Source: Pseudomonadota bacterium
GTDB taxonomy: Bacteria > Bdellovibrionota > FAC87 > UBA2466
Direction: 5' to 3'
Assembly (NCBI GenBank): GCA_009927005.1
Contig: RFNV01000159.1
Coordinates: 5,605 to 69,604 of the forward strand
Length of the DNA: 64,000 nt
The notes under the pieces were generated by a model. That model saw only the letters and a program-made list of their open reading frames with translations, did not search any database and was not told where the DNA came from. Shown here one piece after another: positions 1 to 64,000 of this stretch (within the stretch, counting starts at the first letter, position 1; every line of letters begins with the position of its first letter). The translations under genes were made by a program, and so were the position numbers.

Positions 1-1360
1 TTTTGAAAACATTCAAAAATTGACTCCGGCCTCGATCTTAAGTCTGCAACCATCCAAAAGAGAATCTCTTTCTGTTTCTCAATACTGGTCTGCTCGAGAG
101 ATCTGCAACCAGGCAGTTAAAGAGGGATTTCAGGGCAGTCTCACAGATGCCGAGGCAACACTTCATAGAGTCTTAAAAGATGCAGTGAAAATCCGAATGG
201 AAGCTGATGTTCCTCTAGGAGCCTTTCTTTCGGGTGGTATTGATTCTTCATTGATTGTTTCGCTGATGCAGGCCCAAAGCTCTCGCGCGGTAAAGACCTT
301 CACGATCGGATTTGAAGAAGCTGCATTCAATGAAGCCGATTTTGCGAGAAAAGTATCGGCACACCTAAAAACCGACCACACAGAACTGATTGTCACTCCC
401 CAACAGGCTCGGGACGTTATTCCTTTATTGGCCTCGATGTTTGATGAACCTTTTTCAGACTCTTCCCAAATTCCCACTTACTTAGTTTCTAAACTCGCTC
501 GAGAAAAAGTAACCGTTTCACTTTCGGGAGACGGGGGCGACGAACTCTTTGCAGGTTACAACCGCTACTTATGGGGAAAACGTTTCTGGGACCGATTTGG
601 TGAATTAAGTCCCCCCTTAAGAAGCCGATTAGCTCAGCTTTTAAACGCCGTTCAACCTCGCGCGTGGGATACGCTTTTTCATTCAGTAGATAAGTGGTTG
701 CCCGCAAAGTTCCGTTGGGCTGCACCGGGTGAAAAAATTAAAAAGTTGGCCGAAGTGCTTGGTGTTTCAAATTCTCATGAACTTTATATTGCCCTGACCT
801 CTCATTTTAATCCCCCAAGCAAGGTGACAGTTTTTTCAGAGGAACCCCCCACTGTTGTCACCAGCAAAGTCTCCTGGCCGGACTTTGAAGGCCCGATTGA
901 GCGAATGATGTTTTTTGATTTGATGACCTATTTGCCCGATGATGTTTTGGTAAAAGTAGATAGAACCACCATGGCAGTCAGCCTCGAAGGGAGAATGCCC
1001 TTACTCGATCCCCGAGTCATCGAACTTGCTTGGTCTTTGCCTGAGACTTTCAAAATTCAGCACGGGGATGGAAAATTTATTTTAAAGAAAATCCTGGAAA
1101 GCTACGTTCCCAGGGATTTATTCGATCGTCCAAAAATGGGCTTTAGTGTGCCAGTGGGAGAGTGGATCCGGGGACCGCTTCGGGATTGGGCGGAATCCTT
1201 AATGTCAGAAGAGCGGCTAAATCGAGAGGGAGTACTCCAAACTCAAGTCGTTCGCTCGATGTGGAGCGAGCATTTATCTGGGAAGCGAAACTGGCAGCAC
1301 CATCTTTGGGATGTGCTCCTCTTTCAGGATTGGTTAAGTTATTGTAATAATGGGCTTTAA
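1..1360 (+). CDS. asnB: Asparagine synthase (glutamine-hydrolysing), C-terminal synthetase domain; 5' end lies outside the window
   Basis: The ORF is open from the window edge. It has an SGGIDSS PP-loop ATP pyrophosphatase motif and an AsnB-like C-terminal region. Confidence 0.75.
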   Translation, partial: FENIQKLTPASILSLQPSKRESLSVSQYWSAREICNQAVKEGFQGSLTDAEATLHRVLKDAVKIRMEADVPLGAFLSGGIDSSLIVSLMQAQSSRAVKTFTIGFEEAAFNEADFARKVSAHLKTDHTELIVTPQQARDVIPLLASMFDEPFSDSSQIPTYLVSKLAREKVTVSLSGDGGDELFAGYNRYLWGKRFWDRFGELSPPLRSRLAQLLNAVQPRAWDTLFHSVDKWLPAKFRWAAPGEKIKKLAEVLGVSNSHELYIALTSHFNPPSKVTVFSEEPPTVVTSKVSWPDFEGPIERMMFFDLMTYLPDDVLVKVDRTTMAVSLEGRMPLLDPRVIELAWSLPETFKIQHGDGKFILKKILESYVPRDLFDRPKMGFSVPVGEWIRGPLRDWAESLMSEERLNREGVLQTQVVRSMWSEHLSGKRNWQHHLWDVLLFQDWLSYCNNGL

Positions 1361-1426
1361 TCCAGCGCTTGAAAACCCGCTCCAAAATAGATAAGACTGC
1401 GGGTTTGGGGGCAGGAGAGGAATGGA

Positions 1427-3292
1427 ATGTGCGGAATCATTGGCTATAACGGAAGTAGCGACCCTAAAGACATTCTGATTGATGGTTTAAAGCGCCTCGA
1501 ATACCGCGGATACGATTCTGCGGGAATAGCCATTCTAGAAAAAGAACATGTCGATGTTTACCGTTCAAAAGGTCGAATCCAAAAATTAGAGGATAAGCTA
1601 GTTGGAAAACAGTTTAATGGCTCATTAGGCATTGGGCATACTCGTTGGGCTACTCACGGAGCGCCTAATGAAATCAACGCTCACCCTCACAGGGTTGGGG
1701 CTGTCACTCTGGTTCATAATGGAATTATCGAAAATTACCTCGAACTCAAAGAAGCCCTAAAAAATCAAAAAAGAAAAATTGCGAGCGAAACAGACACTGA
1801 AATTGTTGCTCACCTGTTTGATATTGAAATTCAAAAGGGTTCTTCCCTTCAGAAGGCTGTCCGAGCAGTAACTCCTCAGCTTAAAGGCTCTTATGCCTTT
1901 GTGGTCATGAGTGATCACGAACCCGATGTTTTATTAGGGGTGAGGCATGGAGCGCCTCTCCTGGTAGGAATTGGGGAAAAGGAAAACTTCTTAGCCTCTG
2001 ATGTTCAGGCCATTCTTCACCGAACCAATAAAGTTATTTATTTAAATGATGATGAGTACGTCATCTGCCGCAAACGATCGGTAGAGGTTTTTAACTTTAA
2101 CGATCAACCAGTCCAATTCGAAATTAAGACAATTCAGTGGACCCCTGATCAAATGGAAAAAGGCGGATACCGCCACTTCATGTTGAAAGAAATTTATGAA
2201 CAGGGGCAAGCCGTAGCGAATACTTTAGAAAATAAAATTGATCTTACTAAAGGACTCGTTTGCATTCCTGAACTCCAAAAGCAAATTGATTTACTTAAAA
2301 AAGTAAAAAATATCTCTATCGTAGCTTGTGGAACCGCAAGGCATGCTGCTCTTGTTGGCAAATACTACATCGAAAAATTTTCAAGAGTTGCAGTAGACGT
2401 CGATTTTGGTTCCGAATTTCGTTACCGGGATCCCATTCTTGATACAGAATCGTTAACTATTTTGATTTCTCAATCTGGTGAAACAGCAGATACTTTGGCT
2501 GCTCAAAAAGAAGCCAAGTCCAAAGGGGTAAGAACACTTGCTATTTGTAATGTCCGAGAAAGCACCTTGGCCCGAGAGTCGGACATGGTTATCTACACTC
2601 AAGCTGGTCCAGAAATCGGTGTGGCCTCCACCAAAGCTTTCACAACCCAATTAGTTGTCCTTTACCTAGTCGCATTGGAATTGGGACTGATGAGGGGCTC
2701 CTTAACTGAATCCCAAGCTAGAGAATATACTACCGACGTTTTAAAACTGCCTTTTCTCATTGAAAACACTTTGTCGTTGGATCAAAAAATCGAACAGATT
2801 TCATCTCATCTTCAAAAGAAAGATTTCTTTTTCTATTTAGGAAGAGATGTCAATTACCCCATCGCTCTTGAAGGGTCCTTGAAATTAAAGGAAATCAGTT
2901 ACGCTCATGCGGAAGGATATCCTGCTGGGGAAATTAAGCATGGACCCATTGCACTCATCGATAAGAAAGTAGCAACCATTGTACTGACTCCGACCGCCAC
3001 TTCATCGGAAACTAACCCCGATACTACTAGCGGTATTCTCTACGAAAAAATGATGAGCAACTTGCAGGAAGTAAAAAGTCGTGGGGGCATGATTATTAGT
3101 ATTGGGAGCGGAGAAGATAAGAAGTTGACCAATGAGTCAAATTTCTACTTAGGTATTCCTAAAACGACTTGGGCCCTAAATCCCATTCTTCTGACAATTC
3201 CTCTTCAATTATTGGCGTATCATGTGGCCGTCGGTCGGGGAACGGATGTCGATAAACCTAGAAATCTAGCAAAGAGTGTAACCGTAGAGTAG
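1427..3292 (+). CDS. glmS: Glutamine--fructose-6-phosphate aminotransferase
   Basis: N-terminal MCGI nucleophile Cys, two SIS domains and a C-terminal ...KSVTVE tail. Length is 621 aa, and a GGAG-like SD lies upstream. Confidence 0.9.
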   Translation: MCGIIGYNGSSDPKDILIDGLKRLEYRGYDSAGIAILEKEHVDVYRSKGRIQKLEDKLVGKQFNGSLGIGHTRWATHGAPNEINAHPHRVGAVTLVHNGIIENYLELKEALKNQKRKIASETDTEIVAHLFDIEIQKGSSLQKAVRAVTPQLKGSYAFVVMSDHEPDVLLGVRHGAPLLVGIGEKENFLASDVQAILHRTNKVIYLNDDEYVICRKRSVEVFNFNDQPVQFEIKTIQWTPDQMEKGGYRHFMLKEIYEQGQAVANTLENKIDLTKGLVCIPELQKQIDLLKKVKNISIVACGTARHAALVGKYYIEKFSRVAVDVDFGSEFRYRDPILDTESLTILISQSGETADTLAAQKEAKSKGVRTLAICNVRESTLARESDMVIYTQAGPEIGVASTKAFTTQLVVLYLVALELGLMRGSLTESQAREYTTDVLKLPFLIENTLSLDQKIEQISSHLQKKDFFFYLGRDVNYPIALEGSLKLKEISYAHAEGYPAGEIKHGPIALIDKKVATIVLTPTATSSETNPDTTSGILYEKMMSNLQEVKSRGGMIISIGSGEDKKLTNESNFYLGIPKTTWALNPILLTIPLQLLAYHVAVGRGTDVDKPRNLAKSVTVE

Positions 3293-3493
3293 GCTTTGGG
3301 GTCTTATCGTTAAACAACGACAACGAATAGAGCCAATCTGGATAAGCTCTTTTAAAAGTCTTGTATTCTCTTTTCTCATCGTTTGAACACAAGTTGCGGT
3401 CTCGGCTAAACTGAAAGGCTGGTACTCCCGATTGGAGAAACTCTTCGTCCATCGCTTGGGTCATACAAAAAAATGGAAGGCCAGAAGCCGATT

Positions 3494-4990
3494 TTATAAT
3501 TCTTCGACGCTGTCTTTCATTGGAGATCGAACATAGACTGGAACATCCCCAATCAAATCCCACTGATTAACTTTATCAAAAGCCTCGGATGGAAGAATTC
3601 CGGCCTTAATATAAAAATCATTTAAGGAAGGTTTATGATCACCAAACATGAGAATAAGGGCATCGGGATCAATCTTAAGAGTATCATCAACAAATTTGGT
3701 TACCTGGGAAATCGTTCGGGTAAGCCTTTTTCTATAATCCGTAACTCCGGAATCGTTGCCCTCTTGGTAAGGACCATGAGTATAAACTGTCGTCAGATAC
3801 AAAAATAGGGGCTTGTCCTTTTTCTCTTTTAAGATCTTAAGCGCAGAATCAAAGAGAATAGAATCATCAGCCCAGCCTGTGACAGGTCCCCGATAGTCCA
3901 TATCCTGCAACCCAAGGAACCGTTCAAACCCAAACTTGGGATTGATAATATTACGATGCCAAAATTTTTTGTCGTGATTGTGAATAGCGATGGTTGAATA
4001 CCCAAGGTTGTTAAGGTATCGGGGAAGCGCATGAGCGCTCTTTCCCATCGACGATGCATATTCTTGGTAAATAACCCCATTGAGGGAGTTGGTGCGCGAG
4101 GGTAACCCAGTCATTACTTCAAATGCTGCATTGGCCGTACTCCCACCATAGACTGGTGAGATCGAACGAAACTCTCTAAATCCTCTCTCTTTCAAAGGAG
4201 AAAACAATTTTGAAAAATGAGTGTCATCATGCCAACAAGACTCGCACAAAATGTAGATGATAGTTTTAGGGCGGTTGAGTTTGGGCAACTCTTTACTAAC
4301 TAATTTTTTAAATTCCTCAAGCTGGCTTTCACTTGGCAAAGGGGGAATTCTTTTTCCGCTGGTGTGCGCCAAATGAAAAGGCAAACCATAGAGTTTAACG
4401 TCCTTTTTCCAGTCAGGAAAAAAATAGAAAATTTTGTTTTTCCACAGGTGGTGCCGAAATATTCGGGCCGCCTCAGATTCGCCCTCAGCTAAACGAGAGA
4501 AAATAACAGCCGGATATAAAATGATGGCCAGAGCTAAAAAGGTAGAGCGTACTTTCAAAGGGTAAGGCGCCTTTGGTCTCTCCATTAGAAAAGTAATAAG
4601 GGATATTACGATTAAAGCGAACAGAAACCAAAGGTGCCAAGCATTGATGTAACGAAATACGATTGAGTAATTGGGTGTTTGGAAAATATCTCCCCATGAA
4701 AGCGCTTCGTTAATAATCGCTACTTTGCTCACATGCGCAACACTGAGAATAAGTTCTAAACTTGCAACCACAATGGTGGAAAAAATGGGCTTAAAAAAAG
4801 CTCGGAAGGCAAAATAACAAAAAAGGACTGGGATGGGAGATATCCAAAAAGCAAGCCAGCGCGGCCCTTCTTCACCATAGAAGTCGAACTTATGGAGATA
4901 CCTCAGGCAAAGAAAATGTATCCCCAATAAGAAAAGGAGAGAGAGGGCCTCAGTGAAAAGATTCAGGCCCCTCGACCGATGAAAGATCAT
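3494..4990 (-). CDS. Sulfatase / alkaline-phosphatase superfamily membrane protein (LTA synthase or phosphoethanolamine/phosphoglycerol transferase-like)
   Basis: About 5 N-terminal TM helices followed by a sulfatase-like periplasmic domain. It ends the rml-like operon. Confidence 0.55.
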   Translation of the reverse strand: MIFHRSRGLNLFTEALSLLFLLGIHFLCLRYLHKFDFYGEEGPRWLAFWISPIPVLFCYFAFRAFFKPIFSTIVVASLELILSVAHVSKVAIINEALSWGDIFQTPNYSIVFRYINAWHLWFLFALIVISLITFLMERPKAPYPLKVRSTFLALAIILYPAVIFSRLAEGESEAARIFRHHLWKNKIFYFFPDWKKDVKLYGLPFHLAHTSGKRIPPLPSESQLEEFKKLVSKELPKLNRPKTIIYILCESCWHDDTHFSKLFSPLKERGFREFRSISPVYGGSTANAAFEVMTGLPSRTNSLNGVIYQEYASSMGKSAHALPRYLNNLGYSTIAIHNHDKKFWHRNIINPKFGFERFLGLQDMDYRGPVTGWADDSILFDSALKILKEKKDKPLFLYLTTVYTHGPYQEGNDSGVTDYRKRLTRTISQVTKFVDDTLKIDPDALILMFGDHKPSLNDFYIKAGILPSEAFDKVNQWDLIGDVPVYVRSPMKDSVEEL

Positions 4991-5037
4991 AGATACAAAA
5001 TTGTACCATTATCGGCAAATTTACTCGCCGCGCAAAT

Positions 5038-5598
5038 TCAGTTGATTTTGGAGCGACGAATAAAGGCAACCACTTCAGCCCAAGTAGGAAAGTTTGACTG
5101 ATTTTGGCGCTCTAAGTCTGGGGGATTCTGCTCAGGTTGTGCGGAGCCCAACAAAATCCCATTAGCTCCTACCCTTACTCCCAAGAGCACATCGCTCCAC
5201 TTGTCCCCTACCGTGTAGCTTCTGCTTAAATCAATAGAATGAGTCTTGGCCAAATCAAGAATCAATTTTGTTTCCGGCTTTCGGCACTTACAAAGATCTT
5301 CGGGTTTATGAAAACAATAGGCAAATTCAAGAATCTCAATTCCCGATTCTTTTAACAATTTGCAAACACGCTCATGAACTGATCGAAATTCACTATCGGT
5401 AATAATTCCTCGCCCCACCCCAGACTGGTTGCTCACAACAAAAAGCAAAAACCCTAAATTTTGAAGTTCTTTTAGAGCTTGGGGAGCCCCTGAAACCCAT
5501 TTCACTTTTTCGGGATCTTTTGGGTAGTGCAGATCCTCAATTAAAGTTCCGTCTCTATCAAGAAAAATGGCTGGTCTTTTCATCATAAGTTTAATCAC
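5038..5598 (-). CDS. gmhB: HAD-IIIA phosphatase, D,D-heptose 1,7-bisphosphate phosphatase (GmhB)-like
   Basis: DRDGTLIED motif I, VVSNQSGVGRG motif, and KCRKP. It overlaps the upstream oxidoreductase gene by 4 bp. Confidence 0.55.
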   Translation of the reverse strand: MIKLMMKRPAIFLDRDGTLIEDLHYPKDPEKVKWVSGAPQALKELQNLGFLLFVVSNQSGVGRGIITDSEFRSVHERVCKLLKESGIEILEFAYCFHKPEDLCKCRKPETKLILDLAKTHSIDLSRSYTVGDKWSDVLLGVRVGANGILLGSAQPEQNPPDLERQNQSNFPTWAEVVAFIRRSKIN

Positions 5599-6677
5599 AT
5601 TATTTTCTCTATCATTCTGCCTACTTCAGCCCCCAAACTCAACGAGGCTGTCAGCCCCGGAGATTCGATTCCCAGCAGATGGAGATATTTCCCATGAGCT
5701 TCCAAAAGAAAATCTGAGTGGGCTTCTCCCCTAACAAACAGCTTTGGTCTCAGCCCTATGAAACCGGGACTGAGATTTTCTGGTTTTAGTTCCGGCAAGT
5801 ACTTCGCCGTTTGATTTAAAAAAACAGGCTTTAACTCGTCCCAATTACAATCCAAATCCGAGCTCCAATCAGCATCGGGGCCCAAGCGGGCATTTCCTTT
5901 CAAATCAGGAGTGAGATGAATTCCCAAGCCATCTTTCTCTGGAACCGGGTAAACCAAAACTTGCAACGGTTCTTGAAAAAAGGACTTCACTCCAAAATAT
6001 CGGCCCCGGCAAAACCGATGCTCATAGACATCGGTATTTAAGACATTATTTGAAATTTTTGCGGCTTTTCCCCCGGCTGAGTTAATCAACACTTTCGCTC
6101 TGATTTGTATAATTTGCTCTCGTTCCCGCACCTCAACCACCCAGGGATCTCGGTCCAACACCCTGATAAATTCGGATCGGTAACTGAGCACGGCCCCCTT
6201 CTCTCTTGCCTTGTTTTCAAGCACTTGAAGATATCGATGAGAATCAAAAACTCCTGATAGCGGAAAGAAAAGAGCTGCAGTGGCTTTAACAAAGGGAAGT
6301 TTTCGCTTTAACCAATCCGAACCTACCCTTTGAAAGGGAACAATCTCATACTCGCAATGGCTAACCAATTCCGCGAGCTTTTCTTCTTCTTTCTGATTAG
6401 TGGCGATCACGTATTTGCCACATTGTCGGTGGGGAATCCGATTTCCCTGGCAGAATCGATAGAGTTCATTTCGGCCTATCTTACAGTGTTCTGTCTTCAA
6501 CGACCGATGTGGATAGTAAATTCCACTATGAATCACTTCACTGTTTCTGGAGGATGCTTCCTGCCCAAACGATGGATTTATTTCGATTAAAATTCGATTC
6601 AAGTGAGGAGGAACTTGATTCAAACAACTAAGGCCAACGGCTCCCCCGCCAATTATCAGAATATCAGTCTCAATCAT
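5595..6677 (-). CDS. FAD-dependent oxidoreductase, L-2-hydroxyglutarate oxidase (LhgO)-like
   Basis: N-terminal ILIIGGGAVGLS dinucleotide fold and an SSRNSEVIHSGIYYP motif as in LhgO. It overlaps the rmlD homologue by 8 bp. Confidence 0.5.
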   Translation of the reverse strand: MIETDILIIGGGAVGLSCLNQVPPHLNRILIEINPSFGQEASSRNSEVIHSGIYYPHRSLKTEHCKIGRNELYRFCQGNRIPHRQCGKYVIATNQKEEEKLAELVSHCEYEIVPFQRVGSDWLKRKLPFVKATAALFFPLSGVFDSHRYLQVLENKAREKGAVLSYRSEFIRVLDRDPWVVEVREREQIIQIRAKVLINSAGGKAAKISNNVLNTDVYEHRFCRGRYFGVKSFFQEPLQVLVYPVPEKDGLGIHLTPDLKGNARLGPDADWSSDLDCNWDELKPVFLNQTAKYLPELKPENLSPGFIGLRPKLFVRGEAHSDFLLEAHGKYLHLLGIESPGLTASLSLGAEVGRMIEKIM

Positions 6678-7530
6678 GTTGTCCTTGATGCAAAAATTCT
6701 TTTAACGAGGTTTTCCAACTTCCTAGACTCTGCACTTTCAATTGCCTTTTCAATTTGTCATTTGCAAGACGACCATTCAAAGGCCTTTGTGCTGGAAGGT
6801 TTACTTCTCGCGTGCGAGCCGGAATCAGTTTTACCGGTAAGTGCCATTCTTCTTTTACAAATTGGTAGACGTCCATCCAAGAGGCAAAATCATCGTAAGC
6901 GAAATGAAATAAACCAGTGGCCTCCTGGACTATCAGAGCCAAAACAGCTTTTACAACATCCCGAGACCAGGTTGGAGCTCCAAACTGATCAACAAATGGA
7001 GAAAATTTTTCTCGGCTTTTCAAGCCGGCAAATCGATTTTTCTTTTTTCCGTAAAGCCACTGAACACGAACAACCAAATGATTGGGATGATTCCGAACTG
7101 CCTTTTCTCCCATCAGCTTAGTCTCTCCGTACCAATTTCTCGGTACTGGTTTTGTGGGATCCATTTCAGTCCACGGTTTATCGCCCTCTCCACTAAAAAC
7201 ATAATCCGTGCTGAAATGAATTAATCGGGCGTTTGCACCGGTAGCGAGTTCTGCTAAATGTTTGGGTCCAACTGCATTGATGAGTCTAGCCCGTTCTCTA
7301 TCCGTTTCTGCTTTGTCGACATCGGTGTAGGCCGCGGCATTTATGATCCACTTTGGTTTTAGGGCCTCAAGCACTTTCGCTATGGCTTGTGGATCCGTGA
7401 TGTCTAAACTCGAGGAATTCTTTTCAACAAAGGAAATTTGATGCTCTTTAAAGGCAGAGGCTATTTCACTGCCCAAAAGTCCATTGGACCCAATCAAAAG
7501 GACCGGACCCGAAATCATTAACCCAGGCAT
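6670..7530 (-). CDS. rmlD: dTDP-4-dehydrorhamnose reductase
   Basis: LLIGSNGLLG Rossmann motif and YGETKLMGE (YxxxK) as in RmlD/RfbD. It overlaps rmlA by 13 bp. Confidence 0.75.
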   Translation of the reverse strand: MPGLMISGPVLLIGSNGLLGSEIASAFKEHQISFVEKNSSSLDITDPQAIAKVLEALKPKWIINAAAYTDVDKAETDRERARLINAVGPKHLAELATGANARLIHFSTDYVFSGEGDKPWTEMDPTKPVPRNWYGETKLMGEKAVRNHPNHLVVRVQWLYGKKKNRFAGLKSREKFSPFVDQFGAPTWSRDVVKAVLALIVQEATGLFHFAYDDFASWMDVYQFVKEEWHLPVKLIPARTREVNLPAQRPLNGRLANDKLKRQLKVQSLGSWKTSLKEFLHQGQHD

Positions 7531-8237
7531 TCTTCAAACATGAGACGATTGGCAAGATAAAGAGAGTTAAAGGTGCCGGCATCCGTCCATGCTCCCTTAA
7601 AGAAATCACAAGTGAGTGTTCCTTGCTGGACATAGTAATTATTAACATCGGTGATCTCCAGCTCTCCTCGACCACTTGGTTTGAGAGTTTTGATGACATC
7701 AAAAACCGTCGAATCATAGAAGTAGATACCGGTTACAGCGAAATTTGACTTAGGGTTTTTTGGTTTCTCCTCAATACTTAAAATTTTATTTCCCTGAAGC
7801 TCCGCTACTCCATATCTACCCGGATCTGGAACTTCTTTAAGTATTACCCTTGCACCCTTTTTTTGCTCCTGATAAGCCGTCACAAACCCATTCAAATCAT
7901 CGGAGAAAATATTGTCTCCCAAAATCGTCACGAATTTCGAATCGTGAATAAAGTCCCTCACTAATCCAAGTGCTTGAGCAATTCCGCCAGCTTCATCTTG
8001 TACTTTATACCCGAAGCGAACCCCATAATCTTTTCCCGAACCAAGCAAGTTAACCACTGCGCCCATGTGCTCGACTCCCGTCACGATCACAATGTCAGTA
8101 ATTCCTGCTTTGATCAGTTTATCAATCGGGTGAAGAATCATGGGTTTACGGCCCACAGGAAGAAGATGTTTGTTCGTCACTTTAGTTAAAGGATAAAGCC
8201 GAGAGCCGGTACCGCCTGCAAGAATTACCCCTTTCAT
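7518..8237 (-). CDS. rmlA: Sugar-1-phosphate nucleotidyltransferase, short-form glucose-1-phosphate thymidylyltransferase-like
   Basis: MKGVILAGGTGSRLYPLT N-terminus. It is 239 aa, lacking the long-form C-terminal tail. It overlaps rmlB by 4 bp. Confidence 0.7.
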   Translation of the reverse strand: MKGVILAGGTGSRLYPLTKVTNKHLLPVGRKPMILHPIDKLIKAGITDIVIVTGVEHMGAVVNLLGSGKDYGVRFGYKVQDEAGGIAQALGLVRDFIHDSKFVTILGDNIFSDDLNGFVTAYQEQKKGARVILKEVPDPGRYGVAELQGNKILSIEEKPKNPKSNFAVTGIYFYDSTVFDVIKTLKPSGRGELEITDVNNYYVQQGTLTCDFFKGAWTDAGTFNSLYLANRLMFEECLG

Positions 8238-9277
8238 GACATCACCTCACCTGTCTTCGATCCTTTAGGTTGATAATTGGCCTGATAGTATTTGAAATAT
8301 TCTTTGTCCCGAACCTTTTCCCACCAGGATCTATTCTGTTGGTACCATTCGACAGTAAGTTGAAGGCCCTGTTCTAAGCTATACTTGGGCTTCCATCCCA
8401 ATTCCTTTTTAATTTTTTCAGGATTTAATCCATAACGACGATCATGTGCAGGGCGATCCCCAACAAATGTGATGAGGCTTTCTGGTTTTTTCAATAGCCC
8501 CAAGGTTTTTTTAATCATTTCTAAATTAAGGACCTCGGCACTAGAGCTTATATTGTATACCTCTCCCGATTTGCCCTTTCTGAGAACGGCATCAATCCCT
8601 CGACAATGATCCTCGACATAGATCCAATCCCGAACCTGTTTTCCATCTCCGTACACCGGAATGGACTTGTCCTCTAGGGCATTAGCAATAATCAAAGGGA
8701 GAAGTTTCTCTGGAAATTGGTAGGGCCCGTAATTATTTGTACAGCGAGTGATTAAGATGTCCTGTTGATAAGTTCGATGACTGGCCAAAGCCAAAAGATC
8801 AGCTCCTGCCTTCGAAGCAGCGTACGGGGAGTTAGGAGACAAAGAAGTCTGTTCAGTAAAAGTCGGATCTTGTGGTTCCAAAGAACCATAAACTTCATCT
8901 GTAGAAACATGAACAAATCGTAAATTTCCAGCCTTTCGAGCCACCTGAAGAAGATTTTGAGTTCCTAGGATGTTGGTCCTGACAAAGGCTTGCGGATCTA
9001 AAATACTTCTATCGACATGGGTCTCGGCCGCAAAGTTGATGACAGCATCAATTTGATGGGATTTCAGTACTTGGGCGACTTGAGGATCCCCGATATCCAT
9101 TTTGTAAAAGTGATAGCGACTGCCTCCCAGATGCCCTAATCGGCTTACGGTATCCGGATGGGCTGCATAAGTCAGACCATCAAGATTAACTACCGTGGAT
9201 TCCGGATATTCCCTTAAAAAAAATTCAACAAAATGGGAACCAATGAACCCTGCTCCACCGGTAATTAAGACTTTCAT
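8234..9277 (-). CDS. rmlB: dTDP-glucose 4,6-dehydratase
   Basis: MKVLITGGAGFIGSHF, HVSTDEVYG and YAASKAGAD motifs. The start was chosen at the internal Met that has a GAGG SD; the track ORF extends to 9307. Confidence 0.85.
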   Translation of the reverse strand: MKVLITGGAGFIGSHFVEFFLREYPESTVVNLDGLTYAAHPDTVSRLGHLGGSRYHFYKMDIGDPQVAQVLKSHQIDAVINFAAETHVDRSILDPQAFVRTNILGTQNLLQVARKAGNLRFVHVSTDEVYGSLEPQDPTFTEQTSLSPNSPYAASKAGADLLALASHRTYQQDILITRCTNNYGPYQFPEKLLPLIIANALEDKSIPVYGDGKQVRDWIYVEDHCRGIDAVLRKGKSGEVYNISSSAEVLNLEMIKKTLGLLKKPESLITFVGDRPAHDRRYGLNPEKIKKELGWKPKYSLEQGLQLTVEWYQQNRSWWEKVRDKEYFKYYQANYQPKGSKTGEVMS

Positions 9278-9390
9278 GGAAACCTCGTTAAATCCGTGAT
9301 TTACCACACAGTTAGGGCTGCTACCAGCTCGTTAAATTTAATGCGTTGGGTCACGCTTTAAAAACCAGTACGGTCTGTTAAGCTAGCCGA

Positions 9391-10338
9391 ATGCAAAAAG
9401 AACGGATCCTCATCACAGGTGCCACGGGTTTTTTGGGGCAAGCTCTAGTGCGGATTCTTATTGAAAACAAACGGGGAGCTTCCTCTGCACCGCAGTTATT
9501 CACTTTGGGGCGCGGAGATTTGAAATTTCCTGAAGTTAATCACACTTCGTTAAATCTAGAGAACCGTTCAGAGACTCTGGCTTACTTAAAAAAAACCCAA
9601 CCGACTCAGGTTTATCATCTTTCAGGTCTTTCTCGAGTTTCTAAATCGATTTCTTTAGCGGATTACTTCACCTCAAATACCCTTCACACTCAAAACTTAG
9701 TAGATGGGCTCAGTGTTCTCCCAGGAGAGGTGAAAACCCTTCTGGCCAGTTCTGTTCATGTTTATGGGAATCAAAGTGGAGCTGTTTCGGAAGAATCTGG
9801 AGTTCATCCCCAGAGCTCTTATGCTTTTTCAAAATTTTTGTCTGAAGAGTGTCTCAAAAGCTTCTCACGAATCAGCGATAGATTTAAGGTGATCACCATT
9901 CGTTTATCAACTTGTTTTGGACCGGGACAAACCTGTGGATTTGTTGCAAGCGACCTTGCTCAAAAAGTTAAAGAAGCGAAGCTCAAGAATTTGAAGAAAA
10001 TTATTACCGGCCCCCTCTTACCTTTTAGACAATTTATGGACTTTAGGGACGTGGCCACTGCTTTCCAAATGGCAATGGAAACAAAACAAACGACACCGTT
10101 TGAAGTTTATAATCTCGCCTCGCCTCAAAAAACTACCATTCAGACCTTGCTCAACGAACTGCTTAGTCTTGCGCAAATAAATGTTCAGATTGAGAGCCAG
10201 GATAATGGGGAAAATTCTTTTCGGGGGCTGGATATTCCTGCTGCTAAATTTCATTCCCAATGGCCTCACTTCTCATTTCGGCCCTTCAGTGAAACGCTCT
10301 CTGAGATTTGGGATTACAATCTGAAAACACCAAGTTGA
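9391..10338 (+). CDS. NAD-dependent epimerase/dehydratase (extended SDR)
   Basis: ILITGATGFLGQAL Rossmann motif and YAFSK catalytic YxxxK. It is divergent from rmlB. Confidence 0.6.
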   Translation: MQKERILITGATGFLGQALVRILIENKRGASSAPQLFTLGRGDLKFPEVNHTSLNLENRSETLAYLKKTQPTQVYHLSGLSRVSKSISLADYFTSNTLHTQNLVDGLSVLPGEVKTLLASSVHVYGNQSGAVSEESGVHPQSSYAFSKFLSEECLKSFSRISDRFKVITIRLSTCFGPGQTCGFVASDLAQKVKEAKLKNLKKIITGPLLPFRQFMDFRDVATAFQMAMETKQTTPFEVYNLASPQKTTIQTLLNELLSLAQINVQIESQDNGENSFRGLDIPAAKFHSQWPHFSFRPFSETLSEIWDYNLKTPS

Positions 10339-10387
10339 ATTCTCAACTCTTCCTGACTACACTTAGCAATCATTTTGGAGGTTTTTC

Positions 10388-11314
10388 ATGAGTGTTGAGA
10401 ACGTCATTATTATTGGTTCAGGGCCTGCAGGGTACACTGCCGCAATCTACGCTGCCCGTGCCAATTTAAATCCCCTCGTAATTGAAGGTTATCAATCGGG
10501 AGGGCTTCTCATGCTCACCAGCGAAGTAGAAAACTTCCCGGGTTTTCCTAAGGGAATTCAGGGCCCAGAACTGATGTCCCATTTCAGAGCTCAAGCGGAG
10601 CGCTTTGGAACTCGTTTTATTCAAAAAAATGTCACTGACGTTGATTTTTCTAAAAGCCTAAAAAGAGTCATGATTGAAAACGAAGTCCACGAAGCCAAGA
10701 CTGTCATCGTATCCACAGGAGCTGCGACAAAATGGATTGGCTTAGAGTCAGAACAACGCTTTTTGGGTAAAGGAGTTTCCAGTTGTGCTACCTGTGATGG
10801 TGCGTTTTTCAGAGACGCCAAACTAGTCGTTGTGGGAGGGGGAGATTCTGCAATGGAGGAGGCCAACTTTCTCACTCGATTTGCCTCACACGTAACGGTG
10901 ATTCATCGGAGAGATACGCTGAAAGCATCTAAAATCATGCAGGACAGAGCCAAGAGCAATCCCAAGATTAGTTTTATTTGGGACACTGAAGTTTTAGAAG
11001 TTCTCGGAGACGATGCAGTAAAGGGCTGTCGAGTGAGGAACCTGAAAACCGGTCAAGTCTCTGAAGTACCCTGCGAGGGATTTTTCGTTGCAATTGGACA
11101 CGAACCCAATACCGCTTTTCTCAAAGGGAAAATCGATTTGGACACCAAGGGCTATGTTGTCCTGAATGACCGCCCGACTACGAAGACAAGTATTCCAGGT
11201 GTATTTGCAGCTGGTGACGTTCAAGATACGGTTTACAGACAAGCCATCACAGCTGCCGCTTCTGGGTGTCAGGCAGCTATTGATGTCGAACGATATTTAG
11301 AAAGCCTTCATTAA
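10388..11314 (+). CDS. trxB: Thioredoxin-disulfide reductase
   Basis: IIGSGPAGYTAA FAD motif, CATCDG redox-active disulfide and VVGGGDSA NADPH motif. Confidence 0.9.
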   Translation: MSVENVIIIGSGPAGYTAAIYAARANLNPLVIEGYQSGGLLMLTSEVENFPGFPKGIQGPELMSHFRAQAERFGTRFIQKNVTDVDFSKSLKRVMIENEVHEAKTVIVSTGAATKWIGLESEQRFLGKGVSSCATCDGAFFRDAKLVVVGGGDSAMEEANFLTRFASHVTVIHRRDTLKASKIMQDRAKSNPKISFIWDTEVLEVLGDDAVKGCRVRNLKTGQVSEVPCEGFFVAIGHEPNTAFLKGKIDLDTKGYVVLNDRPTTKTSIPGVFAAGDVQDTVYRQAITAAASGCQAAIDVERYLESLH

Positions 11315-13252
11315 ATGACGATCTCAAAATTGCGTTTTGACTATACGCCAGAGCAAGTCGAAAAGTTGGGAAAACAGTTTTTTTCTCAATTGGAAAACCA
11401 ACTCAACGCAATCGGAACGAAACAAAGTTCCTCTGCCATTTTTGATTTAGAATTTTCACTGGTGGAATTCTCAAATGCTTTGAGTGTTCCCCTGTTTTTA
11501 AAGTACGTTTCGCCAAGCGCTGAGGTTCGAAAAGCTTCTGATCACCTTGAAACACAAGTCCAGAAGCTTATGGTGGATATATTTACTCGTGAAGACCTCT
11601 TTCATGCAGTCGAAAAATCTGAGAAGGATCTTAAAGAGAAATCTCCAGTTCAGGAAGAGTTAATTAAAGAATACTTATTTAACTTTAGAAAAAATGGCTT
11701 GGGCCTTTCCCCTGAATTAAGAAAGAGTTTTATAGAAAAAAAGAAGCGATTGGTTGAACTAGAATCTCAGTTCTCTCAGAATCTCATGTCTGAAAACAAA
11801 GTCTTGAGTTTCACCAAAGAGGCAATGGCCGGACTACCCGATTCATTTATTGAAAGTCTCAACAAAAATCAGGATGGGAAATACGAAATTACCCTTTCCT
11901 ACCCTCACGTGACTCCATTTATGGAGAACGTCATTAGCACCCAAGCGAGAAAAGAAGTTAGTTTTCATTTTAATAATCGGGGCGGGGCTAAAAACAAGGC
12001 TCTTTTGGAAGAAGCAGTTACTCTACGTCATGAACTAGCACAACTTCTCGGCTATAAAAATCATGCGGAGCTCATTCTTTCGAGAAGGATGGCCCTTAAA
12101 CCTGAAACAGCCATTCTTTTCCTAGAGGACTTGGCCAGAAAGCTTAAGACTTTGGGAGAGAACGAACGGGCAGACTTACTCAAATTAAAACGAGAGATTC
12201 TGCAGGATGAAAGTCCCTTGACCTCTTACGAATGGCGTTTTCTTCATAATCAGCTACTGAAAAGCAAATATGAAGTTGATCCTTTGCAGATACAGGAATA
12301 TTTCCCTCTGGAAACTGTTCTTAAGGGGATGTTTGACATTTTTCAAACAGTCTTGGGAGTGAGCTTTAAGAAAGATCCTTCCGCTGAGGTGTGGCACCCT
12401 ACGGTCCAAAAGTTTGAAGTGTGGAAGGGAAACTCGCTTGTGTCTCACTTCTACATGGATTTATTTCCGAGAGAAGGCAAATACAATCATGCAGCTGCAT
12501 TCACTCTGATTTCAGCTTATCGACAAGCTGATAATTCTTATCAGATTCCCTTTTCTTCGATAGTGGCTAACTTTAGTAGCCCCAATTCGGAAAAGCCCTC
12601 TCTACTTCTTCATAGCGAAGTTGAGACGCTTTTTCATGAATTTGGCCATATCATGCATCAGGTTTTAACCCGAGCTACTTACCCGAGCTTCTCTGGTACC
12701 GGCGTAAAAACAGATTTTGTCGAGGCCCCATCTCAAATGTTTGAGAACTGGGTTTGGGACAAGGACATGCTCCAGCGTCTCAGTGGGCATTACCAACGGC
12801 CAAATGAAAAACTTCCCGACGAACTCATTCAAAAGATGTTGGATGCAAAACATCTGAACCAGGGACTACACAATCTGCGGCAGATCTCTTTTGGGTTCTT
12901 CGACTTTGACTTACATACTCACCCACACCTTGATTCAACCGAAGTTTATTCCAAACGAATGTCGGAGATCTTGGGAATACCGATTCTTACTGGGACTCTC
13001 CCACAGGCAAGTTTTGGACACCTGATGGGTGGTTATGATGCTGGTTACTATGGATATCTCTGGGCCGAGGTTTTTGCTCAAGATATGTTTACTCGCTTTG
13101 AGCGAGAGGGGCTTCTGAATTCAAAGACGGGGGAAGATTACAGAAAATGGATCTTGGAACCCGGAGGAGAGAAGCACCCCAGTGAACTCATTCGTGGATT
13201 TTTAGGTCGAGAACCAAATTCGGATGCTTTTCTCAAAGGGCTTGGCTTTTAG
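11315..13252 (+). CDS. M3-family zinc oligopeptidase (thimet oligopeptidase / oligopeptidase A / Dcp-like)
   Basis: HEFGHIMH HExxH motif within an M3-like C-terminal catalytic region, 645 aa. It starts 1 nt after the trxB stop. Confidence 0.8.
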
Positions 13253-13962
13253 AAACTCGCATTTAATGCGTAAAAAATAACATGATTGATTCGGTCTTCG
13301 GTGGAACGAGGACGCCAGACATAATTAAATAGATAAGCAAAATCAGAATTTATCCCTTTTGCCCACTGATAATTTAATCCCAGAAACAATCGATTTTGGT
13401 CAAAACCCGATTTAGCACCTGAGGGCTGTGTGGTGTTGAGGTTTAAAAATAACTCATTTGCGATAAGACCTCTTGTAGGACTATCTTGAAACCACGGATG
13501 AAGGGTTCGAACCTGGTAGCGCACGCGAAAAGCAGCTTCGCTTGTGGTACTTAAATTTCTGTCTTCGATTCGCAACCGATGAGTCCATTGTATCTCTGAA
13601 CCCCCACCGTGATTGTAAACGGCTTGAGCGAACATCCGTGTTTCATCAACAAACGATGGCAAGTAGGTCGGCTGCCACAAGAAGCCCGCTCCCACGGAAA
13701 GGTGAGAATCTACTTCGTAGGAAGCAGCAAATCGCGCAATCAATGCGGCAAGGGAACTTTTCGTCAGTGAAATTCGTGGTTGAAACTCAGTAAAGAGTTT
13801 AAGGGGCCCACTGATCGGAAACGTTTGGTTTAGCTGAACCCAGTTTTGGAGCTCAGTTTCCACGCCTGTGCTAACGGTAGGAGTGAGGGCTACAAAAATA
13901 AAAACTAAAATGCCTTTTCTAAAAAGGGATTTCACTTTCGAGCTCCAAGCCACATTCGGCAA
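13249..13962 (-). CDS. Putative outer-membrane beta-barrel protein
   Basis: N-terminal signal-like hydrophobic segment, an alternating amphipathic strand pattern, and a C-terminal aromatic residue (…ALNASF). Confidence 0.35.
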
Positions 13963-14852
13963 AAACTAGAGTAGTTCGTGGCGATTTGCTCAGAAGCCTG
14001 TTCTCGAGTGATCTTTCCTTCTTTAAACGCTTTTAGAGGCTCCCAGAACACAGTTCTTCCAACCGCAAAACCGATAACGCCTTTTACGTTGACTCCGGCC
14101 TGCAGCCATTCACGCACTTTTTCACTGCTTTCGCCTCGGCCAAGAACGATACATCCCACTTTGTCACGGCCACCTTCGCGTGCAGCTTGGCATACCTTCA
14201 CAAAGTCGTCGGTTCTATCAAGGCCTTCCAACTTCCATACGTCGGCTTCAATTCCAGACTTTTGCAGTTCACGAATGGCACGGACCATGAGCGCAGGTCT
14301 CATTTCAGTATCAAAAACTTTTTTATCCCCTTTGCACTGTTCGAGTTGTGCAGGAGTGGCTGGAACCAAGAGCTCAAACATGAATTTTCTATTGGTTTTT
14401 TCAAGAAATCGACTGAGATCCGCTAAGCGACCCGCTTGGCGACAGTTCATTTCTTTGTCTCCCTCGGGATTATAACGAACGAGTACTTTCACTAAATTCG
14501 GATTGGTTTTCTCGATGTGAGCCTGATAATCCGTGTACTCAAAATCAAATTCGTCCTGCCCACTTTTTTCTGCTGGAACAGAAACGGAAAAGCCAGCGGC
14601 TTTGGCTCTTTGAATTACTTCAGTACCAAATTGCTCATCAACCAGGATTCCCATGATGTCTTTGGGAAGCCCACTTCTCACTGCTTTTTCAAATCCCTCG
14701 TAGATAATTGTTTTATAGGAAGCAATCATCTTGGTTTCTTCAGGAGTTGGTTTTCCTTTGATCCCAAATAACTTTTCTTGAAAAGAACCTCGATGATCAA
14801 AAGGAAGAACTAAAAGTTGTTTGTTGTAGCCTCGATCTTGAACACTTGCCAT
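13932..14852 (-). CDS. Class I aldolase-like TIM-barrel protein (LacD / DUF2090 family)
   Basis: [11 protein letters not shown] … ILVDEQFG layout resembling the tagatose-bisphosphate aldolase-like family. The family assignment is from memory only. Confidence 0.35.
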
Positions 14853-14934
14853 AGGGACTCCTTAAATTTAACTCCCCAAGTCTAGGCAAAAAGATCGGCA
14901 TTAGCAACCCCTGGATTGTGAACTCAGAAGGCCC

Positions 14935-15546
14935 ATGCTAGGATTTATCCCATACATGACATCCATTTCCGTTTCAGATTTCTTGGAGTTTTTAACGCCA
15001 TTAAAAGCTCAGGATTTTAAAACTGACAAAGTCGATCGCTTTTTGCAAAGGCGTTGGTTTCAGGAAGACTCGTTCCTCCCCTTTATCCACTTTCGGGATG
15101 ACACGTATGGACGGAATCTCGTATTTCGAAATAATTTTTTTGAATTGGCTATTCTCACCTGGCTTCCGGGACATAGAACCCCCATTCACGATCATGGAAA
15201 TCAAAGATGTTGGATGATGGTTGAATCAGGAGAGCTAACTTTTAAAAATTATGAATTTCCTTCCTCAGACACAGCAAAACTAAAGCCTCTGGGTAGAGCC
15301 GAGGCTATCAACAAGGGCACTAAGGTTTACATTGATGACGATTTGGGTGTTCACTCAATCACCAATGCTACACAAAAACCAGCAGTGAGTGTTCACTTGT
15401 ACGCTGCTCCCGTAAACTCATGTCGGGTCTACAATGAAGCGACCAAACGCTTTGAGCGAAAACTACTTTCTTACCTAACTGAAGGGGTATGGTCACCAGA
15501 AGGCGAACTGATTGAAAGCCGGCTGTGTGCGCCCTTGCTTTTTTAG
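14935..15546 (+). CDS. Cysteine dioxygenase type I-like cupin (thiol dioxygenase)
   Basis: Cupin His motif HDHGNQRCWMMVESGEL and a second His in VHLYAAP. Confidence 0.5.
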   Translation: MLGFIPYMTSISVSDFLEFLTPLKAQDFKTDKVDRFLQRRWFQEDSFLPFIHFRDDTYGRNLVFRNNFFELAILTWLPGHRTPIHDHGNQRCWMMVESGELTFKNYEFPSSDTAKLKPLGRAEAINKGTKVYIDDDLGVHSITNATQKPAVSVHLYAAPVNSCRVYNEATKRFERKLLSYLTEGVWSPEGELIESRLCAPLLF

Positions 15547-15548
15547 AA

Positions 15549-16490
15549 TCAAGAAAACTCAAACGGTACTTTTTCAATCGTTTTTGGAGCCTGGGGGGAA
15601 ACAGAGTTTAGTTTCTTTCCAGAAAGAACGGTTTCATATTTTTTTAAATAACTTTTTGCCATCTCACGATAATGAAATCTTGAAAGTGCCCAATCCCGAC
15701 AGTCCTTGGGTTTAAATTCCCCCAGGTTTTTAGCAGCTGAAATAAATTCACCATAGTTATGACAAATACGGCCCACTTGCGGATCGATTAATTCCTTCAG
15801 AGAACCAAAAGGCGTCGCCAAAACGGGAGTTCCAGACACTAGGGCTTCGGTGACTGCGATACCAAAAGGCTCATTCCAAAGGACAGGAAAAAGAAGTCCC
15901 TCCGATCGGGAGATCCACCGTGCTTTTTCAGTTCCCCCGAGCATGCCCCGCCAGTGAATTCCCCGCCAAACGGGACACCACCACCGACTGCCCCCCACCA
16001 CATTCAACTTTTTTCCAGCTCGTCTAGCAATTTGAATAGCTCCCTTTACATTCTTAACTGCCCAAGATGCCTTTGCCAAAAACAGCAGTTCTCGGCTCTT
16101 CTCTGAACTAAAGAAGTACTCATCGGGATCCAGTCCATTATAGACAAAAACTTCACTTCCATTTCTCTGGGCGTGGTTATGGCTTACAAAAACTGTATTC
16201 GGAAGAAAGACCTCACCGGCTTTCGCATTTCCCTCAATGGTAACGAGGTAAGGCTGATCGGGTTCCTGAGAGGGGGTATTAAAAAAATGGGTAATATCAG
16301 CTTGGGGGCGAGGCTCGCGAAGATCATAAACTCTCCCAAACGAGCAGCTCGACCCTGGGAGACAAATCAAATTAACTTGGTGACCCAGTTCAGAGAGGCC
16401 CTTGGCGAGCCACCAAACGACGCGCTCGGTACCTCCGTATTTTTGTACGGGGAACCGAGCTTCGTGAATTAGAGAAATGGAGTAGGCCAT
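15549..16490 (-). CDS. Glycosyltransferase family 4 (GT-B fold)
   Basis: C-terminal EX7E-type motif NEPFGIAVTEALVSGTPVL and a GT4-like N-terminus (YGGTERVVWWLAKGL). Confidence 0.65.
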   Translation of the reverse strand: MAYSISLIHEARFPVQKYGGTERVVWWLAKGLSELGHQVNLICLPGSSCSFGRVYDLREPRPQADITHFFNTPSQEPDQPYLVTIEGNAKAGEVFLPNTVFVSHNHAQRNGSEVFVYNGLDPDEYFFSSEKSRELLFLAKASWAVKNVKGAIQIARRAGKKLNVVGGSRWWCPVWRGIHWRGMLGGTEKARWISRSEGLLFPVLWNEPFGIAVTEALVSGTPVLATPFGSLKELIDPQVGRICHNYGEFISAAKNLGEFKPKDCRDWALSRFHYREMAKSYLKKYETVLSGKKLNSVSPQAPKTIEKVPFEFS

Positions 16491-16516
16491 GGGCCTAGAG
16501 AAAATAACAGAAACTC

Positions 16517-16966
16517 TTATTTTTTGGCAATTTGAGAACTAGTAACTCGATACAAATGTTCGTCCGCCTCGCGAGCCCATTCCTTAATAAATCGTCCAAC
16601 CCACTTTTGCATTTCTGGATTCTGGGAAGTAAGACTGACTGTTCTTCTTCCCATTCTTTCGGCTTTGTCTACTAACTCAAATCGAAGACCCTTTAAAAAC
16701 CGAGCGGCAGCCTCTGGATTCCTTTTCTTGAGTTCAGTAAAACTCGCGACCATCTTTCGTGTGCTAGAAGCATCCACTTCGTTTCCAACTCGTACGACAA
16801 AATCTAAATAGGGTTGATAATTATCTAAGATATCGGAGGTGTCTCTTACGGTTCTAACATTTGGAAATGCAGTCGCTGCATATCCATTGGTTGATAAGGA
16901 TGCGAGTCCCACCAAGATAGTCGTTATTGAAACAAATTTTTTAAGATGATTTTTTTTCGAGCGCAT
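16517..16966 (-). CDS. Small secreted hypothetical protein
   Basis: Signal peptide MRSKKNHLKKFVSITTILVGLASLSTNGYAA from an internal Met. No recognisable domain. Confidence 0.35.
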   Translation of the reverse strand: MRSKKNHLKKFVSITTILVGLASLSTNGYAATAFPNVRTVRDTSDILDNYQPYLDFVVRVGNEVDASSTRKMVASFTELKKRNPEAAARFLKGLRFELVDKAERMGRRTVSLTSQNPEMQKWVGRFIKEWAREADEHLYRVTSSQIAKK

Positions 16967-17259
16967 TGCCCCTCCCTTTTCCCCAGGGCTGAGTAAATAC
17001 AATTGCTATGCCATCTGTAGACTCTTGGTATTCGCCTGAGTTTTAGGCATTTTCAGCTTTAAATGCCCCAAAAATGTCACTTGTCATACCTCGGAGACAC
17101 AAATTGTGTTACTCCCAACTGCTTTTTCGTTTTTCGGGAAAGGTCCTGAGCTGCAGACATCCTGAATACAGGTGGTACGCCACTTGCTTAGTTCGCCTGG
17201 GTGACTGGCCGTTCGGCGTATCGAACGGAACAGGTGATGAACTGAGGGGGAGAGAATTC

Positions 17260-17820
17260 ATGATATTTCGTAAAGCATCGTTCGCGTTAACGCTTGGACT
17301 AGCACTCGTTTCAACCAAAGCCTTACCAGAAGCTGAAGCAAGCCCAGAGCTAGTCATTAGCAAACCCTATAGGACTTTTGTCACTATTAAAAAATATAAT
17401 CTTGAGAACAATGGAATTCCTTCAAAGCCAATCTCAAACGTGAAACTAGAGATTTCATTTCCTGGCGGACACAAAGTTTCTCTTCCTGAAGGAGGCCATT
17501 ACTGGTCGATTGGAAACAATCAATCTCAAGACATCAACCGCACCTTTGAAGTCCCCTTTGCTTTTATTCAAAAAGATGGATTTTCATTTGATTTGACCAT
17601 GGTGCGAAAAGGCAAAAAAATCCTTCCCTGCCATTTTGAAGTCTCTCGATTATCACAGTTTAATCGGTCTTACGTATGTAGAACCGATGTTGCGTTTCAG
17701 ATGAACCAGCAGAATCTACCGGAAGAAAAAGTCGCTAAAGAAGCAATTGAAATCAGAGTTTTCAGCGATGTTAACTCAACACCTGCTGAGATCCCAAAAG
17801 ACGCTATTGCATTGAAATAG
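17260..17820 (+). CDS. Secreted hypothetical protein
   Basis: Strong SD GAGGGGGAG 5 nt upstream of the ATG at 17260. Signal peptide MIFRKASFALTLGLALVSTKALPEAEA. The track ORF's upstream extension is unlikely to be translated. Confidence 0.45.
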   Translation: MIFRKASFALTLGLALVSTKALPEAEASPELVISKPYRTFVTIKKYNLENNGIPSKPISNVKLEISFPGGHKVSLPEGGHYWSIGNNQSQDINRTFEVPFAFIQKDGFSFDLTMVRKGKKILPCHFEVSRLSQFNRSYVCRTDVAFQMNQQNLPEEKVAKEAIEIRVFSDVNSTPAEIPKDAIALK

Positions 17821-17828
17821 TTTATTCC

Positions 17829-17856
17829 TAGTCCACTTGAACGGACTAGTTTCTCC
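17829..17856 (+). terminator. Intrinsic terminator hairpin
   Basis: CTAGTCC-ACTTGAAC-GGACTAG, a perfect 7-bp stem followed by TTTCTCC, 9 nt after the stop of the 17260..17820 gene. Confidence 0.5.
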
Positions 17857-17879
17857 ACGCCATGCTCGGTGTGCGAGAC

Positions 17880-17927
17880 CAAAGCCCACTCATTCTCCAA
17901 AACTTTTCAGTGGAGAGGGGTGGGCTT
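17880..17927. terminator. Long imperfect hairpin in a convergent intergenic region; candidate bidirectional terminator
   Basis: Outer stem AAAGCCCAC/GTGGGCTTT and inner stem CTCCA/TGGAG, followed by AATATTTTT. Confidence 0.4.
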
Positions 17928-17943
17928 TAATATTTTTAAAAGA

Positions 17944-18540
17944 CTAAAACTCTTTTCGGCCAACAGTTTTTTGTAGGATTTTTCCATCATCCGAACGAAC
18001 GAGAAGTTGAGTTGGCGTTCCAGGTCGTGTCTTGTCCACGGCAGAAGTTGCAAAGGCCAGCTCCCCCGTTTCAAGCCCCTCTCTCAATACGATAACCAGC
18101 GAGTCAGCCGAAAGACTATCGAACTGATAGCGGCCTTCCTGAGACTTTAACTGAGCTGCCTGTTCTTCCAAAACTTCGCGCCGAATGGGAACTTCAGAAA
18201 TGGGACGATACGTATTTTCTTCCTCAACCAAAGATCCATCCGATTGTTCCCGCATCCGTATATTCATTCCTTGGATAGGAACACCGTCCTGGGAAAATGA
18301 GTAGACGAGAGTTCTTCCCAGAGGGGATTCAAATCTCTGCATTTGAACTTGATGGTAATCCTGGACTCCCCACCGCTCACCGGGAATGGTTTCTTTCCCC
18401 GGAGAAGGGCGAGTCTCCTGTTGGAGAACGTTTTCCTTCTTGGGTGCCGGTCGAGATTGTACAGAGAGAGGTTCAACTGGTTTCTCGGCCGACAGGAACC
18501 ACATGAGCAAAATCGCGATAATGAACCATAGTTTCTTCAT
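17944..18540 (-). CDS. Hypothetical exported / membrane-anchored protein
   Basis: N-terminal hydrophobic segment MKKLWFIIAILLMWFLSA, a Pro/Glu-rich linker and no recognisable domain. It overlaps the upstream M4 protease gene by 4 bp. Confidence 0.4.
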   Translation of the reverse strand: MKKLWFIIAILLMWFLSAEKPVEPLSVQSRPAPKKENVLQQETRPSPGKETIPGERWGVQDYHQVQMQRFESPLGRTLVYSFSQDGVPIQGMNIRMREQSDGSLVEEENTYRPISEVPIRREVLEEQAAQLKSQEGRYQFDSLSADSLVIVLREGLETGELAFATSAVDKTRPGTPTQLLVRSDDGKILQKTVGRKEF

Positions 18541-20132
18541 AAACCAAGCTCCAGAGGAATAGTTGTCTCGGGTGCGTTCTCAGAACTTACCTTGAGAGAA
18601 AATGAAACTCGTGACCGACCAGAAGCCGACCGCCTATCAAGAGCCAGCGATACGGAGTTTAAAAAATCTTTGTATTGGGTTCCTGTCACTCGAAGGGTGG
18701 ATCCTCCGGGGAGATCACCGTAAGCTTGAAAATCGACGTAGGGAATGACTGCGGGATCTGAAGAAACAATCTGAACTCGAACATTTCTTGCTGTTCCACT
18801 GTTGGGATTAGAAACCGCAAGAGAAAAGAATATTTCGTCTGCTGAACTGTTGGGGGATACAGAATAAATCTGGCTATTGAATTCCTTAAAACCCACTGCA
18901 GTTGCTTGCAACCTGAGAGGTGCACTCAGGGGTACTCCCCGATCAGGAAATCCCCGCGCTATAAAAGCGTTTTGAATGAATGACCCGTGACTTCCCCCAT
19001 TGAGTGACCTATCTGAATCGAGAAGAGTATTCTTAAAATCAACTAGGGAAGCATTTTTTTTCAGCATTCCGACCGCAGCAAATATCGTCCGATCGGAGTA
19101 AAAGGCCCCAGTTTCTTTGTTTTCTTTTTCAAACTGACTTCTGATGTCCCATAAAACTCGAGTACACCATTCGGCGACATCATATTTTTCGGGAATTCCG
19201 ACGGTTGATTGGTAAGTTGCCACATTCGAAAATCGGTTCTTAGAGTCATTCAGAGAAATCGCTGCCCGCAAAGGGTAGTTAGCTTTAATGTCCGAAAGAT
19301 TTCGAGCGGCCCATCTTCCGATGTAACCCTTTTGAGAAGCTGTTTCACTTAAGTAATCAGCCAAACATTCATGAATTGCTCCAGCTTCGGTAAAAGTAGC
19401 TCCCTTTTCACCAGCATCGTCAATTCCCCGGCTTGCACTGATACTTTCATTGAAGAGATGACCAAACTCATGCCAGTAAACATCGCGATCAGCACCCAAT
19501 GGATATTGGACATCGCCAAAGAGCTGGATGTACCTCGGCTTCTGAGGTTGGTAGGTATTATGGACGTAATAAGCATTGATTTCTTTGCTAGTTTGCGAGG
19601 TGGTTGCTTGCTCTGGATCGGTATTGGATCGCACCATCACATAGAGCTGCCGAGATTGATCAAGAGAAAACCCAAGAGCTTTCACATAATCTGAAATAGA
19701 ACTCACTGCATGGTAGGCCATCACCTGGGAATACTTGGGATCTTGGACGTTTGAAGTCGCTGAGGTGAGCTCTTGCGGCTTTACCAAAAGAGCAGCATTG
19801 TCATAGAGACTATGAACACGAATTTTTAAAAACGAATTATCCAAAGCGGAATAAGTTTGCAGACCGGGGAGACCTACTCCGACTTGCGCATTTTGAAAAG
19901 CTGAGGGAGAGAAATCAAAAGACTTTAGTTGGGGAGAATCAATCGGATTTGGGATCACCAAATAGGCTTGTGGACCTTGTGAAAATCTGTCCAGCCTGAA
20001 ATCCCGCAGGGTCTGCAGATTAAGGGCCTGCATGTTGATACTGGGACCGTCCTTACTTGAACGGCGCATGCCACAACCAGAGGCTAAAAGGGTTGCCAGA
20101 AACAAAGCTGCATATACAAGATGCGGTTTCAT
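18537..20132 (-). CDS. M4 (thermolysin-like) zinc metalloprotease, lipoprotein
   Basis: Lipobox LLASGCG, HEFGH, and a downstream EAGAIHECLADY resembling the thermolysin Glu/Asp motif. Confidence 0.6.
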   Translation of the reverse strand: MKPHLVYAALFLATLLASGCGMRRSSKDGPSINMQALNLQTLRDFRLDRFSQGPQAYLVIPNPIDSPQLKSFDFSPSAFQNAQVGVGLPGLQTYSALDNSFLKIRVHSLYDNAALLVKPQELTSATSNVQDPKYSQVMAYHAVSSISDYVKALGFSLDQSRQLYVMVRSNTDPEQATTSQTSKEINAYYVHNTYQPQKPRYIQLFGDVQYPLGADRDVYWHEFGHLFNESISASRGIDDAGEKGATFTEAGAIHECLADYLSETASQKGYIGRWAARNLSDIKANYPLRAAISLNDSKNRFSNVATYQSTVGIPEKYDVAEWCTRVLWDIRSQFEKENKETGAFYSDRTIFAAVGMLKKNASLVDFKNTLLDSDRSLNGGSHGSFIQNAFIARGFPDRGVPLSAPLRLQATAVGFKEFNSQIYSVSPNSSADEIFFSLAVSNPNSGTARNVRVQIVSSDPAVIPYVDFQAYGDLPGGSTLRVTGTQYKDFLNSVSLALDRRSASGRSRVSFSLKVSSENAPETTIPLELGL

Positions 20133-20287
20133 GATGATTAAATGTAAAGAAGTGCAACTTGAATGCCCTGGAATTTGGCCTTCACCCAGCTCACCTAAAA
20201 TCTGGTTTTTGACTAACTCTTAGACAAAGAGAATACACCCTTAGCTAAAAACATTTTTTATCATTTATTTTCAATAACTTACGACCA

Positions 20288-21649
20288 GTGTCGAAGGGCC
20301 GGCAAAGCCCCAGCCCTTGGTCGATGCTGTCGTGGTTGGGATCTACTGGATTTCAATGGTATTCTTCGACTTTTGGAGGAATTTTGAAAGCTGTTCGCGG
20401 AATGCACGACATCTTTGGTGCAGAAATGGCCAAGTGGAAGTGGATTGAAACTCAGGTCCGATCTGTTTTTGAGACTTTTGGTTATCAAGAAATCCGAACT
20501 CCTGTTTTAGAAAACATAGAGGTTTTCAGTAAAACAGTGGGTGACGAAACAGATATCGTCGAAAAACAAATGTACCAAGTGACGAAAGAAAATGAATCCT
20601 TGGTTCTTCGTCCCGAAGGTACCGCCGGTTTTATGCGCGCGGTTTTAGAACACCAGCTACACAGAGAGCCCACTATTCAAAAATATTTTTACTACCTCCC
20701 TATGTTTCGGCATGAGCGACCCCAAAAGGGAAGGCTTCGCCAGTTTCACCAATTTGGAGCGGAATTTATCAATGACTCTTCTCCCGAAGCAGATGCGGAT
20801 GTCATTGCGCTTCTCGATGCCATTTATCGAAAGCTGGGAATTACTGAATATGAGGTTCGCATCAATTCTTTGGGCTGCTTAGACTGCCGTCCTACAATGA
20901 AAGAAACACTCATGGGCTTTCTTAAGCCTCAGCTTACCGGCCTTTGTGAACAATGTCAGAAACGGTTTGAACGGGCCCCCTTTCGCATTTTGGATTGCAA
21001 AAGAGAGTCTTGCCGTGAAATCACCGCAAAGGGCCCCTCGCTCGCTAGTTGTCTCTGCGGAAAATGCCAAGCGCATCACACCCGCTTGAAAAAGAGACTC
21101 GAAGAAGCCCAAATAAAATTTATTGATGATCCTTCCATTGTTCGGGGGTTAGATTACTACTCGAGCACAGCGTTTGAATTCACCTCTTCTCTTCTGGGAG
21201 CTCAAAGTGCTCTTGGGGGCGGAGGACGATACGATCAGCTGGCTGAACGCTTTGGAGAAAAACCATTTCCTGCGGTGGGATTTGCTTTAGGGATGGAGCG
21301 CCTTGTGATTGCTCTCGAAGCCAAAAATGCCTTTCCCGCTTCACAGTTTTTTCCTCAAGTCTATTTAGCGCCCCTTGGCGAGAAGGCTTTGGATATTCTT
21401 TTTCCGCTCTCTCTTCAGTTACGAAGAGCTGGAGTTTGGACTGAAATTTCCTATGAATCTCAAAAGAGTCTGAAGGCCCAATTAAAGCATGCGAACCGAA
21501 TTCAAGCTCGCTTCTCGTTAATACTGGGTGAGGATGAGATCAGTAAAAAAACGGCTTTGTTAAAAGATATGACGGCTCAAACTCAAGAGGAAATTCCTCT
21601 TGAAGGAATTTATGAAAGTTTACTGAATAAGGTGAATCGTGAAAATTAA
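20288..21649 (+). CDS. hisS: Histidine--tRNA ligase
   Basis: KAVRGMHDIF N-terminal HisRS signature, class II motifs and HGGGRYD-like GGGGRYDQL. The true start is probably near 20384-20402, with a GGAGGA SD at about 20375. Confidence 0.85.
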   Translation: MSKGRQSPSPWSMLSWLGSTGFQWYSSTFGGILKAVRGMHDIFGAEMAKWKWIETQVRSVFETFGYQEIRTPVLENIEVFSKTVGDETDIVEKQMYQVTKENESLVLRPEGTAGFMRAVLEHQLHREPTIQKYFYYLPMFRHERPQKGRLRQFHQFGAEFINDSSPEADADVIALLDAIYRKLGITEYEVRINSLGCLDCRPTMKETLMGFLKPQLTGLCEQCQKRFERAPFRILDCKRESCREITAKGPSLASCLCGKCQAHHTRLKKRLEEAQIKFIDDPSIVRGLDYYSSTAFEFTSSLLGAQSALGGGGRYDQLAERFGEKPFPAVGFALGMERLVIALEAKNAFPASQFFPQVYLAPLGEKALDILFPLSLQLRRAGVWTEISYESQKSLKAQLKHANRIQARFSLILGEDEISKKTALLKDMTAQTQEEIPLEGIYESLLNKVNREN

Positions 21650-23441
21650 AAGAACTCATCGTTGCGGCGAATTAACAAAAAAACAACTCGACCAAGAAGT
21701 CGGCCTGTGCGGATGGGTTGATCGCTGGCGAGACCACGGGGGCGTCGTCTTTATCGACCTCAGAGATCGCTCGGGAATTGTTCAAGTGGTGTTTGATCCG
21801 TCGAACAAATCTATTCCTGATGCCAATACCCTTCGACAAGAGTTTGTGATTGCTGTGAAAGGGAAAATTAGAAGCCGTCCCGACGGGATGAAAAATACGA
21901 ATCTCGCTACTGGTGAAATTGAAGTTATTGTAAACGAGCTTGAGATATTAAATCGCTCTCAACAACTTCCCTTCTCTCTCCATGAAGATTCTCCTTCTGC
22001 GGGAGAAGTCGATGAACAACTGCGGCTTACCTATCGGTACTTAGAGCTTCGAAAATCGAAGCTTCAAAACAACTTAAGGATCCGCCACGAATTTATCAAA
22101 ACAGCGAGAGAGTTTTATTTTGAGAATGAATTCTGGGAAATCGAAACTCCTATTTTGTACAAGACGACTCCTGAGGGAGCCAGAGACTATTTGGTTCCTA
22201 GCCGTGTACATCCTGGGATGTTCTATGCTCTTCCCCAGTCTCCTCAGACATTGAAGCAGCTGTGCATGATTTCTGGGATGGAACGATATGTTCAAATCGC
22301 GCGCTGCTTTAGAGACGAAGATTTGCGTGCAGACAGACAACCTGAGTTCACGCAAGTAGACGTTGAAATGTCCTTTATCACAGAAGAAGACGTCTATGAC
22401 CTTCATGAAAAGCTGATGGCAAGGGTTTTTAAAAATGTCCTAAAAAAGGAACTCAAAGTACCCTTTGAGAGAGTTCCCTACCCTACTGCGATGGAGCTCT
22501 ATGGTAGCGATAAACCAGACTTGAGAAATTCTCTCAAGCTAGTCGACTTAACGGAACAAGGTAAAAAAAGCAGCTTCCAGGTTTACCAAACCGCTTTGGG
22601 CCAAGGATCTATCCTGAAGGCTTTGTGCTTTGAAGAAAAGGAGCCGCTGTCTCGAAGTGAACTGGATGCGCTTCCCAAAAAAGTAAGTCCCTTTGGTGCC
22701 AAAGGCATTACTTGGATTCGGATCAAATCACCGGGTGATTGGCAGTCTCCTCAGGCAAAGTTCTTCGACGATTCGCTTAAAAAAGAAATCGAAGCCAAGT
22801 TGCCTTTTAAACAAGGTGCGATGGTCTTTCTGATTTGTGCAAAGAGCACTGTCGTCAATAATGCGCTCAGTGTCCTTCGCCTCGAATATGGAGAGAGATT
22901 TGGCTACACCGATAAAACTCAGGACCGTTTTGCCTGGGTGACTGATTTTCCTCTGTTTGAGTACAACGAAGAAGATAAGCGCTTCTATGCGGCTCACCAT
23001 CCTTTCACGAGACCTCACCCTGAAGACTTAGATCTCTTCATGAACAAAGACGATGATGAATCTACGGCGAAGATCCGGGCCTGTGCCTATGATCTGGTTT
23101 GGAATGGATTTGAAATCGGTGGCGGAAGCTTACGGATTTACGATTCTTCAGTCCAAGCAAGAATGTTTCAAAAACTGGGAATCTCGGAGGAGGAAGCTCA
23201 GAGGAAGTTCGGCTTTTTCTTGCGGGCTCTGCAATTTGGAACTCCTCCCCACGGAGGAATTGCTTTGGGAGTAGATCGAATCGCCATGCTTTTGGCCGGA
23301 TGCGATGCCATTCGAGATGTCATCGCTTTTCCAAAGACACAAAAGGCAAGCTGCTTAATGAGCGAAGCGCCCTCAAAGGCAGATCCAAAACAACTCGAAG
23401 AACTCTTTATCCGCACGGTGGTCCCTAAGAAAGAGGATTAG
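21639..23441 (+). CDS. aspS: Aspartate--tRNA ligase
   Basis: GTG start overlapping the hisS stop, an OB anticodon-binding domain, a class II catalytic core, 600 aa. Confidence 0.9.
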   Translation: MKIKRTHRCGELTKKQLDQEVGLCGWVDRWRDHGGVVFIDLRDRSGIVQVVFDPSNKSIPDANTLRQEFVIAVKGKIRSRPDGMKNTNLATGEIEVIVNELEILNRSQQLPFSLHEDSPSAGEVDEQLRLTYRYLELRKSKLQNNLRIRHEFIKTAREFYFENEFWEIETPILYKTTPEGARDYLVPSRVHPGMFYALPQSPQTLKQLCMISGMERYVQIARCFRDEDLRADRQPEFTQVDVEMSFITEEDVYDLHEKLMARVFKNVLKKELKVPFERVPYPTAMELYGSDKPDLRNSLKLVDLTEQGKKSSFQVYQTALGQGSILKALCFEEKEPLSRSELDALPKKVSPFGAKGITWIRIKSPGDWQSPQAKFFDDSLKKEIEAKLPFKQGAMVFLICAKSTVVNNALSVLRLEYGERFGYTDKTQDRFAWVTDFPLFEYNEEDKRFYAAHHPFTRPHPEDLDLFMNKDDDESTAKIRACAYDLVWNGFEIGGGSLRIYDSSVQARMFQKLGISEEEAQRKFGFFLRALQFGTPPHGGIALGVDRIAMLLAGCDAIRDVIAFPKTQKASCLMSEAPSKADPKQLEELFIRTVVPKKED

Positions 23442-23905
23442 TACCCGTAAGGAAGTTCACAATCGTTGTATTTATCGGCGACTTGGTTTGCCCATACTCC
23501 CTCAAAAGCGGGAGTAATAGATATGGTATCGTAAGTTGCTAGTTCGTCTTCGGTAATCACTCCGACTACGATGTCTTTATTGCTTTGGAGCACTAAACCA
23601 TTAATAAGGTTTCGGTAGGCACCACTGTAACTGTCAGTGAGAGTTACGGAGACAATATCGCCTTCCTCGTCAGGTTGAAAAACCACTAAGCGAACTTGGT
23701 ATAAACCCTGTCCATAAGGAACCGTAGAAACGCCGAAGTATCCCATGGATCCATCACATTCATAACCGCCACCGCTTGTTAACCAGCTTGAACGTTTCTT
23801 TCCACAGCTCGTTAAAGACAAAGCCAAAGTAGCGACTAGAACTAAAACCCACCATTTACTAACTGTATCTCGAATCTTACCCTTCATTTTTTTCTCCATC
23901 GTCAT
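23438..23905 (-). CDS. Hypothetical lipoprotein
   Basis: Signal peptide with lipobox LTSCG. The start was chosen at an internal Met; the track ORF extends to 23950. It overlaps the aspS 3' end convergently. Confidence 0.4.
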   Translation of the reverse strand: MTMEKKMKGKIRDTVSKWWVLVLVATLALSLTSCGKKRSSWLTSGGGYECDGSMGYFGVSTVPYGQGLYQVRLVVFQPDEEGDIVSVTLTDSYSGAYRNLINGLVLQSNKDIVVGVITEDELATYDTISITPAFEGVWANQVADKYNDCELPYGY

Positions 23906-24193
23906 TTTCACAACCGACACGACGAGCCCGAAACTAAGATGTGCTTTCAAGAAGGTGCAAAAGGATTGCCAGTAACGTCACAACTCAAGGACTACGCTCA
24001 GAAAGGGTGTATTCTTTGAGTGATTACTGATTTTTTATATGGAGTAAATTTCGAGATCACTAGACAGCGAACTGAATTTCATTCGAGTTAAGAATAATTT
24101 TGTATGAGGTTACAACAAGTTACTCGACGGCACTGTCTTTGTTTTAGACTGTGCAGGTGTAAAGAAGATGGACGGGGGATTTTATGCTGATTT

Positions 24194-25078
24194 TTATTGT
24201 CCCGCCAAACCACGATCATTTCCGTTATCGTCTAGCCAACCCATCCACCGGGGTCCCCCGGAGTTAAACGGATCGTCTTTTTTTGGAATTATTCGGAGAG
24301 TAATACCGAAATTTAAACTACTCCCTTTTTGAGCGCATTCCCACTGCCAGTCCCTAACATCACCCAAGGGGCGGTAGCTAGTCCATCGATTGTCCTGCCT
24401 TAACTTTGTGTTAGCTGATGGAACAGAAAAAATCTCTGAATGTGATTTGGTTTTATCGTAAATCTGTCTGTAATTTCCGGTGTAATCTGGGAATCCAGAA
24501 ATATCAATCCAAGGACCGCTATAACACGCAATGGGCGTTGGACTTGCCGTACAATCTAGTGCAGTCGTTTGCCATCTAGAAGTAAAAGTCGCATCCGTCC
24601 CGGCTTGATACCCGTAGGGCCAATAATAAACCACATCACATTCGGCATCTTTGCCCACGTTTATTTGCAAATCCAGTGCGCTGAAAAACAGCTGCGTTTC
24701 AGGGATTGAAACACCACAAGTAATGACCCTTTTTTCGGCACTATCTGTAATGAGCGTATCCGCATCAATCTGGCAAACAGCACTACTCAGATCTGCTTCA
24801 GTCCCAGTATTTGCTAAAACCCCGCTTCCATCCTTACTAATCAGTTTTACTTCGTGGGGAGTTGGAAAAGCTTTGCCGCTGTCATTTTCCCAGTAGCTTT
24901 TCACGGTGAGATAAAAGGGACTCTCGGCTCCGCCCGTTCCAATGACCGATCCTGTTCCCGCACCAGCGCCAGTTCCCGCATTCAAACAGGAACCAATTCC
25001 AGAACAGGAGCTTCCTCCTGTCCCGACAGTCGCGTTCTGACAGCCAGCTAAGATTAGAGCTACCATCCAAAACCACAT
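24194..25078 (-). CDS. Hypothetical lipoprotein, Gly/Thr-rich linker, Cys- and Trp-rich
   Basis: Lipobox LILAGCQ, a low-complexity TGAGAGTGSVIGTGG linker, and 10 or more Cys in the mature part. Confidence 0.4.
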   Translation of the reverse strand: MWFWMVALILAGCQNATVGTGGSSCSGIGSCLNAGTGAGAGTGSVIGTGGAESPFYLTVKSYWENDSGKAFPTPHEVKLISKDGSGVLANTGTEADLSSAVCQIDADTLITDSAEKRVITCGVSIPETQLFFSALDLQINVGKDAECDVVYYWPYGYQAGTDATFTSRWQTTALDCTASPTPIACYSGPWIDISGFPDYTGNYRQIYDKTKSHSEIFSVPSANTKLRQDNRWTSYRPLGDVRDWQWECAQKGSSLNFGITLRIIPKKDDPFNSGGPRWMGWLDDNGNDRGLAGQ

Positions 25079-25218
25079 AGGTCCCCCGCCTTTGATACCC
25101 TTCTAGAGTAGCTAATTAATATGAGGAAATTGTGGAAGGCCTTTGCGTTTTACACCACAATCTGTAATCCCCAACTAAAACGATTTGAGTTTATCGATCG
25201 AACCGGCCAAAATAGTTA

Positions 25219-25743
25219 ATGATGTCCTTAAAAACACTGCTCGAAAAATCCCATCAAGCCCTACAAGATAGGGGGGTAGACCATGCCCTGATTGGCGGTT
25301 TTGCTTTGGCCGTCTTGGGAATTCCAAGAGCAACTAACGATGTGGATTATTTGGTTGACGAATCTCAAAAGGAAAACGCGAGGACAGCATTGTTAGAGGC
25401 AGGCTGGAAAGTAAATTTCGAAACGGAAGACGTAATTCACTTTTCCGATCAAGGTTCAGTGGATCTGCTGGTTGCTCGTCGGCCACTGAGTAAGAAGATG
25501 TTAAAAAATGCAACGGTGGTGGGATCATTCGGTATTAAATGCCTTTTACCCGAGGCAATTATTGGTCTCAAAATTCAAGCTTATATAAATGATAGTACCC
25601 GGGAGTTTCAGGACAAGGCAGATATCCAAGCTCTTATCATTAGATATGGGGCCGCTCTAAATTGGGACGAACTATTCGGCTATGCCGACTTATTCGGCGA
25701 GAAGCCTTTTCTGTTAAGTCTCAGGAAAAAGTTATGTCCTTAG
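25219..25743 (+). CDS. Minimal nucleotidyltransferase (Pol-beta superfamily, MNT-like)
   Basis: IGGFALAVLG…NDVDYLV matches the hG[GS]…DxD nucleotidyltransferase motif. It is 174 aa with no adjacent HEPN partner. Confidence 0.5.
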   Translation: MMSLKTLLEKSHQALQDRGVDHALIGGFALAVLGIPRATNDVDYLVDESQKENARTALLEAGWKVNFETEDVIHFSDQGSVDLLVARRPLSKKMLKNATVVGSFGIKCLLPEAIIGLKIQAYINDSTREFQDKADIQALIIRYGAALNWDELFGYADLFGEKPFLLSLRKKLCP

Positions 25744-25843
25744 ATGATTTTTTAAAATTTCTCGATGATTTTTGGGAACTATTCGGTCCGATCCCCGAAA
25801 AACCGATTCAAGCTAACAAGTTCACCAATATGAAATTATGATT

Positions 25844-26554
25844 TTAACTTTCTGATTCTTCACCAGTGGGGGCGGACTGCCCATTCTTCCACCTCAAATA
25901 ATCTCTCGCGCGATCTTCGGTAGTGATGCTTTCTTTCTGGCTTTTAAATCTCAAGGCAACAAAGCCGTAAAACCCGTTCCAAGTTCCTTTATCTCCGCCC
26001 ACTGTCGTCGGATCAAGAAAGCTAGTCATGCTTCTTGAGTAGGTAATTCCTAATTGCATTCCAGTATCGCTCGACACAGGAAACTCAAGTCCCCACCCCA
26101 CCTGCGCGGACAGTTCATTCTTAGAAAAGAAGGAGAACTTATCGGCGAGTACGCCAGCGTTTGTGACGTCTTCTGCGGAAAGAAGAACACCGAATCCCCC
26201 ACCAAATCCTAGATACGAACGCCATTTGGATCCATCTAAGAAATACCAACGTAGGAGAGCTGATGTTTCTAGGTAATTTGCACGTCGGGAAGCCGCACCT
26301 GTTTTCGCTCCCTTTTGAGAAAAATAAATCCCTGGAGTGAGAACCCAAGAGGGACTCAGGTATTTCTCTCCATATACCCCCACATAGAGCCCCAGCTCGG
26401 AGCTCGTACTATCATCCACAACCCCTGCACTGCTTTTAATCAACTGATTAAAACTGCTCATCCCACCTACAAATCCATAGCTATTTTCTGGTTTTGAAGC
26501 GAGACCGATAGCACTGATGGATAGAAGAACCAAAACAAGAAGTTTAGTTGTCAT
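25844..26554 (-). CDS. Outer-membrane beta-barrel protein (OmpA-like or opacity-porin-like barrel)
   Basis: Signal peptide MTTKLLVLVLLSISAIGLA, alternating aromatic strands, a terminal strand GFVALRF and a short tail. It overlaps the PilZ gene by 4 bp. Confidence 0.45.
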   Translation of the reverse strand: MTTKLLVLVLLSISAIGLASKPENSYGFVGGMSSFNQLIKSSAGVVDDSTSSELGLYVGVYGEKYLSPSWVLTPGIYFSQKGAKTGAASRRANYLETSALLRWYFLDGSKWRSYLGFGGGFGVLLSAEDVTNAGVLADKFSFFSKNELSAQVGWGLEFPVSSDTGMQLGITYSRSMTSFLDPTTVGGDKGTWNGFYGFVALRFKSQKESITTEDRARDYLRWKNGQSAPTGEESES

Positions 26555-27084
26555 GAATTTCTCCCCATGCTCCCGACTTCCCCCAGGGCAGTCGTTTCAA
26601 AAATAGTGCAAATGCGTGCGACGCGATAACGAAGCTCACTCAAATCAAGACCTCGCAAATGAGTAAGTTGTTGAAGATGCTTTTCTATGTCTGAGACAAC
26701 GGGCCGACGAGCTCTGAGCACTTTGTCGAGCGCTTCATAAGCCTGTTTCTCTTTATCAATATACTCATCCAAAATTCGCTGGTGCCTTTCTTCAATCTCA
26801 ACAAATTGAAGACCCATGCCACAATCCACTTCGGCTCTTTGGCGATCAAACACTAGATGTGCCACCTTCGCTTTGAAGCAGATGCTCTTTTCCTGACCCG
26901 GCAAAACAAAACTCACATGTCCAATCGAATCGAGTGGCAACGGATTTAACGTTTTAAGAAACACTCCCCCTCGACTGATATTGAGTGCCCCGCCGACGAC
27001 AGCACTCTGGTTGTCCGTTACTAAAAGGGATTCACTAAAGGGAAGTCGGTAAAATCGTCGCTTCTCAATGAAGTTTTTTTCCAT
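26551..27084 (-). CDS. PilZ-domain c-di-GMP receptor
   Basis: RRFYRLPF (RxxxR) and ALNISRGGVF (D/NxSxxG) PilZ motifs. Confidence 0.7.
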   Translation of the reverse strand: MEKNFIEKRRFYRLPFSESLLVTDNQSAVVGGALNISRGGVFLKTLNPLPLDSIGHVSFVLPGQEKSICFKAKVAHLVFDRQRAEVDCGMGLQFVEIEERHQRILDEYIDKEKQAYEALDKVLRARRPVVSDIEKHLQQLTHLRGLDLSELRYRVARICTIFETTALGEVGSMGRNS

Positions 27085-27088
27085 GACG

Positions 27089-27409
27089 CTAATCTCTTTC
27101 CAAAACCTTATTTATTTCATCACTCTCATCTTTATCAATGTTTTCCGCAGGCACCCATGCCTTCAGCTTGTCTAAATTAAGTTTTCTTTTACCGGTAATT
27201 TCCCTGATTTGCTCTTGAGATGAGCTCTCTCTTAAACTTTCAAAAAAGGCAGTTACCTTTTCAACAGATTTCGGACCTGCCGACTTTTCTAAAAGATTTT
27301 TCATGGTCGAGATAAATTCCCCGCCAACCGTTGTTTTTCCCATGGGAATTTGACCAATCGCTAAAACCAGACAGATTTTAAGTGTTTGTAGTATCAGGCT
27401 CTTAATCAT
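27089..27409 (-). CDS. Small secreted hypothetical protein (106 aa)
   Basis: Signal peptide MIKSLILQTLKICLVLAIGQIP. It is the first gene of a 3-gene operon with the PilZ and barrel genes, 4 nt upstream of PilZ. Confidence 0.35.
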   Translation of the reverse strand: MIKSLILQTLKICLVLAIGQIPMGKTTVGGEFISTMKNLLEKSAGPKSVEKVTAFFESLRESSSQEQIREITGKRKLNLDKLKAWVPAENIDKDESDEINKVLERD

Positions 27410-27540
27410 AATTTTGTTTTTTGTGTCGATTGCCGCGTCGGGACAAGGTTTTGAGACGTTCCCTTTATTTTAGCATATTGGGAAGACAGAGAACTCAGTT
27501 TATAATGATTAAAGTTATTCATCATCACTAGGAGACACTC

Positions 27541-27885
27541 ATGTCGCATCCAGTCCAGGATATGCGCAGTGAGAGTGTGGGCCAGTGGCTCCCCTTGATT
27601 GAATATTCAATTAAGAGTGGAGTAAGTCTCAGCACCATTCGTCGGAAGATCAAAAGCAATAGCATTCAATTCAAATTAGAAAAAGGAAAGTACCTTATTC
27701 TGTTTGAAGTTCCGATGACGGATAGAGCTGAACGCCCTAACTCTCAAATGCATTCAGTAAGTTCTGAAGAGGCTCAAGATACTATTCAAAAACAAAAGGC
27801 CAAAATTCGACAGCTCGAACAGGAGTTGAACGAAATGGCATTGCTTGTTCAGGTACTCGAAAACAAGTATGGAATCCGCTACTAA
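27541..27885 (+). CDS. Small HTH (excisionase/MerR-like) protein with C-terminal coiled coil
   Basis: IEYSIKSGVSLSTIRRKIKSN has an HTH_17-like pattern. The C-terminal KAKIRQLEQELNEMALLVQVLENKY resembles a leucine zipper. Confidence 0.3.
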   Translation: MSHPVQDMRSESVGQWLPLIEYSIKSGVSLSTIRRKIKSNSIQFKLEKGKYLILFEVPMTDRAERPNSQMHSVSSEEAQDTIQKQKAKIRQLEQELNEMALLVQVLENKYGIRY

Positions 27886-27896
27886 AAGGGACTCTT

Positions 27897-28640
27897 TTGA
27901 ATCTCCTCATAGCGCTTTTATTTTTTGCTTCTTCTCCTCTGATTTCCTCAGATCTCAATTCTCTGTGGAATGAGGCCCTCAAAAGTCCCTCAGAAGAAAG
28001 TATCCAGAAATGGACGGACTGGATTCAAGAAGCTAAAACTCAAAATCTAGTCGTCCCGGAAGCCTACTATAATCTGGCCCAGTCCTACTGGAGCCAAAAT
28101 CAAATTAGTCTCTCGGTCTATAATCTACTTTTAAGTGCGCAGTTAAGATTCAACATCTTCAGCGCTTGGGGAGATCTGGCTCAGATAAATCGTATCCAAA
28201 AAGCTCTTTTGGACTCTCCCTCTCCTATGGATTCCTGGTCATTAAGACTGTCTCTTCTCTTTAACGAACAGGTGAGGCTAGTTGGAAAAGTCATTGTCGC
28301 CTGGATACTTATTTTAATTCTTTTTCTTCGCTATGGTTTCGCACCCCCCAAAAAAGGAGGGCTTTTTCTGCTGATGCTTGGGTTCGTAATTTTTGCAGTA
28401 GGCTTTGCAGCCGATCGCAGCCGGAAATCACTCAACTTTCCGTCAATTCTAAATCATAAAAATGAGCTAGTTCCCATATATCAATCGGCAGAAATAAACG
28501 ATGAGACACCTATCTTGGAACTGCCCTCGGGCCTTTTGGTGATGACTGAGACAGAAAAAGGGGACCGGATAAAAATCAATCACCCCACTCCAGGTTGGAT
28601 CAAGAAAGAGATGATGCTTCCCTTCCCGCGACCATTTTAG
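27897..28640 (+). CDS. Hypothetical membrane protein
   Basis: N-terminal signal/TM segment and two internal TM helices (WILILILFLRYGF, LLMLGFVIFAVGFA). It starts 11 nt after the previous gene. Confidence 0.35.
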   Translation: MNLLIALLFFASSPLISSDLNSLWNEALKSPSEESIQKWTDWIQEAKTQNLVVPEAYYNLAQSYWSQNQISLSVYNLLLSAQLRFNIFSAWGDLAQINRIQKALLDSPSPMDSWSLRLSLLFNEQVRLVGKVIVAWILILILFLRYGFAPPKKGGLFLLMLGFVIFAVGFAADRSRKSLNFPSILNHKNELVPIYQSAEINDETPILELPSGLLVMTETEKGDRIKINHPTPGWIKKEMMLPFPRPF

Positions 28641-29151
28641 GCTTTTTCAAATACTCATGAAGCTTATGAGTTAGGGAATCTTGGGCATTTTGTTCAGTTT
28701 TCAAAATTTCATAATGACTATCTAGAGCTGATCGGAAAGCAGTAATAAAGTTTGCTTTACGCTTCTCGACTTCCTGAACCTCTTCTAAAATCTCAGTCAG
28801 CCAGTTCTCTGTATTTTTTCTGACCTCTTGAGAACGGGTTTCAGATTCTTCTAATATTTTTTGAGCATCTTCTTGAGCCAAAGTAATAATCTTCTGGGCA
28901 TCGGCTTTTGCCATTTCTTGAAGTTTTTCTAAATCAGTCCTTTTATTTTCCCAGCTTTTGAGTTCAGTCTTCAATTGATCGATTTGGTTGTTCAAATCTC
29001 GCTCTTTTTTTTGAACTCTTTCCCACAGTTTAGCCACCTGATCTAAAAATCCGACTACTTCCTCGGGGGAGTAACCCAACATCGTCTTTTTGAAATCCTT
29101 GTTTTTAATTTCAGCAGGAGAAAGTTCCAAAGAAGAAGTTTGGTTTTTCAT
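28600..29151 (-). CDS. DivIVA-domain protein
   Basis: LSPAEIKNKDFKKTMLGYSPEEVVGFLDQV DivIVA N-terminal motif plus long coiled coils. Confidence 0.7.
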   Translation of the reverse strand: MKNQTSSLELSPAEIKNKDFKKTMLGYSPEEVVGFLDQVAKLWERVQKKERDLNNQIDQLKTELKSWENKRTDLEKLQEMAKADAQKIITLAQEDAQKILEESETRSQEVRKNTENWLTEILEEVQEVEKRKANFITAFRSALDSHYEILKTEQNAQDSLTHKLHEYLKKPKMVAGREASSLS

Positions 29152-29234
29152 ATTGACCTCGTGGAATAAATAAAAAAAATTTTACCAACTGAGATCCGAA
29201 TTGGGTAGGGGTGAAAACCAACGGGCGCGGTGCG

Positions 29235-29921
29235 CTAATGGCTTTTTGGAGGCCGCGCTCCAAGTAAGCAGGTGCCCAAGCGAATGAGACTAGCCCCTTC
29301 CTCTAGAGCTATCTGATAGTCCTCACTGGTTCCCATAGAAAGAGTGTCAAATGAATAGCGTTGAGAAAGGCGATCATAGGCTCGTTTCAATTCCTTAAAA
29401 AAGGGCCGTCTTTTTTCCAACGGCAACGGAGGAGGCATGGACATCAGACCTTTCACACTGATAAAGGTAAGAGCTTCGATCTTTTTTAGAAATCCCTCGA
29501 GATCTTCTAACAGAACCCCTGATTTCTGAGGCTCTCGGCCAATATTTACTTCAATGAGAACCTGTAACGGTTTGTTCAATATCTCGGCCCGACGGTTTAA
29601 ATCTTCTGCGATATCGGTTCGATCTAAACTCTCCACACAGTGATAGTCCAACAGGTGCTTTGCTTTTCTAGATTGGATATGGCCAATGAAGTGCCACTCA
29701 ATATCCGAATGGGTCATGACTTCTCTTAACTTTTGCCCCTCCTGAACATAATTAACTCCTAAAAGAGTAACCCCCAACTCAACTGCTTCTCGAATACTTT
29801 CTACCGGTTGAAACTTGCTGACCCCGAGAATTTTTACTCCTTGAGGATTAGGCGAATGAAGTTGAATTGTTTTTTTTATCTCTTTTAGATTTTGAGAAAT
29901 GATGCTCACGGAAGAAACCAC
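29235..29921 (-). CDS. yggS: YggS-family pyridoxal-phosphate homeostasis protein
   Basis: Alanine-racemase-N-like barrel, about 228 aa. It sits in the conserved neighbourhood with maf and divIVA. Confidence 0.7.
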   Translation of the reverse strand: MVSSVSIISQNLKEIKKTIQLHSPNPQGVKILGVSKFQPVESIREAVELGVTLLGVNYVQEGQKLREVMTHSDIEWHFIGHIQSRKAKHLLDYHCVESLDRTDIAEDLNRRAEILNKPLQVLIEVNIGREPQKSGVLLEDLEGFLKKIEALTFISVKGLMSMPPPLPLEKRRPFFKELKRAYDRLSQRYSFDTLSMGTSEDYQIALEEGASLIRLGTCLLGARPPKSH

Positions 29922-30514
29922 TGATAAACCGGCAGCCCGGTGATCTTGGGAAGTTCCATCAGAAATCTCTCAATGGGAAAACCCATGATATTGGTATAAG
30001 AACCCTCGATCTTCTCAATAAAGATCGCCCCCAACCCTTGGATGGCATAACTTCCCGCTTTGTCATAGGGTTCGCGAGTTGCTGCATAAGCTTTGATTTC
30101 ATCTTCTGACAAATTGCGAAAAGTCACAAAAGAAGAAACAGCAGCGCTACATTGTTTGCCAGAAAGAGTTTGAAGAACCATGCCCGTGACCACTTGATGG
30201 GTATTACCACTCAAACTAGCTAACATCGATAATACATCCGCAGTGTTTTTAGGTTTTCCTAATACCTTTTCTTTCAGAACAACCAAAGTATCGGCAGCAA
30301 TCACGACGTCATTCTGGTTATGAGCATGTTTGAGACCTGCCTGCCCTTTTCTTCTCGCATTCTCGAGAACTCCTGACTCAATCAATTCATGGGAGGGATC
30401 GGTTTCTTCCACCTCTGCTGGAATGACCTCAAAGGAGAGCCCTAAAGCCTCCAGAAGCTGTCGTCTCCTCGGAGAAGCGGACGCCAAAAGTAATTTAGGA
30501 AGTGAACTCTTCAT
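29906..30514 (-). CDS. maf: Maf-like nucleoside-triphosphate pyrophosphatase
   Basis: LLLASASPRRRQLL N-terminus plus YAIQG and EGSYTNIMGFP motifs. Confidence 0.8.
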   Translation of the reverse strand: MKSSLPKLLLASASPRRRQLLEALGLSFEVIPAEVEETDPSHELIESGVLENARRKGQAGLKHAHNQNDVVIAADTLVVLKEKVLGKPKNTADVLSMLASLSGNTHQVVTGMVLQTLSGKQCSAAVSSFVTFRNLSEDEIKAYAATREPYDKAGSYAIQGLGAIFIEKIEGSYTNIMGFPIERFLMELPKITGLPVYQWFLP

Positions 30515-30708
30515 TTTGAATAGAATTCCGGCGGGGCGACCATAGCGAAGTCGGTGTGCCCGGTCAAAAAAAAAATGGGGGGCTTCCGATGACGATCTTA
30601 AGTTATTGTTTTTACGTGCTTTTTACGGGTGTGACAAAAATGGTTTCCCCCCAAAAATCACTTTTTGGTGCAAAACGTCAAACATTGTGGTATAAGCCTT
30701 CACGCTTT

Positions 30709-31224
30709 ATGAAAACAAAACAAACAAGTCACGAATTCAAAGTTGGGGATAACGCTGTTCATTTATCTCACGGAGTGGGAATTGTACGTGGGATCGAAGA
30801 GCGTGAATTTGGGCAAGGGCTGAAGCAGCGCTTTTACATCTTAGAGATTCAAGACAATGGCGCTCCTAAGAAGGTTTTTGTGCCCATCGGAACTTCCGGA
30901 CAACGTTTACGTCCGATCATTAAAATGAAGGAAGTGGAAGAAGTTTATCGCATTTTAAGAAAACGCGATGGAAGTGATTTAGATTATCAGACTTGGAACC
31001 GCCGTTACCGAGAGTATATGGAAAAGATCCATACCGGTAAGGTTCAAGAAATTGCGGAAGTTCTCAGAGCTCTCTTCTTGTTAAAACATGATAAAGAACT
31101 TTCCTTTGGCGAAAGAAAGCTATTAGACCAAGCGAAAACTCTGTTGGTAAAGGAATTGTCTTTAGCTCAAAACATCCTTGAAGCTGATGTTGAAAGAGAG
31201 CTAGAAGCTATTTTTGGAACATGA
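30709..31224 (+). CDS. CarD/CdnL-family transcriptional regulator
   Basis: FKVGDNAVHLSHGVGIVRGIEERE RNAP-interacting Tudor-like N-terminal domain. The start was chosen at the internal MKTKQ; the track ORF starts at 30556. Confidence 0.65.
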   Translation: MKTKQTSHEFKVGDNAVHLSHGVGIVRGIEEREFGQGLKQRFYILEIQDNGAPKKVFVPIGTSGQRLRPIIKMKEVEEVYRILRKRDGSDLDYQTWNRRYREYMEKIHTGKVQEIAEVLRALFLLKHDKELSFGERKLLDQAKTLLVKELSLAQNILEADVERELEAIFGT

Positions 31225-31227
31225 TAA

Positions 31228-32004
31228 ATGGGTTTCATCGATGCTATTCTACTGGGAGCCGGACACGGAACCCGATATTCCCAGTCAGAAGAGCAACCCA
31301 ATCAAATTCCGAAGCAGTTCCATCTTCTCGAAGGAAAACCTGTATTCATTTGGGCACTCAAGTCAATCGTGGAGCAAGCTCCGATTCGCCGAGTGGTTAT
31401 CGTAATCGCTCCAAACCACTTAGAGTTAGCTGAACGCCAATTAAGGGGTCATTTCTCTAAACCAGATTCTCTTCAGCTAGAATTTGTGTCCGGGGGGAAT
31501 CGCCGACAAGATTCTTCCGTAAATGCAATCCAACTGATCAAGAGCCTCACACCCCATCCAAAGCTCGTCATGATCCATGATGCTTGTCGTCCCTTTTTAG
31601 GCAATACACTTAAAAATGCCTTAGCATCTTATGCCCAGCAGAGAGATTTTAGCGGGTGGATCCCGGGATTATCAGTTACGGAAACCATTAAACGGGTGAA
31701 AGAGGGCAAAGTTTTGGAAACGATTGACCGTTCGGAACTCATCCGGGTTCAGACTCCTCAGCTATTCAAGTTTGATGTCTTAATGAAAATTCTTGAGCAA
31801 ATTCAGTTGAATTCCGAAATGAACTTCACAGATGACGCCTCTATGTTGGAGCGTTTTGAAGAAAAAATAGCTGTTTTTCCTGGCGACGAACGGAATGTTA
31901 AAATGACTTACGAAATTGACTCCCAAGTCCTAGGCCACTTTTTAAAAACCAAGGGAAGGATTGAGCCATGCGAATCGGAACCGGTTACGACATTCACCGC
32001 CTGA
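31228..32004 (+). CDS. ispD: 2-C-methyl-D-erythritol 4-phosphate cytidylyltransferase
   Basis: AILLGAGHGTR N-terminus and the IspD fold. It overlaps ispF. Confidence 0.8.
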   Translation: MGFIDAILLGAGHGTRYSQSEEQPNQIPKQFHLLEGKPVFIWALKSIVEQAPIRRVVIVIAPNHLELAERQLRGHFSKPDSLQLEFVSGGNRRQDSSVNAIQLIKSLTPHPKLVMIHDACRPFLGNTLKNALASYAQQRDFSGWIPGLSVTETIKRVKEGKVLETIDRSELIRVQTPQLFKFDVLMKILEQIQLNSEMNFTDDASMLERFEEKIAVFPGDERNVKMTYEIDSQVLGHFLKTKGRIEPCESEPVTTFTA

Positions 32005-32456
32005 TCCCCACTGTCAAACTTGAACAAATTCCAGTCGGGGGCATTGAAATACCCTGTTACTATCGGGTTCAAGCTCATTCGGATGGAGATGTTTTAATTC
32101 ACGCTCTGGTCGACGCGTGCTTAGGCGCTCTTGCACTTGGAGACATTGGCCAATGGTTTCCGGATTCGGCAAAAGAACATCAAGATCGAAAAAGTTTAGA
32201 ATTTATCAAACCGGTTCTCCAAGAGATTCAGAAACTGGGATTTCAAATTAAACAAGTAGACTCCACTGTTTTTCTCGAAGAACCCAAGCTAGCCCCTCAC
32301 TCGGATGCTATTCGAAGAACCATTGCTTCAGCCGTAGGATTGGAGCTGGCAAATGTAAGCGTCAAAGCAAAAACAATGGAAGGCTTAGGCCCCGTAGGAG
32401 AACGAAAAGCCATCTCAGCACAAGTGACAGTCTTGCTTGAGGAAATTTGCGGATGA
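31968..32456 (+). CDS. ispF: 2-C-methyl-D-erythritol 2,4-cyclodiphosphate synthase
   Basis: MRIGTGYDIHRL and HSDGDV motifs. Confidence 0.9.
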   Translation: MRIGTGYDIHRLIPTVKLEQIPVGGIEIPCYYRVQAHSDGDVLIHALVDACLGALALGDIGQWFPDSAKEHQDRKSLEFIKPVLQEIQKLGFQIKQVDSTVFLEEPKLAPHSDAIRRTIASAVGLELANVSVKAKTMEGLGPVGERKAISAQVTVLLEEICG

Positions 32457-33934
32457 TCCAGATCACAAATACTCTCACGGGCAAGAAAGAGCCCTTCACA
32501 CCGATAGAGCCTGGCAAAGTGAAGATGTATGTGTGCGGACCAACCGTTTACAACTTTATACACATTGGAAATGCTCGCCCGTTAGTTTTTTTTGATGTTG
32601 TTGGTCGTTATCTTAAATTCTCCGGTTTCTCAGTAACCCGAGTGATGAATTACACCGATGTGGACGACAAAATTATCCAAAAGGCAAATGAAGAAAAGGT
32701 ATCCTGCGAGACAGTCACTCAGAAATACATAGCTGAATTTGAAGAAGACATGAAACTTTTGAAGGTTGAGCAACCTGATGCTCAGCCTAAGGTCACAGGA
32801 CACATCCCAGAGATCATTAAAATGATCGAGACCCTTATAGCAAAGGGATCAGCTTACGTTGCGGCCGATGGTGAAGTGTTTTTTTCTGTACGGTCCTTCC
32901 CCCAATACGGAAAGCTTTCCAAGAAAAAAATTGATGACCTTTTGGTAGGTGCTCGAGTTGCTCCAGATGAAAAGAAGAAAGATCCCCTCGATTTTTCACT
33001 TTGGAAACCTCGCAAAAATGAGAAGGAACCTGCCTGGGATAGCCCTTGGGGCCCAGGAAGACCTGGTTGGCACATTGAGTGCTCTGCTATGTCTATCAAA
33101 TATTTAGGCGAGACTTTCGATATTCATGGTGGCGGAATGGATCTCATGCACCCACACCATGAGAATGAAATCGCGCAATCTGAGGGCGCCACTGCTGTTC
33201 CATTTTGCAATTATTGGGTTCACAATAATCTCTTAACTATCAATTCGGAAAAGATGAGTAAGTCTTTGGGCAATATTTGGCTGACCCGAGATTTTATTAA
33301 GCGTTTTACGGCTGAGACTCTCAAGTTCTTTTTACTCTCTGGCCATTACCGTTCAACCCTCGACTTCTCCGAATCCCAAGTAAGAGAGCACCAAGCTGCC
33401 CTTCATCGAATCTATAAAGCTTTAGAAAAGGCTCATAAACTAACCCAGACCGACACCAATTTGAGTCAACCTCTGACCACTGAAGGAAATACAGCAGATA
33501 CTTTTGGAAAGGCATTTGGAGCCCATTGGAAAGAGGCAATGGACGATGACTTCAATACTGCGCGTGTTTTCGGTTTGGTCTTTGACTACGTCAGAGTGAT
33601 AAATGCCTTTGTTGATAAGAAGGGTTTTAAGTGGACAGTTGAGGCAAAAAATATCGTAAATCGTTTTCTTTCCGACATGAAAACTCTTTCTGGGGTGCTT
33701 AATTTGTTCGCTGAGGAACCAACGGCCTACTTACAAACTCTTCGGCTGCTCTTTCTAGCTGAGAAAGGTATGAGTGAGGCTCAGATCAAAGAGGCCATTT
33801 TGAAAAGAATTACTGCCAGAGCGGATAAAGACTTTTCTCTAGCAGATCAAATACGAAATGACCTTTTGGCAAACGGAATTGAGCTGATGGATAGAGGCAA
33901 CGAAACCGATTGGGACGTCAAATTTACTGGATAG
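32447..33934 (+). CDS. cysS: Cysteine--tRNA ligase
   Basis: HIGN and KMSKS class I motifs. Confidence 0.9.
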   Translation: MRMIQITNTLTGKKEPFTPIEPGKVKMYVCGPTVYNFIHIGNARPLVFFDVVGRYLKFSGFSVTRVMNYTDVDDKIIQKANEEKVSCETVTQKYIAEFEEDMKLLKVEQPDAQPKVTGHIPEIIKMIETLIAKGSAYVAADGEVFFSVRSFPQYGKLSKKKIDDLLVGARVAPDEKKKDPLDFSLWKPRKNEKEPAWDSPWGPGRPGWHIECSAMSIKYLGETFDIHGGGMDLMHPHHENEIAQSEGATAVPFCNYWVHNNLLTINSEKMSKSLGNIWLTRDFIKRFTAETLKFFLLSGHYRSTLDFSESQVREHQAALHRIYKALEKAHKLTQTDTNLSQPLTTEGNTADTFGKAFGAHWKEAMDDDFNTARVFGLVFDYVRVINAFVDKKGFKWTVEAKNIVNRFLSDMKTLSGVLNLFAEEPTAYLQTLRLLFLAEKGMSEAQIKEAILKRITARADKDFSLADQIRNDLLANGIELMDRGNETDWDVKFTG

Positions 33935-34547
33935 CAGAAAGCCAACGACTGGGCCGAACTCCACCGGAACTACCGACCGAAATCCACACCAAAGCGACTC
34001 GCCCTTTCAGACATGAATAGGGTACTGGCCCCCACTTTCTTGAATCCACACTATCTGAACGGTTATCTCCCAAAGCAAAGAAATGATCTGCTGGGACATC
34101 TACTGGGCCATAGTCTGCCAATTGTGATTTTCCTTTAGTGATTTGATAGGAGCGTCCACTCGGCCACTTCTCTAGGATCTGATTCGATTCGGGGGTCTCT
34201 TGGTATTCGGCCATCTCGCCATTAATCCAAAGCGAGCCTTCTTTAATTTCTACTCTATCACCCCCTAAAGCTACTATCCGTTTTACGTAGGTGTCCGTTC
34301 CTTGTTCTGGTACCGAAAAAGCAACGACTTCAGAACGCTTTGGTTTGCCGGTTCGGAAAAGCTCAAATGAGGAAAAAGGTAATCTCAAGTTAAAAGCAGA
34401 TTTAGAAACAAGGATGAGATCCCCCTTCAAGAGATTTGGCGTCATCGAATCGGAAGAAATTCTAAAATCTTCAACCACAAAAAGGCGCACCACCAGGGCA
34501 GTGGCAGTAGCGATAAGAAAAGATTTTGCAATGTTTTTTGGAGCCAT
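33924..34547 (-). CDS. lepB: Signal peptidase I
   Basis: SSDSMTPNL Ser box, GDNRSDSVDSR box, and an N-terminal TM. Confidence 0.85.
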   Translation of the reverse strand: MAPKNIAKSFLIATATALVVRLFVVEDFRISSDSMTPNLLKGDLILVSKSAFNLRLPFSSFELFRTGKPKRSEVVAFSVPEQGTDTYVKRIVALGGDRVEIKEGSLWINGEMAEYQETPESNQILEKWPSGRSYQITKGKSQLADYGPVDVPADHFFALGDNRSDSVDSRKWGPVPYSCLKGRVALVWISVGSSGGVRPSRWLSAIQ

Positions 34548-34550
34548 TAT

Positions 34551-36350
34551 TTAATCCAAAGATAGCGCTGCTAAAAATGCCTCTTGGGGAATTTCAACAT
34601 TCCCTACCGACTTCATTCTCTTTTTACCCTCTTTTTGTTTCTCAAGAAGTTTTCGTTTTCGAGAAATATCGCCGCCGTAACATTTAGCAGTAACATTTTT
34701 TCTCAATGGGGCAATGCGCTCTTTAGCAATAATTTTGCTCCCAATGGCAGCTTGGATAATCACTTCAAACATCTGCCGCTCGATAAGTTCTTTCATTTTG
34801 GAGGCGAGTTCTCTTCCTCGGTAGTACGCTTTGTCCTTGTGAATAATCCAACTCAAAGCATCGACGGGATTGGAATTAACTAAAAGATCTAACTTAACCA
34901 GATTACTTGGTTCGAAGCGTACAAACTCATAATCCAAACTGGCGTAGCCTTTACTAAAGCTTTTCAACTTATCGTAGAAAGAAAGCACAATCTCGTTAAA
35001 GGGAATATCGTATTCCAAAACAATGTGCTTAGGAGAGTGGTAGTGAAGTCGTGTTTGAGTTCCCCGTTTGTCTTCACAAAGCTTAATGAGATTTCCCAGA
35101 TAAGTTTCGGGAGTGTGAATCGTTGCATGAACAATCGGCTCTTCAATTGAAGCAATATGCTGGGCTGGCGGCAAATCGGACGGATTATAAATACTTAAGG
35201 TCTCGCCGCTCGTCGTATTCACTCGATAAATTACGCTCGGGGCAGTAGTCACCAAAGCGATTCCAAACTCTCTTTCCAGACGTTCTTGAATAATCTCCAT
35301 GTGGAGAAGTCCCAAGAATCCACATCGGAATCCAAACCCCAGAGCTTCCGAGGTCTCCATTTCGAAAGTAAACGAGCTGTCGTTGAGGCTCAGTTTTTCC
35401 ATTGCGACTTTCAAATTAGGATAATCGGAACTGTCCACGGGATAAATCCCACTGAACACCATCGCCTTAACTTCTTTAAATCCTGATAATGGTTTTGGAG
35501 CAGCTTGAGTGACATGAGTCAGGGTGTCCCCAATTTTTACGTCACGGACTGTTTTGATATTAGCCGTTAAAAATCCAACTTCTCCAGCGCCCAACTCTGA
35601 AATATCTGTGGGGTGAGGATTGAAAACTCCCAGACGAAGCACTTCATGCTCAGTTCCCGTGTTCATCATTTTAATTTTGTCGCCAAGTCTTAAGCTGCCC
35701 TGGACAACTCGAAACTGAACCACCACACCTTGATAGGGATCAAACCAAGCGTCAAAAATAAGAGCTTGCAAAGGCTCTTTTGCATTTCCCTTGGGGGGAG
35801 GCACTATTTCGACGACCTTTTCTAGGACTTCCCGAATGTTGATACCTTCTTTAGCACTGATAGGAACCGCATAGTCTGTTGGAATTCCGATGATGTCTTC
35901 AATTTCTTTTTTGGCATTTTCAACATCCGCACCGGGAAGGTCGATTTTGTTGAGAACAGGTACGATTTCGAGATTGTTATCCAAAGCTAAATAAACATTC
36001 GCAAGGGTTTGGGCCTCTACCCCCTGTGAAGCATCCACTACTAAAATAGCGCCTTCGCAAGCAGCAAGACTTCGTGAAACTTCATAAACAAAGTCGACAT
36101 GGCCAGGAGTATCGATCAAATTGAGAACATAATCCCGACCGTCTTTTGCAGTAAAATTGAGCCGAGCAGTTTGTGCCTTGATGGTAATCCCTCGCTCTCG
36201 CTCGATGTCCATCTTATCCATGAACTGATCACGCATCTCTCTTTTAGAAAGCGCTCCCGTGACCTCTAAGAGTCTGTCGGCAAGGGTAGATTTCCCATGA
36301 TCGATATGGGCAATGATACTAAAATTTCGAATGAGTTTTGGATCGGTCAC
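34551..36350 (-). CDS. lepA: Elongation factor 4
   Basis: [10 protein letters not shown]1 motif, DTPGHVDF and a LepA-specific C-terminal domain. Confidence 0.9.
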
Positions 36351-36362
36351 ACGTGAAACCAG

Positions 36363-36587
36363 TTAATTATCAAGAAGTCGAGCTTGTCGAGAATCTTTTC
36401 TACCTTCGTCTTCTTGAAGCAGTGAAAGCTGTCCTGGCAGATGTTGTTTGTGCTTTTCTAAAACCAAATCGATTCCCTCCCGAATATACTCAGCGATGGG
36501 AACTTTGGTCTTTTGATTGAGTAACTTCAAAAGATTGTTTTGGTCTTGGGTTATATAAACTGTCGTTGATATTTTTTTTCGTTCCAT
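36363..36587 (-). CDS. Ribbon-helix-helix (CopG/ParD-like) small DNA-binding protein
   Basis: KISTTVYITQDQNNLLKLL…PIAEYIREGIDLVL shows the RHH pattern of a beta strand plus two helices. It is 74 aa and lies 12 nt upstream of lepA. Confidence 0.4.
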   Translation of the reverse strand: MERKKISTTVYITQDQNNLLKLLNQKTKVPIAEYIREGIDLVLEKHKQHLPGQLSLLQEDEGRKDSRQARLLDN

Positions 36588-36647
36588 AGAGCCTACTTAC
36601 AATACATAGCCATACACATATGTCAACTAACGCACTGTTACACAGCC

Positions 36648-37976
36648 TTAGAGTAGGTTCGTTGCAATTTCCGCCAATAGGGATCGCTCCCCTTTCGACA
36701 AAGTAATGTGTCCGGAAATTTCTTCTCTCTTAAACCTCTCCACGACGTAGGTCAGACCGTTATTAGATGAATCGATGTACGGATTATCTATTTGATAACA
36801 GTCCCCAGTTAAAACAACTTTCGTTCCCTCACCTGCGCGAGTGATGATGGTTTTTATTTCATGTGGGGTTAAGTTTTGAGACTCATCTACAATTAAGTAC
36901 TGATAGGCCAAGCTTCTCCCACGAATGTAAGTGAGCGGTTCAATCTGCAGCATTCCTTGATTAATCAATTCCTGCCAAGCTCGTCGGTTCGGTCTTTTCT
37001 GTGGTTTTTCTCCCGCACTGAATGAAACAATGTAATCGATATTGTCGAAAATGGGCTGCATCCAAGGATTTAGCTTCTCTTCCACTTCTCCGGGGAGATA
37101 TCCAATGTCTTTTCCAAGTGGGAATATCGGTCGTGAGACCAATAGCTTTTGGTATTTACCATCATCAATCGTTTTCTGAAGCCCGCAAGCTAAAGCCATC
37201 AATGTTTTTCCCGTTCCTGCTTTTCCTACAAGACTGACTAAGGCAAGCTCATCATCGAGAAGAGCATCCATAATACAGGCTTGCTCGGCATTTCTGGGTT
37301 TGATTCCCCAAACTCCCTGAGGAGGGGTTTTGAGAGGCACCAATTCATTCACTCCCGCCATATATCTCGCGGTAGCGAAGTGTTCTGGGTCTTTTTGATC
37401 TTTTAAAATGACATACGTATTCGCGAATAGTTCTGGTTGTTGAACTGGCAAACGCTTATCCAAAAGAAACTTATCGACCACATCCGAAGGGACATCCATG
37501 GTGATCATGCCGGTGTAAAGCTCGTCAATACTTACTCGCGATGGTTCATAATCGACCGAATTAATCCCTAAAGCGTCGGCTTTAACTCTTAAATTGACGT
37601 CCTTCGTAACAAATACAACGCTCGTATTTGTCTTTTCCTGACGGAACTTGAGGGCTACCGCTAAAATCTTGTGATCATTTTTTTCGTGGGCCATGTCCGA
37701 GGGGAGGTATTTCTCTGCGTCCCGGAACAGATCCACTATCAAGGTACCCTTTTTACCAATCTCTACTCCGTTGGTAAGAGAGCCGCGTTTTCTAATTTCA
37801 TCGAGATACCGAGAAAAGTGACGGGCATTACGGCCAATTTCGGTAAGATCTTTCTTGAAACGGTCCATTTCCTCAAGAACCGTAATGGGAACAACGACAA
37901 CGTTGTCTTCAAACTTATAAATACACTGGGGATCGTAGAGAATTACGCTAGTATCGAGAACGAATGTTTTTTTCAA
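36648..37976 (-). CDS. PhoH-like ATPase with N-terminal PIN domain (YlaK family)
   Basis: N-terminal VLDTSVIL PIN motif and GKAGTGKT Walker A. Confidence 0.75.
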   Translation of the reverse strand: MKKTFVLDTSVILYDPQCIYKFEDNVVVVPITVLEEMDRFKKDLTEIGRNARHFSRYLDEIRKRGSLTNGVEIGKKGTLIVDLFRDAEKYLPSDMAHEKNDHKILAVALKFRQEKTNTSVVFVTKDVNLRVKADALGINSVDYEPSRVSIDELYTGMITMDVPSDVVDKFLLDKRLPVQQPELFANTYVILKDQKDPEHFATARYMAGVNELVPLKTPPQGVWGIKPRNAEQACIMDALLDDELALVSLVGKAGTGKTLMALACGLQKTIDDGKYQKLLVSRPIFPLGKDIGYLPGEVEEKLNPWMQPIFDNIDYIVSFSAGEKPQKRPNRRAWQELINQGMLQIEPLTYIRGRSLAYQYLIVDESQNLTPHEIKTIITRAGEGTKVVLTGDCYQIDNPYIDSSNNGLTYVVERFKREEISGHITLSKGERSLLAEIATNLL

Positions 37977-39619
37977 TGAAGTATTATCCTCGAGATGTCG
38001 TTAAATAACGTTAACACGACTAGTGTTAAAATGAAAACCATTCCAATTTGATTAGCTATTTCCATCGTGCGAATGGTGACCGGCTTTCCTTTGATTGCTT
38101 CAATAGTAAAGAAAAGCAGATGACCACCATCTAAGATGGGTACAGGAAATAGGTTTAACAGAAAAAGGTTAATACTAATCAAGGCCATCATTTGGAGGAA
38201 CTGTACTAAGCCTGCATCTAAACTTTTCCCTGCCACAGTAGCGATGAGTACTGGGCCCCCCAAGTTTTTAATGGAAATTCCACCAGTCGCTAATTTAGCC
38301 AGACTAACAATCATTTTCCGAGCGAGTTCATTGGTCTCTCCAACTGCCTTTACCAACAAGGCGGGAATCCCTCGAACTTGAACGGCAGTGTAATCCGGCT
38401 CCTCAAAAACCAGGTAAGGAGCAAATCCAATCATGTATTTTTTAAATTTTTGATGCGTGATGGGATCTTCTTGAGTGGTTTCGACAGGCTTTAAATCTAA
38501 GGTTACTGGCTTGCCTTGTCTTTCCACGGTGACGGAAACGGAACTTCCTTTAGCCCCAGTGGTTTGAACGCTTTCCACAATCGCATCAAAATTCATCACC
38601 TGATTATCACCAATTTTCGTTATGCGATCCCCGGCGAGAAGGCCCCCTTTTTCTGCGGGACTATCTTTAGAAACCTGTCGAACGAATGTCTCAGCAGGAA
38701 CCCATCCAAAGTAAGCATCCAAATCGACCTCTTTTTTAGCTGGATACACGAGACTTACTTTTTTTTCCTCGGGCTTCTTTTTACCTTCAGCAAGCTGTTG
38801 GTAAACCAGTTCGATCGGCTGGGAAGCTTGCCACTGAAGCGCAAGTTCATTTCTAAGCTCTTCAAAAGAGCCAATTTCCTTATTTCCCACTTTGGTAATA
38901 AAGTCGCCGGTTCTTAGACCCGCGCGATAAGCGACCGTTTCGGGATTGGAAATGCCTACCACCGAAGCCAAAGGAGTTGCTGAAATTCCTTTGATTCCCC
39001 CGACAGTTTCTTCTTCACCATAAGGATTCTTTGCTTGAACTTTACTGAGCTGGATAGACAGCTTCACTTCTGCTTGGGCTCTTTGAACCGTGACTTCAAC
39101 TGTTTGTCCTTCTTTGGGTCGAGTCCATTCATCTAGTTCTTGCCAAGTTGAAACAGATTGCCCATTGAGAGCTAAAATTTTATCCCCGGGTCGAAAACCA
39201 GCCTGCCACGCGGGGCTATCCGATAAAACAGCTCCGACTCGAGTGCTTACCTGAGGCTGCCCAACCCAAAAAACAACCATAAAAAGAACGTAAGCAAGTA
39301 ATAGGTTCGCAATCGGGCCAGCTGCTACAACTGCAAATCTTTTGTAAAGGGCTTGGGTGGAAAATGCTCGATCAGCTTCTTCGGGAGGAACCGGTTTATA
39401 AGGATCATCGCCCATTAATTTTACGTAACCGCCCAGTGGGATGAGAGAGAGACAGTATTCAGTTTCTCCCCAAGTCTTTTTTAGGATTTTTTTTCCAAAA
39501 CCAAGAGAGAATGTTTCAACTTTTACTCGGAAAAATTTAGCGACAAGATAGTGGCCCAACTCATGGAAAAATATGAGCCCACCCAATAAAACAACCATTC
39601 CAATTAAGGATGTAAACAC
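37973..39619 (-). CDS. rseP: RIP zinc metalloprotease RseP (site-2 protease, M50)
   Basis: HELGHYLVAKFF HExxH in TM1, two PDZ domains and the C-terminal LDGG motif. Confidence 0.8.
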   Translation of the reverse strand: MFTSLIGMVVLLGGLIFFHELGHYLVAKFFRVKVETFSLGFGKKILKKTWGETEYCLSLIPLGGYVKLMGDDPYKPVPPEEADRAFSTQALYKRFAVVAAGPIANLLLAYVLFMVVFWVGQPQVSTRVGAVLSDSPAWQAGFRPGDKILALNGQSVSTWQELDEWTRPKEGQTVEVTVQRAQAEVKLSIQLSKVQAKNPYGEEETVGGIKGISATPLASVVGISNPETVAYRAGLRTGDFITKVGNKEIGSFEELRNELALQWQASQPIELVYQQLAEGKKKPEEKKVSLVYPAKKEVDLDAYFGWVPAETFVRQVSKDSPAEKGGLLAGDRITKIGDNQVMNFDAIVESVQTTGAKGSSVSVTVERQGKPVTLDLKPVETTQEDPITHQKFKKYMIGFAPYLVFEEPDYTAVQVRGIPALLVKAVGETNELARKMIVSLAKLATGGISIKNLGGPVLIATVAGKSLDAGLVQFLQMMALISINLFLLNLFPVPILDGGHLLFFTIEAIKGKPVTIRTMEIANQIGMVFILTLVVLTLFNDISRIILH

Positions 39620-39641
39620 CGGACCTCCGAAATTTTCCTAA

Positions 39642-40799
39642 TCATATTCGATTTATAGCGGTCTTGGCAACTTGGCGCCCGACTCTGTCGGCCTCAAAAA
39701 CTTCGGAAAGTTGATGAATGGGCATTCCGGGGAATTCTTGAAGAGTAGCGTCAATCATTTCGGGAATCTGAGTAAATCCGATCCGACGATTTAAAAAAGC
39801 CTCTACTGCGATTTCATTTGCCGCGTTCAAGGCAACAATATGGCTCTGCCCAGCGCGAAGCGCCTTACGCGCAAGCCCTAAGCAAGGAAACCGGTGAAGA
39901 TCAGGCTCAAAAAACTCCAATCGAGACATTTGGTCTAAAGTAAGCTTTTTGATGGGCTGCAAGAGCCTTCCTGGATAAGAAAGGGCATAGCCAATTGCAG
40001 ATTTCATGTCAGGTAAAGACAACTGAGCCAGATTTGTATTGTCTTTTAACCAAATAGCCCCGTGGACAATGCTCTGCGGGTGTACCCACACTTCAATCTG
40101 GTTCTCTGGAAACCCAAAGAGGAAGTGCGCTTCAATCAACTCCAGGCCCTTATTCATGAGAGAGGCAGAATCGACCGATATCTTCGGTCCCATTTTCCAA
40201 TTGGGATGGGAAATCGCCATCTCTGGGGTTACTGACTTTAAATCCAAGTCCGGCTGTTTAAGAAAGGGACCTCCGCTGGCTGTGAGTACGACTGTCTGTA
40301 CTTCTGAAATCTCTACTCCATTCAGAAGCTGGTACAAAGCATTGTGCTCACTATCGACAGGGACGATCTTAGCGCTGCTTTTTCTCACCGCTTCGTTAAA
40401 TAAACTCCCCGCAGTAACTAGGGATTCTTTATTGGCTAAACCAATCAGTTTACCGTGTTGGATTGCATGAAGAGTGGGCTCAAGCCCCGCAAACCCCACA
40501 ATCCCAACAATCACTACATCAACTTCGCTTGCCTCGATGCACTTTTTAATTCCTTCGATGCCCGATCCCACTTGAAGCTTTGGAAATTCCTGTCTTAAAA
40601 AATGAGCCGCTGCTTCATCCTGCACGCTCACTACCTGTGGTTTGAAAAGACGAATTTGTTCCTGAAGTTTCGTAAGGTTTTTTCCAGCTGCTAAACTTAC
40701 AGCTTCAAACTGTTCGGGAAAGGCCCTGATAAGCTCGAGGGTATAGGTGCCGATAGTCCCTGTGGAACCCAAAACACAAACTTTCCGTTTTGAAGACAC
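39642..40799 (-). CDS. dxr: 1-deoxy-D-xylulose 5-phosphate reductoisomerase
   Basis: VLGSTGSIG-type N-terminus (VLGSTGTIG) plus Dxr middle and C-terminal domains. Confidence 0.9.
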   Translation of the reverse strand: MSSKRKVCVLGSTGTIGTYTLELIRAFPEQFEAVSLAAGKNLTKLQEQIRLFKPQVVSVQDEAAAHFLRQEFPKLQVGSGIEGIKKCIEASEVDVVIVGIVGFAGLEPTLHAIQHGKLIGLANKESLVTAGSLFNEAVRKSSAKIVPVDSEHNALYQLLNGVEISEVQTVVLTASGGPFLKQPDLDLKSVTPEMAISHPNWKMGPKISVDSASLMNKGLELIEAHFLFGFPENQIEVWVHPQSIVHGAIWLKDNTNLAQLSLPDMKSAIGYALSYPGRLLQPIKKLTLDQMSRLEFFEPDLHRFPCLGLARKALRAGQSHIVALNAANEIAVEAFLNRRIGFTQIPEMIDATLQEFPGMPIHQLSEVFEADRVGRQVAKTAINRI

Positions 40800-41624
40800 T
40801 TAAGCAGTCTCCCAAAGATAATAGAGACAAAAGAAAAAAATGGGGGTTGTAAAAGCAAGGCCATCGACGCGATCGAGAATTCCCCCGTGCCCGGGCAAAA
40901 AACTTCCAGAATCTTTTTGCATCTGACTCCGCTTCAATACTGATTCAAATAAATCTCCTAATTGAGCCAAAAGACTCAGGACAGGAGCCGCTAAAATGAT
41001 TTTCCAATACCTTTCTGGAGACATTTCCTCTGGATACAGAAAACGAGCCCAAAGAAGAGTTACGATGACAGAGGCTAATAATGCCGTAACCGACCCTTCG
41101 ATTGTTTTTTTAGGGCTAATCTCACTCGCAAGCGTTCGTTTTCCCCAAGTCATGCCGCCAAAGTAAGCTGCCGTATCTCCCACAAAAACGATTAGAAAAA
41201 GCAAAATTAAGTAGGCTCTTCCCAGGTCAGGCCAGCTCACAATGCTAAATAGAAAACCAAACATCATTACAATGTAGGAAAAGCCCAGGCACTGGTTGGT
41301 TACTTCTTTTAACGCCAAATCAAACTCGCCTGATCGTGCTTGTCCTAAAACACCAGATCCCAAAATTAAAACAGTTGCTATCGCATAGGAGTAAAAAGCA
41401 GTTAGATGATCGCCCCCCATGAGAAAAATTTGAAAAGCGACCAAACAAAACATCAACGCTTTTCTGACAATAGATTTTCGGGAAAACATCAATGCATCAA
41501 ATTCAAGATAGGCACAGGCTCCAACCAAAACTACGACTAATCTCAAAAGCCCCAAGGAACCCCACATCACCAAAGCCAACAGAGCCACAGCCGCCGGAAT
41601 ACCAGTTAGTAGACGCGTTTTCAC
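40800..41624 (-). CDS. cdsA: Phosphatidate cytidylyltransferase
   Basis: Polytopic membrane protein with a CDS signature near the C-terminus (SxxKRxxxxKDxGxxxPGHGGxxDR). Confidence 0.75.
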   Translation of the reverse strand: MKTRLLTGIPAAVALLALVMWGSLGLLRLVVVLVGACAYLEFDALMFSRKSIVRKALMFCLVAFQIFLMGGDHLTAFYSYAIATVLILGSGVLGQARSGEFDLALKEVTNQCLGFSYIVMMFGFLFSIVSWPDLGRAYLILLFLIVFVGDTAAYFGGMTWGKRTLASEISPKKTIEGSVTALLASVIVTLLWARFLYPEEMSPERYWKIILAAPVLSLLAQLGDLFESVLKRSQMQKDSGSFLPGHGGILDRVDGLAFTTPIFFFCLYYLWETA

Positions 41625-42370
41625 AGGCTTACCTCCGTTGTTTTTTCAATTTGCTCTTGGGTTTTACCAAATCGGCGATTTCTTCCAGCAAAAACATCAA
41701 TTGCAGCTCGCAAATTTTCCGGGCGAAAATCAGGCCACAACTCATTTATCACTACGATCTCTGAATAAGCGAGTTGCCACAGTAGAAAGTTACTGATTCT
41801 GGATTCCCCTCCCGTTCGAATAAGAAGGTCCGGATCGGGAAAGCTGGGCTCATACAAAAAGCTCCTGACCGTGGATTCATTGATCGCGTCGATTTCTAAT
41901 TCCCCAGTCCTAACAGAGGAGGAAATTTTTTTAATTGCATCTACTAGTTCCTGTCTTCCCCCATAGGAAAGAGCAAGACTGAGTCGCAGTTTCGGATTTT
42001 TTAATTTGGTAAATTCGATTACTCGATTCAATTCCGCTGTTACAAAATCAGGTAAGCGAGACAATGTTCCCTGAGCTGATAGCGAGACTTCATTTTTTTT
42101 TAGCCTCTTGTCCATCGTCTTCAAGTGACGAACCAGAAGCTGCATCAACATTTTGACTTCCAGACCCGGTCTCTGCCAATTCTCGGTGGAAAAAGTATAG
42201 AGGGTAAGGTACTCGACGCCCAACCGACAACACTCGGTGACAATGTCATCAACGCGTTTTGCCCCCTCTTGGTGGCCAAGAGTGCGATGAAAGCCACGCT
42301 CTTTGGCCCAACGCCCATTTCCATCCATAATAATGGCAATGTGACGTGGAATAGATTTTGTCGGGTTCAT
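41621..42370 (-). CDS. uppS: Undecaprenyl-diphosphate synthase
   Basis: HIAIIMDGNGRWA motif and YAFSTENW-like LYTFSTENW. Confidence 0.9.
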   Translation of the reverse strand: MNPTKSIPRHIAIIMDGNGRWAKERGFHRTLGHQEGAKRVDDIVTECCRLGVEYLTLYTFSTENWQRPGLEVKMLMQLLVRHLKTMDKRLKKNEVSLSAQGTLSRLPDFVTAELNRVIEFTKLKNPKLRLSLALSYGGRQELVDAIKKISSSVRTGELEIDAINESTVRSFLYEPSFPDPDLLIRTGGESRISNFLLWQLAYSEIVVINELWPDFRPENLRAAIDVFAGRNRRFGKTQEQIEKTTEVSL

Positions 42371-42372
42371 GG

Positions 42373-42918
42373 TCAGATTGTCATGACCTCTTTGGTCTTT
42401 GAATCAACCGCTTTGTCGATATCTTGAATGAACTGATCGGTCAGTTTTTGAATCTCATCCTGGGTACGACGTTGATCATCTTCCGTTAAGGCTTTATCTT
42501 TTTTCAACGCATCCATCGATTCACGGCGAATATTTCTCACGGCAACTTTTGCGGCTTCGCCTTCTTTGCTGATTTGTTTAACGAAATCTTTTCGTCTTTC
42601 TTCAGTGATCGGCGGCATATTGATGCGGATAATTTTCCCGTCGTTCATGGGAGTTAAACCCAAGTTAGCAGCCAAAATAGCCTTTTCAATTTCACCGAAC
42701 AAACTTCTGTCCCATGGCTGAATGGTGATAGTCTTTGGATCGGGTGTTGCCAAAGCTGCTACTTCTTTCAAGGACATTTGGCTTCCATACACATCGACCC
42801 GGACGCTGTCCACCATAGTGGCCGAAGCGCGACCGACGCGCAGCTTTGAAAGCTCAGAGCGCAGATGCTCTACAGCTTTTTCCATGTTCTTTTTCATCTC
42901 AGTCATTAGTGGGGTCAT
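42373..42918 (-). CDS. frr: Ribosome recycling factor
   Basis: 181 aa with the canonical RRF sequence. Confidence 0.9.
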
Positions 42919-43646
42919 TTATCCCTCCGAACAATCGTTCCTATGTCTTCACCCATTATCACTCGCTTAAAGTTTCCAGCAGTATTCAGATTGAAAACCA
43001 AAAGCGGTAGGTTGTTATCCATACATAAAGAGATGGCTGTCGAATCCATCACCTTCAGATTGTCTTTTAAAACATCTAAATAATCGAGCCGCTTGTAGAG
43101 TTTAGCTTTGGGATTCTTAACTGGATCATCATCGTAGACACCATCTACTTTGGTGGCCTTCATGATGACTTCGGCATTAACTTCCATCGCACGTAAGCTC
43201 GCAGCTGTATCGGTCGTAAAGTAGGGATTTCCAGTTCCGGCTGCAAAAATAACGACTCGATTTTTCTCCAGATGTCGGACTGCTCTTCTTCGAATGTAAG
43301 GTTCGCAAAGCTCGTGCATTTCGATAGCCGACATCACTCGAGTATAGACGTCTAGCTTTTCTAAGCAGTCTTGCAAAGCCAAGCTATTGAGAACGGTAGC
43401 CAACATTCCCATGTAATCACTAGTCGCTCTATCCATTCCTTGAGCGGTACCAGCAATACCTCGGAAGATGTTTCCTCCCCCGATTACAATGGCAACCTGG
43501 ACTCCAAGCTCGTGTACTGAACGGATTTCTTTAGCTATGCGATCAATGACGTCAGGACTGATCCCAAAGGCCTTGTCTCCAGCTAGAGCTTCTCCGCTCA
43601 GTTTCAAGAGGACCCGTTGATATCGGGGCTTGGATGATTGGCTCAT
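42915..43646 (-). CDS. pyrH: UMP kinase
   Basis: [11 protein letters not shown] and GGGNIFRG motifs. Confidence 0.9.
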
Positions 43647-44263
43647 ACGCTACAGCTAGCCTTCGTAGGAGCAGCTTCTCCCACTTGGAAACGAGCATAG
43701 CGACGGATGGCCATGTTTTCACCCAAAGTCGCAATTGCGTTTTTTAGCAAGGCTTCGATAGTGAGATCTGGATTTTTGACAAACTTTTGATTGACGAGGC
43801 AGTGCTCTTCATAAAATTTGCCAATCTTACCTTCCACGATCTTTTCAACGACAGGACCTTTTTTTCCTGATTCTTCAGCTTGAACTCGGAAAATTGCTTT
43901 TTCTTTTTCCAAATCCTCTGCAGGAACGCTATCTTTGTCGAGGTAACGAGGAGATGCTGCCGCAATGTGCATCGCAATGTCCCGAACCAAGTTTTGAAAC
44001 TCGTCCGTTCTCGCAACGAAATCTGTCTCACAATTTACTTCTAGGAGAACGCCAATTTTGCCTTCTCCGTGAATGTAAGATTGAACTCGGCCTTCATGAG
44101 CTGCGCGGCCAGCTTTCTTAGCCGCAGCAGCGAGACCTTTTTCGCGCAAGAAAGTCATGGCCTTTTCAATGTCATTGCCTGTTTCAAGCAATGCTTTTTT
44201 GCAGTCCATGAATCCCGCACCAGTTTTTTCTCGAAGTTCCTTCACTAATAGAGCTTCACTCAC
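43643..44263 (-). CDS. tsf: Elongation factor Ts
   Basis: LRE(K)TGAGxMDCKKAL UBA-like N-terminus. This is a short-form EF-Ts of 206 aa. Confidence 0.85.
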
Positions 44264-44281
44264 AACAACCTCCCAGACTTT

Positions 44282-45199
44282 TTATTTGTCAGATTTTTCT
44301 TCCGCAGCTTCTTCCGTAACTTCGGTTGTTTCCTCTTCTTCTAAGAGGCTAGCATCCCGATAGTCGATTTCCGTGGGGATATTTAGAAGTTTTGGCCGTT
44401 TTACTTTTTCAACTACTGGGCCTGCAGCAACTGCTTTTTCAGCTTCAGCTGCCTTGGGCTGTTGGACTTGTCCTTCAGCAGCGCCTTGTCCCTGAGCAAT
44501 TCGAGCTTTTTGCTCATAAATAGCGGCGCCTTCTAAACAAGAATCTGCCATTAAGTTAACAAACAAGGTTACCGATTTAATCGCGTCGTCATTTCCTGGA
44601 ATGACGTAATCAACACGATCGGGATCGCAGTTTGTGTCCACTAAAGCTACGACTGGAATTCCCAATCGATTAGCTTCACGAACGGCAATATCTTCAGTCA
44701 TGGGATCGATGATAAACAATGCAGCAGGAAGCTGTCTCATTTGACGGATACCGCCCAAGCTCGCTTCAAGCTTTACTTGTTTTCTGTCGAATACAACGCG
44801 TTCTTTTTTCTTTAATAAATCGTAAGTACCGTCAGCACGTAAACGATCCATTTCATCAAGCTTTTCACAGCCTCTACGGATAGTAGCGAAATTGGTTAGA
44901 GTTCCGCCCAACCATCTTTCGGTAACAAAAGGCATATTGCATCGGCTAGCAGCTTCTTTGGCCATTGATGCTGCTTGATTTTTGGTGGCAACAAACAAAA
45001 TTTTTCCACCATCAGCCACGGTGTTTTTGATGAACGCGCAAGCTTCTTTTGCGTGCTTTACGGTTTTTTCGAGATCGATAATGTAGATCCCATTTCGAGG
45101 CCCATAGATAAAGGGCTTCATTTTAGGATTCCAACGGTGAGTCTGGTGACCGAAATGGACGCCAGCCTCGAGCATGTTTCTCATGGATACTTCAGGCAT
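44282..45199 (-). CDS. rpsB: 30S ribosomal protein S2 with a C-terminal Ala/Glu-rich acidic extension
   Basis: A canonical S2 core followed by an extension of about 60 aa ending [27 protein letters not shown] lies upstream. Confidence 0.9.
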
Positions 45200-45235
45200 A
45201 TTTTACCTCCGGTTAAGCCTCCGTTCCCGTGTGCC

Positions 45236-45259
45236 CTTTCGAAAACCAACCTTCGAAAG
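45236..45259 (-). promoter_or_regulatory. Hairpin in the rpsB 5' leader
   Basis: CTTTCGAA-AACCAACC-TTCGAAAG, an 8-bp stem about 35-60 nt upstream of the rpsB start on the transcribed strand. Confidence 0.3.
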
Positions 45260-45450
45260 AGACCGAAGTCTAAGTAAGGTAGGGGAACGTGTGTAATTGG
45301 CCCAAGGGAATAGCACGCCAAGTTCCCAGGAGCAAGCCATTTTACATAAGAAAATCAGGAACTAAACTAATCCTTTGTCGGAGATTTTGGGGATTTCGAG
45401 CTGTTAAAGCCCTTCATTCCAGTATAATGTCGAGATTCTTGATCAATTCT

Positions 45451-45639
45451 ATGTTTGGTTTTTCGGAAATTCTGGTCCTCGGGGTACTCATTTTCATGAT
45501 CCTGAAGAGGCATTCTTTGAGCCAATGGGGTTCGGCCCTGAGACAATCGGCTTTGGAGTTTAAAAAGGCGCTTCACCAGAAACCCGAGCGTGAAGTAAAA
45601 GAATATCGTTCTGAAAAAGGAGACTCTGATGTTAGGTAA
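45451..45639 (+). CDS. TatB-like twin-arginine translocase component (short)
   Basis: [18 protein letters not shown] TatB-like TM N-terminus and an amphipathic ALEFKKAL helix. A TATAAT lies at about 45422-45427. The long N-terminal extension of the track ORF was rejected. Confidence 0.5.
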
Positions 45640-45814
45640 TTTAGGCTTTACAGAAATGCTGGTGTTAGGGGGAGTGGTTCTTTTGGTCTTTGGTCCTAAA
45701 CGACTTCCTGAGCTGGCTAAAGGATTAGGAAAAGGAATTCGAGAATTTAAAAAGGCTCTCAGTCAGCCAGAAGAAAAAGATGAGAGCGACTCAGATAGCG
45801 AACATAAAAAATAG
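45629..45814 (+). CDS. tatA: Twin-arginine translocase subunit TatA
   Basis: [44 protein letters not shown] is a canonical TatA. It overlaps the upstream Tat gene by 11 nt. Confidence 0.75.
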
Positions 45815-47667
45815 TGGTCACTTCAGAAAATTTAAAAGCCGCTCTATCCGACCAAATTAAAACATGGCCGACTCAGCCCGGTGTTTACATCATGAAAGAT
45901 GTCACCGGAAGAATTCTCTACGTTGGAAAAGCTAAAAACCTGAAAAACCGCATACGCTCCTATTTTCAGGCGCCAGAAAAGCTCACCCCAAAAACACGGG
46001 TTCTCGTTAAAAAAATTTACCAACTCGAGTTCACAGTCACTCATACCGAACTAGAAGCTCTGTTACTCGAATGTAACCTCATTAAAAAGCACCGCCCCCG
46101 ATACAATGTAAGACTGAAAGACGACAAAAATTACCCTTACGTTGTCTTAGATTTTACCCACCCTTTTCCCCAGTTTAGAGTCACCCGAAAAATATCCCCT
46201 TCCCCGGCGCTTCGGTATTTCGGACCGTTCAGTGGGGGCATTAGAGACATCAGTCGATTTTTGCTTAAAACTTTTCAGATTCGAGATTGTTCCGATTCGA
46301 AATTTAAAAATCGAAACCGTCCTTGCCTCAATTATGAAATCGGCACCTGTACAGCCCCTTGTGTGGATTATGTCTCTCAAACTGATTACGCAAAACAAGT
46401 TGAGGAAGCCATTTTGTTCCTCAAGGGCAGAAAACAAGCTCTCGTTCAAACCCTGCGGAAACAAATGCAAGACGCTTCGGACAAATGGGAATATGAAAAA
46501 GCAAAGAGCATTCGCGACAAAATTTCTGCTATTGATCGAATCACCGAGAAACAAAATGCGGTTCTCACAGAAAAACAGCGCGACATTGATGTGATCGGGG
46601 TTTTTGAAGGCGACCAGGAGCTTTCTATTGCGGTTCTTTTTATTCGAAATGGATTTTTAACCGGACGAAGAACACTCAAAATTCCAGTGACACTAGACTC
46701 TATTGAACAGACGATTTTAGAGTTTTTGCAGCAGTTTTATTTAGTTTCTCTGATTCCTGATGAAATCTGGGTGGCCACCGATTTTGAGGAGCGTTTGCTT
46801 TTAGAAAAGATGCTCGGCGAGCGATCACAGAAAAAAATTAGCATTCGAGTTCCTCGGACTGAACAACCCCTGCGTCTTTTGGGAATGGCTTATGAAAACG
46901 CAAAGTTGATTTACTTAGATCAAAAGAACAAAACAGCTATTTCGGGCGCGGATGAACTCCAAAGAGTATTGAATCTACCTGAGGTCCCCCAAACCATCGA
47001 AGGGATCGATGTTTCCAATTTACAGGGCAAAAATCCTGCTATTGCTCTGGTGCATTTTTCTGATGAACGCCCCCTAAAAAGCCGGTATCGACTTTACTAT
47101 CCAAAAACCGTTGAAGGGCAAAATGACTTTGCGATGATTCACGAAGTGGTCACTCGCCGTTTTAGCAAACCCGATCCACCACCGCCCGATCTGCTTTTGA
47201 TTGATGGCGGAAAGGGCCAATTGGCATCGGCGGAGCGGGCCCTCAAAAACTTGGGAGTTGAGATCCCTATTTTGGCCTTAGCGAAATCCCGAACGAAAAG
47301 TGCTTTCACTCGAAAGAATGTGGAGAAAACCGAGGAAAGGATATTTATTCCTAATCGAAAGAATCCCATTATTTTGAAGGAAACCAATCCAGCTCTTCGC
47401 CTACTGCAGCAAGTAAGAGATGAAGCCCATCGGTTTTCCGTAGTTTCCCACCGCCGACGGCGAAAAAAAATGATGCTCGATGAATCGATCCTTAAAGACA
47501 TTCCCGGCATTGGTGAGGCGACCCGGCTGAAGCTATTAAAACAATTGGGAAGTCTTACAGCGGTTTCTGAAGCTGGATTTGAAACGTTGATTGACGCTGG
47601 CTTAACCCGCAGTCAAGCTGAAGCAGTTTTAGATGGTCTCAGTAAAAGAACTGGTGAGGAGGAATAA
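45814..47667 (+). CDS. uvrC: Excinuclease ABC subunit C
   Basis: GIY-YIG motif ([25 protein letters not shown]), a UvrBC-interaction region and a C-terminal HhH. The GTG start overlaps the tatA stop. Confidence 0.9.
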
Positions 47668-47668
47668 A

Positions 47669-48211
47669 ATGCATCCCTGGCATGACATTGATCCTGGAAC
47701 AAACATTGAAAGTCATTTAAATGCAGTTATTGAGATTCCGATGGACTCAAAAATTAAGTATGAACTTGAAAAGACCACGGGTTTTTTAAAAGTAGATCGG
47801 ATTCTTTTTAGCTCAGTTCATTATCCAGCTAATTATGGATTCATTCCCCAAAGCTATTGCGAAGATAAAGATCCCCTAGATGTTCTGGTTTTGGGACAAC
47901 TCGCAGTGGTTCCGCTCTCCATTCTCAGAGTGAAACCCATCGGCGTGATGAAAATGGTGGATCAAGGCGAGGCGGACGACAAAATCATCGCCGTTCATTC
48001 CGATGACCCCGAGTACAACCATTATGAGTCCCTCGAAGACTTGCCCCCTCATCGGATGGCGGAGGTTCAAAAGTTTTTTGAAGAATACAAATCGTTGGAA
48101 AATAAGAAAGTTGTCGTTGAAAAATTTTTAGACCGAAAAGAAGCTATCTCGATTATCAAAGAAGCCTTGAGCAGCTATAAAAAATATTTTTCTCAGCGAC
48201 CAGCTTCTTGA
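47669..48211 (+). CDS. ppa: Inorganic pyrophosphatase
   Basis: Family I PPase core. The start was chosen at MHPWHDI, 2 nt after the uvrC stop. Confidence 0.85.
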
Positions 48212-49122
48212 ATGATTTCTTTGGTCCATCGGTCTACTTGAATCGTGGCCTTTGAATCAATTCGGGTAAAAAAGTTGTTCCCGGTTATTTCGCATGTTTG
48301 GGGAGCACCATCTAGGCAAACTGCGCTTGAATTCACCCCCACGATTCTATCGGGTAATTCCTTTAAAACGGGGCCTCCAGAATCTCCACTTCCAAGATTG
48401 GGAACTTTTGGGTCTGTCAAAGGGCCTAGGCTGCCGAAATAAAAACCAGATTGTAAAAATCCCATTTCGGCGGCAGACGTCCCTTCGGTTGCTTTTTCCA
48501 GTTCTTCTGGGGTCGCAACTTTGGAGTAACCATATTTCAGAATTGGCGGTGTAATGTCTCCATCTTCTTGTGCCCCGTAACCAGCTAAAATGATTTCATC
48601 CCCTGGCCGATTGGGATTGAAGTCAATTGGCAAGGAGGGAGCATCGAAAAAGGGTCCAGTTCCCGGTTCAACTGTTACAATCGCAAGATCCGGATTGGGA
48701 AGTTTTCCTGCCTGGCACTGAGCAGGAAAATATTTGCCTTTGTTCAAACAGTTTTGAAGCAAGGGATGAACGTGTATTTTTTTTATTTGAAGCGAATGCA
48801 TTGAAACGGGCTTCGACAGATCTCGGCCAAAGGAATAGTAATAATGACTTCCGGGCTTAGAATATTCAGGAAAAAACCAGCTCTTGCTGTTTGTTTCTAA
48901 AACACAATGGGCTGCTGTTAAAAATTGTCGGGGGGACACTTTAGCTGCCGTACAAAAACTATCTGTCAGATTTTCACTCAGTTCAGAAAATAAAAACAAA
49001 GCAGGAAATCGTTCACCCGCTGGCGTACCGCCAACTAATTGAGGATTTTTTTGAGCCCAACTCGTAAGGCTCACCAGGAAAAAAAGAACAATCTTTAGAA
49101 GTTTAATCGTATCCACAATCAA
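48193..49122 (-). CDS. Secreted trypsin-like (S1) serine protease
   Basis: LTAAHCV His box, GDSGGPV Ser box, and signal peptide [17 protein letters not shown]. The likely TTG/GTG start forms a TTGA overlap with the hmgA stop. Confidence 0.65.
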
Positions 49123-50414
49123 GCTCTTGGTTGAAACATCACTTTCAGTTCTCTCCAGCAATCCAAATAATCCTTTTGGAGGAGCGGAGTTTTCTGAGCT
49201 GCTTCCGACACAACATAGGGATAACAACTTTCAAACATGATGGCGAGAGTATTGTCTAAAAATTGAGGGGTATTAGTGGCCCGAATTGCTTTTTCAGTCG
49301 TCTCAGCATCTGGGCCATGTGGAGACATGCAATTGTGGAGGCTGCTTCCCCCGGGCACAAAACCTTTTTCCTTTGCATCATAATGGCCCTTGATTAATCC
49401 CATCCACTCACTCATCACATTTCTGTGAAAATAGGGAGGCCGAAAAGTATCTTGGGCAACCATCCAACGCGGTGGAAAAATCGCAAAGTCACAATTTGCC
49501 TGACCCGGCACAGAACTGGGCGATGTCAGTACAGTAAAGATAGAGGGATCCGGATGGTCCAAGCGGACTGTGTTTACCGGCTGAAACAATCTCAAATCAT
49601 ATTTATACGGCGTGTAATTTCCGTGCCACGCAACCACATCTAAGGGTGAGCGGTCGAGAACAGTCTTAAAAAGATTTCCCTGATACCGAACATAAAGCTC
49701 AAACTTACCGGCCCGATCCTCAAAGCTAGCCTGAGGAATTAAAAAATGCCTGGGATCCGCTAAGCCATTGGCCCCAATCAATCCTAACGCAGGAAGTCTA
49801 AATGGCTCCCCAAAATTTTCGCAAACATAGCCTCGCGCCCAAGGCTCTCTCAGCTGGACTTGAAACTTCATTCCTCTAGGGATGCAAACGATCTCGCAGG
49901 GTTCAACCGATAGATCACCGCATTCAGTCTTGATGTAAAGGGGCCCCTTCTCGGGCACAATAAGAAGCTCTCCATCTGCGTCATAAGCATAGGAATCGGT
50001 CATCGATTGAGTAGCTGAATAAACATGAACAGCTACTCCTGAGCGAGTTTCGGGGCTCCCATTTCGAACCAACGTAAAAAGACCATGAATAAAATCAATA
50101 GGTTTAGATGGCTCCGGAAGGGGATCCCAACGTAACTGCTCTGGACTGGTTACGGGTTCTACTCCATTAGTTTTCCAAAGAGGGACGCTCACCGAGGAAA
50201 ACCGTCCATGGACCACCGAGGGCCGAATTTTGTAAAACCAAGTCCGTTTATTCTCAGCTCTCGCCATCGTAAATGCGGTTCCGCTGAGCTGCTCGGGATA
50301 AAGCCCCATAGGTGGCTTTTGAGGGGAGTTTTGATTTTTAGGCAATGCTGCTGCGAGCGCCTCAGATTCGAAAGTATTTCCAAAACCTGATTGATATTGA
50401 AGTTCAGTTTTCAC
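49119..50414 (-). CDS. hmgA: Homogentisate 1,2-dioxygenase
   Basis: 431 aa, a cupin-fold HGD with conserved His/Glu iron ligands. Confidence 0.85.
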   Translation of the reverse strand: MKTELQYQSGFGNTFESEALAAALPKNQNSPQKPPMGLYPEQLSGTAFTMARAENKRTWFYKIRPSVVHGRFSSVSVPLWKTNGVEPVTSPEQLRWDPLPEPSKPIDFIHGLFTLVRNGSPETRSGVAVHVYSATQSMTDSYAYDADGELLIVPEKGPLYIKTECGDLSVEPCEIVCIPRGMKFQVQLREPWARGYVCENFGEPFRLPALGLIGANGLADPRHFLIPQASFEDRAGKFELYVRYQGNLFKTVLDRSPLDVVAWHGNYTPYKYDLRLFQPVNTVRLDHPDPSIFTVLTSPSSVPGQANCDFAIFPPRWMVAQDTFRPPYFHRNVMSEWMGLIKGHYDAKEKGFVPGGSSLHNCMSPHGPDAETTEKAIRATNTPQFLDNTLAIMFESCYPYVVSEAAQKTPLLQKDYLDCWRELKVMFQPRA

Positions 50415-50592
50415 AGGAAAAAGAGTTTGCGCTGCTTCCTTTAATTTGTCATCTAGGATTGACAGCGGGGCATGTCTGCACGATTCTTGAGCCCCTAAAA
50501 TTTTAATATGGGGTTCTTTTTAACACTCGATTAAAATGGAGTTTGGTGCAAAAAATCCAACAAAACAATAATCTCTAGAAGGGCAACCAGTC

Positions 50593-51390
50593 ATGATGGA
50601 ACAACTAGCCAAAGCTTGGCAAGATGTCTTAAATAAAAGGGGCTTTGAGTACGGCCTTCCTTCCGACGTCTCCACCCATGGTTTTGCAATTGATAATTTG
50701 ATTACAACGCTCCACTATTTCATGGCTTTGCTGTTTGTAGGCTGGGGAATTTACCTAGTTTATTGCTTGGTCAGATTTAGAGAGCGCGAAGGCCATACAG
50801 CAGATGTCGCGCCGCAACACTTTTCCCTTCCCAAGTATCTTGAGATTGGAGTTGTTATTTTTGAAGCTTGTTTATTGGTGTTTTTCTCCTATCCCGTCTG
50901 GGCCAAGCTAAAAACTGACTTTCCAGATAGAGAAACCTCTTTAGTAGTTCGTATCACCGCTGAGCAATTTGCGTGGAATATTCATTATCCCGGAAAAGAC
51001 GGGAAATTTGGAAAAACAAACATAGATCTCATCGACGGAACAAATCCCGTTGGCCTAGATAGAGAAGACCCTAATGGAAAAGATGACATCGTGTCTATTA
51101 ACCAATTCAATGTTCCCGTTGGAAAACCTGTGATTGTAGAATTGGGAGCAAAAGATGTGATTCACGGATTCTTCCTTCCCAATGCTCGAGTAAAACATGA
51201 TGCAATTCCTGGAATGGTCTTCCCCCTTTGGTTTGAAACGAAAGAAACAGGAAAGTTTGAAATCGCCTGTGCTCAGCTCTGCGGCGTAGGACACTACCGA
51301 ATGAAGGGATATTTTAATGTCCTTACCCAAGAAGAGTACGACAACTGGATTTTAGAAGAAGAAGAAGCTTTGAAAGAAGAAGGAGCCTAA
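50593..51390 (+). CDS. coxB: Cytochrome c oxidase subunit II
   Basis: Two N-terminal TM helices and a CuA site (CAQLCGVGHYRM). Confidence 0.85.
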   Translation: MMEQLAKAWQDVLNKRGFEYGLPSDVSTHGFAIDNLITTLHYFMALLFVGWGIYLVYCLVRFREREGHTADVAPQHFSLPKYLEIGVVIFEACLLVFFSYPVWAKLKTDFPDRETSLVVRITAEQFAWNIHYPGKDGKFGKTNIDLIDGTNPVGLDREDPNGKDDIVSINQFNVPVGKPVIVELGAKDVIHGFFLPNARVKHDAIPGMVFPLWFETKETGKFEIACAQLCGVGHYRMKGYFNVLTQEEYDNWILEEEEALKEEGA

Positions 51391-51393
51391 TCA

Positions 51394-53097
51394 ATGTCTC
51401 ACCACGAAATGCCTTTTTGGAAAAAGTATATTTTTTCTACTGACCATAAAGTGATTGGCCTTCAATACGGAATCACGGCCACTTTCTTTCTGCTTTTTGG
51501 ATTCTTTTTGATGATTCTCATGCGTTGGCAACTTGCGTATCCCGGAGTTGAAATTCCCCTAATCGGAAAAGCACTCACTGAAACAGGAGCGCTGACTCCC
51601 GAACTGTATAACGCCCTCGGAGCAATGCATGGAACAATCATGATCTTCCTAGGGGTAGTGCCTATGGGGGTTGGGGCCTTCGGCAACTATTTGGTTCCAC
51701 TTCAGGTAGGTGCTTGCGACATGGCCTTCCCCAAACTCAACATGATGAGCTACTGGGTTTATTTTGTAGGCGGAGTCATCATGATGATGAGCTTCCTGAT
51801 GCCAGGAGGAGCAGCTGCTTCTGGATGGACTTCCTATCCGCCCCTTTCTGTTATTTCAAATAATGCTCAGACGGTTTGGTTGCTCTCAATGGTGTTCTTG
51901 ATCACTTCCTCTTTGTTAGGTTCTGTGAACACTATCGTGACTGCCATTCAACTCAGAGCTAAAGGCCTTAATTTCATGCGATGGCCAATCCATGTTTGGG
52001 CTCAGGTTACAACTGCTTTTCTTCTGTTATTAGCTTTCCCTCCTCTCGAAGGAGCAGCGATCTTGCAACTTGCTGACCGAGTTTTCGGCAGCAGCTTTTT
52101 TCTTCCCAGTGGCTTAGTTGTATCCGGAGAAAAATTAGGCGTTGCCGGCGGTGGAAACCCTCTTTTATGGCAACATCTTTTTTGGTTTTTGGCCCACCCA
52201 GAAGTGTATGTGTTGATTCTTCCAGCAGTGGGAGTGGTTTGTGAAATTGTCACTACCAACTGCCGAAAGCCCTTTTATGGCTATAAGACCATGGTGTACT
52301 CAATTCTATTCTTAGGATTTATGTCCTTTGTGGTTTGGGCTCACCACATGTTCATGACCGGAATGGGAGTGACTTTGAGCTCGTTCTTCCAAGCAACGAC
52401 GATGATTATCTCCATTCCCTCAGTGATTATTTTGACCACTATTCTTCTCACCTTGTGGGGAGCTTCCATAAGGTTTACGGTTCCAATGCTATTTGCGATG
52501 GCGTTTTTACCGATGTTCGCGATTGGTGGATTAACGGGTCTTCCGTTGGGATTAACCGCTTCGGATATTCATCTGCACGATACTTATTATGTGATTGGAC
52601 ACTTCCACTACGTCGTGGCACCAGGAACTCTATTCGCCCTGATGGGTGGTGTTTATTACTGGTATCCAAAATTCTCCGGACGGCACATGAACGAATTCCT
52701 CGGAAAGCTTCATTTCTGGGTTTCGTTTGTAGCGATTAACTTCGTGTTTATGCCGATGTTCTTGATGGGCTCCAAAGGGGTCTCCCGAAGAATGTACGAC
52801 CAAACTCAATATTCTTACGGGGCTTCTACTCAAAGCTGGAACGTCGTCATGTCGACAGCTGCCTTTGTTCTCCTACTGGCTCAAATTCCTTTTATTTGGA
52901 ATATGTTCACAGCTTGGAAGACGGGTAAAAAGGTTCAAAATGACAATCCTTGGGAGGCAACTACTCTTGAGTGGGCTGCAAGTTCACCTCCCCCTCATGA
53001 AAACTTCCCTACCCCAGTAGAAGTTTACAGAAATCCGTACTCTTATTCGGCTACAACCCGAAAAGTGTTACCTCAATTTATTCCCCAGGAGGGCTAA
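51394..53097 (+). CDS. ctaD: Cytochrome c oxidase subunit I
   Basis: 12 TM helices with heme-copper oxidase His ligands (WFFGHPEVY-like WFLAHPEVYVLILP, HHMF). Confidence 0.9.
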   Translation: MSHHEMPFWKKYIFSTDHKVIGLQYGITATFFLLFGFFLMILMRWQLAYPGVEIPLIGKALTETGALTPELYNALGAMHGTIMIFLGVVPMGVGAFGNYLVPLQVGACDMAFPKLNMMSYWVYFVGGVIMMMSFLMPGGAAASGWTSYPPLSVISNNAQTVWLLSMVFLITSSLLGSVNTIVTAIQLRAKGLNFMRWPIHVWAQVTTAFLLLLAFPPLEGAAILQLADRVFGSSFFLPSGLVVSGEKLGVAGGGNPLLWQHLFWFLAHPEVYVLILPAVGVVCEIVTTNCRKPFYGYKTMVYSILFLGFMSFVVWAHHMFMTGMGVTLSSFFQATTMIISIPSVIILTTILLTLWGASIRFTVPMLFAMAFLPMFAIGGLTGLPLGLTASDIHLHDTYYVIGHFHYVVAPGTLFALMGGVYYWYPKFSGRHMNEFLGKLHFWVSFVAINFVFMPMFLMGSKGVSRRMYDQTQYSYGASTQSWNVVMSTAAFVLLLAQIPFIWNMFTAWKTGKKVQNDNPWEATTLEWAASSPPPHENFPTPVEVYRNPYSYSATTRKVLPQFIPQEG

Positions 53098-53694
53098 ATG
53101 GCAGTTCATATTCCTTATATTGATAAGCCAAATCCAGTAACTGGAGTAACAAATGCAAAGCTGGGCATTTGGCTCTTTTTGGCATCGGAAGTGATGCTTT
53201 TCGGAGCTTTATTTTCAGCTCTGATCACCCTTCGTTTAGGAGTCAGCGATTGGCCGCACGGATATGATGTTTTAAATGTCCCGCTCGCTACCGTTAATAC
53301 CGTTGTCTTGATTTTTTCATCGGTGACTGTGGTGATGGCCTGGGCTGCTCTGAAGATGCATAATTTAAAGCAATTTAAGACTTATATGAGTCTGACTTTG
53401 TTGATGTCTTTTATCTTCTTGGGGATCAAAGCAGTTGAATATGGGAAAAAGTTTAGCCACGGCATTAGCCCTGCAACGAGTAACTTCTACGCGATTTACT
53501 TTGTCATCACAGGACTCCATGGTCTTCATATTCTTGGGGGTATCATCGTCAATGCATACCTCTTAGGACCAGGTAGTCATATGTGGAAATCCGAACCTGA
53601 GCGTTTTACAGGCCGTATCGAATGTGCTGGTCTTTATTGGCACTTTGTGGATTTGGTTTGGATTTTCTTATTTCCTATTCTTTATCTTCTGTAA
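53098..53694 (+). CDS. ctaE: Cytochrome c oxidase subunit III
   Basis: 5 TM helices and the subunit III family sequence. It starts 1 nt after the ctaD stop. Confidence 0.8.
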   Translation: MAVHIPYIDKPNPVTGVTNAKLGIWLFLASEVMLFGALFSALITLRLGVSDWPHGYDVLNVPLATVNTVVLIFSSVTVVMAWAALKMHNLKQFKTYMSLTLLMSFIFLGIKAVEYGKKFSHGISPATSNFYAIYFVITGLHGLHILGGIIVNAYLLGPGSHMWKSEPERFTGRIECAGLYWHFVDLVWIFLFPILYLL

Positions 53695-53706
53695 GGAGAA
53701 GCTACC

Positions 53707-54027
53707 ATGGCATCAGAACATATGTCCGTTGAGGAAGTGAAGAAGCACACTCGAGTTTATTGGGTGATTTTTGGCTGTTTATTATTGCTGACTGCAGTGA
53801 CCGTTGGGATTTCTTATATCCACCTGCCTTTCACCTTTGCTGTCATTTTGGCGCTGGTGGTTGCATCAACCAAAGCATCTTTAGTGGCTCTTTATTTCAT
53901 GCATTTGATTTCTGAAAAGGCAGCTATTTATTTAACCTTAGCACTTACCGCAGTTTTGTTTGCTGTATTAATCGTAGTTCCTTGGATGATCCCCATGGAT
54001 GCGATGAGGAGTTGGCTTGTCTCTTAA
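53707..54027 (+). CDS. Cytochrome c oxidase subunit IV (caa3-type small subunit)
   Basis: 106 aa with 3 TM helices, in operon position after subunit III. Confidence 0.5.
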   Translation: MASEHMSVEEVKKHTRVYWVIFGCLLLLTAVTVGISYIHLPFTFAVILALVVASTKASLVALYFMHLISEKAAIYLTLALTAVLFAVLIVVPWMIPMDAMRSWLVS

Positions 54028-54427
54028 GGTTGTTCATCTCTTTTTGATCCTCTGCTCTATTGCTCTGTCGGGATTTTTTGGGGTCTGGTCTCTTCAAAAC
54101 TATAGTTGGGATACGGGTCCATTACTGGTTTCGTTGGGATACTTGTCCCTCTCTGGAACTGGTGGGTTAGTTTTCTATCTCTTTTACTTTTTGAAGAAGA
54201 CTAAGGGCTTTGGACTTCTCGGCTTTTTATTCCTGGCCTCCCTTTTACACCCTCAGTCTGTTTGGGCGTGTGCTGTTTGCCAATTCGGCACTCCCGATTC
54301 TCCTCTTGTGAGAGCTATCAGAGAGGGAATCTGGGTTCTGTTATTTTTACTCGTTCCGGTTCTCGCGGGCTTTCTAGGCCTTTTTATTTTCTGGGCTAAA
54401 AGAGATAAAAAGATCTCCTCACTGTAA
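54017..54427 (+). CDS. Hypothetical 4-TM membrane protein with a CAVCQFG motif
   Basis: Four hydrophobic helices. It overlaps the subunit IV stop by 11 nt, and its 3' end overlaps the convergent gene by 9 nt. Confidence 0.3.
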   Translation: MSLKVVHLFLILCSIALSGFFGVWSLQNYSWDTGPLLVSLGYLSLSGTGGLVFYLFYFLKKTKGFGLLGFLFLASLLHPQSVWACAVCQFGTPDSPLVRAIREGIWVLLFLLVPVLAGFLGLFIFWAKRDKKISSL

Positions 54428-55555
54428 TGTCACTTTAATCAGCTGACGATTCTCACTCTCATAAGATCCTTTTAACTTCGCAAGAACCAATAATGTTTTT
54501 CCATCATCAGAAAGCGCCAAGTGATGTTGGTGAATGGGCCCAGTGATTTGATCTCGAAGGGGCCGAAGGATTACTGGCTCTCCATTTTCAAGATTTCGGG
54601 GATAAATGAGGCTTAACCCTTCCTCCTCGCTCCAAGCCGCTAGCACCGCTTGGCGAGGATTAAGAACCATAGGAACACTTTTTCCAAAATTGTAGTAACG
54701 GCAGCCATAAACCCCATCGTCCCAAAGGAGATTTTTCTCAGGATGATCGGTCCTGACAACAAACATATTCTGGTTACCGGCCATGAGTTCTGGGAACTGG
54801 TAAACTTCTTTCACATTTCCCGGAATGAGAGTGGAATACTGACCAGATTGGTAAAGCTTACAAACTGGGATTCCCGCAAGCTCACCCTCGATTTGGATAT
54901 TAAAGTAAGTTAGCCGAGTGCACTGATTCTCTCTTTTGACTCGGTAAAGAAAGACATTGGGATAAGTATGGCCCTCACCTAGGTGAAATACTTCTCCCAC
55001 ACCGGAGTAGAGGTTACAGATATGTGGCTTGATCCCTTTTTGACTAAAAGAATAGACCTCGATCTGTTGCTGGTGAGGCCTGACAATTGAGGAAGTAACA
55101 CTAAAAAGAGAATCCCGCCCAAAAAACCGGTGCCAGTAAAGATGTTTAACTCGCTTTTTATGTGACCACTTCTGCCAGCGTGGCGGATTGGTAGCAGTAT
55201 CGAGAGTGATCGGGGAACCCACGAGGGTTATGTACCGTTCACCGGGATCTTTAACAGGGGAAAGTGAAGCATTACTGGAGCCTAAAAGAACACTTTTTCC
55301 ACTTCTTAGATCGAGTCGATAAATTTTTCCAAATTGGTTTCGATAAACAATCTGATTTTTCTTTTCCCAAAAGACAAATTCATGCACTGGCCCTCTCAAA
55401 TCAAAATTCGTAACCCCAAGGTTTTGAATTTTTGTAATGTCTGTCAGCGGGTTCGGTCCATCCCCACCGAAACATTTGATAGAGCCAATATCGGATGCGT
55501 TTATTTGCGCAGTCACACAGAGCCAAAGGCCTAGAATTAAATTCATTTTTCTCAT
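54419..55555 (-). CDS. Secreted Cys-containing hypothetical protein, paralogue A
   Basis: Signal peptide MRKMNLILGLWLCVTAQINA. It shares motifs with 56646..57722 (LGEGHTYPNVFLYRVK versus IGEGHLVPNLLLYSEK). It overlaps the upstream regulator by 4 bp. Confidence 0.45.
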   Translation of the reverse strand: MRKMNLILGLWLCVTAQINASDIGSIKCFGGDGPNPLTDITKIQNLGVTNFDLRGPVHEFVFWEKKNQIVYRNQFGKIYRLDLRSGKSVLLGSSNASLSPVKDPGERYITLVGSPITLDTATNPPRWQKWSHKKRVKHLYWHRFFGRDSLFSVTSSIVRPHQQQIEVYSFSQKGIKPHICNLYSGVGEVFHLGEGHTYPNVFLYRVKRENQCTRLTYFNIQIEGELAGIPVCKLYQSGQYSTLIPGNVKEVYQFPELMAGNQNMFVVRTDHPEKNLLWDDGVYGCRYYNFGKSVPMVLNPRQAVLAAWSEEEGLSLIYPRNLENGEPVILRPLRDQITGPIHQHHLALSDDGKTLLVLAKLKGSYESENRQLIKVTLQ

Positions 55556-56625
55556 ACTTCTCCCTCTCGAATCGTAACTTTGGGAACTAGACGATATCCG
55601 CCCTCTTCAAAAGAAATGGGATCAACCTCAAAATCCAGTTCTAACAATATTTTTCTGAGGCAGTGGATCTGATACTGCAATTTGCTATCATCCGATGCCG
55701 GTTCATAATCTTTTTTAAATACCTTTTTAGCCATCTGGGATTTGTCTATCCATTCTTTCTTGGTAAACAGCTCGAATATTTTTGCGGGAAGGGTTTGATA
55801 GCTGAGCTCAATCTTTTTTTCATTACAAAAAACCGTCCACCCTTTTATCCCGTGTTCACAAAACAGTTCTGGTGCAATTGGTTTCGTATTCAACTTCTCT
55901 TCAAGTGCCGAGAGCTGAGCCTTTAATGTTTTGAAGGGGCTTTTTTCTACAATCGCCCGGGTCTCAGCTAATAGCTGAGTAGCTTGCTCCTTATCGTCAC
56001 GAAGGATGTAAAGGCCCCCTAAAATGACTTTTCCAGAAAAATACGCATACCAATCTCGAATGGGGTCCAATTCTTTAAAGAGTTTTGCCATTTTCTCTTC
56101 TGCTAAATCTAACTTCCCCTCATCTCGTAAAATTTTAATTCGCCACAATTCCAAACTCAGCTGAATAGGTCTATCCTGTGAATCCTCAATCGAGTCGATG
56201 ATTCTTCGACAAGCATCCACATTATCTCCCTCACAATCGTAGCAATAAGCTAGAAGCATCTTGGCCTTGGTATGTAAGTAGCTAGATTCAGGATTTGAAA
56301 TAACTTTTGTTAGGAGTTCTTTTGCAGACTTTAGATTTCTTTCAGCTCCCAGGATCGAAACTTCGGCTAATTGATAATAAAGCTCATCGGTCTGCCATTT
56401 CGAAGAGAGATTCTCTATCTGATTCAAGTAAAAGTTGAGCTCTCGTTCTTTTCCCAATTCTAGAAGGCATCGAACAAAGTAACTTAAATAAAGCGCGTGC
56501 TCGGGTTGAGGTGAAAAAGGAAGGCGGTCAAAAAATCGACGAAAAACTGCATAAGCTTCATGGAGCTTCCATGAAAAGAATAGGTCCTTCGCCTTATCTA
56601 GGTCCTTCTTCTGTTTCTCAAGCAT
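55552..56625 (-). CDS. TPR-like transcriptional regulator with C-terminal OmpR/PhoB-type winged helix, paralogue A'
   Basis: The C-terminus LPAKIFELFTKK…SDDSKLQYQIHCLRKILLELDFEVDPISFEEGGYRLVP matches a trans_reg_C wHTH. A helical TPR-like region of about 230 aa lies N-terminal, and there is no TM helix. Confidence 0.55.
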   Translation of the reverse strand: MLEKQKKDLDKAKDLFFSWKLHEAYAVFRRFFDRLPFSPQPEHALYLSYFVRCLLELGKERELNFYLNQIENLSSKWQTDELYYQLAEVSILGAERNLKSAKELLTKVISNPESSYLHTKAKMLLAYCYDCEGDNVDACRRIIDSIEDSQDRPIQLSLELWRIKILRDEGKLDLAEEKMAKLFKELDPIRDWYAYFSGKVILGGLYILRDDKEQATQLLAETRAIVEKSPFKTLKAQLSALEEKLNTKPIAPELFCEHGIKGWTVFCNEKKIELSYQTLPAKIFELFTKKEWIDKSQMAKKVFKKDYEPASDDSKLQYQIHCLRKILLELDFEVDPISFEEGGYRLVPKVTIREGEV

Positions 56626-56645
56626 TTTGTCATTAACTGTGTTTT

Positions 56646-57722
56646 CTATCTGTTTAATCCCTTTAAGCTAACTGTGTGCAGTGCGCGGCCTCCCCACTTA
56701 TCTCTTCGTTCTCTCGTACTGATAAAAAGCTGCTCTCCCTCTGAATCGACCCAAATTTGATTTCCTTCCAGAAATCCTCTGTCTACCGATAAATCCAGAG
56801 TGAAATAACGACCGGTCAGTAAGGAGTAGACGCCAACTCCTTTTTGGCGATTGATGTTTATCACCACTGAACTTTTAGTATTTGGTATGTAGGAGCGGCC
56901 GACAGGTAAAATTCCAATTGAAAATGCCCCGGGCGTTCCAAAGTATAGATTGGTAGTTTCATGATCGGTGAAGACAACTACCTCTCTCCCCTCAAAAGCC
57001 CAATTTACTGAAGTGACATTTCCCTTAAAGTATTCAGGCTCCCTCGATTGAGCTTCGATCTGGCATTTACCATTTCGTGCCTTGAGGTTGAGCGTATAGA
57101 TAGTTAACTCAGTGTCTCTATCCATATGTTTTTCGCTGTATAGGAGGAGGTTTGGCACCAAGTGACCCTCTCCAATCCTTAGGTTTTTGGGATTGTTGGC
57201 TGGGTAAAAATCACAAGCATTGTGACGAATCTGATTCTTGTCCTGATTGTAGATGAAATAGGAAATCCTCCAAGCCTCACCGTTAAGCTTTTCCAGTTTT
57301 TTTAGCAAATACAGATCGTTTTTGTCCCACAGGAGAAACTGGCTGGACCCAGGCAGGCCTATCTCCTGGCCCTTATTTTTACCCACAACCCTAACTACTT
57401 TTTTTAGATCTGAGGAGAGAACCGTTTTTCCTCCAGCTCCTGAAACTGGGAAAAGCTCATTGATAAACCCACCATACTGTTGCTCCTCACCGCTGTTAAA
57501 ATCGTAAACACGCAACTTCAAGTTTGAATCGATATAAGCAAGCTTGTCTGTTCCTTCCAGAACCGAGTAGGAAGAAATGGTTTCCTGCAAGGGAATGGTT
57601 ACTTTTCGAGGGGCTGGGATCGGAGCAAACGGCGTCGGACCATCACTGCCAATCATTTCAAAAGCCATCAACTCTTTTGATAATCCCACCAAAAGGACTA
57701 CTAAGTAAAAAATCGCCCTCAT
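56646..57722 (-). CDS. Secreted Cys-containing hypothetical protein, paralogue B
   Basis: Signal peptide from the internal Met (MRAIFYLVVLLVGLS). Paralogous to 54419..55555. It forms a 4-bp ATGA overlap with the upstream regulator. Confidence 0.45.
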   Translation of the reverse strand: MRAIFYLVVLLVGLSKELMAFEMIGSDGPTPFAPIPAPRKVTIPLQETISSYSVLEGTDKLAYIDSNLKLRVYDFNSGEEQQYGGFINELFPVSGAGGKTVLSSDLKKVVRVVGKNKGQEIGLPGSSQFLLWDKNDLYLLKKLEKLNGEAWRISYFIYNQDKNQIRHNACDFYPANNPKNLRIGEGHLVPNLLLYSEKHMDRDTELTIYTLNLKARNGKCQIEAQSREPEYFKGNVTSVNWAFEGREVVVFTDHETTNLYFGTPGAFSIGILPVGRSYIPNTKSSVVININRQKGVGVYSLLTGRYFTLDLSVDRGFLEGNQIWVDSEGEQLFISTRERRDKWGGRALHTVSLKGLNR

Positions 57723-58816
57723 AAAACATCCTCCCCGACTTCGGACACTTCTGGAACCCATCGGTATCCAAATGATTCCTTGGTTACAAGTTTTTGGGAG
57801 AATCCCAATTTAAGAAGCTGCTTTTTTAATAAGTGAAGCTGGCCATAGATCAATTTATCGTCCTTTTTGGCCCGATAATTTCTACGATACAACCGTTGAA
57901 TGATTTCCTGTTTAGGAAGAACTTTTTCGCGAATCAATGACAGAAGGAGTTTCTGCCACGGCTTGTCTCCATTAAGCTGGAGAATCTTACCCTCGTATTT
58001 TAAGATGCTCGAATTTCGAGTTCGTTCCCAGATTAAAGAAACCGAACGATCATGACCTTTGATTTGATCAGCTAAGTGGTCGATCTGCCGTTTTATCGTT
58101 CTTAAAGGATAGCGATCACAATAAGCTCTCACTTCCTTGATAATGGAAAGTAATCGATCGAATCGCTCTTGGCGAAGGTATACACCACCCAAAATTACTT
58201 GCCCCGAGAGATAAGCATGCCAATGGAAGTGGGCTTTTACAGTAGCTAGAAAAGTTCCGAGAGATCTTTCTGCGTCTTCAATTCGACCTGAATCTCTCAT
58301 TATTTTTGCTTTCCATACGGAAACCAAATCGAGCAAGTAGGGATCCAATCCATCTAAATTAATTGAGGAAATAATCGAATCACACACTTTCCAGTCTCTG
58401 GAAATAATGTCGTAGCAAGTGGAAAGACCCATTTTGGTTCGGGCCAACAAGTTGACGTCGTGACTTTTAAATAAAATTCTTTCAAAGGTTTCTCGAGCGC
58501 GATCGAGATCTGCCGTTTCTTGGGTCAAATAAGACAGCCCCACTTGATAATCAAGTTCGGGCGTTCGCTTTTTTTCTGGAATCACCGATAGCTTGTCACG
58601 GTAACTTTTTAAATCCTCATCTTTACCCAATTCATAAAGGGTCCGTATGAACATGGAAAAAAATTCTACGAGTTCGCAACTTTCCTCAACACTCATCGAA
58701 TCAAATGTCTCTTTAAAGAGGGGGTAAGCCTCCTCGAGTCGAAGCTCGTAATACAAGGAGCGAGCCTTCATTAAATGGGTAGGAATTGTTGATTTCATTT
58801 TGGGGAAAAGTATCAC
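57719..58816 (-). CDS. TPR-like transcriptional regulator with C-terminal OmpR/PhoB-type winged helix, paralogue B'
   Basis: The C-terminus KDDKLIYGQLHLLKKQLLKLGFSQKLVTKESFGYRWVP is wHTH. The shared WHAYLSGQVILGGVYL motif matches WYAYFSGKVILGGLYI in A'. Confidence 0.55.
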   Translation of the reverse strand: MILFPKMKSTIPTHLMKARSLYYELRLEEAYPLFKETFDSMSVEESCELVEFFSMFIRTLYELGKDEDLKSYRDKLSVIPEKKRTPELDYQVGLSYLTQETADLDRARETFERILFKSHDVNLLARTKMGLSTCYDIISRDWKVCDSIISSINLDGLDPYLLDLVSVWKAKIMRDSGRIEDAERSLGTFLATVKAHFHWHAYLSGQVILGGVYLRQERFDRLLSIIKEVRAYCDRYPLRTIKRQIDHLADQIKGHDRSVSLIWERTRNSSILKYEGKILQLNGDKPWQKLLLSLIREKVLPKQEIIQRLYRRNYRAKKDDKLIYGQLHLLKKQLLKLGFSQKLVTKESFGYRWVPEVSEVGEDVL

Positions 58817-58959
58817 ATTCTCAGGGCCCGTGTAAAAAAGGTTTGGGGTAGCGCGTCGCGACAGAAATCAGCGTTAGAATTGACTCGGCCGGCCTAGATT
58901 GAGCTTCGCAGCAAGTGAGATCATAAGAAGTAGTTTCCTCATTCTCTCACTCTGTAATC

Positions 58960-59595
58960 ATGAACATACTTTCACACCGAGGTCTCTGGAAAGAGCCTCA
59001 AGAGCAAAATCAACTGTCTTCCTTTGCAACGAGTCAGACTGAAGGTTTTGGAACTGAAACTGACCTGCGTTCGTATTCCGGTAAACTCTACCTGTCTCAC
59101 GATCCGTTGAGTTCCTCCCGAGACGCCCTCAAATTTGAAGATCTTCTGACTCTTTGGGCAGATCGCCCCGAATTGCCTCTTTTTCTCAATATTAAAGAAG
59201 ATGGTCTCCTGCCGTATTTGAAACCTTATCATTCTCTCTTGGAAAGACTCAGAGTCGTTTTTTTTGATATGAGCGTTCCCCAACTGGTTCAGTTTTCAAA
59301 AGTTTTCCCGCGGAAGATGTTAGCAACTCGTTTCTCAGAATATGAGCGAGAACCCTCCGCTCAAGAACTTTGTAGTTGGCTTTGGGTGGATAGCTTTCAT
59401 TCCGATCCCGAACTCAGTTCTCTCAGGCCCTTTGCGATCGAAAAAAAAATGTCGCTCGCAATTGTTTCGCCTGATCTCCATGGACGAGATCCCAAGCCGA
59501 TTTGGAAGAGGCTCCGAACTGAACCGATTATCCCCAGTGAAGCTCTTTATTTTTGTACCGATATCCCGCAGGAATTTTCAAAGGAATCATTATGA
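58960..59595 (+). CDS. Glycerophosphodiester phosphodiesterase (GDPD)-family protein
   Basis: LSHRGLW…GFGTETDLR is an N-terminal GDPD catalytic His/Glu/Asp pattern. Its stop overlaps the start of the next gene (ATGA). Confidence 0.5.
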   Translation: MNILSHRGLWKEPQEQNQLSSFATSQTEGFGTETDLRSYSGKLYLSHDPLSSSRDALKFEDLLTLWADRPELPLFLNIKEDGLLPYLKPYHSLLERLRVVFFDMSVPQLVQFSKVFPRKMLATRFSEYEREPSAQELCSWLWVDSFHSDPELSSLRPFAIEKKMSLAIVSPDLHGRDPKPIWKRLRTEPIIPSEALYFCTDIPQEFSKESL

Positions 59596-60983
59596 TCAAA
59601 GCAGTCATTTTTGACTTAGATGGCGTTTTAGTCGATGCAGTTACTTTGCATTATCAAGCTTTCAGTCGCGCCATAAACCTTTTTGGCTTTGAAGTGCCCC
59701 CTGCCGTTCATGGTTTTAACTACAATGGTTTACCAACCACGGTAAAACTCGAAATGCTCTCTCAATTTTCAGCGCTTCCCAGAGGCTTGCATTCCTTCAT
59801 CAATGAAATGAAACAAGTTTACACTCAGGAACTCTTAAACCAGCGATTAAAGCCCTCTCTCCTTCAAATTAATTTACTAAAAACACTTCGTGAGCGAGGT
59901 ATGAAATTAGCAGTAGCTTCAAACTGCTCGCGAGGCACCGTCGATCTCGTTTTGGAAAAGCTTCAGATTCGACCCTTTTTTGATGTCATTCTTTCTAAGG
60001 ATGATGTCAGTAAATCTAAGCCCGATCCAGAGATTTATTTAAAATGCTTTAAAACCCTGGGAGTAAATAGCGACGAAGTTTTAATCATAGAAGATTCTAA
60101 ACCTGGGATCATAGCGGCTCAAAAGGCGACATCCAATGTCGCGATCGTTAAGAGTCCTGCTGAGGTTAATCTCTCTTTTATCAACTCTCAAATTGCGAAA
60201 TTTCGAGATCAGAATTGTCTAGATACACGAACCGTTGAGATTGTGATTCCCATGGCAGGATTAGGTTCACGGTTTGCAGATGTTGGGTATGTTGATCCGA
60301 AGCCCCTCATCAAAGTACATGGCAAGCCGATGATTCAGTGGGTAATTGAAAATTTAAGTTCTCAGAACTATCGGACCCATTTTAACTTTATTGTTAATCG
60401 AACCCATTTCGAATCTTTTGATCTAGAAAATCGACTTTCCGAACTTGCACCGGGTTGCCAGATTATTTCGGTGCCCCACAAGACGGAAGGAGCTGCGTGC
60501 ACTGTTCTGTTAGCGCTAGATCGAATCGCCCTCGATAGACCCCTCATTATTGCTAATTCAGATCAGTTCGTAGAGAGCTCCTTCGAGGATTTTCTAAAAT
60601 CAGCTTTGGAATCAGATAGAGATGGCTTGATCATGACCTTTCCCGCGAAAGAGACAAAGTGGAGTTATGCGCGGTTGGATGATAAGGATTTGGTAGTTGA
60701 AGTAGCTGAGAAAAAGCCAATTAGCTCTCACGCAACGGTAGGAATCTACTATTTTAAAACGGCAGAACTTTTCCAAAGAGCTAGTTATTCGATGATTCGC
60801 TCGGACGTTAGAACCAATAATGAGTTTTACGTATGCCCTGTATACAATGACCTTATTCAGGCAGGCGGCAAAGTAGGAATTTTTCCCATTCCGGCAGAAG
60901 CCATGCATGGGCTGGGGACTCCAGAAGATTTGGCTATTTTCCTCGAACGTTCAGTGAAGCGCCCTCTTCCTCTGGCCGCGTAA
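59592..60983 (+). CDS. Bifunctional HAD-IA hydrolase (beta-phosphoglucomutase-like) / sugar-phosphate nucleotidyltransferase fusion
   Basis: N-terminal IKAVIFDLDGVLVDAV plus the KSKPDP HAD motifs. The C-terminal IVIPMAGLGSRF…KPLIKVHGKPMIQW has an NTP-transferase signature. An AAGGAA SD precedes the ATG at 59592. Confidence 0.55.
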   Translation: MIKAVIFDLDGVLVDAVTLHYQAFSRAINLFGFEVPPAVHGFNYNGLPTTVKLEMLSQFSALPRGLHSFINEMKQVYTQELLNQRLKPSLLQINLLKTLRERGMKLAVASNCSRGTVDLVLEKLQIRPFFDVILSKDDVSKSKPDPEIYLKCFKTLGVNSDEVLIIEDSKPGIIAAQKATSNVAIVKSPAEVNLSFINSQIAKFRDQNCLDTRTVEIVIPMAGLGSRFADVGYVDPKPLIKVHGKPMIQWVIENLSSQNYRTHFNFIVNRTHFESFDLENRLSELAPGCQIISVPHKTEGAACTVLLALDRIALDRPLIIANSDQFVESSFEDFLKSALESDRDGLIMTFPAKETKWSYARLDDKDLVVEVAEKKPISSHATVGIYYFKTAELFQRASYSMIRSDVRTNNEFYVCPVYNDLIQAGGKVGIFPIPAEAMHGLGTPEDLAIFLERSVKRPLPLAA

Positions 60984-61656
60984 CCAAATTGGCAAGTGCT
61001 TTAGCGATCTGATCTTTATTCAGTAGTTTTTTTACTTGTCCCTTACCAGTAACTAACCAAAGCGGATGGCTTCCCCCTTTAATTTGGGGAAGAAAATTCA
61101 AGCACACTGCATGCAGCTGTTTTCGAATTAATAAATCCTGCGCAAATCGTAAAATCTCATTTCGAGTTCTCGGTTCCCACTCCAACTTAAATCCGATTCT
61201 TTTTATCTTCGGATAGAGCAAGCCCACTTGGTCAATTATCTTGGGAGTTGGGACGAGCTCAATTTTCCAGTTCCTTTTTTGCGAGCTGACCTTCCCTGAA
61301 AATACTTTCCTTGGCTTAAAATCTAAAACAGCAGCTGCAAAAATCGCATAATCTGGCTTGAAAGTACGACAGAGCTTCAAAGTTGCGGCTGCCATTTGTT
61401 CGGCCGTTTCTACTTCTACTAGTTTCTTTAAGGGAAGTTTGGAAAAGGGCTGTTGGGTTGGACCTACAACTGCTAGCACCTCAATGCCGCTTTTAGTCAG
61501 GGCTCGAGACAAATGAAAACCTAAGGCTCCCGTCGAGTAATTGCTCAAATACCTCACTCGATCAAAATAAGCTCGTGTCGGTCCTGCCGTGACCACTACA
61601 TGGATTGGGCGTTTTTTCTTAGATTTTTTTTTCAAAACTTCGCTCTTCCAAGTCAA
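60934..61656 (-). CDS. coaB: Phosphopantothenate--cysteine ligase (CoaB domain, standalone)
   Basis: HVVVTAGPTRAYFD…AAAVLDFKP motifs of the CoaB domain. It is 240 aa with no N-terminal CoaC flavoprotein domain. Its 3' end overlaps the convergent gene by 50 nt. Confidence 0.65.
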   Translation of the reverse strand: MTWKSEVLKKKSKKKRPIHVVVTAGPTRAYFDRVRYLSNYSTGALGFHLSRALTKSGIEVLAVVGPTQQPFSKLPLKKLVEVETAEQMAAATLKLCRTFKPDYAIFAAAVLDFKPRKVFSGKVSSQKRNWKIELVPTPKIIDQVGLLYPKIKRIGFKLEWEPRTRNEILRFAQDLLIRKQLHAVCLNFLPQIKGGSHPLWLVTGKGQVKKLLNKDQIAKALANLVTRPEEEGASLNVRGK

Positions 61657-61827
61657 AAAGTTGAGTCTCCCCGTTGGAGTAAGTAACTAAGCGCATTGCG
61701 TTAGTTTGTTTTCAATCTGACCTGAGAACTAACAAAATGTATTTTAAAAACAAAGTGTTTTAAATTTTCCTGCAAACCATAGCGCATCGCAACACAAAAA
61801 CGCGACGCAACATGTTGTTTTTTTTAC

Positions 61828-61854
61828 TAAACTTATATTCTGGGGCGTCGAAGA
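61828..61854 (+). promoter_or_regulatory. Candidate sigma-28 (FliA)-type promoter for flagellin
   Basis: TAAA-N15-GTCGAAGA against the consensus TAAA-N15-GCCGATAA, about 140 nt upstream of the flagellin ATG. Confidence 0.3.
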
Positions 61855-61996
61855 AGTGTGTGGCAGACGGAAAATTTTTAGAGAATAACTCTCTAGCTGT
61901 CTGCTCACTCTGCAAGGAAGTAGCAGAGCGCTCTTCAAGAATCAAAAGAGCGATTCACACGGAAGGAGGTGCAATTAGGTAAAGGGGGTTACTCCC

Positions 61997-62830
61997 ATGG
62001 GTTTACGAATCAACACCAACGAACTCAGCCTTGCGGCTCAACGCAATTTGGAACAAACCGAAAGGCGAATGCACTCCGTTGTGGAACGCCTCGCCAGTGG
62101 AAGCCGAATCACAAAGGCTTCTGACGATCCAGCCGGTCTATCAATTTCTGACGCTTTAAATGCTCAAGTACGAAGCTTAGGCCAAGCCATTAGAAATGCC
62201 CAAGATGGTATTTCACTGGTCCAAGTTTACGAAGGGGGCACCAACGAAATCAATAATATGTTGGTCCGCATGAGAGAACTAGCGATGCAATCGGCCACTG
62301 ATACAGTGGGCGATCGAGAACGCTCCATGATCGATAACGAAGTTCAACAGCTAAAGATGGAAATTGATCGCGTAGCGAAGTCCACAAAGTACGCAAGTCG
62401 AGAACTTCTAGCTGGAGAACAAGTCCGACTTGATTTCCAAGTGGGCATCAACAATGAAGATAATGTAGACAGAATCACGTTTGATCCAGGAAACACAAAT
62501 CTGACGGCCTCTGGGATTGATGTCGATGGAATCTCGGTTACTGACAAAGATGGAGCTCAAGGTGCTCTTTCAACGGTAGACGAAGCTTTGGTTAAGGTGA
62601 ATGACATTCGTTCGCGAATTGGTGCGATTCAGGGGCGTTTAAATTCGACTCAGATCGCGCAGAGCATCTTCCAAGAAAATCTATCAGCTGCACGATCTCG
62701 AATTCGCGATGCTGATATCGCTCAAGAGAGCGCAAACTTGGCGAGAGAATCTATTTTGAGACAAGCTGGTGTGTCGGTTTTGACTCAAGCAAACCAAACA
62801 CCCTACTTAGCACTCAATTTGCTGAAGTAA
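61997..62830 (+). CDS. fliC: Flagellin
   Basis: N-terminal MGLRINTNELSLAAQRNLEQ and a C-terminal LSVLTQANQTPYLALNLLK D0 domain. It is a short (277 aa) flagellin with a GGGGG SD. Confidence 0.85.
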   Translation: MGLRINTNELSLAAQRNLEQTERRMHSVVERLASGSRITKASDDPAGLSISDALNAQVRSLGQAIRNAQDGISLVQVYEGGTNEINNMLVRMRELAMQSATDTVGDRERSMIDNEVQQLKMEIDRVAKSTKYASRELLAGEQVRLDFQVGINNEDNVDRITFDPGNTNLTASGIDVDGISVTDKDGAQGALSTVDEALVKVNDIRSRIGAIQGRLNSTQIAQSIFQENLSAARSRIRDADIAQESANLARESILRQAGVSVLTQANQTPYLALNLLK

Positions 62831-62933
62831 CAAAGGGACTAAGACCGGGCTTCTGAGGGAAGAGCTGACACAGTTGGGCGTATACTTTAACTGAACCGTG
62901 GTAAAATAAATTTTTATCCCCTCTCGGCCACTT

Positions 62934-63836
62934 ATGACAATCGAACAACTTCCGCAACTTTCTCAATCTGGTGTTTATCTTCTGTCGCGAGACAAAAAAG
63001 TTTCTGTTTCGCTTGAAGACTTTCTTGTAATCACCCTTCACTCTCCATCCAGTACTTCGACAGCGCTCATCTTACAGAGTACAGCTGAACACAGAGCAGA
63101 TTTTCTGAATCAATTAGACAAGATCTACGAAAAATATTCCTCTTTATCGGATGTCGATTCCAATCTCATTCAAAGCAAGGTTTTTGGGGCGGGCAACAGA
63201 TTTTCGATCCTCTTAACTACACTAAAAAGCTGGTTAAAGAGAAATCATATCCCTGTAGTTGCAAGTGATTTGGGGCGGGCCTTACCGGGTGAACTCGTTT
63301 TAGAAGGGGCCTCGGGACGAATCGGAATTCAATACCGTAAAAATGATTTGGAACAATGGGGATCTCTTCTATCGACGGGAACTGCGCGAGACCGTTCCTC
63401 TTCTAGCGCCTCTCTACACCAGGTTCTGGTTTTATCTAAGAATCCAGTGGTTAGGACTTTGGCTCAGCAATCTATCGAGGAGGAGTCTCAATGGTCTGCC
63501 TCTTGTCCGGAATCCTTGGGGGATTCAACCTTTTCAAATTTGACTAAAACCAAATGGGCAGCAGTGGTCATTTCAGATGAGCTAAAAACAGAAAATAAGA
63601 TGATGAACTCTTTGGTGAAATACTCCGAAGCGAATCCGAACGTCCCCATAGCCTGGATCGGAGGAGAACTCCCTTCCTGGAAAAACGAAATCAGTCGACT
63701 TCGCCTTCTTCCCCCGATGGAACCTTTCTTAATCCCTCACTTCAAAAGGATCCTCAAGCAAAGTATTCTCGACTCGTCTCTGTCGGAAACTTCTGAGACT
63801 TTTACCTTTTCTAAGCGGAAAAAAGCTGGCTCCTAA
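62934..63836 (+). CDS. CheD-like domain protein (probably non-catalytic) with a C-terminal extension of about 150 aa
   Basis: SKVFGAGNRF…IPVVASDLGR…ELVLEGASGRIGIQYR aligns with CheD AKLAGGANMF…IRVLASDVGG…LLFDTDSGRLFVR. The position of the CheD catalytic Cys reads LHSPSS. Confidence 0.4.
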   Translation: MTIEQLPQLSQSGVYLLSRDKKVSVSLEDFLVITLHSPSSTSTALILQSTAEHRADFLNQLDKIYEKYSSLSDVDSNLIQSKVFGAGNRFSILLTTLKSWLKRNHIPVVASDLGRALPGELVLEGASGRIGIQYRKNDLEQWGSLLSTGTARDRSSSSASLHQVLVLSKNPVVRTLAQQSIEEESQWSASCPESLGDSTFSNLTKTKWAAVVISDELKTENKMMNSLVKYSEANPNVPIAWIGGELPSWKNEISRLRLLPPMEPFLIPHFKRILKQSILDSSLSETSETFTFSKRKKAGS

Positions 63837-64000
63837 GCTGATTGATCCAAAGCTTTCTTTTCATTGGATTCTCGTAAAGTAATCGTCACCGTTTCTAATC
63901 TTTTATTTCTATAAAACTGAACCCGAACTGAATCTCCCACTTTTTTCTCACTTAAAAAGTCACGAATATCTCTAAGAGAGCCCACCCCGACATCATCCAG
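63833..64000 (-). CDS. C-terminal PDZ-domain fragment of a protein whose N-terminus lies beyond the window (HtrA/DegP-like or other PDZ protein)
   Basis: Reverse-frame translation …GDSVRVQFYRNKRLETVTITLRESNEKKALDQSA* is a PDZ C-terminal strand pattern. It overlaps the upstream convergent gene by 4 nt. Confidence 0.35.
   Translation of the reverse strand: MDDVGVGSLRDIRDFLSEKKVGDSVRVQFYRNKRLETVTITLRESNEKKALDQSA

Follow-up and report, generated by a model that had tools for sequence, protein, structure and literature searches.

Tandem gene pairs for predicted TPR–winged-helix regulators and exported beta-propellers in a compact Bdellovibrionota locus

We found two tandem gene pairs in a 64,000-nucleotide stretch of Bdellovibrionota DNA, which as a whole we call the window. 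In each pair a gene for a regulator precedes one for an exported protein that is predicted to fold as a beta-propeller. By profile matches and structure prediction, the regulators are soluble cytoplasmic proteins with a TPR domain and a C-terminal OmpR/PhoB/ToxR-type winged helix, and are predicted to bind DNA. The explanation we prefer, with a probability of about 0.48, is a one-component regulator that autoregulates its operon and has the exported propeller as its dedicated output. The N-terminal two thirds of the regulator would form a TPR superhelix that receives a cytoplasmic cue (a peptide, a protein or a small molecule), while the C-terminal third would be the winged-helix output; if this part binds DNA and thereby controls the regulator's own operon, the propeller would be what the regulator delivers. 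The propeller would be exported by Sec, disulfide-bonded and presumably active where it is exported to, and its mature form would never contact the regulator, so that any feedback would be indirect. We infer that the tandem copies are old and belong to one four-gene operon read from a sigma-70-type promoter.

Layout, expression signals and setting of the locus

The features of the locus, in window positions, are the following:

58809–58836, minus strand: putative sigma-70-type promoter of the operon (promoter scan)
57719–58798, minus strand: regulator B' (REG1), 359 aa; paralogue of A', family HMM match 3e-123
58058–58798, minus strand: TPR-type all-helical putative input domain of B', ~aa 1–247 (placed by aligning it with the A' model; family members have TPR Pfam matches)
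57737–58039, minus strand: predicted OmpR/PhoB/ToxR-type winged helix of B', ~aa 254–354 (weak Pfam Trans_reg_C match; family-level support)
57729–57736, minus strand: Shine-Dalgarno site GGGGAGGA for propeller B, within the last codons of B' (sequence)
56646–57722, minus strand: propeller B (PROP1), 358 aa; exported, fast-evolving, with 2 of the 4 family-typical cysteines
57663–57722, minus strand: predicted signal peptide of B (MRAIFYLVVLLVGLSKELMA, cleavage before FE placed by eye; N-terminal hydropathy of 36 family members)
55552–56625, minus strand: regulator A' (REG2), 357 aa (AF2 model, pLDDT 88.6)
55888–56625, minus strand: TPR-type domain of A', 13 helices, aa 3–246 (AF2; Foldseek; PDB profile; conservation)
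55567–55869, minus strand: predicted winged helix of A', aa 253–353 (AF2; PDB profile; Trans_reg_C in the family)
55560–55565, minus strand: Shine-Dalgarno site AGGGAG for propeller A, within the end of A' (sequence)
54419–55555, minus strand: propeller A (PROP2), 378 aa; exported, predicted seven-bladed beta-propeller
55496–55555, minus strand: predicted signal peptide of A (MRKMNLILGLWLCVTAQINA, cleavage before SD; predicted helix 2–18; family hydropathy)

An earlier sequence-only reading had placed four minus-strand open reading frames here in one compact unit, in the order regulator B', propeller B, regulator A', propeller A. Their coordinates and the peptides quoted from them were confirmed, as were the two 4-bp ATGA overlaps at the regulator–propeller junctions (57722–57719 for B'/B and 55555–55552 for A'/A) and the 20 nt between the TAG of B and the start of A', which separate the two pairs. 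For B' the open reading frame noted at 57719–58816 exists, but the GTG at 58816 is unlikely as its start: this codon sits within a promoter-like site and the orthologues of B' align from the ATG at 58798 (MKSTIPTHLMKARSLYY), so we prefer this ATG and B' probably spans 57719–58798.

The promoter candidate combines a −35 element TTTACA (58836–58831), a 16-nt spacer and an extended −10 element TG-n-GATACT (TG at 58817–58816, hexamer at 58814–58809), and is predicted to start the transcript ~4 nt before ATG 58798, with a leader of a few nucleotides. Ahead of their first regulator gene most related loci keep a TGTGnTAnnnT block, the extended −10 promoter being conserved at this place, and a YGTTAACAnnTGT element is conserved upstream in other lineages. 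The operator search in the window's promoter region returned no direct repeats, the usual binding sites of OmpR/PhoB/ToxR-type winged helices, an observation that counts against autoregulation. No internal terminator was found in the four-gene unit, and the promoter scan gave 8 internal promoter-like sites versus 7.4 expected, none of them above chance; co-transcription of all four genes is plausible. The regulator genes have no Shine-Dalgarno site and the propeller genes have strong ones, with a GGAGG-like site conserved at the propeller-start position across loci, a contrast that fits a low regulator and a high propeller output.

The surroundings are chromosomal and syntenic with those of relatives, with cox, DFP and flagellin genes and housekeeping genes around the unit. 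At the locus we found neither a partner kinase gene nor a conserved small ORF (one of 22 codons at 58874–58942 is not kept in relatives), and the PADLOC anti-phage defence models produced chance-level matches only (E 0.002–0.02). Against the closest relative all four genes are under purifying selection, with dN/dS of 0.035–0.053 for B', A' and A, and a pN of 0.12 versus a pS of 0.75 for propeller B.

The regulators and their exported partners

The regulators had been read as TPR proteins with a winged helix, and this assignment held in profile searches. At E<=0.1, Trans_reg_C (PF00486) is detected in 29 of the 34 family members (best 1.4e-6), while the C-terminal domain profile matches only ToxR, BaeR, AdeR and SaeR in the PDB (1e-3 to 6e-3), with ToxR as the best sequence match (E=9.6e-4). 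In the AF2 model of A' this domain has a three-stranded sheet (strands within 253–275), three helices (279–289, 295–303 and 309–328) and a C-terminal hairpin (337–353), with a pLDDT of ~90 there, and its topology matches the OmpR/PhoB/ToxR winged helix including the third helix as recognition helix. The recognition helix carries the motif IHxLRKxL and the wing the motif GYR. Both window regulators score below the Pfam threshold, B' matching Trans_reg_C at 292–352 (GTG numbering) with E=0.09 and 13.3 bits, where the cut-off is 26.2, and A' being absent from the matches listed; this too speaks against the preferred explanation.

The N-terminal domain carries the most conserved block of the family, AYxIFRRFFDRLPF...ELGKExEL. 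TPR_19 matches 27 of the 34 members, TPR_14 and TPR_MalT 12 each, and Foldseek aligned the domain with the TPR superhelices of APC6, KLC-like proteins, Rap, NprR and MalT domain III; the whole-protein profile also matches TPR proteins in the PDB, namely kinesin light chain (7e-5) and LpoA. The TPR part has weak profile matches to BamD/YfiO, PorW and LpoA, which would suit a pair that acts together in the cell envelope, like BamD/BamB or CpoB/TolB, with a 'regulator' that is not transcriptional. Such a role is scarcely credible, given that a signal-like N-terminus, a lipobox or a TM segment occurs in 0 of 36 regulators (hydropathy stays at or below 1.29 in every 19-aa stretch) and that the regulators carry a winged helix with the hallmark residues of its family.

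The winged helix is absent from some regulators (L007/L037, both copies in L032, L033, and the second copy in L053). These proteins are intact, their N-terminal motif is conserved and the propeller is still coupled to them, which suggests that the TPR domain has a propeller-tied role not needing DNA binding. This coupling stands against the autoregulatory explanation.

The partners had been described as exported, folded and Cys-containing, and the family bears this out. An N-terminal hydrophobic segment, consistent with a Sec-type signal peptide, is present in 36/36 propellers, and the mature part contains exactly four cysteines in 27 of these 36 (C28, C180, C232 and C285 in propeller A). The fold is predicted to be a WD40-like seven-bladed beta-propeller with four-stranded blades around a central axis. 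Directly after the signal peptide, propeller A has a conserved C-x-GGDGPxP motif that is predicted to lie within the fold (strand 26–29) and not in a pro-peptide; the signal peptides themselves are not conserved. We found no known enzyme family that matches the secreted proteins. Enzymatic propellers of the lactonase, oligogalacturonate lyase and S9 peptidase kinds were considered and rejected, as no catalytic or metal-binding residues are conserved in 78 sequences: the alignment has no invariant polar residue, its (near-)invariant positions being only Pro, Gly, Cys and Leu, and His196 and the DHP motif vary. With no catalytic signature, the propeller probably serves for binding or as a scaffold, either in the periplasm or outside the cell.

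Pairing of the genes and competing explanations

B' and A' share 28% identity over 344 aa (E=5e-50), and B and A share 20% over 302 aa (E=6e-9), both well beyond chance. The paralogy proposed for the regulators and for the secreted proteins thus stands, as does the duplication of the two genes as a unit, and the family contains several such duplications. The recognition helix of the regulators is not the same in the two copies, which are probably insulated from each other.

The regulator gene is directly followed by the propeller gene in all 63 cases that could be assessed in Bdellovibrionota MAGs and metagenomes (41/41 non-redundant regulator genes and 22/22 assessable metagenome ones). With one or two pairs per locus, the module recurs as a conserved unit of variable copy number and in strict co-occurrence, in line with the first reading. 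The pairing is kept among relatives down to ~30% identity and 29 of 41 junctions show the same 4-bp overlap with the GGAGG-like site, while the flanking genes vary (some loci have cox next to the pair, others have glycosyltransferases or an ABC exporter). So far the module is found only in Bdellovibrionota MAGs, with no match from a cultured isolate, and the literature searched held no description of the combination. Pairing this strict, with a conserved overlap, exceeds what is usual for a regulator and its target, a point against the preferred explanation.

These counts also bear on whether operon inheritance alone keeps the genes together, with a regulator that controls other genes and a propeller whose role is unrelated. 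Both genes lie within a conserved chromosomal synteny block, and the mirror-tree correlation between regulator and propeller (r=0.84) is expected for any co-inherited neighbours. However, there are 0 exceptions in 63 cases despite the changing flanking genes, the two genes were duplicated together several times and the overlap geometry is conserved, and we consider this explanation quite improbable.

The pairing could also reflect export-coupled feedback. By analogy with known chaperone systems, the TPR domain would escort the unexported propeller precursor, held by its signal peptide or its C-x-GGDGPxP N-terminus, and binding and release would switch the fused winged helix, so that transcription would follow export status. 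The strict 1:1 pairing and the overlap conserved to ~30% identity favour it, as does the finding that the most conserved block of both proteins is at the N-terminus. The TPR-only variants, which still have a propeller, make the TPR domain and the propeller the conserved core, and not the DNA-binding domain and the propeller. Against it, the propeller's N-terminal motif is part of the predicted fold, with a cysteine expected in a disulfide, and we know of no precedent for a cytoplasmic TPR escort dedicated to a Sec substrate. Moreover, between the window and locus L008 the B' of pair 1 is 91% identical and its B 76%, the propeller evolving 2.4 times faster than the regulator, and such decoupled rates argue against tight physical co-evolution of the two. 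We regard export-coupled feedback as possible but rather unlikely.

The sequence-only reading had likened the locus to RRNPP-type quorum sensing, in which either the whole exported protein or a peptide released from it or from its signal peptide would re-enter the cytoplasm and bind the TPR domain. The gene order (a TPR regulator with an overlapping gene for an exported product) and the several cassettes per genome recall rap-phr, Rap and NprR structures are among the Foldseek matches, and enterococcal pheromones derive from lipoprotein signal peptides, an example of peptides that come from a large exported protein. The analysis did not support this interpretation. The domains come in the reverse order and the one for DNA binding is of another type, a C-terminal OmpR-type winged helix and not an N-terminal XRE-type HTH; the Rap and NprR matches (E ~3e-3) fall below or among generic TPR proteins and are no better than those with kinesin light chain or APC6. 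The exported product is a folded propeller of ~350 aa, predicted to be disulfide-bonded; the signal peptides are not conserved and the locus has no conserved small ORF; in addition, the hosts are diderm, so re-entry would need the crossing of two membranes. Signalling of this kind is therefore very doubtful.

Should the pair be no more than a regulator with its target, the locus is an ordinary lineage-specific operon. If export monitoring is true, a single protein would fuse the type III chaperone/co-activator logic and apply it to a Sec substrate; the variants without a winged helix would then be the escort by itself, and the module would represent a new co-component signalling class of predatory bacteria. 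A unit that is kept, duplicated several times and sometimes without its DNA-binding domain, yet with the partner retained, points to a functional tie, which would join a cytoplasmic and an extracytoplasmic protein without a membrane-spanning link. Once worked out, this tie could reveal a new route from envelope events to transcription in bacteria and give a function to two protein families now without one.

Comparison with known systems

One-component regulators and 'co-component' regulator–partner pairs are already known; a TPR input before an OmpR-type winged helix with a constant exported propeller is not described in the literature searched. The RRNPP regulators (Rap-Phr, NprR-NprX, PlcR-PapR), which occur in Firmicutes, have an N-terminal XRE-type HTH or three-helix bundle, a C-terminal TPR domain and a pro-peptide partner of ~40–60 aa. 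The present module shares with them a cytoplasmic TPR regulator, an overlapping gene for a Sec-exported product, multiplied cassettes and members without a DNA-binding domain (Rap there, the TPR-only variants here), but its TPR domain precedes an OmpR-type winged helix, its partner is a propeller of 358–378 aa and the match is to the generic TPR fold only. SARP/BTAD proteins and HilA are likewise soluble one-component regulators that combine an OmpR-type winged helix with a TPR-like helical domain; in them the winged helix comes first, the reverse of the order here, and there is no obligatory exported partner. BTAD is absent from the Pfam matches of the regulator family among the 25 of 43 families listed.

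IpgC-MxiE and SicA-InvF, with type III class II TPR chaperones that act as transcriptional co-activators, and FlgM-sigma-28 offer a possible export-to-transcription logic, in which a TPR protein would bind an export substrate and so couple the two processes, by analogy only. In IpgC-MxiE and SicA-InvF the chaperone and the activator are separate proteins and export is of type III, whereas here the domains are fused and the partner has a Sec signal. BamD/BamB and CpoB/TolB also encode a TPR protein and a beta-propeller together, but both proteins are exported, unlike the TPR protein described here, which is predicted to be cytoplasmic and has a DNA-binding domain.

OmpR/PhoB response regulators have the same type of C-terminal DNA-binding domain, with IHxLRKxL and GYR, but here ~245 aa of TPR repeats stand in place of their N-terminal receiver domain and the locus has no partner kinase. 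In two papers (PMC13042144; PMC8407435), the 'co-component' regulators ToxR-ToxS, TcpP-TcpH and PsaE-PsaF are described as a winged-helix factor co-transcribed with a downstream extracytoplasmic partner, the ToxR-like factors having an N-terminal winged helix, a TM helix and, in the periplasm, a domain in contact with the partner. Our module resembles this group in its ToxR/OmpR-type winged helix and in the signal-peptide partner directly 3' of every regulator, plausibly co-transcribed with it; it departs from the group in its C-terminal winged helix, the lack of a membrane segment, the cytoplasmic TPR sensor part and the predicted seven-bladed propeller as partner.

Gene structure of the tandem cassette

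ORF analysis of 54419-58816 recovered four long ORFs on the minus strand, in the order that the sequence-only reading had given:

57719-58798, minus: regulator B' (probable extent)
56646-57722, minus: exported propeller B
55552-56625, minus: regulator A'
54419-55555, minus: exported propeller A

Both 4-bp ATGA overlaps were seen in the sequence, at 57722-57719 (B' stop and B start) and 55555-55552 (A' stop and A start), and the 20-nt gap between the pairs runs from the TAG of B to the ATG of A'. The closest relative is L008, a locus of a Bdellovibrio sp. ZAP7 MAG (L numbers denote related loci fetched from MAGs and metagenomes). Compared with it, B', A' and A showed dN/dS values of 0.035-0.053 and gene B a pN of 0.12 with a pS of 0.75; each of the four thus shows much less non-synonymous than synonymous change, which marks all of them as real genes. 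The start of B' had been placed at GTG 58816, but this codon sits within a promoter-like site (TTTACA, 16 nt, TG-n-GATACT ending 58809) and the alignment of B' orthologues begins at ATG 58798, so B' probably spans 57719-58798. Its transcript, with a predicted start near 58802, would then probably be almost without a leader.

Promoter-like and terminator-like sites within the cassette did not exceed chance level, and one transcript across all four genes is plausible. Rfam gave no match in 53500-59500, and single-protein scans with Pfam, NCBIfam and PADLOC gave none above threshold. The paralogy noticed from the sequence was borne out for the regulators (B' and A', 28% identity over 344 aa, E=5e-50) and for the secreted proteins (B and A, 20% over 302 aa, E=6e-9).

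Recurrence, duplication and surroundings of the pair

Homologues of the regulator fell into 45 clusters and those of the propellers into 22 and 10, their source being only metagenomes and MAGs. A one-genome-per-species scan, which relied on two peptide patterns and leaves room for occurrence elsewhere, yielded 28 loci, all in MAGs and none from a cultured isolate; Bdellovibrionota taxa appear in most of the record titles, and the rest carry generic labels (Proteobacteria, 'bacterium'). To count pairing, we searched the ORFs of all six frames in the fetched loci with both family profiles. A propeller gene came next on the same strand after 41/41 non-redundant regulator genes, and after all 22 assessable regulators of 19 further metagenome loci (five others were contig-cut). 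The identical 4-bp overlap was present at 29 of the 41 junctions, with a GGAGG-like site in the last codons of the regulator. Most loci hold one pair. Two tandem pairs occur in the window's closest relatives (the window clade) and, outside it, in several further lineages, and in some MAGs the module occupies two separate loci. The pair thus recurs as a conserved unit with variable copy number.

In the regulator tree as in the propeller tree, the upstream pair of the window clade (B'/B) forms a divergent clade of its own and the downstream pair (A'/A) lies nearer to single-pair homologues, in agreement with the earlier proposal that the whole two-gene unit was duplicated. Moreover, the two pairs of L003 are nearer to each other (48% between their regulators) than to the pairs of the window. 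Taken together, these relationships indicate more than one duplication of the regulator-propeller unit as a whole.

The module sits in a conserved chromosomal block, with a convergent cox operon downstream and genes for peptidase M14, a trypsin-like protease, a sigma-54 activator, DFP and flagellin in the upstream block; mobile-element genes were not found in its surroundings. The following neighbours were recorded:

54017-54427, plus: 136-aa membrane protein with a CAVC motif and, by eye, four hydrophobic stretches; no Pfam family match
58960-59595, plus: divergent neighbour, conserved 211-aa protein without Pfam match
59553-60983, plus: fused HAD-hydrolase/nucleotidyltransferase gene
L003:4218-5216, L004:2953-3960, L007:6889-7863, L036:839-1852 and L037:1022-1996: sigma-54 activator genes

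The first of these closes the cytochrome c oxidase operon, adjoins cox genes in 16 loci and is convergent with propeller gene A, the two 3' ends overlapping by 9 nt. The second and third overlap by 43 nt, the latter ORF being counted from the earliest start codon it could use, and both stay beside the module in the window clade. The sigma-54 activator (about 324-337 aa), missing from the window, is a recurrent neighbour in at least 11 loci; it has Sigma54_activat/AAA-type and HTH_8 Pfam matches and none to a receiver domain. Given this frequent neighbour we suspected a sigma-54 promoter for the module, but 0/32 upstream regions reached 10/12 matches, no better than shuffles.

Domain composition of regulators and propellers

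Single-sequence scans gave weak matches of B' to Trans_reg_C (E=0.09) and of A' to TPR_19 (7e-4). Among 34 regulator homologues, Trans_reg_C was found in 29 (best 1.4e-6) and TPR_19 in 27. The whole-family profile matched TPR proteins over positions 65-257 (kinesin light chain at 7e-5, also LpoA) and OmpR/ToxR-type domains over positions 243-357, and a profile of the C-terminal 110 residues had seven PDB matches, all to ToxR/BaeR/AdeR/SaeR (1e-3 to 6e-3). The AF2 model of A' (pLDDT 88.6) consists of 13 helices (3-246), a three-stranded sheet, three helices and a C-terminal hairpin, the C-terminal part having OmpR/PhoB topology as modelled; the family keeps IHxLRKxL in the recognition helix and GYR in the wing. 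At family level, domain counts, PDB matches and modelled topology agree on a TPR domain followed by a winged helix. None of the 36 regulator family members has a signal-like N-terminus or membrane segment. The regulators are soluble and cytoplasmic, and carry a TPR domain where a receiver would otherwise precede the OmpR-type output domain.

The sequence-only reading, whose observation of the cassette was confirmed and whose TPR and winged-helix assignment stood, had further likened the module to RRNPP-type quorum systems (Rap/NprR/PlcR with a secreted peptide). This part did not stand, as it fails on the domain order, the type of DNA-binding domain and the small pro-peptide partner. Foldseek with the helical part of the A' model returned APC6, KLC-like, RapI, NprR and MalT domain III at E values of 3e-4 to 1e-2; with no match standing out, the model describes a generic TPR superhelix, and support for an RRNPP-like fold goes no further than that.

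Several regulators lack the DNA-binding domain altogether (L007 and L037 come from two independent samples):

L007:8001-8783: TPR-only regulator
L037:2134-2856: TPR-only regulator
L032:5483-6367 and 7538-8347: TPR-only regulators, both copies of the locus
L033:5938-6768: TPR-only regulator
L053:4992-5837: TPR-only second copy, after a full-length pair within the same locus

These proteins, of about 240-267 aa and directly coupled to the propeller gene, stop just past the TPR domain (profile position ~250), which leaves no space for a winged helix before the propeller. They retain the family's most conserved block, AYxILRRFFDRLPF, and the conserved core of the module, judged by sequence, is therefore the TPR domain plus the propeller. 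P0043 was rejected as a further TPR-only variant, the protein being cut by the contig end. In L007 (9864-15671) and L037 (3937-8856) the genes downstream of the TPR-only pair, on its strand, encode a TolC-like outer-membrane factor, a membrane-fusion protein, two ABC ATPases and two ABC-2 permeases; divergently upstream of the pair there is a sigma-54 activator gene.

A hydrophobic N-terminal segment is present in all 36 propeller family members, none of which has another membrane segment, and after it comes a conserved C-x-GGDGPxP motif. The mature part contains exactly four cysteines in 27 of the 36; those typical of the family (C28, C180, C232 and C285 in propeller A) are predicted to form two disulfides. 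The residue ahead of the conserved Cys is usually charged, so the propellers have no lipobox and we rejected a lipoprotein; Tat export was rejected as well, the twin-arginine motif being absent across the family. An exhaustive search of 1.84 billion representatives with the propeller profile found only 123 clusters, nearly all stand-alone proteins of ~350 aa. In a 78-sequence alignment, only Pro, Gly, Cys and Leu residues were invariant or nearly invariant, and His196 and the DHP motif varied. This pattern argues for a binding or scaffold protein; an enzyme was rejected for want of invariant polar residues. At L006:9070-10213 a propeller gene lies in fragments, in different frames, downstream of an intact regulator, either as a pseudogene or through contig indel errors.

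Upstream elements, proposed role and known systems

Most loci have an extended -10 element (TGTGnTAnnnT) ahead of their first regulator gene; its position is -17 to -20 in the window clade and about -34 to -62 in the other loci. The only other conserved upstream block in the window clade is a 33-nt stretch shared at DNA level with L001, L008, L009 and L011, overlapped by a 22-codon ORF, MRKLLLMISLAAKLNLGRPSQF (58874-58942, minus). We rejected this ORF as a pro-peptide, since it shrinks to 11 codons in L008 and lacks an ATG in L001; a likelier role for the block is as promoter of the divergent gene at 58960 (TTGAGC, 17 nt, CATAAG, plus strand). Elsewhere, 16-17 of 31 loci carry the motif YGTTAACAnnTGT at a distance of 99-173 nt before the start of the first regulator, mostly between this gene and a divergent peptidase M14 gene, against a GTTAAC background of 0.16 per kb:

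L003, L004, L012, L015, L017, L019-L023, L026-L029, L033, L035: YGTTAACAnnTGT (e.g. L019:2987, L026:5863)

Its core, TGTTAACA, is palindromic (the L019 version is CAGGTGTTAACACCTG), and we regard it as a candidate operator. The motif is absent from the window clade, and the window's promoter region holds no operator direct repeats.

This anatomy fits a dedicated one-component regulator with an exported output, in what would be one autoregulated operon. The TPR domain would be the cytoplasmic input of the regulator and the propeller would act outside the cytoplasm. The propellers carry strong ribosome-binding sites and the regulators none, as would fit a low output of regulator and a high one of propeller. 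Neither the strict pairing nor the TPR-only variants are fully accounted for by a regulator and its output, and both would suit a direct link between the two proteins, with the propeller precursor bound by the TPR domain and transcription thereby coupled to export. We consider such a link the less likely reading. In the pair B'/B the propeller has 2.4 times the dN of its regulator, and these decoupled rates argue against tight physical co-evolution. Propeller B has also lost two of the four family-typical cysteines, likewise in its close orthologues (L008, L009); A' and A, unlike the first pair, evolve in step. An envelope complex of TPR protein and propeller was excluded because the TPR protein has no predicted export signal. 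A regulator with its exported output remains our preferred reading.

Full-text literature searches brought up no description of the regulator-propeller pair. Among known systems, ToxR-type co-component regulators come nearest, being likewise encoded with an extracytoplasmic partner (PMC13042144, PMC8407435), and the module's DNA-binding domain has ToxR as its best sequence match. Unlike the ToxR type, however, the module's regulator has no membrane span, its winged helix is C-terminal, behind the TPR domain, and its partner is a propeller.

Follow-up and report, generated by a model that had tools for sequence, protein, structure and literature searches.

Two paralogous genes, regA and regB, in the 64,000-nucleotide stretch of Bdellovibrionota DNA analysed here (the window) encode proteins in which a TPR domain precedes an OmpR/PhoB-type winged helix (wHTH), and each is followed by the gene of a beta-propeller protein with a signal peptide. 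Judged by sequence comparison, the regA/regB subfamily is a divergent, paralogous branch of the Bdellovibrionota TPR-wHTH superfamily. We consider it reasonably probable that both proteins are cytoplasmic one-component transcription factors in which the TPR domain conveys an input to the wHTH, and that they control their own operon together with the propeller.

A TPR domain ahead of a winged helix

regA (55552..56625, minus strand) is exactly one open reading frame and encodes a 357-aa cytoplasmic TPR-wHTH regulator; its TPR-wHTH paralogue regB (57719..58798, minus strand) has 359 aa when read from the ATG at 58798. The open reading frame listed for regB, 57719-58816(-), begins with a GTG at 58816; the family alignment and the gene lengths of regB orthologues make ATG 58798 the likely true start. 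The two proteins are 28% identical across 344 residues (E 2e-43). The window-protein family (A1) comprises 45 clusters, with 37 relatives aligned, and the subfamily spans 28 species genomes. From the maximum 19-residue hydropathy, 0.59 in regA and 0.89 in regB, neither protein has a membrane segment. Scanning both against NCBIfam returned noise only, and a phmmer search of the PDB with regA gave nothing beyond chance NMDA-receptor matches. Membership in a defence system was considered and rejected, PADLOC yielding a single weak TPR-type match.

The AlphaFold2 model of regA (pLDDT 88.4) places 13 helices across residues 3-246, which make up a TPR-like domain (residues 1-246; 55888..56625, minus strand). 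In Pfam, regA alone finds TPR_19 only (E 7e-4, below cut-off), and 30 of the 37 aligned relatives match the same model. Positions 137-257 of the family profile match the kinesin-light-chain TPR, and Foldseek retrieves APC6/Cut9, NprR, Rap and MalT domain III; TPR matches dominate the search with the whole regA model. The preliminary description had anticipated TPR or BTAD repeats at the N-terminus: the TPR part is borne out, whereas BTAD has no match in regA or regB at E<=10 and is absent from the list of the 25 families found most often in the relatives. Pfam finds no NB-ARC domain in regA or regB and no Response_reg (REC) domain in these proteins or in the families listed for their relatives, and the N-terminus is modelled by AlphaFold2 as an all-helical TPR.

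The OmpR/PhoB-type winged helix of regA occupies residues 253-353 (55567..55869, minus strand) and consists of a beta-sheet, three helices and a GGYRL hairpin; its regB counterpart lies at roughly 57743-58045 (minus strand). In the AlphaFold2 model, strands at 253-275 are followed by helices at 279-289, 295-302 and 309-328 and then by a hairpin (337-346), with a block-mean pLDDT of about 78-93, and the predicted topology is that of an OmpR/PhoB effector domain. Pfam support for the wHTH is weak for each single sequence, and the evidence at the family level is strong. The gathering cut-off of Trans_reg_C (PF00486) is 26.2 bits; regA alone has no match to this model at E<=10, and regB matches it over residues 292-352 with 13.3 bits, half of the cut-off. 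Trans_reg_C is matched by 32 of the 37 aligned relatives (best E 1.4e-6), and family-profile positions 243-357 match the DNA-binding domains of BaeR, ToxR, SaeR and AdeR. The placement of Trans_reg_C at about residues 270-357, proposed before any profile search, is thus upheld by the relatives and, below threshold, by regB, but not by regA itself.

The wHTH residues conserved in the subfamily are K295, Y307, D312, D313, H321, R324, K325, Y344 and R345, those of helix 3 and the hairpin (H321, R324, K325, Y344, R345) being retained throughout. The terminal hairpin, first recognised from its letters, holds GGYRL in regA and GYRW in regB and coincides with the modelled hairpin; in the family alignment Y344 never varies, and 34 of 37 sequences have R345. 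Mean pairwise identity is lower in the wHTH (38%) than in the TPR domain (46%). The order originally read for both paralogues, TPR first and wHTH last, is confirmed by the AlphaFold2 topology, the Trans_reg_C matches of the relatives and the profile comparison with a sister family described below.

Propeller partners and operon layout

The genes follow the order regB-parB-regA-parA. parA (54419..55555, minus strand) encodes a 378-aa signal-peptide protein with a predicted 7-bladed beta-propeller, and its ATG overlaps the regA stop as ATGA (junction GTATGAGA); parB (56646..57722, minus strand) encodes a 358-aa signal-peptide paralogue whose ATG overlaps the regB stop in the same way (junction TTATGAGG). 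On the strength of these overlaps, each regulator gene appears to be translationally coupled to its propeller gene. parA has no match in Pfam or NCBIfam; the fold was assigned from an AlphaFold2 model (pLDDT 85, pTM 0.83), whose Foldseek matches are propellers of the WD40/YncE type (E about 1e-7 to 1e-6). parB is 20% identical to parA (E 2e-9) and matches the partner HMM with E 1.7e-113. Just after the signal peptide, the propeller partners share a conserved GGDGPxP motif.

The arrangement recurs across the subfamily. A propeller gene lies directly downstream of 35 of the 38 regulator genes, the remaining three comprising one with a frameshifted propeller copy and two at contig ends; a 4-nt overlap of the partner start codon with the regulator stop is found in 27 of the 35 pairs, and the tandem regulator-partner pair is retained in loci merely 36-51% identical. 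The regB-parB-regA-parA cassettes adjoin genes of the cox operon. The two cassettes may derive from a tandem duplication of the entire regulator-partner unit, the copies having since diverged to 28% (regulators) and 20% (partners) identity.

Several lineages carry complete TPR-only genes that have no wHTH remnant and keep the partner, and one locus (L029) holds two such TPR-only-plus-partner cassettes, again with no wHTH remnant. Roughly 16 representatives, 240-290 aa long, are matched solely from position 1 to about position 250 of the family; the four inspected end in short non-wHTH tails. Some lineages thus appear, by sequence, to have lost the wHTH yet kept the partner, and the link between TPR domain and partner would therefore be independent of DNA binding.

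Upstream of regB, at 58809..58836 on the minus strand, lies a candidate sigma-70-like promoter (TTTACA-16-TG-GATACT) that could serve all four genes of the operon. Its consensus-scan score alone is not above shuffle expectation; its extended -10, GTGTGATAC, is conserved in 5 orthologous loci. An alignment of 5 loci also delimits a conserved non-coding block of 34 bp (58892..58925, minus strand), which is near-invariant in orthologous loci with proteins just 50% identical, has a pattern present only in syntenic loci and finds no match in Rfam. The block is a candidate operator, or alternatively a candidate promoter of the divergent gene. OmpR-family proteins usually bind direct repeats; the operator search upstream of regB revealed no convincing direct or inverted repeats.

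The sister family and Bd3743

By hhalign, the window family and a sister family (A4) align across 347 columns with a probability of 100% and E 2.9e-38. The HMM of A4, which contains no window sequence, detects regA (E 4.7e-40) and regB (E 4.3e-31), and has no further match among window ORFs of at least 100 aa. All ten A4 members tested pass the Trans_reg_C cut-off at their C-terminus. Among DNA-binding domains, the sister family best matches those at the C-terminus of response regulators (WalR, PhoB, YycF, RpaB), the A4 profile matching the DNA-binding domains of WalR, PhoB, YycF and VicR with E 4e-9 to 5e-8; matches to CadC, HilA and AfsR are weaker, and that to AfsR falls in its distal TPR region.

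The full-length alignment and the 45 clusters agree with the preliminary description in placing regA and regB in a distinct family, but its suggestion that the domain order is unusual fails. Precomputed matches combine TPR with PF00486 in no fewer than 637 protein clusters; with one exception, every named cluster comes from Bdellovibrionota, and the set includes RefSeq proteins of the cultured Bdellovibrio bacteriovorus, B. reynosensis and Bdellovibrio sp. 22V. The architecture is common within the phylum and already catalogued, which goes part of the way to refuting the preliminary description on its own terms; NCBIfam 20.0 holds no curated full-length model for the TPR-wHTH family.

One such protein has been described in print: Bd3743 (367 aa) carries a C-terminal OmpR/PhoB-type domain with TPR in place of REC, was analysed among proteins termed attack-phase expressed and required for predation, and has a published AlphaFold-Multimer prediction (PMC12034629, 2025). 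From species, length and architecture we infer that Bd3743 is the 367-aa B. bacteriovorus protein of our survey (P0352), which scores 54.5 bits against TPR_12 and 48 bits against Trans_reg_C in Pfam and which BLASTP aligns with a window protein at 23% identity (E 2e-8). The superfamily, with Bd3743 as its best-known member, appears specific to Bdellovibrionota; its features, a length of about 360-400 aa, TPR followed by Trans_reg_C and full-length homology, are all found in regA and regB. Bd3743-type proteins such as XGC80702.1 and WP_243536668.1 (367 aa) share length class, domain order and phylum with regA and regB, and in both groups the next gene directly encodes a signal-peptide protein.

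The nature of that protein differs. Directly after the sister-family regulator lies, at 51 of 69 loci and also in cultured B. bacteriovorus, the gene for the small PFPW protein. This secreted protein has about 170-200 aa (191 aa for the one encoded after Bd3743) and the motif PWPWG.E.PFPW..IQG.W just after the signal peptide, whereas the propeller partners of regA and regB have about 360-380 aa. Homology between the two partner types was rejected, the hhalign match (37%) covering the signal peptide only. Main-branch TPR-wHTH genes lie downstream of lon (clpP-clpX-lon in three metagenome loci) and are followed by the PFPW gene; regA and regB instead form a tandem double cassette beside cox genes and have diverged to the point where Pfam overlooks their wHTH or scores it too low. 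Because the cox context and the beta-propeller partners set them apart from the main branch, the window proteins form a separate subfamily.

The TPR-wHTH architecture itself is thus not new, being present in cultured Bdellovibrio, named by RefSeq and printed for Bd3743. What the survey adds is a lineage-wide rule that the regulator is co-encoded with a secreted protein whose type varies between subfamilies, wHTH-less derivatives that retain the partner, and a divergent subfamily overlooked by standard domain scans.

Proposed mechanism and alternatives

Proteins of the OmpR/PhoB family normally carry their wHTH at the C-terminus. The response regulators of this family (PhoB, WalR/YycF, OmpR, BaeR) share with regA and regB the wHTH topology and its C-terminal position, and with the regA/regB family the helix-3 and hairpin motifs (..LRK.., GYR); regA and regB differ in carrying an N-terminal TPR domain and no receiver domain or phospho-acceptor Asp. 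Given this usual placement, the regulators are better described as OmpR/PhoB-type proteins in which a TPR domain of about 245 residues may have taken the place of the receiver, with the wHTH still C-terminal, than by the earlier label of an inverted SARP/CadC protein. The TPR domain would act as the input module, binding a peptide or protein; with TPR at the N-terminus, the input is presumably such binding and not phosphorylation. Ligand binding would control oligomerisation and DNA binding of the wHTH, and the regulator would act on at least its own operon and so govern the output of the beta-propeller encoded there, a periplasmic or secreted protein. Counting against this reading are the missing or low Trans_reg_C scores of regA and regB as single sequences, the lower conservation of the wHTH, the TPR-only genes that retain the partner, and the lack of convincing repeats upstream of regB.

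That earlier label corresponds to a regulator of the SARP or CadC type with its domains inverted or circularly permuted, BTAD/TPR having moved ahead of the wHTH, a reading that the present results contradict and that we find barely credible. TPR does occur together with an OmpR-type wHTH in large SARPs, helical-repeat domains accompany such a wHTH in SARP/AfsR/EmbR as in regA and regB, and CadC, ToxR and HilA likewise have an OmpR-type wHTH and no receiver, HilA having TPR as well; the sister family even has sub-threshold NCBIfam matches to the distal TPR of AfsR and to the DNA-binding domains of CadC and HilA. The AfsR match, however, scores 30.8 bits where the cut-off is 1430, and it falls outside the SARP core; no SARP DNA-binding match was obtained, and response regulators are matched better than CadC or HilA. 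SARPs place the wHTH N-terminally, followed by BTAD, the reverse of the order here, and BTAD, NB-ARC and a membrane segment all went undetected in regA and regB. CadC/ToxR-like membrane regulators have a single transmembrane helix; in CadC, ToxR and HilA the wHTH is N-terminal, and CadC and ToxR have a membrane anchor and a periplasmic sensor. regA and regB, in contrast, are soluble proteins that end in the wHTH.

Cell-cell signalling of the RNPP kind with the domain order reversed, in which the exported partner, or a peptide released from it, comes back into the cell or signals back and is sensed by the TPR domain, as in the Gram-positive PlcR-PapR, NprR-NprX and Rap-Phr systems, is highly improbable. 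RNPP regulators (PlcR, NprR, Rap, PrgX) similarly combine a TPR sensor with a DNA-binding domain and precede the gene of an exported product, an order of regulator and exported-protein gene seen throughout the superfamily; the regA TPR resembles NprR and Rap in fold searches, the A4 profile matches RapJ and RapF, and both partner types conserve a short motif just after the signal peptide. Yet the TPR likeness is of a generic kind, with Foldseek E values of about 2e-3 to 1e-2 and TM of about 0.3-0.5, the partners, at 170-380 aa, are folded proteins instead of pro-peptides of 20-50 aa, and no peptide importer or processing protease adjoins the genes at the loci examined. RNPP proteins, from Firmicutes, have an N-terminal XRE-type HTH and a C-terminal TPR, and so differ in order, HTH type and partner. 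MalT, like regA and regB, has TPR-like repeats ahead of a C-terminal HTH but is a STAND ATPase with a LuxR-type HTH; homology of regA and regB to RNPP proteins or MalT does not extend beyond generic TPR.

Another alternative is a secretion-coupled adaptor or chaperone, in which the TPR domain would mainly bind the co-translated, not-yet-exported partner or its N-terminal region and the wHTH would only report occupancy to transcription, being dispensable in some lineages. This reading is unlikely. Chaperone-occupancy logic has precedents in type III secretion, IpgC/MxiE and SicA/InvF, which are analogues and not homologues. Retention of the partner by TPR-only variants (at L029 and among the short representatives) speaks for it, as do the strict adjacency and frequent ATGA coupling of regulator and partner, the pairing of the sister family with another secreted protein, and the copying of regulator and partner as a single unit; but a plain autoregulated operon predicts adjacency and co-duplication equally well, Sec substrates normally need no dedicated TPR chaperones, and the wHTH residues are conserved in most members.

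The one-component reading is the one we prefer. A more far-reaching proposal is decidedly doubtful: that regulator and downstream secreted protein form an obligate two-component-like pair across Bdellovibrionota, the Bd3743 locus included, the TPR domain relaying the export or occupancy of the partner, or a signal derived from it, to transcription. If true, this would amount to a secretion-coupled or exported-signal regulatory circuit, which in the window would be present in duplicate and diverged, with a beta-propeller as partner; we know of no description of such a circuit in Gram-negative bacteria. If the link between regulator and partner is functional, the two genes would offer a concrete way into a regulatory family of predatory bacteria that is specific to the phylum and uncharacterised.

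Organization of the tandem operon

The regA gene (55552-56625, minus strand) is a single ORF of 357 aa that coincides exactly with the feature under study. Its paralogue regB, upstream on the same strand, is listed at 57719-58816; the family alignment and the gene lengths and calls of orthologues indicate that the listed GTG at 58816 is probably wrong and that the true start is likely the ATG at 58798 (359 aa). The two regulators are 28% identical across 344 residues (E 2e-43). Each is directly followed, on the minus strand, by a gene for a signal-peptide protein of the ~360-380-aa class: parA (54419-55555) after regA and parB (56646-57722) after regB. The parB start is most likely 57722 rather than 57761, giving an ATGA overlap; at both junctions, an ATGA lets the partner ATG overlap the regulator stop codon. 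ParA and ParB are distant paralogues (20% identity, E 2e-9). Because the gap between parB and regA is only 20 bp, regB-parB-regA-parA read as one operon, which converges on a cox operon at one end and diverges from a 211-aa gene at the other. On the cox side (50593-54427), COX2, COX1, COX3 and COX4-like ORFs lie on the plus strand and overlap the end of parA by 9 nt; on the other side (58960-60983), the 211-aa gene is followed by a HAD/nucleotidyl-transferase gene. The cox/cassette/211-aa synteny is kept in locus L002, whose regulator is 51% identical.

Positions 58809-58836 resemble a promoter, with an extended -10 that is conserved. Upstream of regB, the divergent intergenic region holds a 34-bp non-coding block, TATGATCNCAYTTGYYGC...GCYCAATCTAGGC (58892-58925, minus strand), with copies in four other loci (L002 3693-3720, L005 2701-2728, L006 985-1012 and L008 2683-2710); it is near-invariant even where the encoded proteins share only 50% identity, finds no counterpart in Rfam and shows no clear repeat structure. 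The block could be an operator or, equally, could serve the divergent 211-aa gene as its promoter.

TPR and winged-helix domains of the regulators

The preliminary description had assigned an N-terminal TPR part and a C-terminal OmpR-type winged helix (wHTH) to both proteins and had looked to Pfam for confirmation. Single-sequence Pfam scans gave little: in RegA, TPR_19 fell below its cut-off and Trans_reg_C was not matched, and in RegB, Trans_reg_C reached 13.3 bits where the cut-off is 26.2; sequence searches of NCBIfam and the PDB returned noise only. The homologues settle these weak scans and thereby confirm the domain assignment. Among 37 aligned members (alignment A1) of the window's subfamily, which comprises 45 clusters, 32 match Trans_reg_C (best E 1.4e-6) and 30 match TPR_19. 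Positions 137-257 of the A1 profile match kinesin-light-chain TPR, and the DNA-binding domains of BaeR, ToxR, SaeR and AdeR are matched within positions 243-357. The AlphaFold2 model of RegA (pLDDT 88.4) has 13 helices across residues 3-246, followed by strands (253-275), three helices (279-289, 295-302, 309-328) and a hairpin (337-346), a predicted OmpR/PhoB effector topology with the previously noted GGYRL motif in the wing; Foldseek with the whole model retrieved only TPR proteins (APC6/Cut9, NprR, Rap and MalT domain III). Overall conservation is lower in the wHTH (mean pairwise identity 38%) than in the TPR part (46%), although within the wHTH residues K295, Y307, D312, D313, H321, R324, K325, Y344 and R345 are each kept in at least 34 of the 37 sequences.

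The same preliminary description viewed the regulators as inverted SARP/CadC-like proteins, a reading that the data do not support and that we regard as highly improbable: BTAD and NB-ARC are undetected, and neither RegA nor RegB has a hydrophobic or membrane segment. In the sister family considered below, the DNA-binding part matches best to response-regulator effector domains and more weakly to CadC and HilA, and the AfsR match (30.8 bits vs a cut-off of 1430) falls in the distal TPR region of AfsR. In the OmpR/PhoB family, a C-terminal wHTH is the rule. The proteins are described more simply as OmpR/PhoB regulators in which a TPR input domain takes the place of the receiver.

A sister family and its distribution

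Searched in full with A1 in HMMER, 1.84 billion representatives yielded 75 proteins at E<=1e-30 and a second tier of 360-410-aa proteins matched through both domains; all ten tested exceed the Pfam Trans_reg_C cut-off at the C-terminus and have canonical TPR matches. An HMM of 43 second-tier proteins (A4), built without any window sequence, aligns with A1 in hhalign over 347 columns (probability 100%, E 2.9e-38) and, among window ORFs of at least 100 aa, matches RegA (4.7e-40) and RegB (4.3e-31) and no others. The A4 profile matches the DNA-binding domains of WalR, PhoB, YycF and VicR (E 4e-9 to 5e-8). In a 5.8-billion-protein database, A4 found at least 637 clusters; the 120 listed (356-408 aa) all have precomputed TPR and PF00486 matches. 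They come from Bdellovibrionales, Pseudobdellovibrionaceae and Oligoflexia MAGs, one MAG labelled Alphaproteobacteria, and cultured Bdellovibrio: B. bacteriovorus (XGC80702.1), B. reynosensis (WP_243536668.1) and Bdellovibrio sp. 22V, with 367 aa each. The B. bacteriovorus protein (TPR_12 54.5 bits, Trans_reg_C 48 bits) is 23% identical to RegA. NCBIfam holds no full-length model for the TPR-wHTH family. Bd3743 of B. bacteriovorus, described as carrying a TPR domain instead of REC and an OmpR/PhoB-type domain at the C-terminus, has been placed among attack-phase, predation-essential proteins (PMC12034629). The architecture, initially thought unusual, is thus already catalogued, noted in print and known in Bdellovibrio, so the window proteins belong to a known, uncharacterised kind, of which they are a new and divergent member.

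The window's subfamily, scanned with one genome per GTDB species, occupies 28 loci, all from MAGs labelled Bdellovibrio, Bdellovibrionaceae, Pseudobdellovibrionaceae, Bdellovibrionota or given only broad labels such as Deltaproteobacteria, Pseudomonadota or "bacterium". The closest is Bdellovibrio sp. ZAP7 (84% identity), and a "Proteobacteria bacterium" MAG contains the exact RegA protein under the annotation "hypothetical".

In the main branch of the sister family, the regulator gene comes after lon, with a clpP-clpX-lon order in the three metagenome loci, and the next gene downstream is unannotated and encodes ~170-200 aa. Among 80 metagenome loci surveyed, 69 had at least 300 nt of downstream sequence; a same-strand ORF starts -3 to +74 nt after the regulator in 65, and in 51 of these (51/69, among L033-L116) it encodes a signal-peptide protein of 150-240 aa with the motif PWPWG.E.PFPW..IQG.W, which sits just past the signal peptide. 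Examples are L033 6197-6712 and, in cultured B. bacteriovorus (CP168971.1), L117 7114-7689, 10 nt downstream of the regulator. No Pfam match is on record for this small partner among the called genes examined. Homology to the propeller partner was considered and rejected.

Exported partners and possible function

ParA, a member of a narrow family, has no match in Pfam or NCBIfam. Its AlphaFold2 model (pLDDT 85, pTM 0.83) shows a signal-peptide helix and then an all-beta structure, for which Foldseek finds 7-bladed WD40/YncE-type propellers (E about 1e-7 to 1e-6). A C-x-GGDGPNP-L motif is almost invariant in the propeller partners just past the predicted cleavage site (ParA residues ~28-37), and cysteines C28, C180, C232 and C285 are conserved; the cysteines and the motif after the signal peptide fit an exported protein. 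The motif bears only a loose resemblance to the GGD.P.P start of the small-partner motif.

Pairing of regulator and partner is very consistent: in non-duplicate loci, a propeller gene lies directly downstream of 35 of 38 subfamily regulator genes, and in 27 of these 35 pairs the two genes share 4 nt, the partner's ATG or GTG overlapping the stop codon of the regulator. Two exceptions are at contig ends; the third, L004, has a frameshifted copy (7082-8195), split into several short ORFs on a long-read-style contig, which is either a frameshift assembly error or a pseudogene. Loci with as little as 36% and 51% identity to RegA still have both cassettes in tandem.

In about 16 representatives of 240-290 aa, the match to the A1 profile covers only positions 1 to ~250; the four read end in short non-wHTH tails, and P0101, P0102, P0104 and P0110 are complete TPR-only proteins of ~260-290 aa. 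L029 carries two tandem TPR-only-plus-partner cassettes (TPR-only genes 4887-5756 and 6924-7736) and L030 carries one (4968-5771); tblastn found no wHTH remnant in either locus. These members have lost the wHTH yet keep the downstream propeller gene; therefore, the TPR-partner link survives loss of DNA binding.

Alongside the observed domains and gene coupling, the best-supported reading, which we consider probable, is a REC-less one-component regulator with TPR input and OmpR/PhoB output that controls at least its own operon. The TPR domain would sense a ligand and the wHTH would bind DNA; by autoregulation, the regulator would set how much of the co-encoded exported propeller is made. The partner data are also consistent with a TPR domain that acts on the not yet exported partner as chaperone or adaptor, the wHTH giving feedback, which is an unlikely arrangement; they fit, too, an RNPP-like exported-signal circuit of regulator and partner, which is more doubtful still. 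The rule that a regulator is accompanied by a secreted partner, together with the wHTH-less derivatives, is what merits following up.
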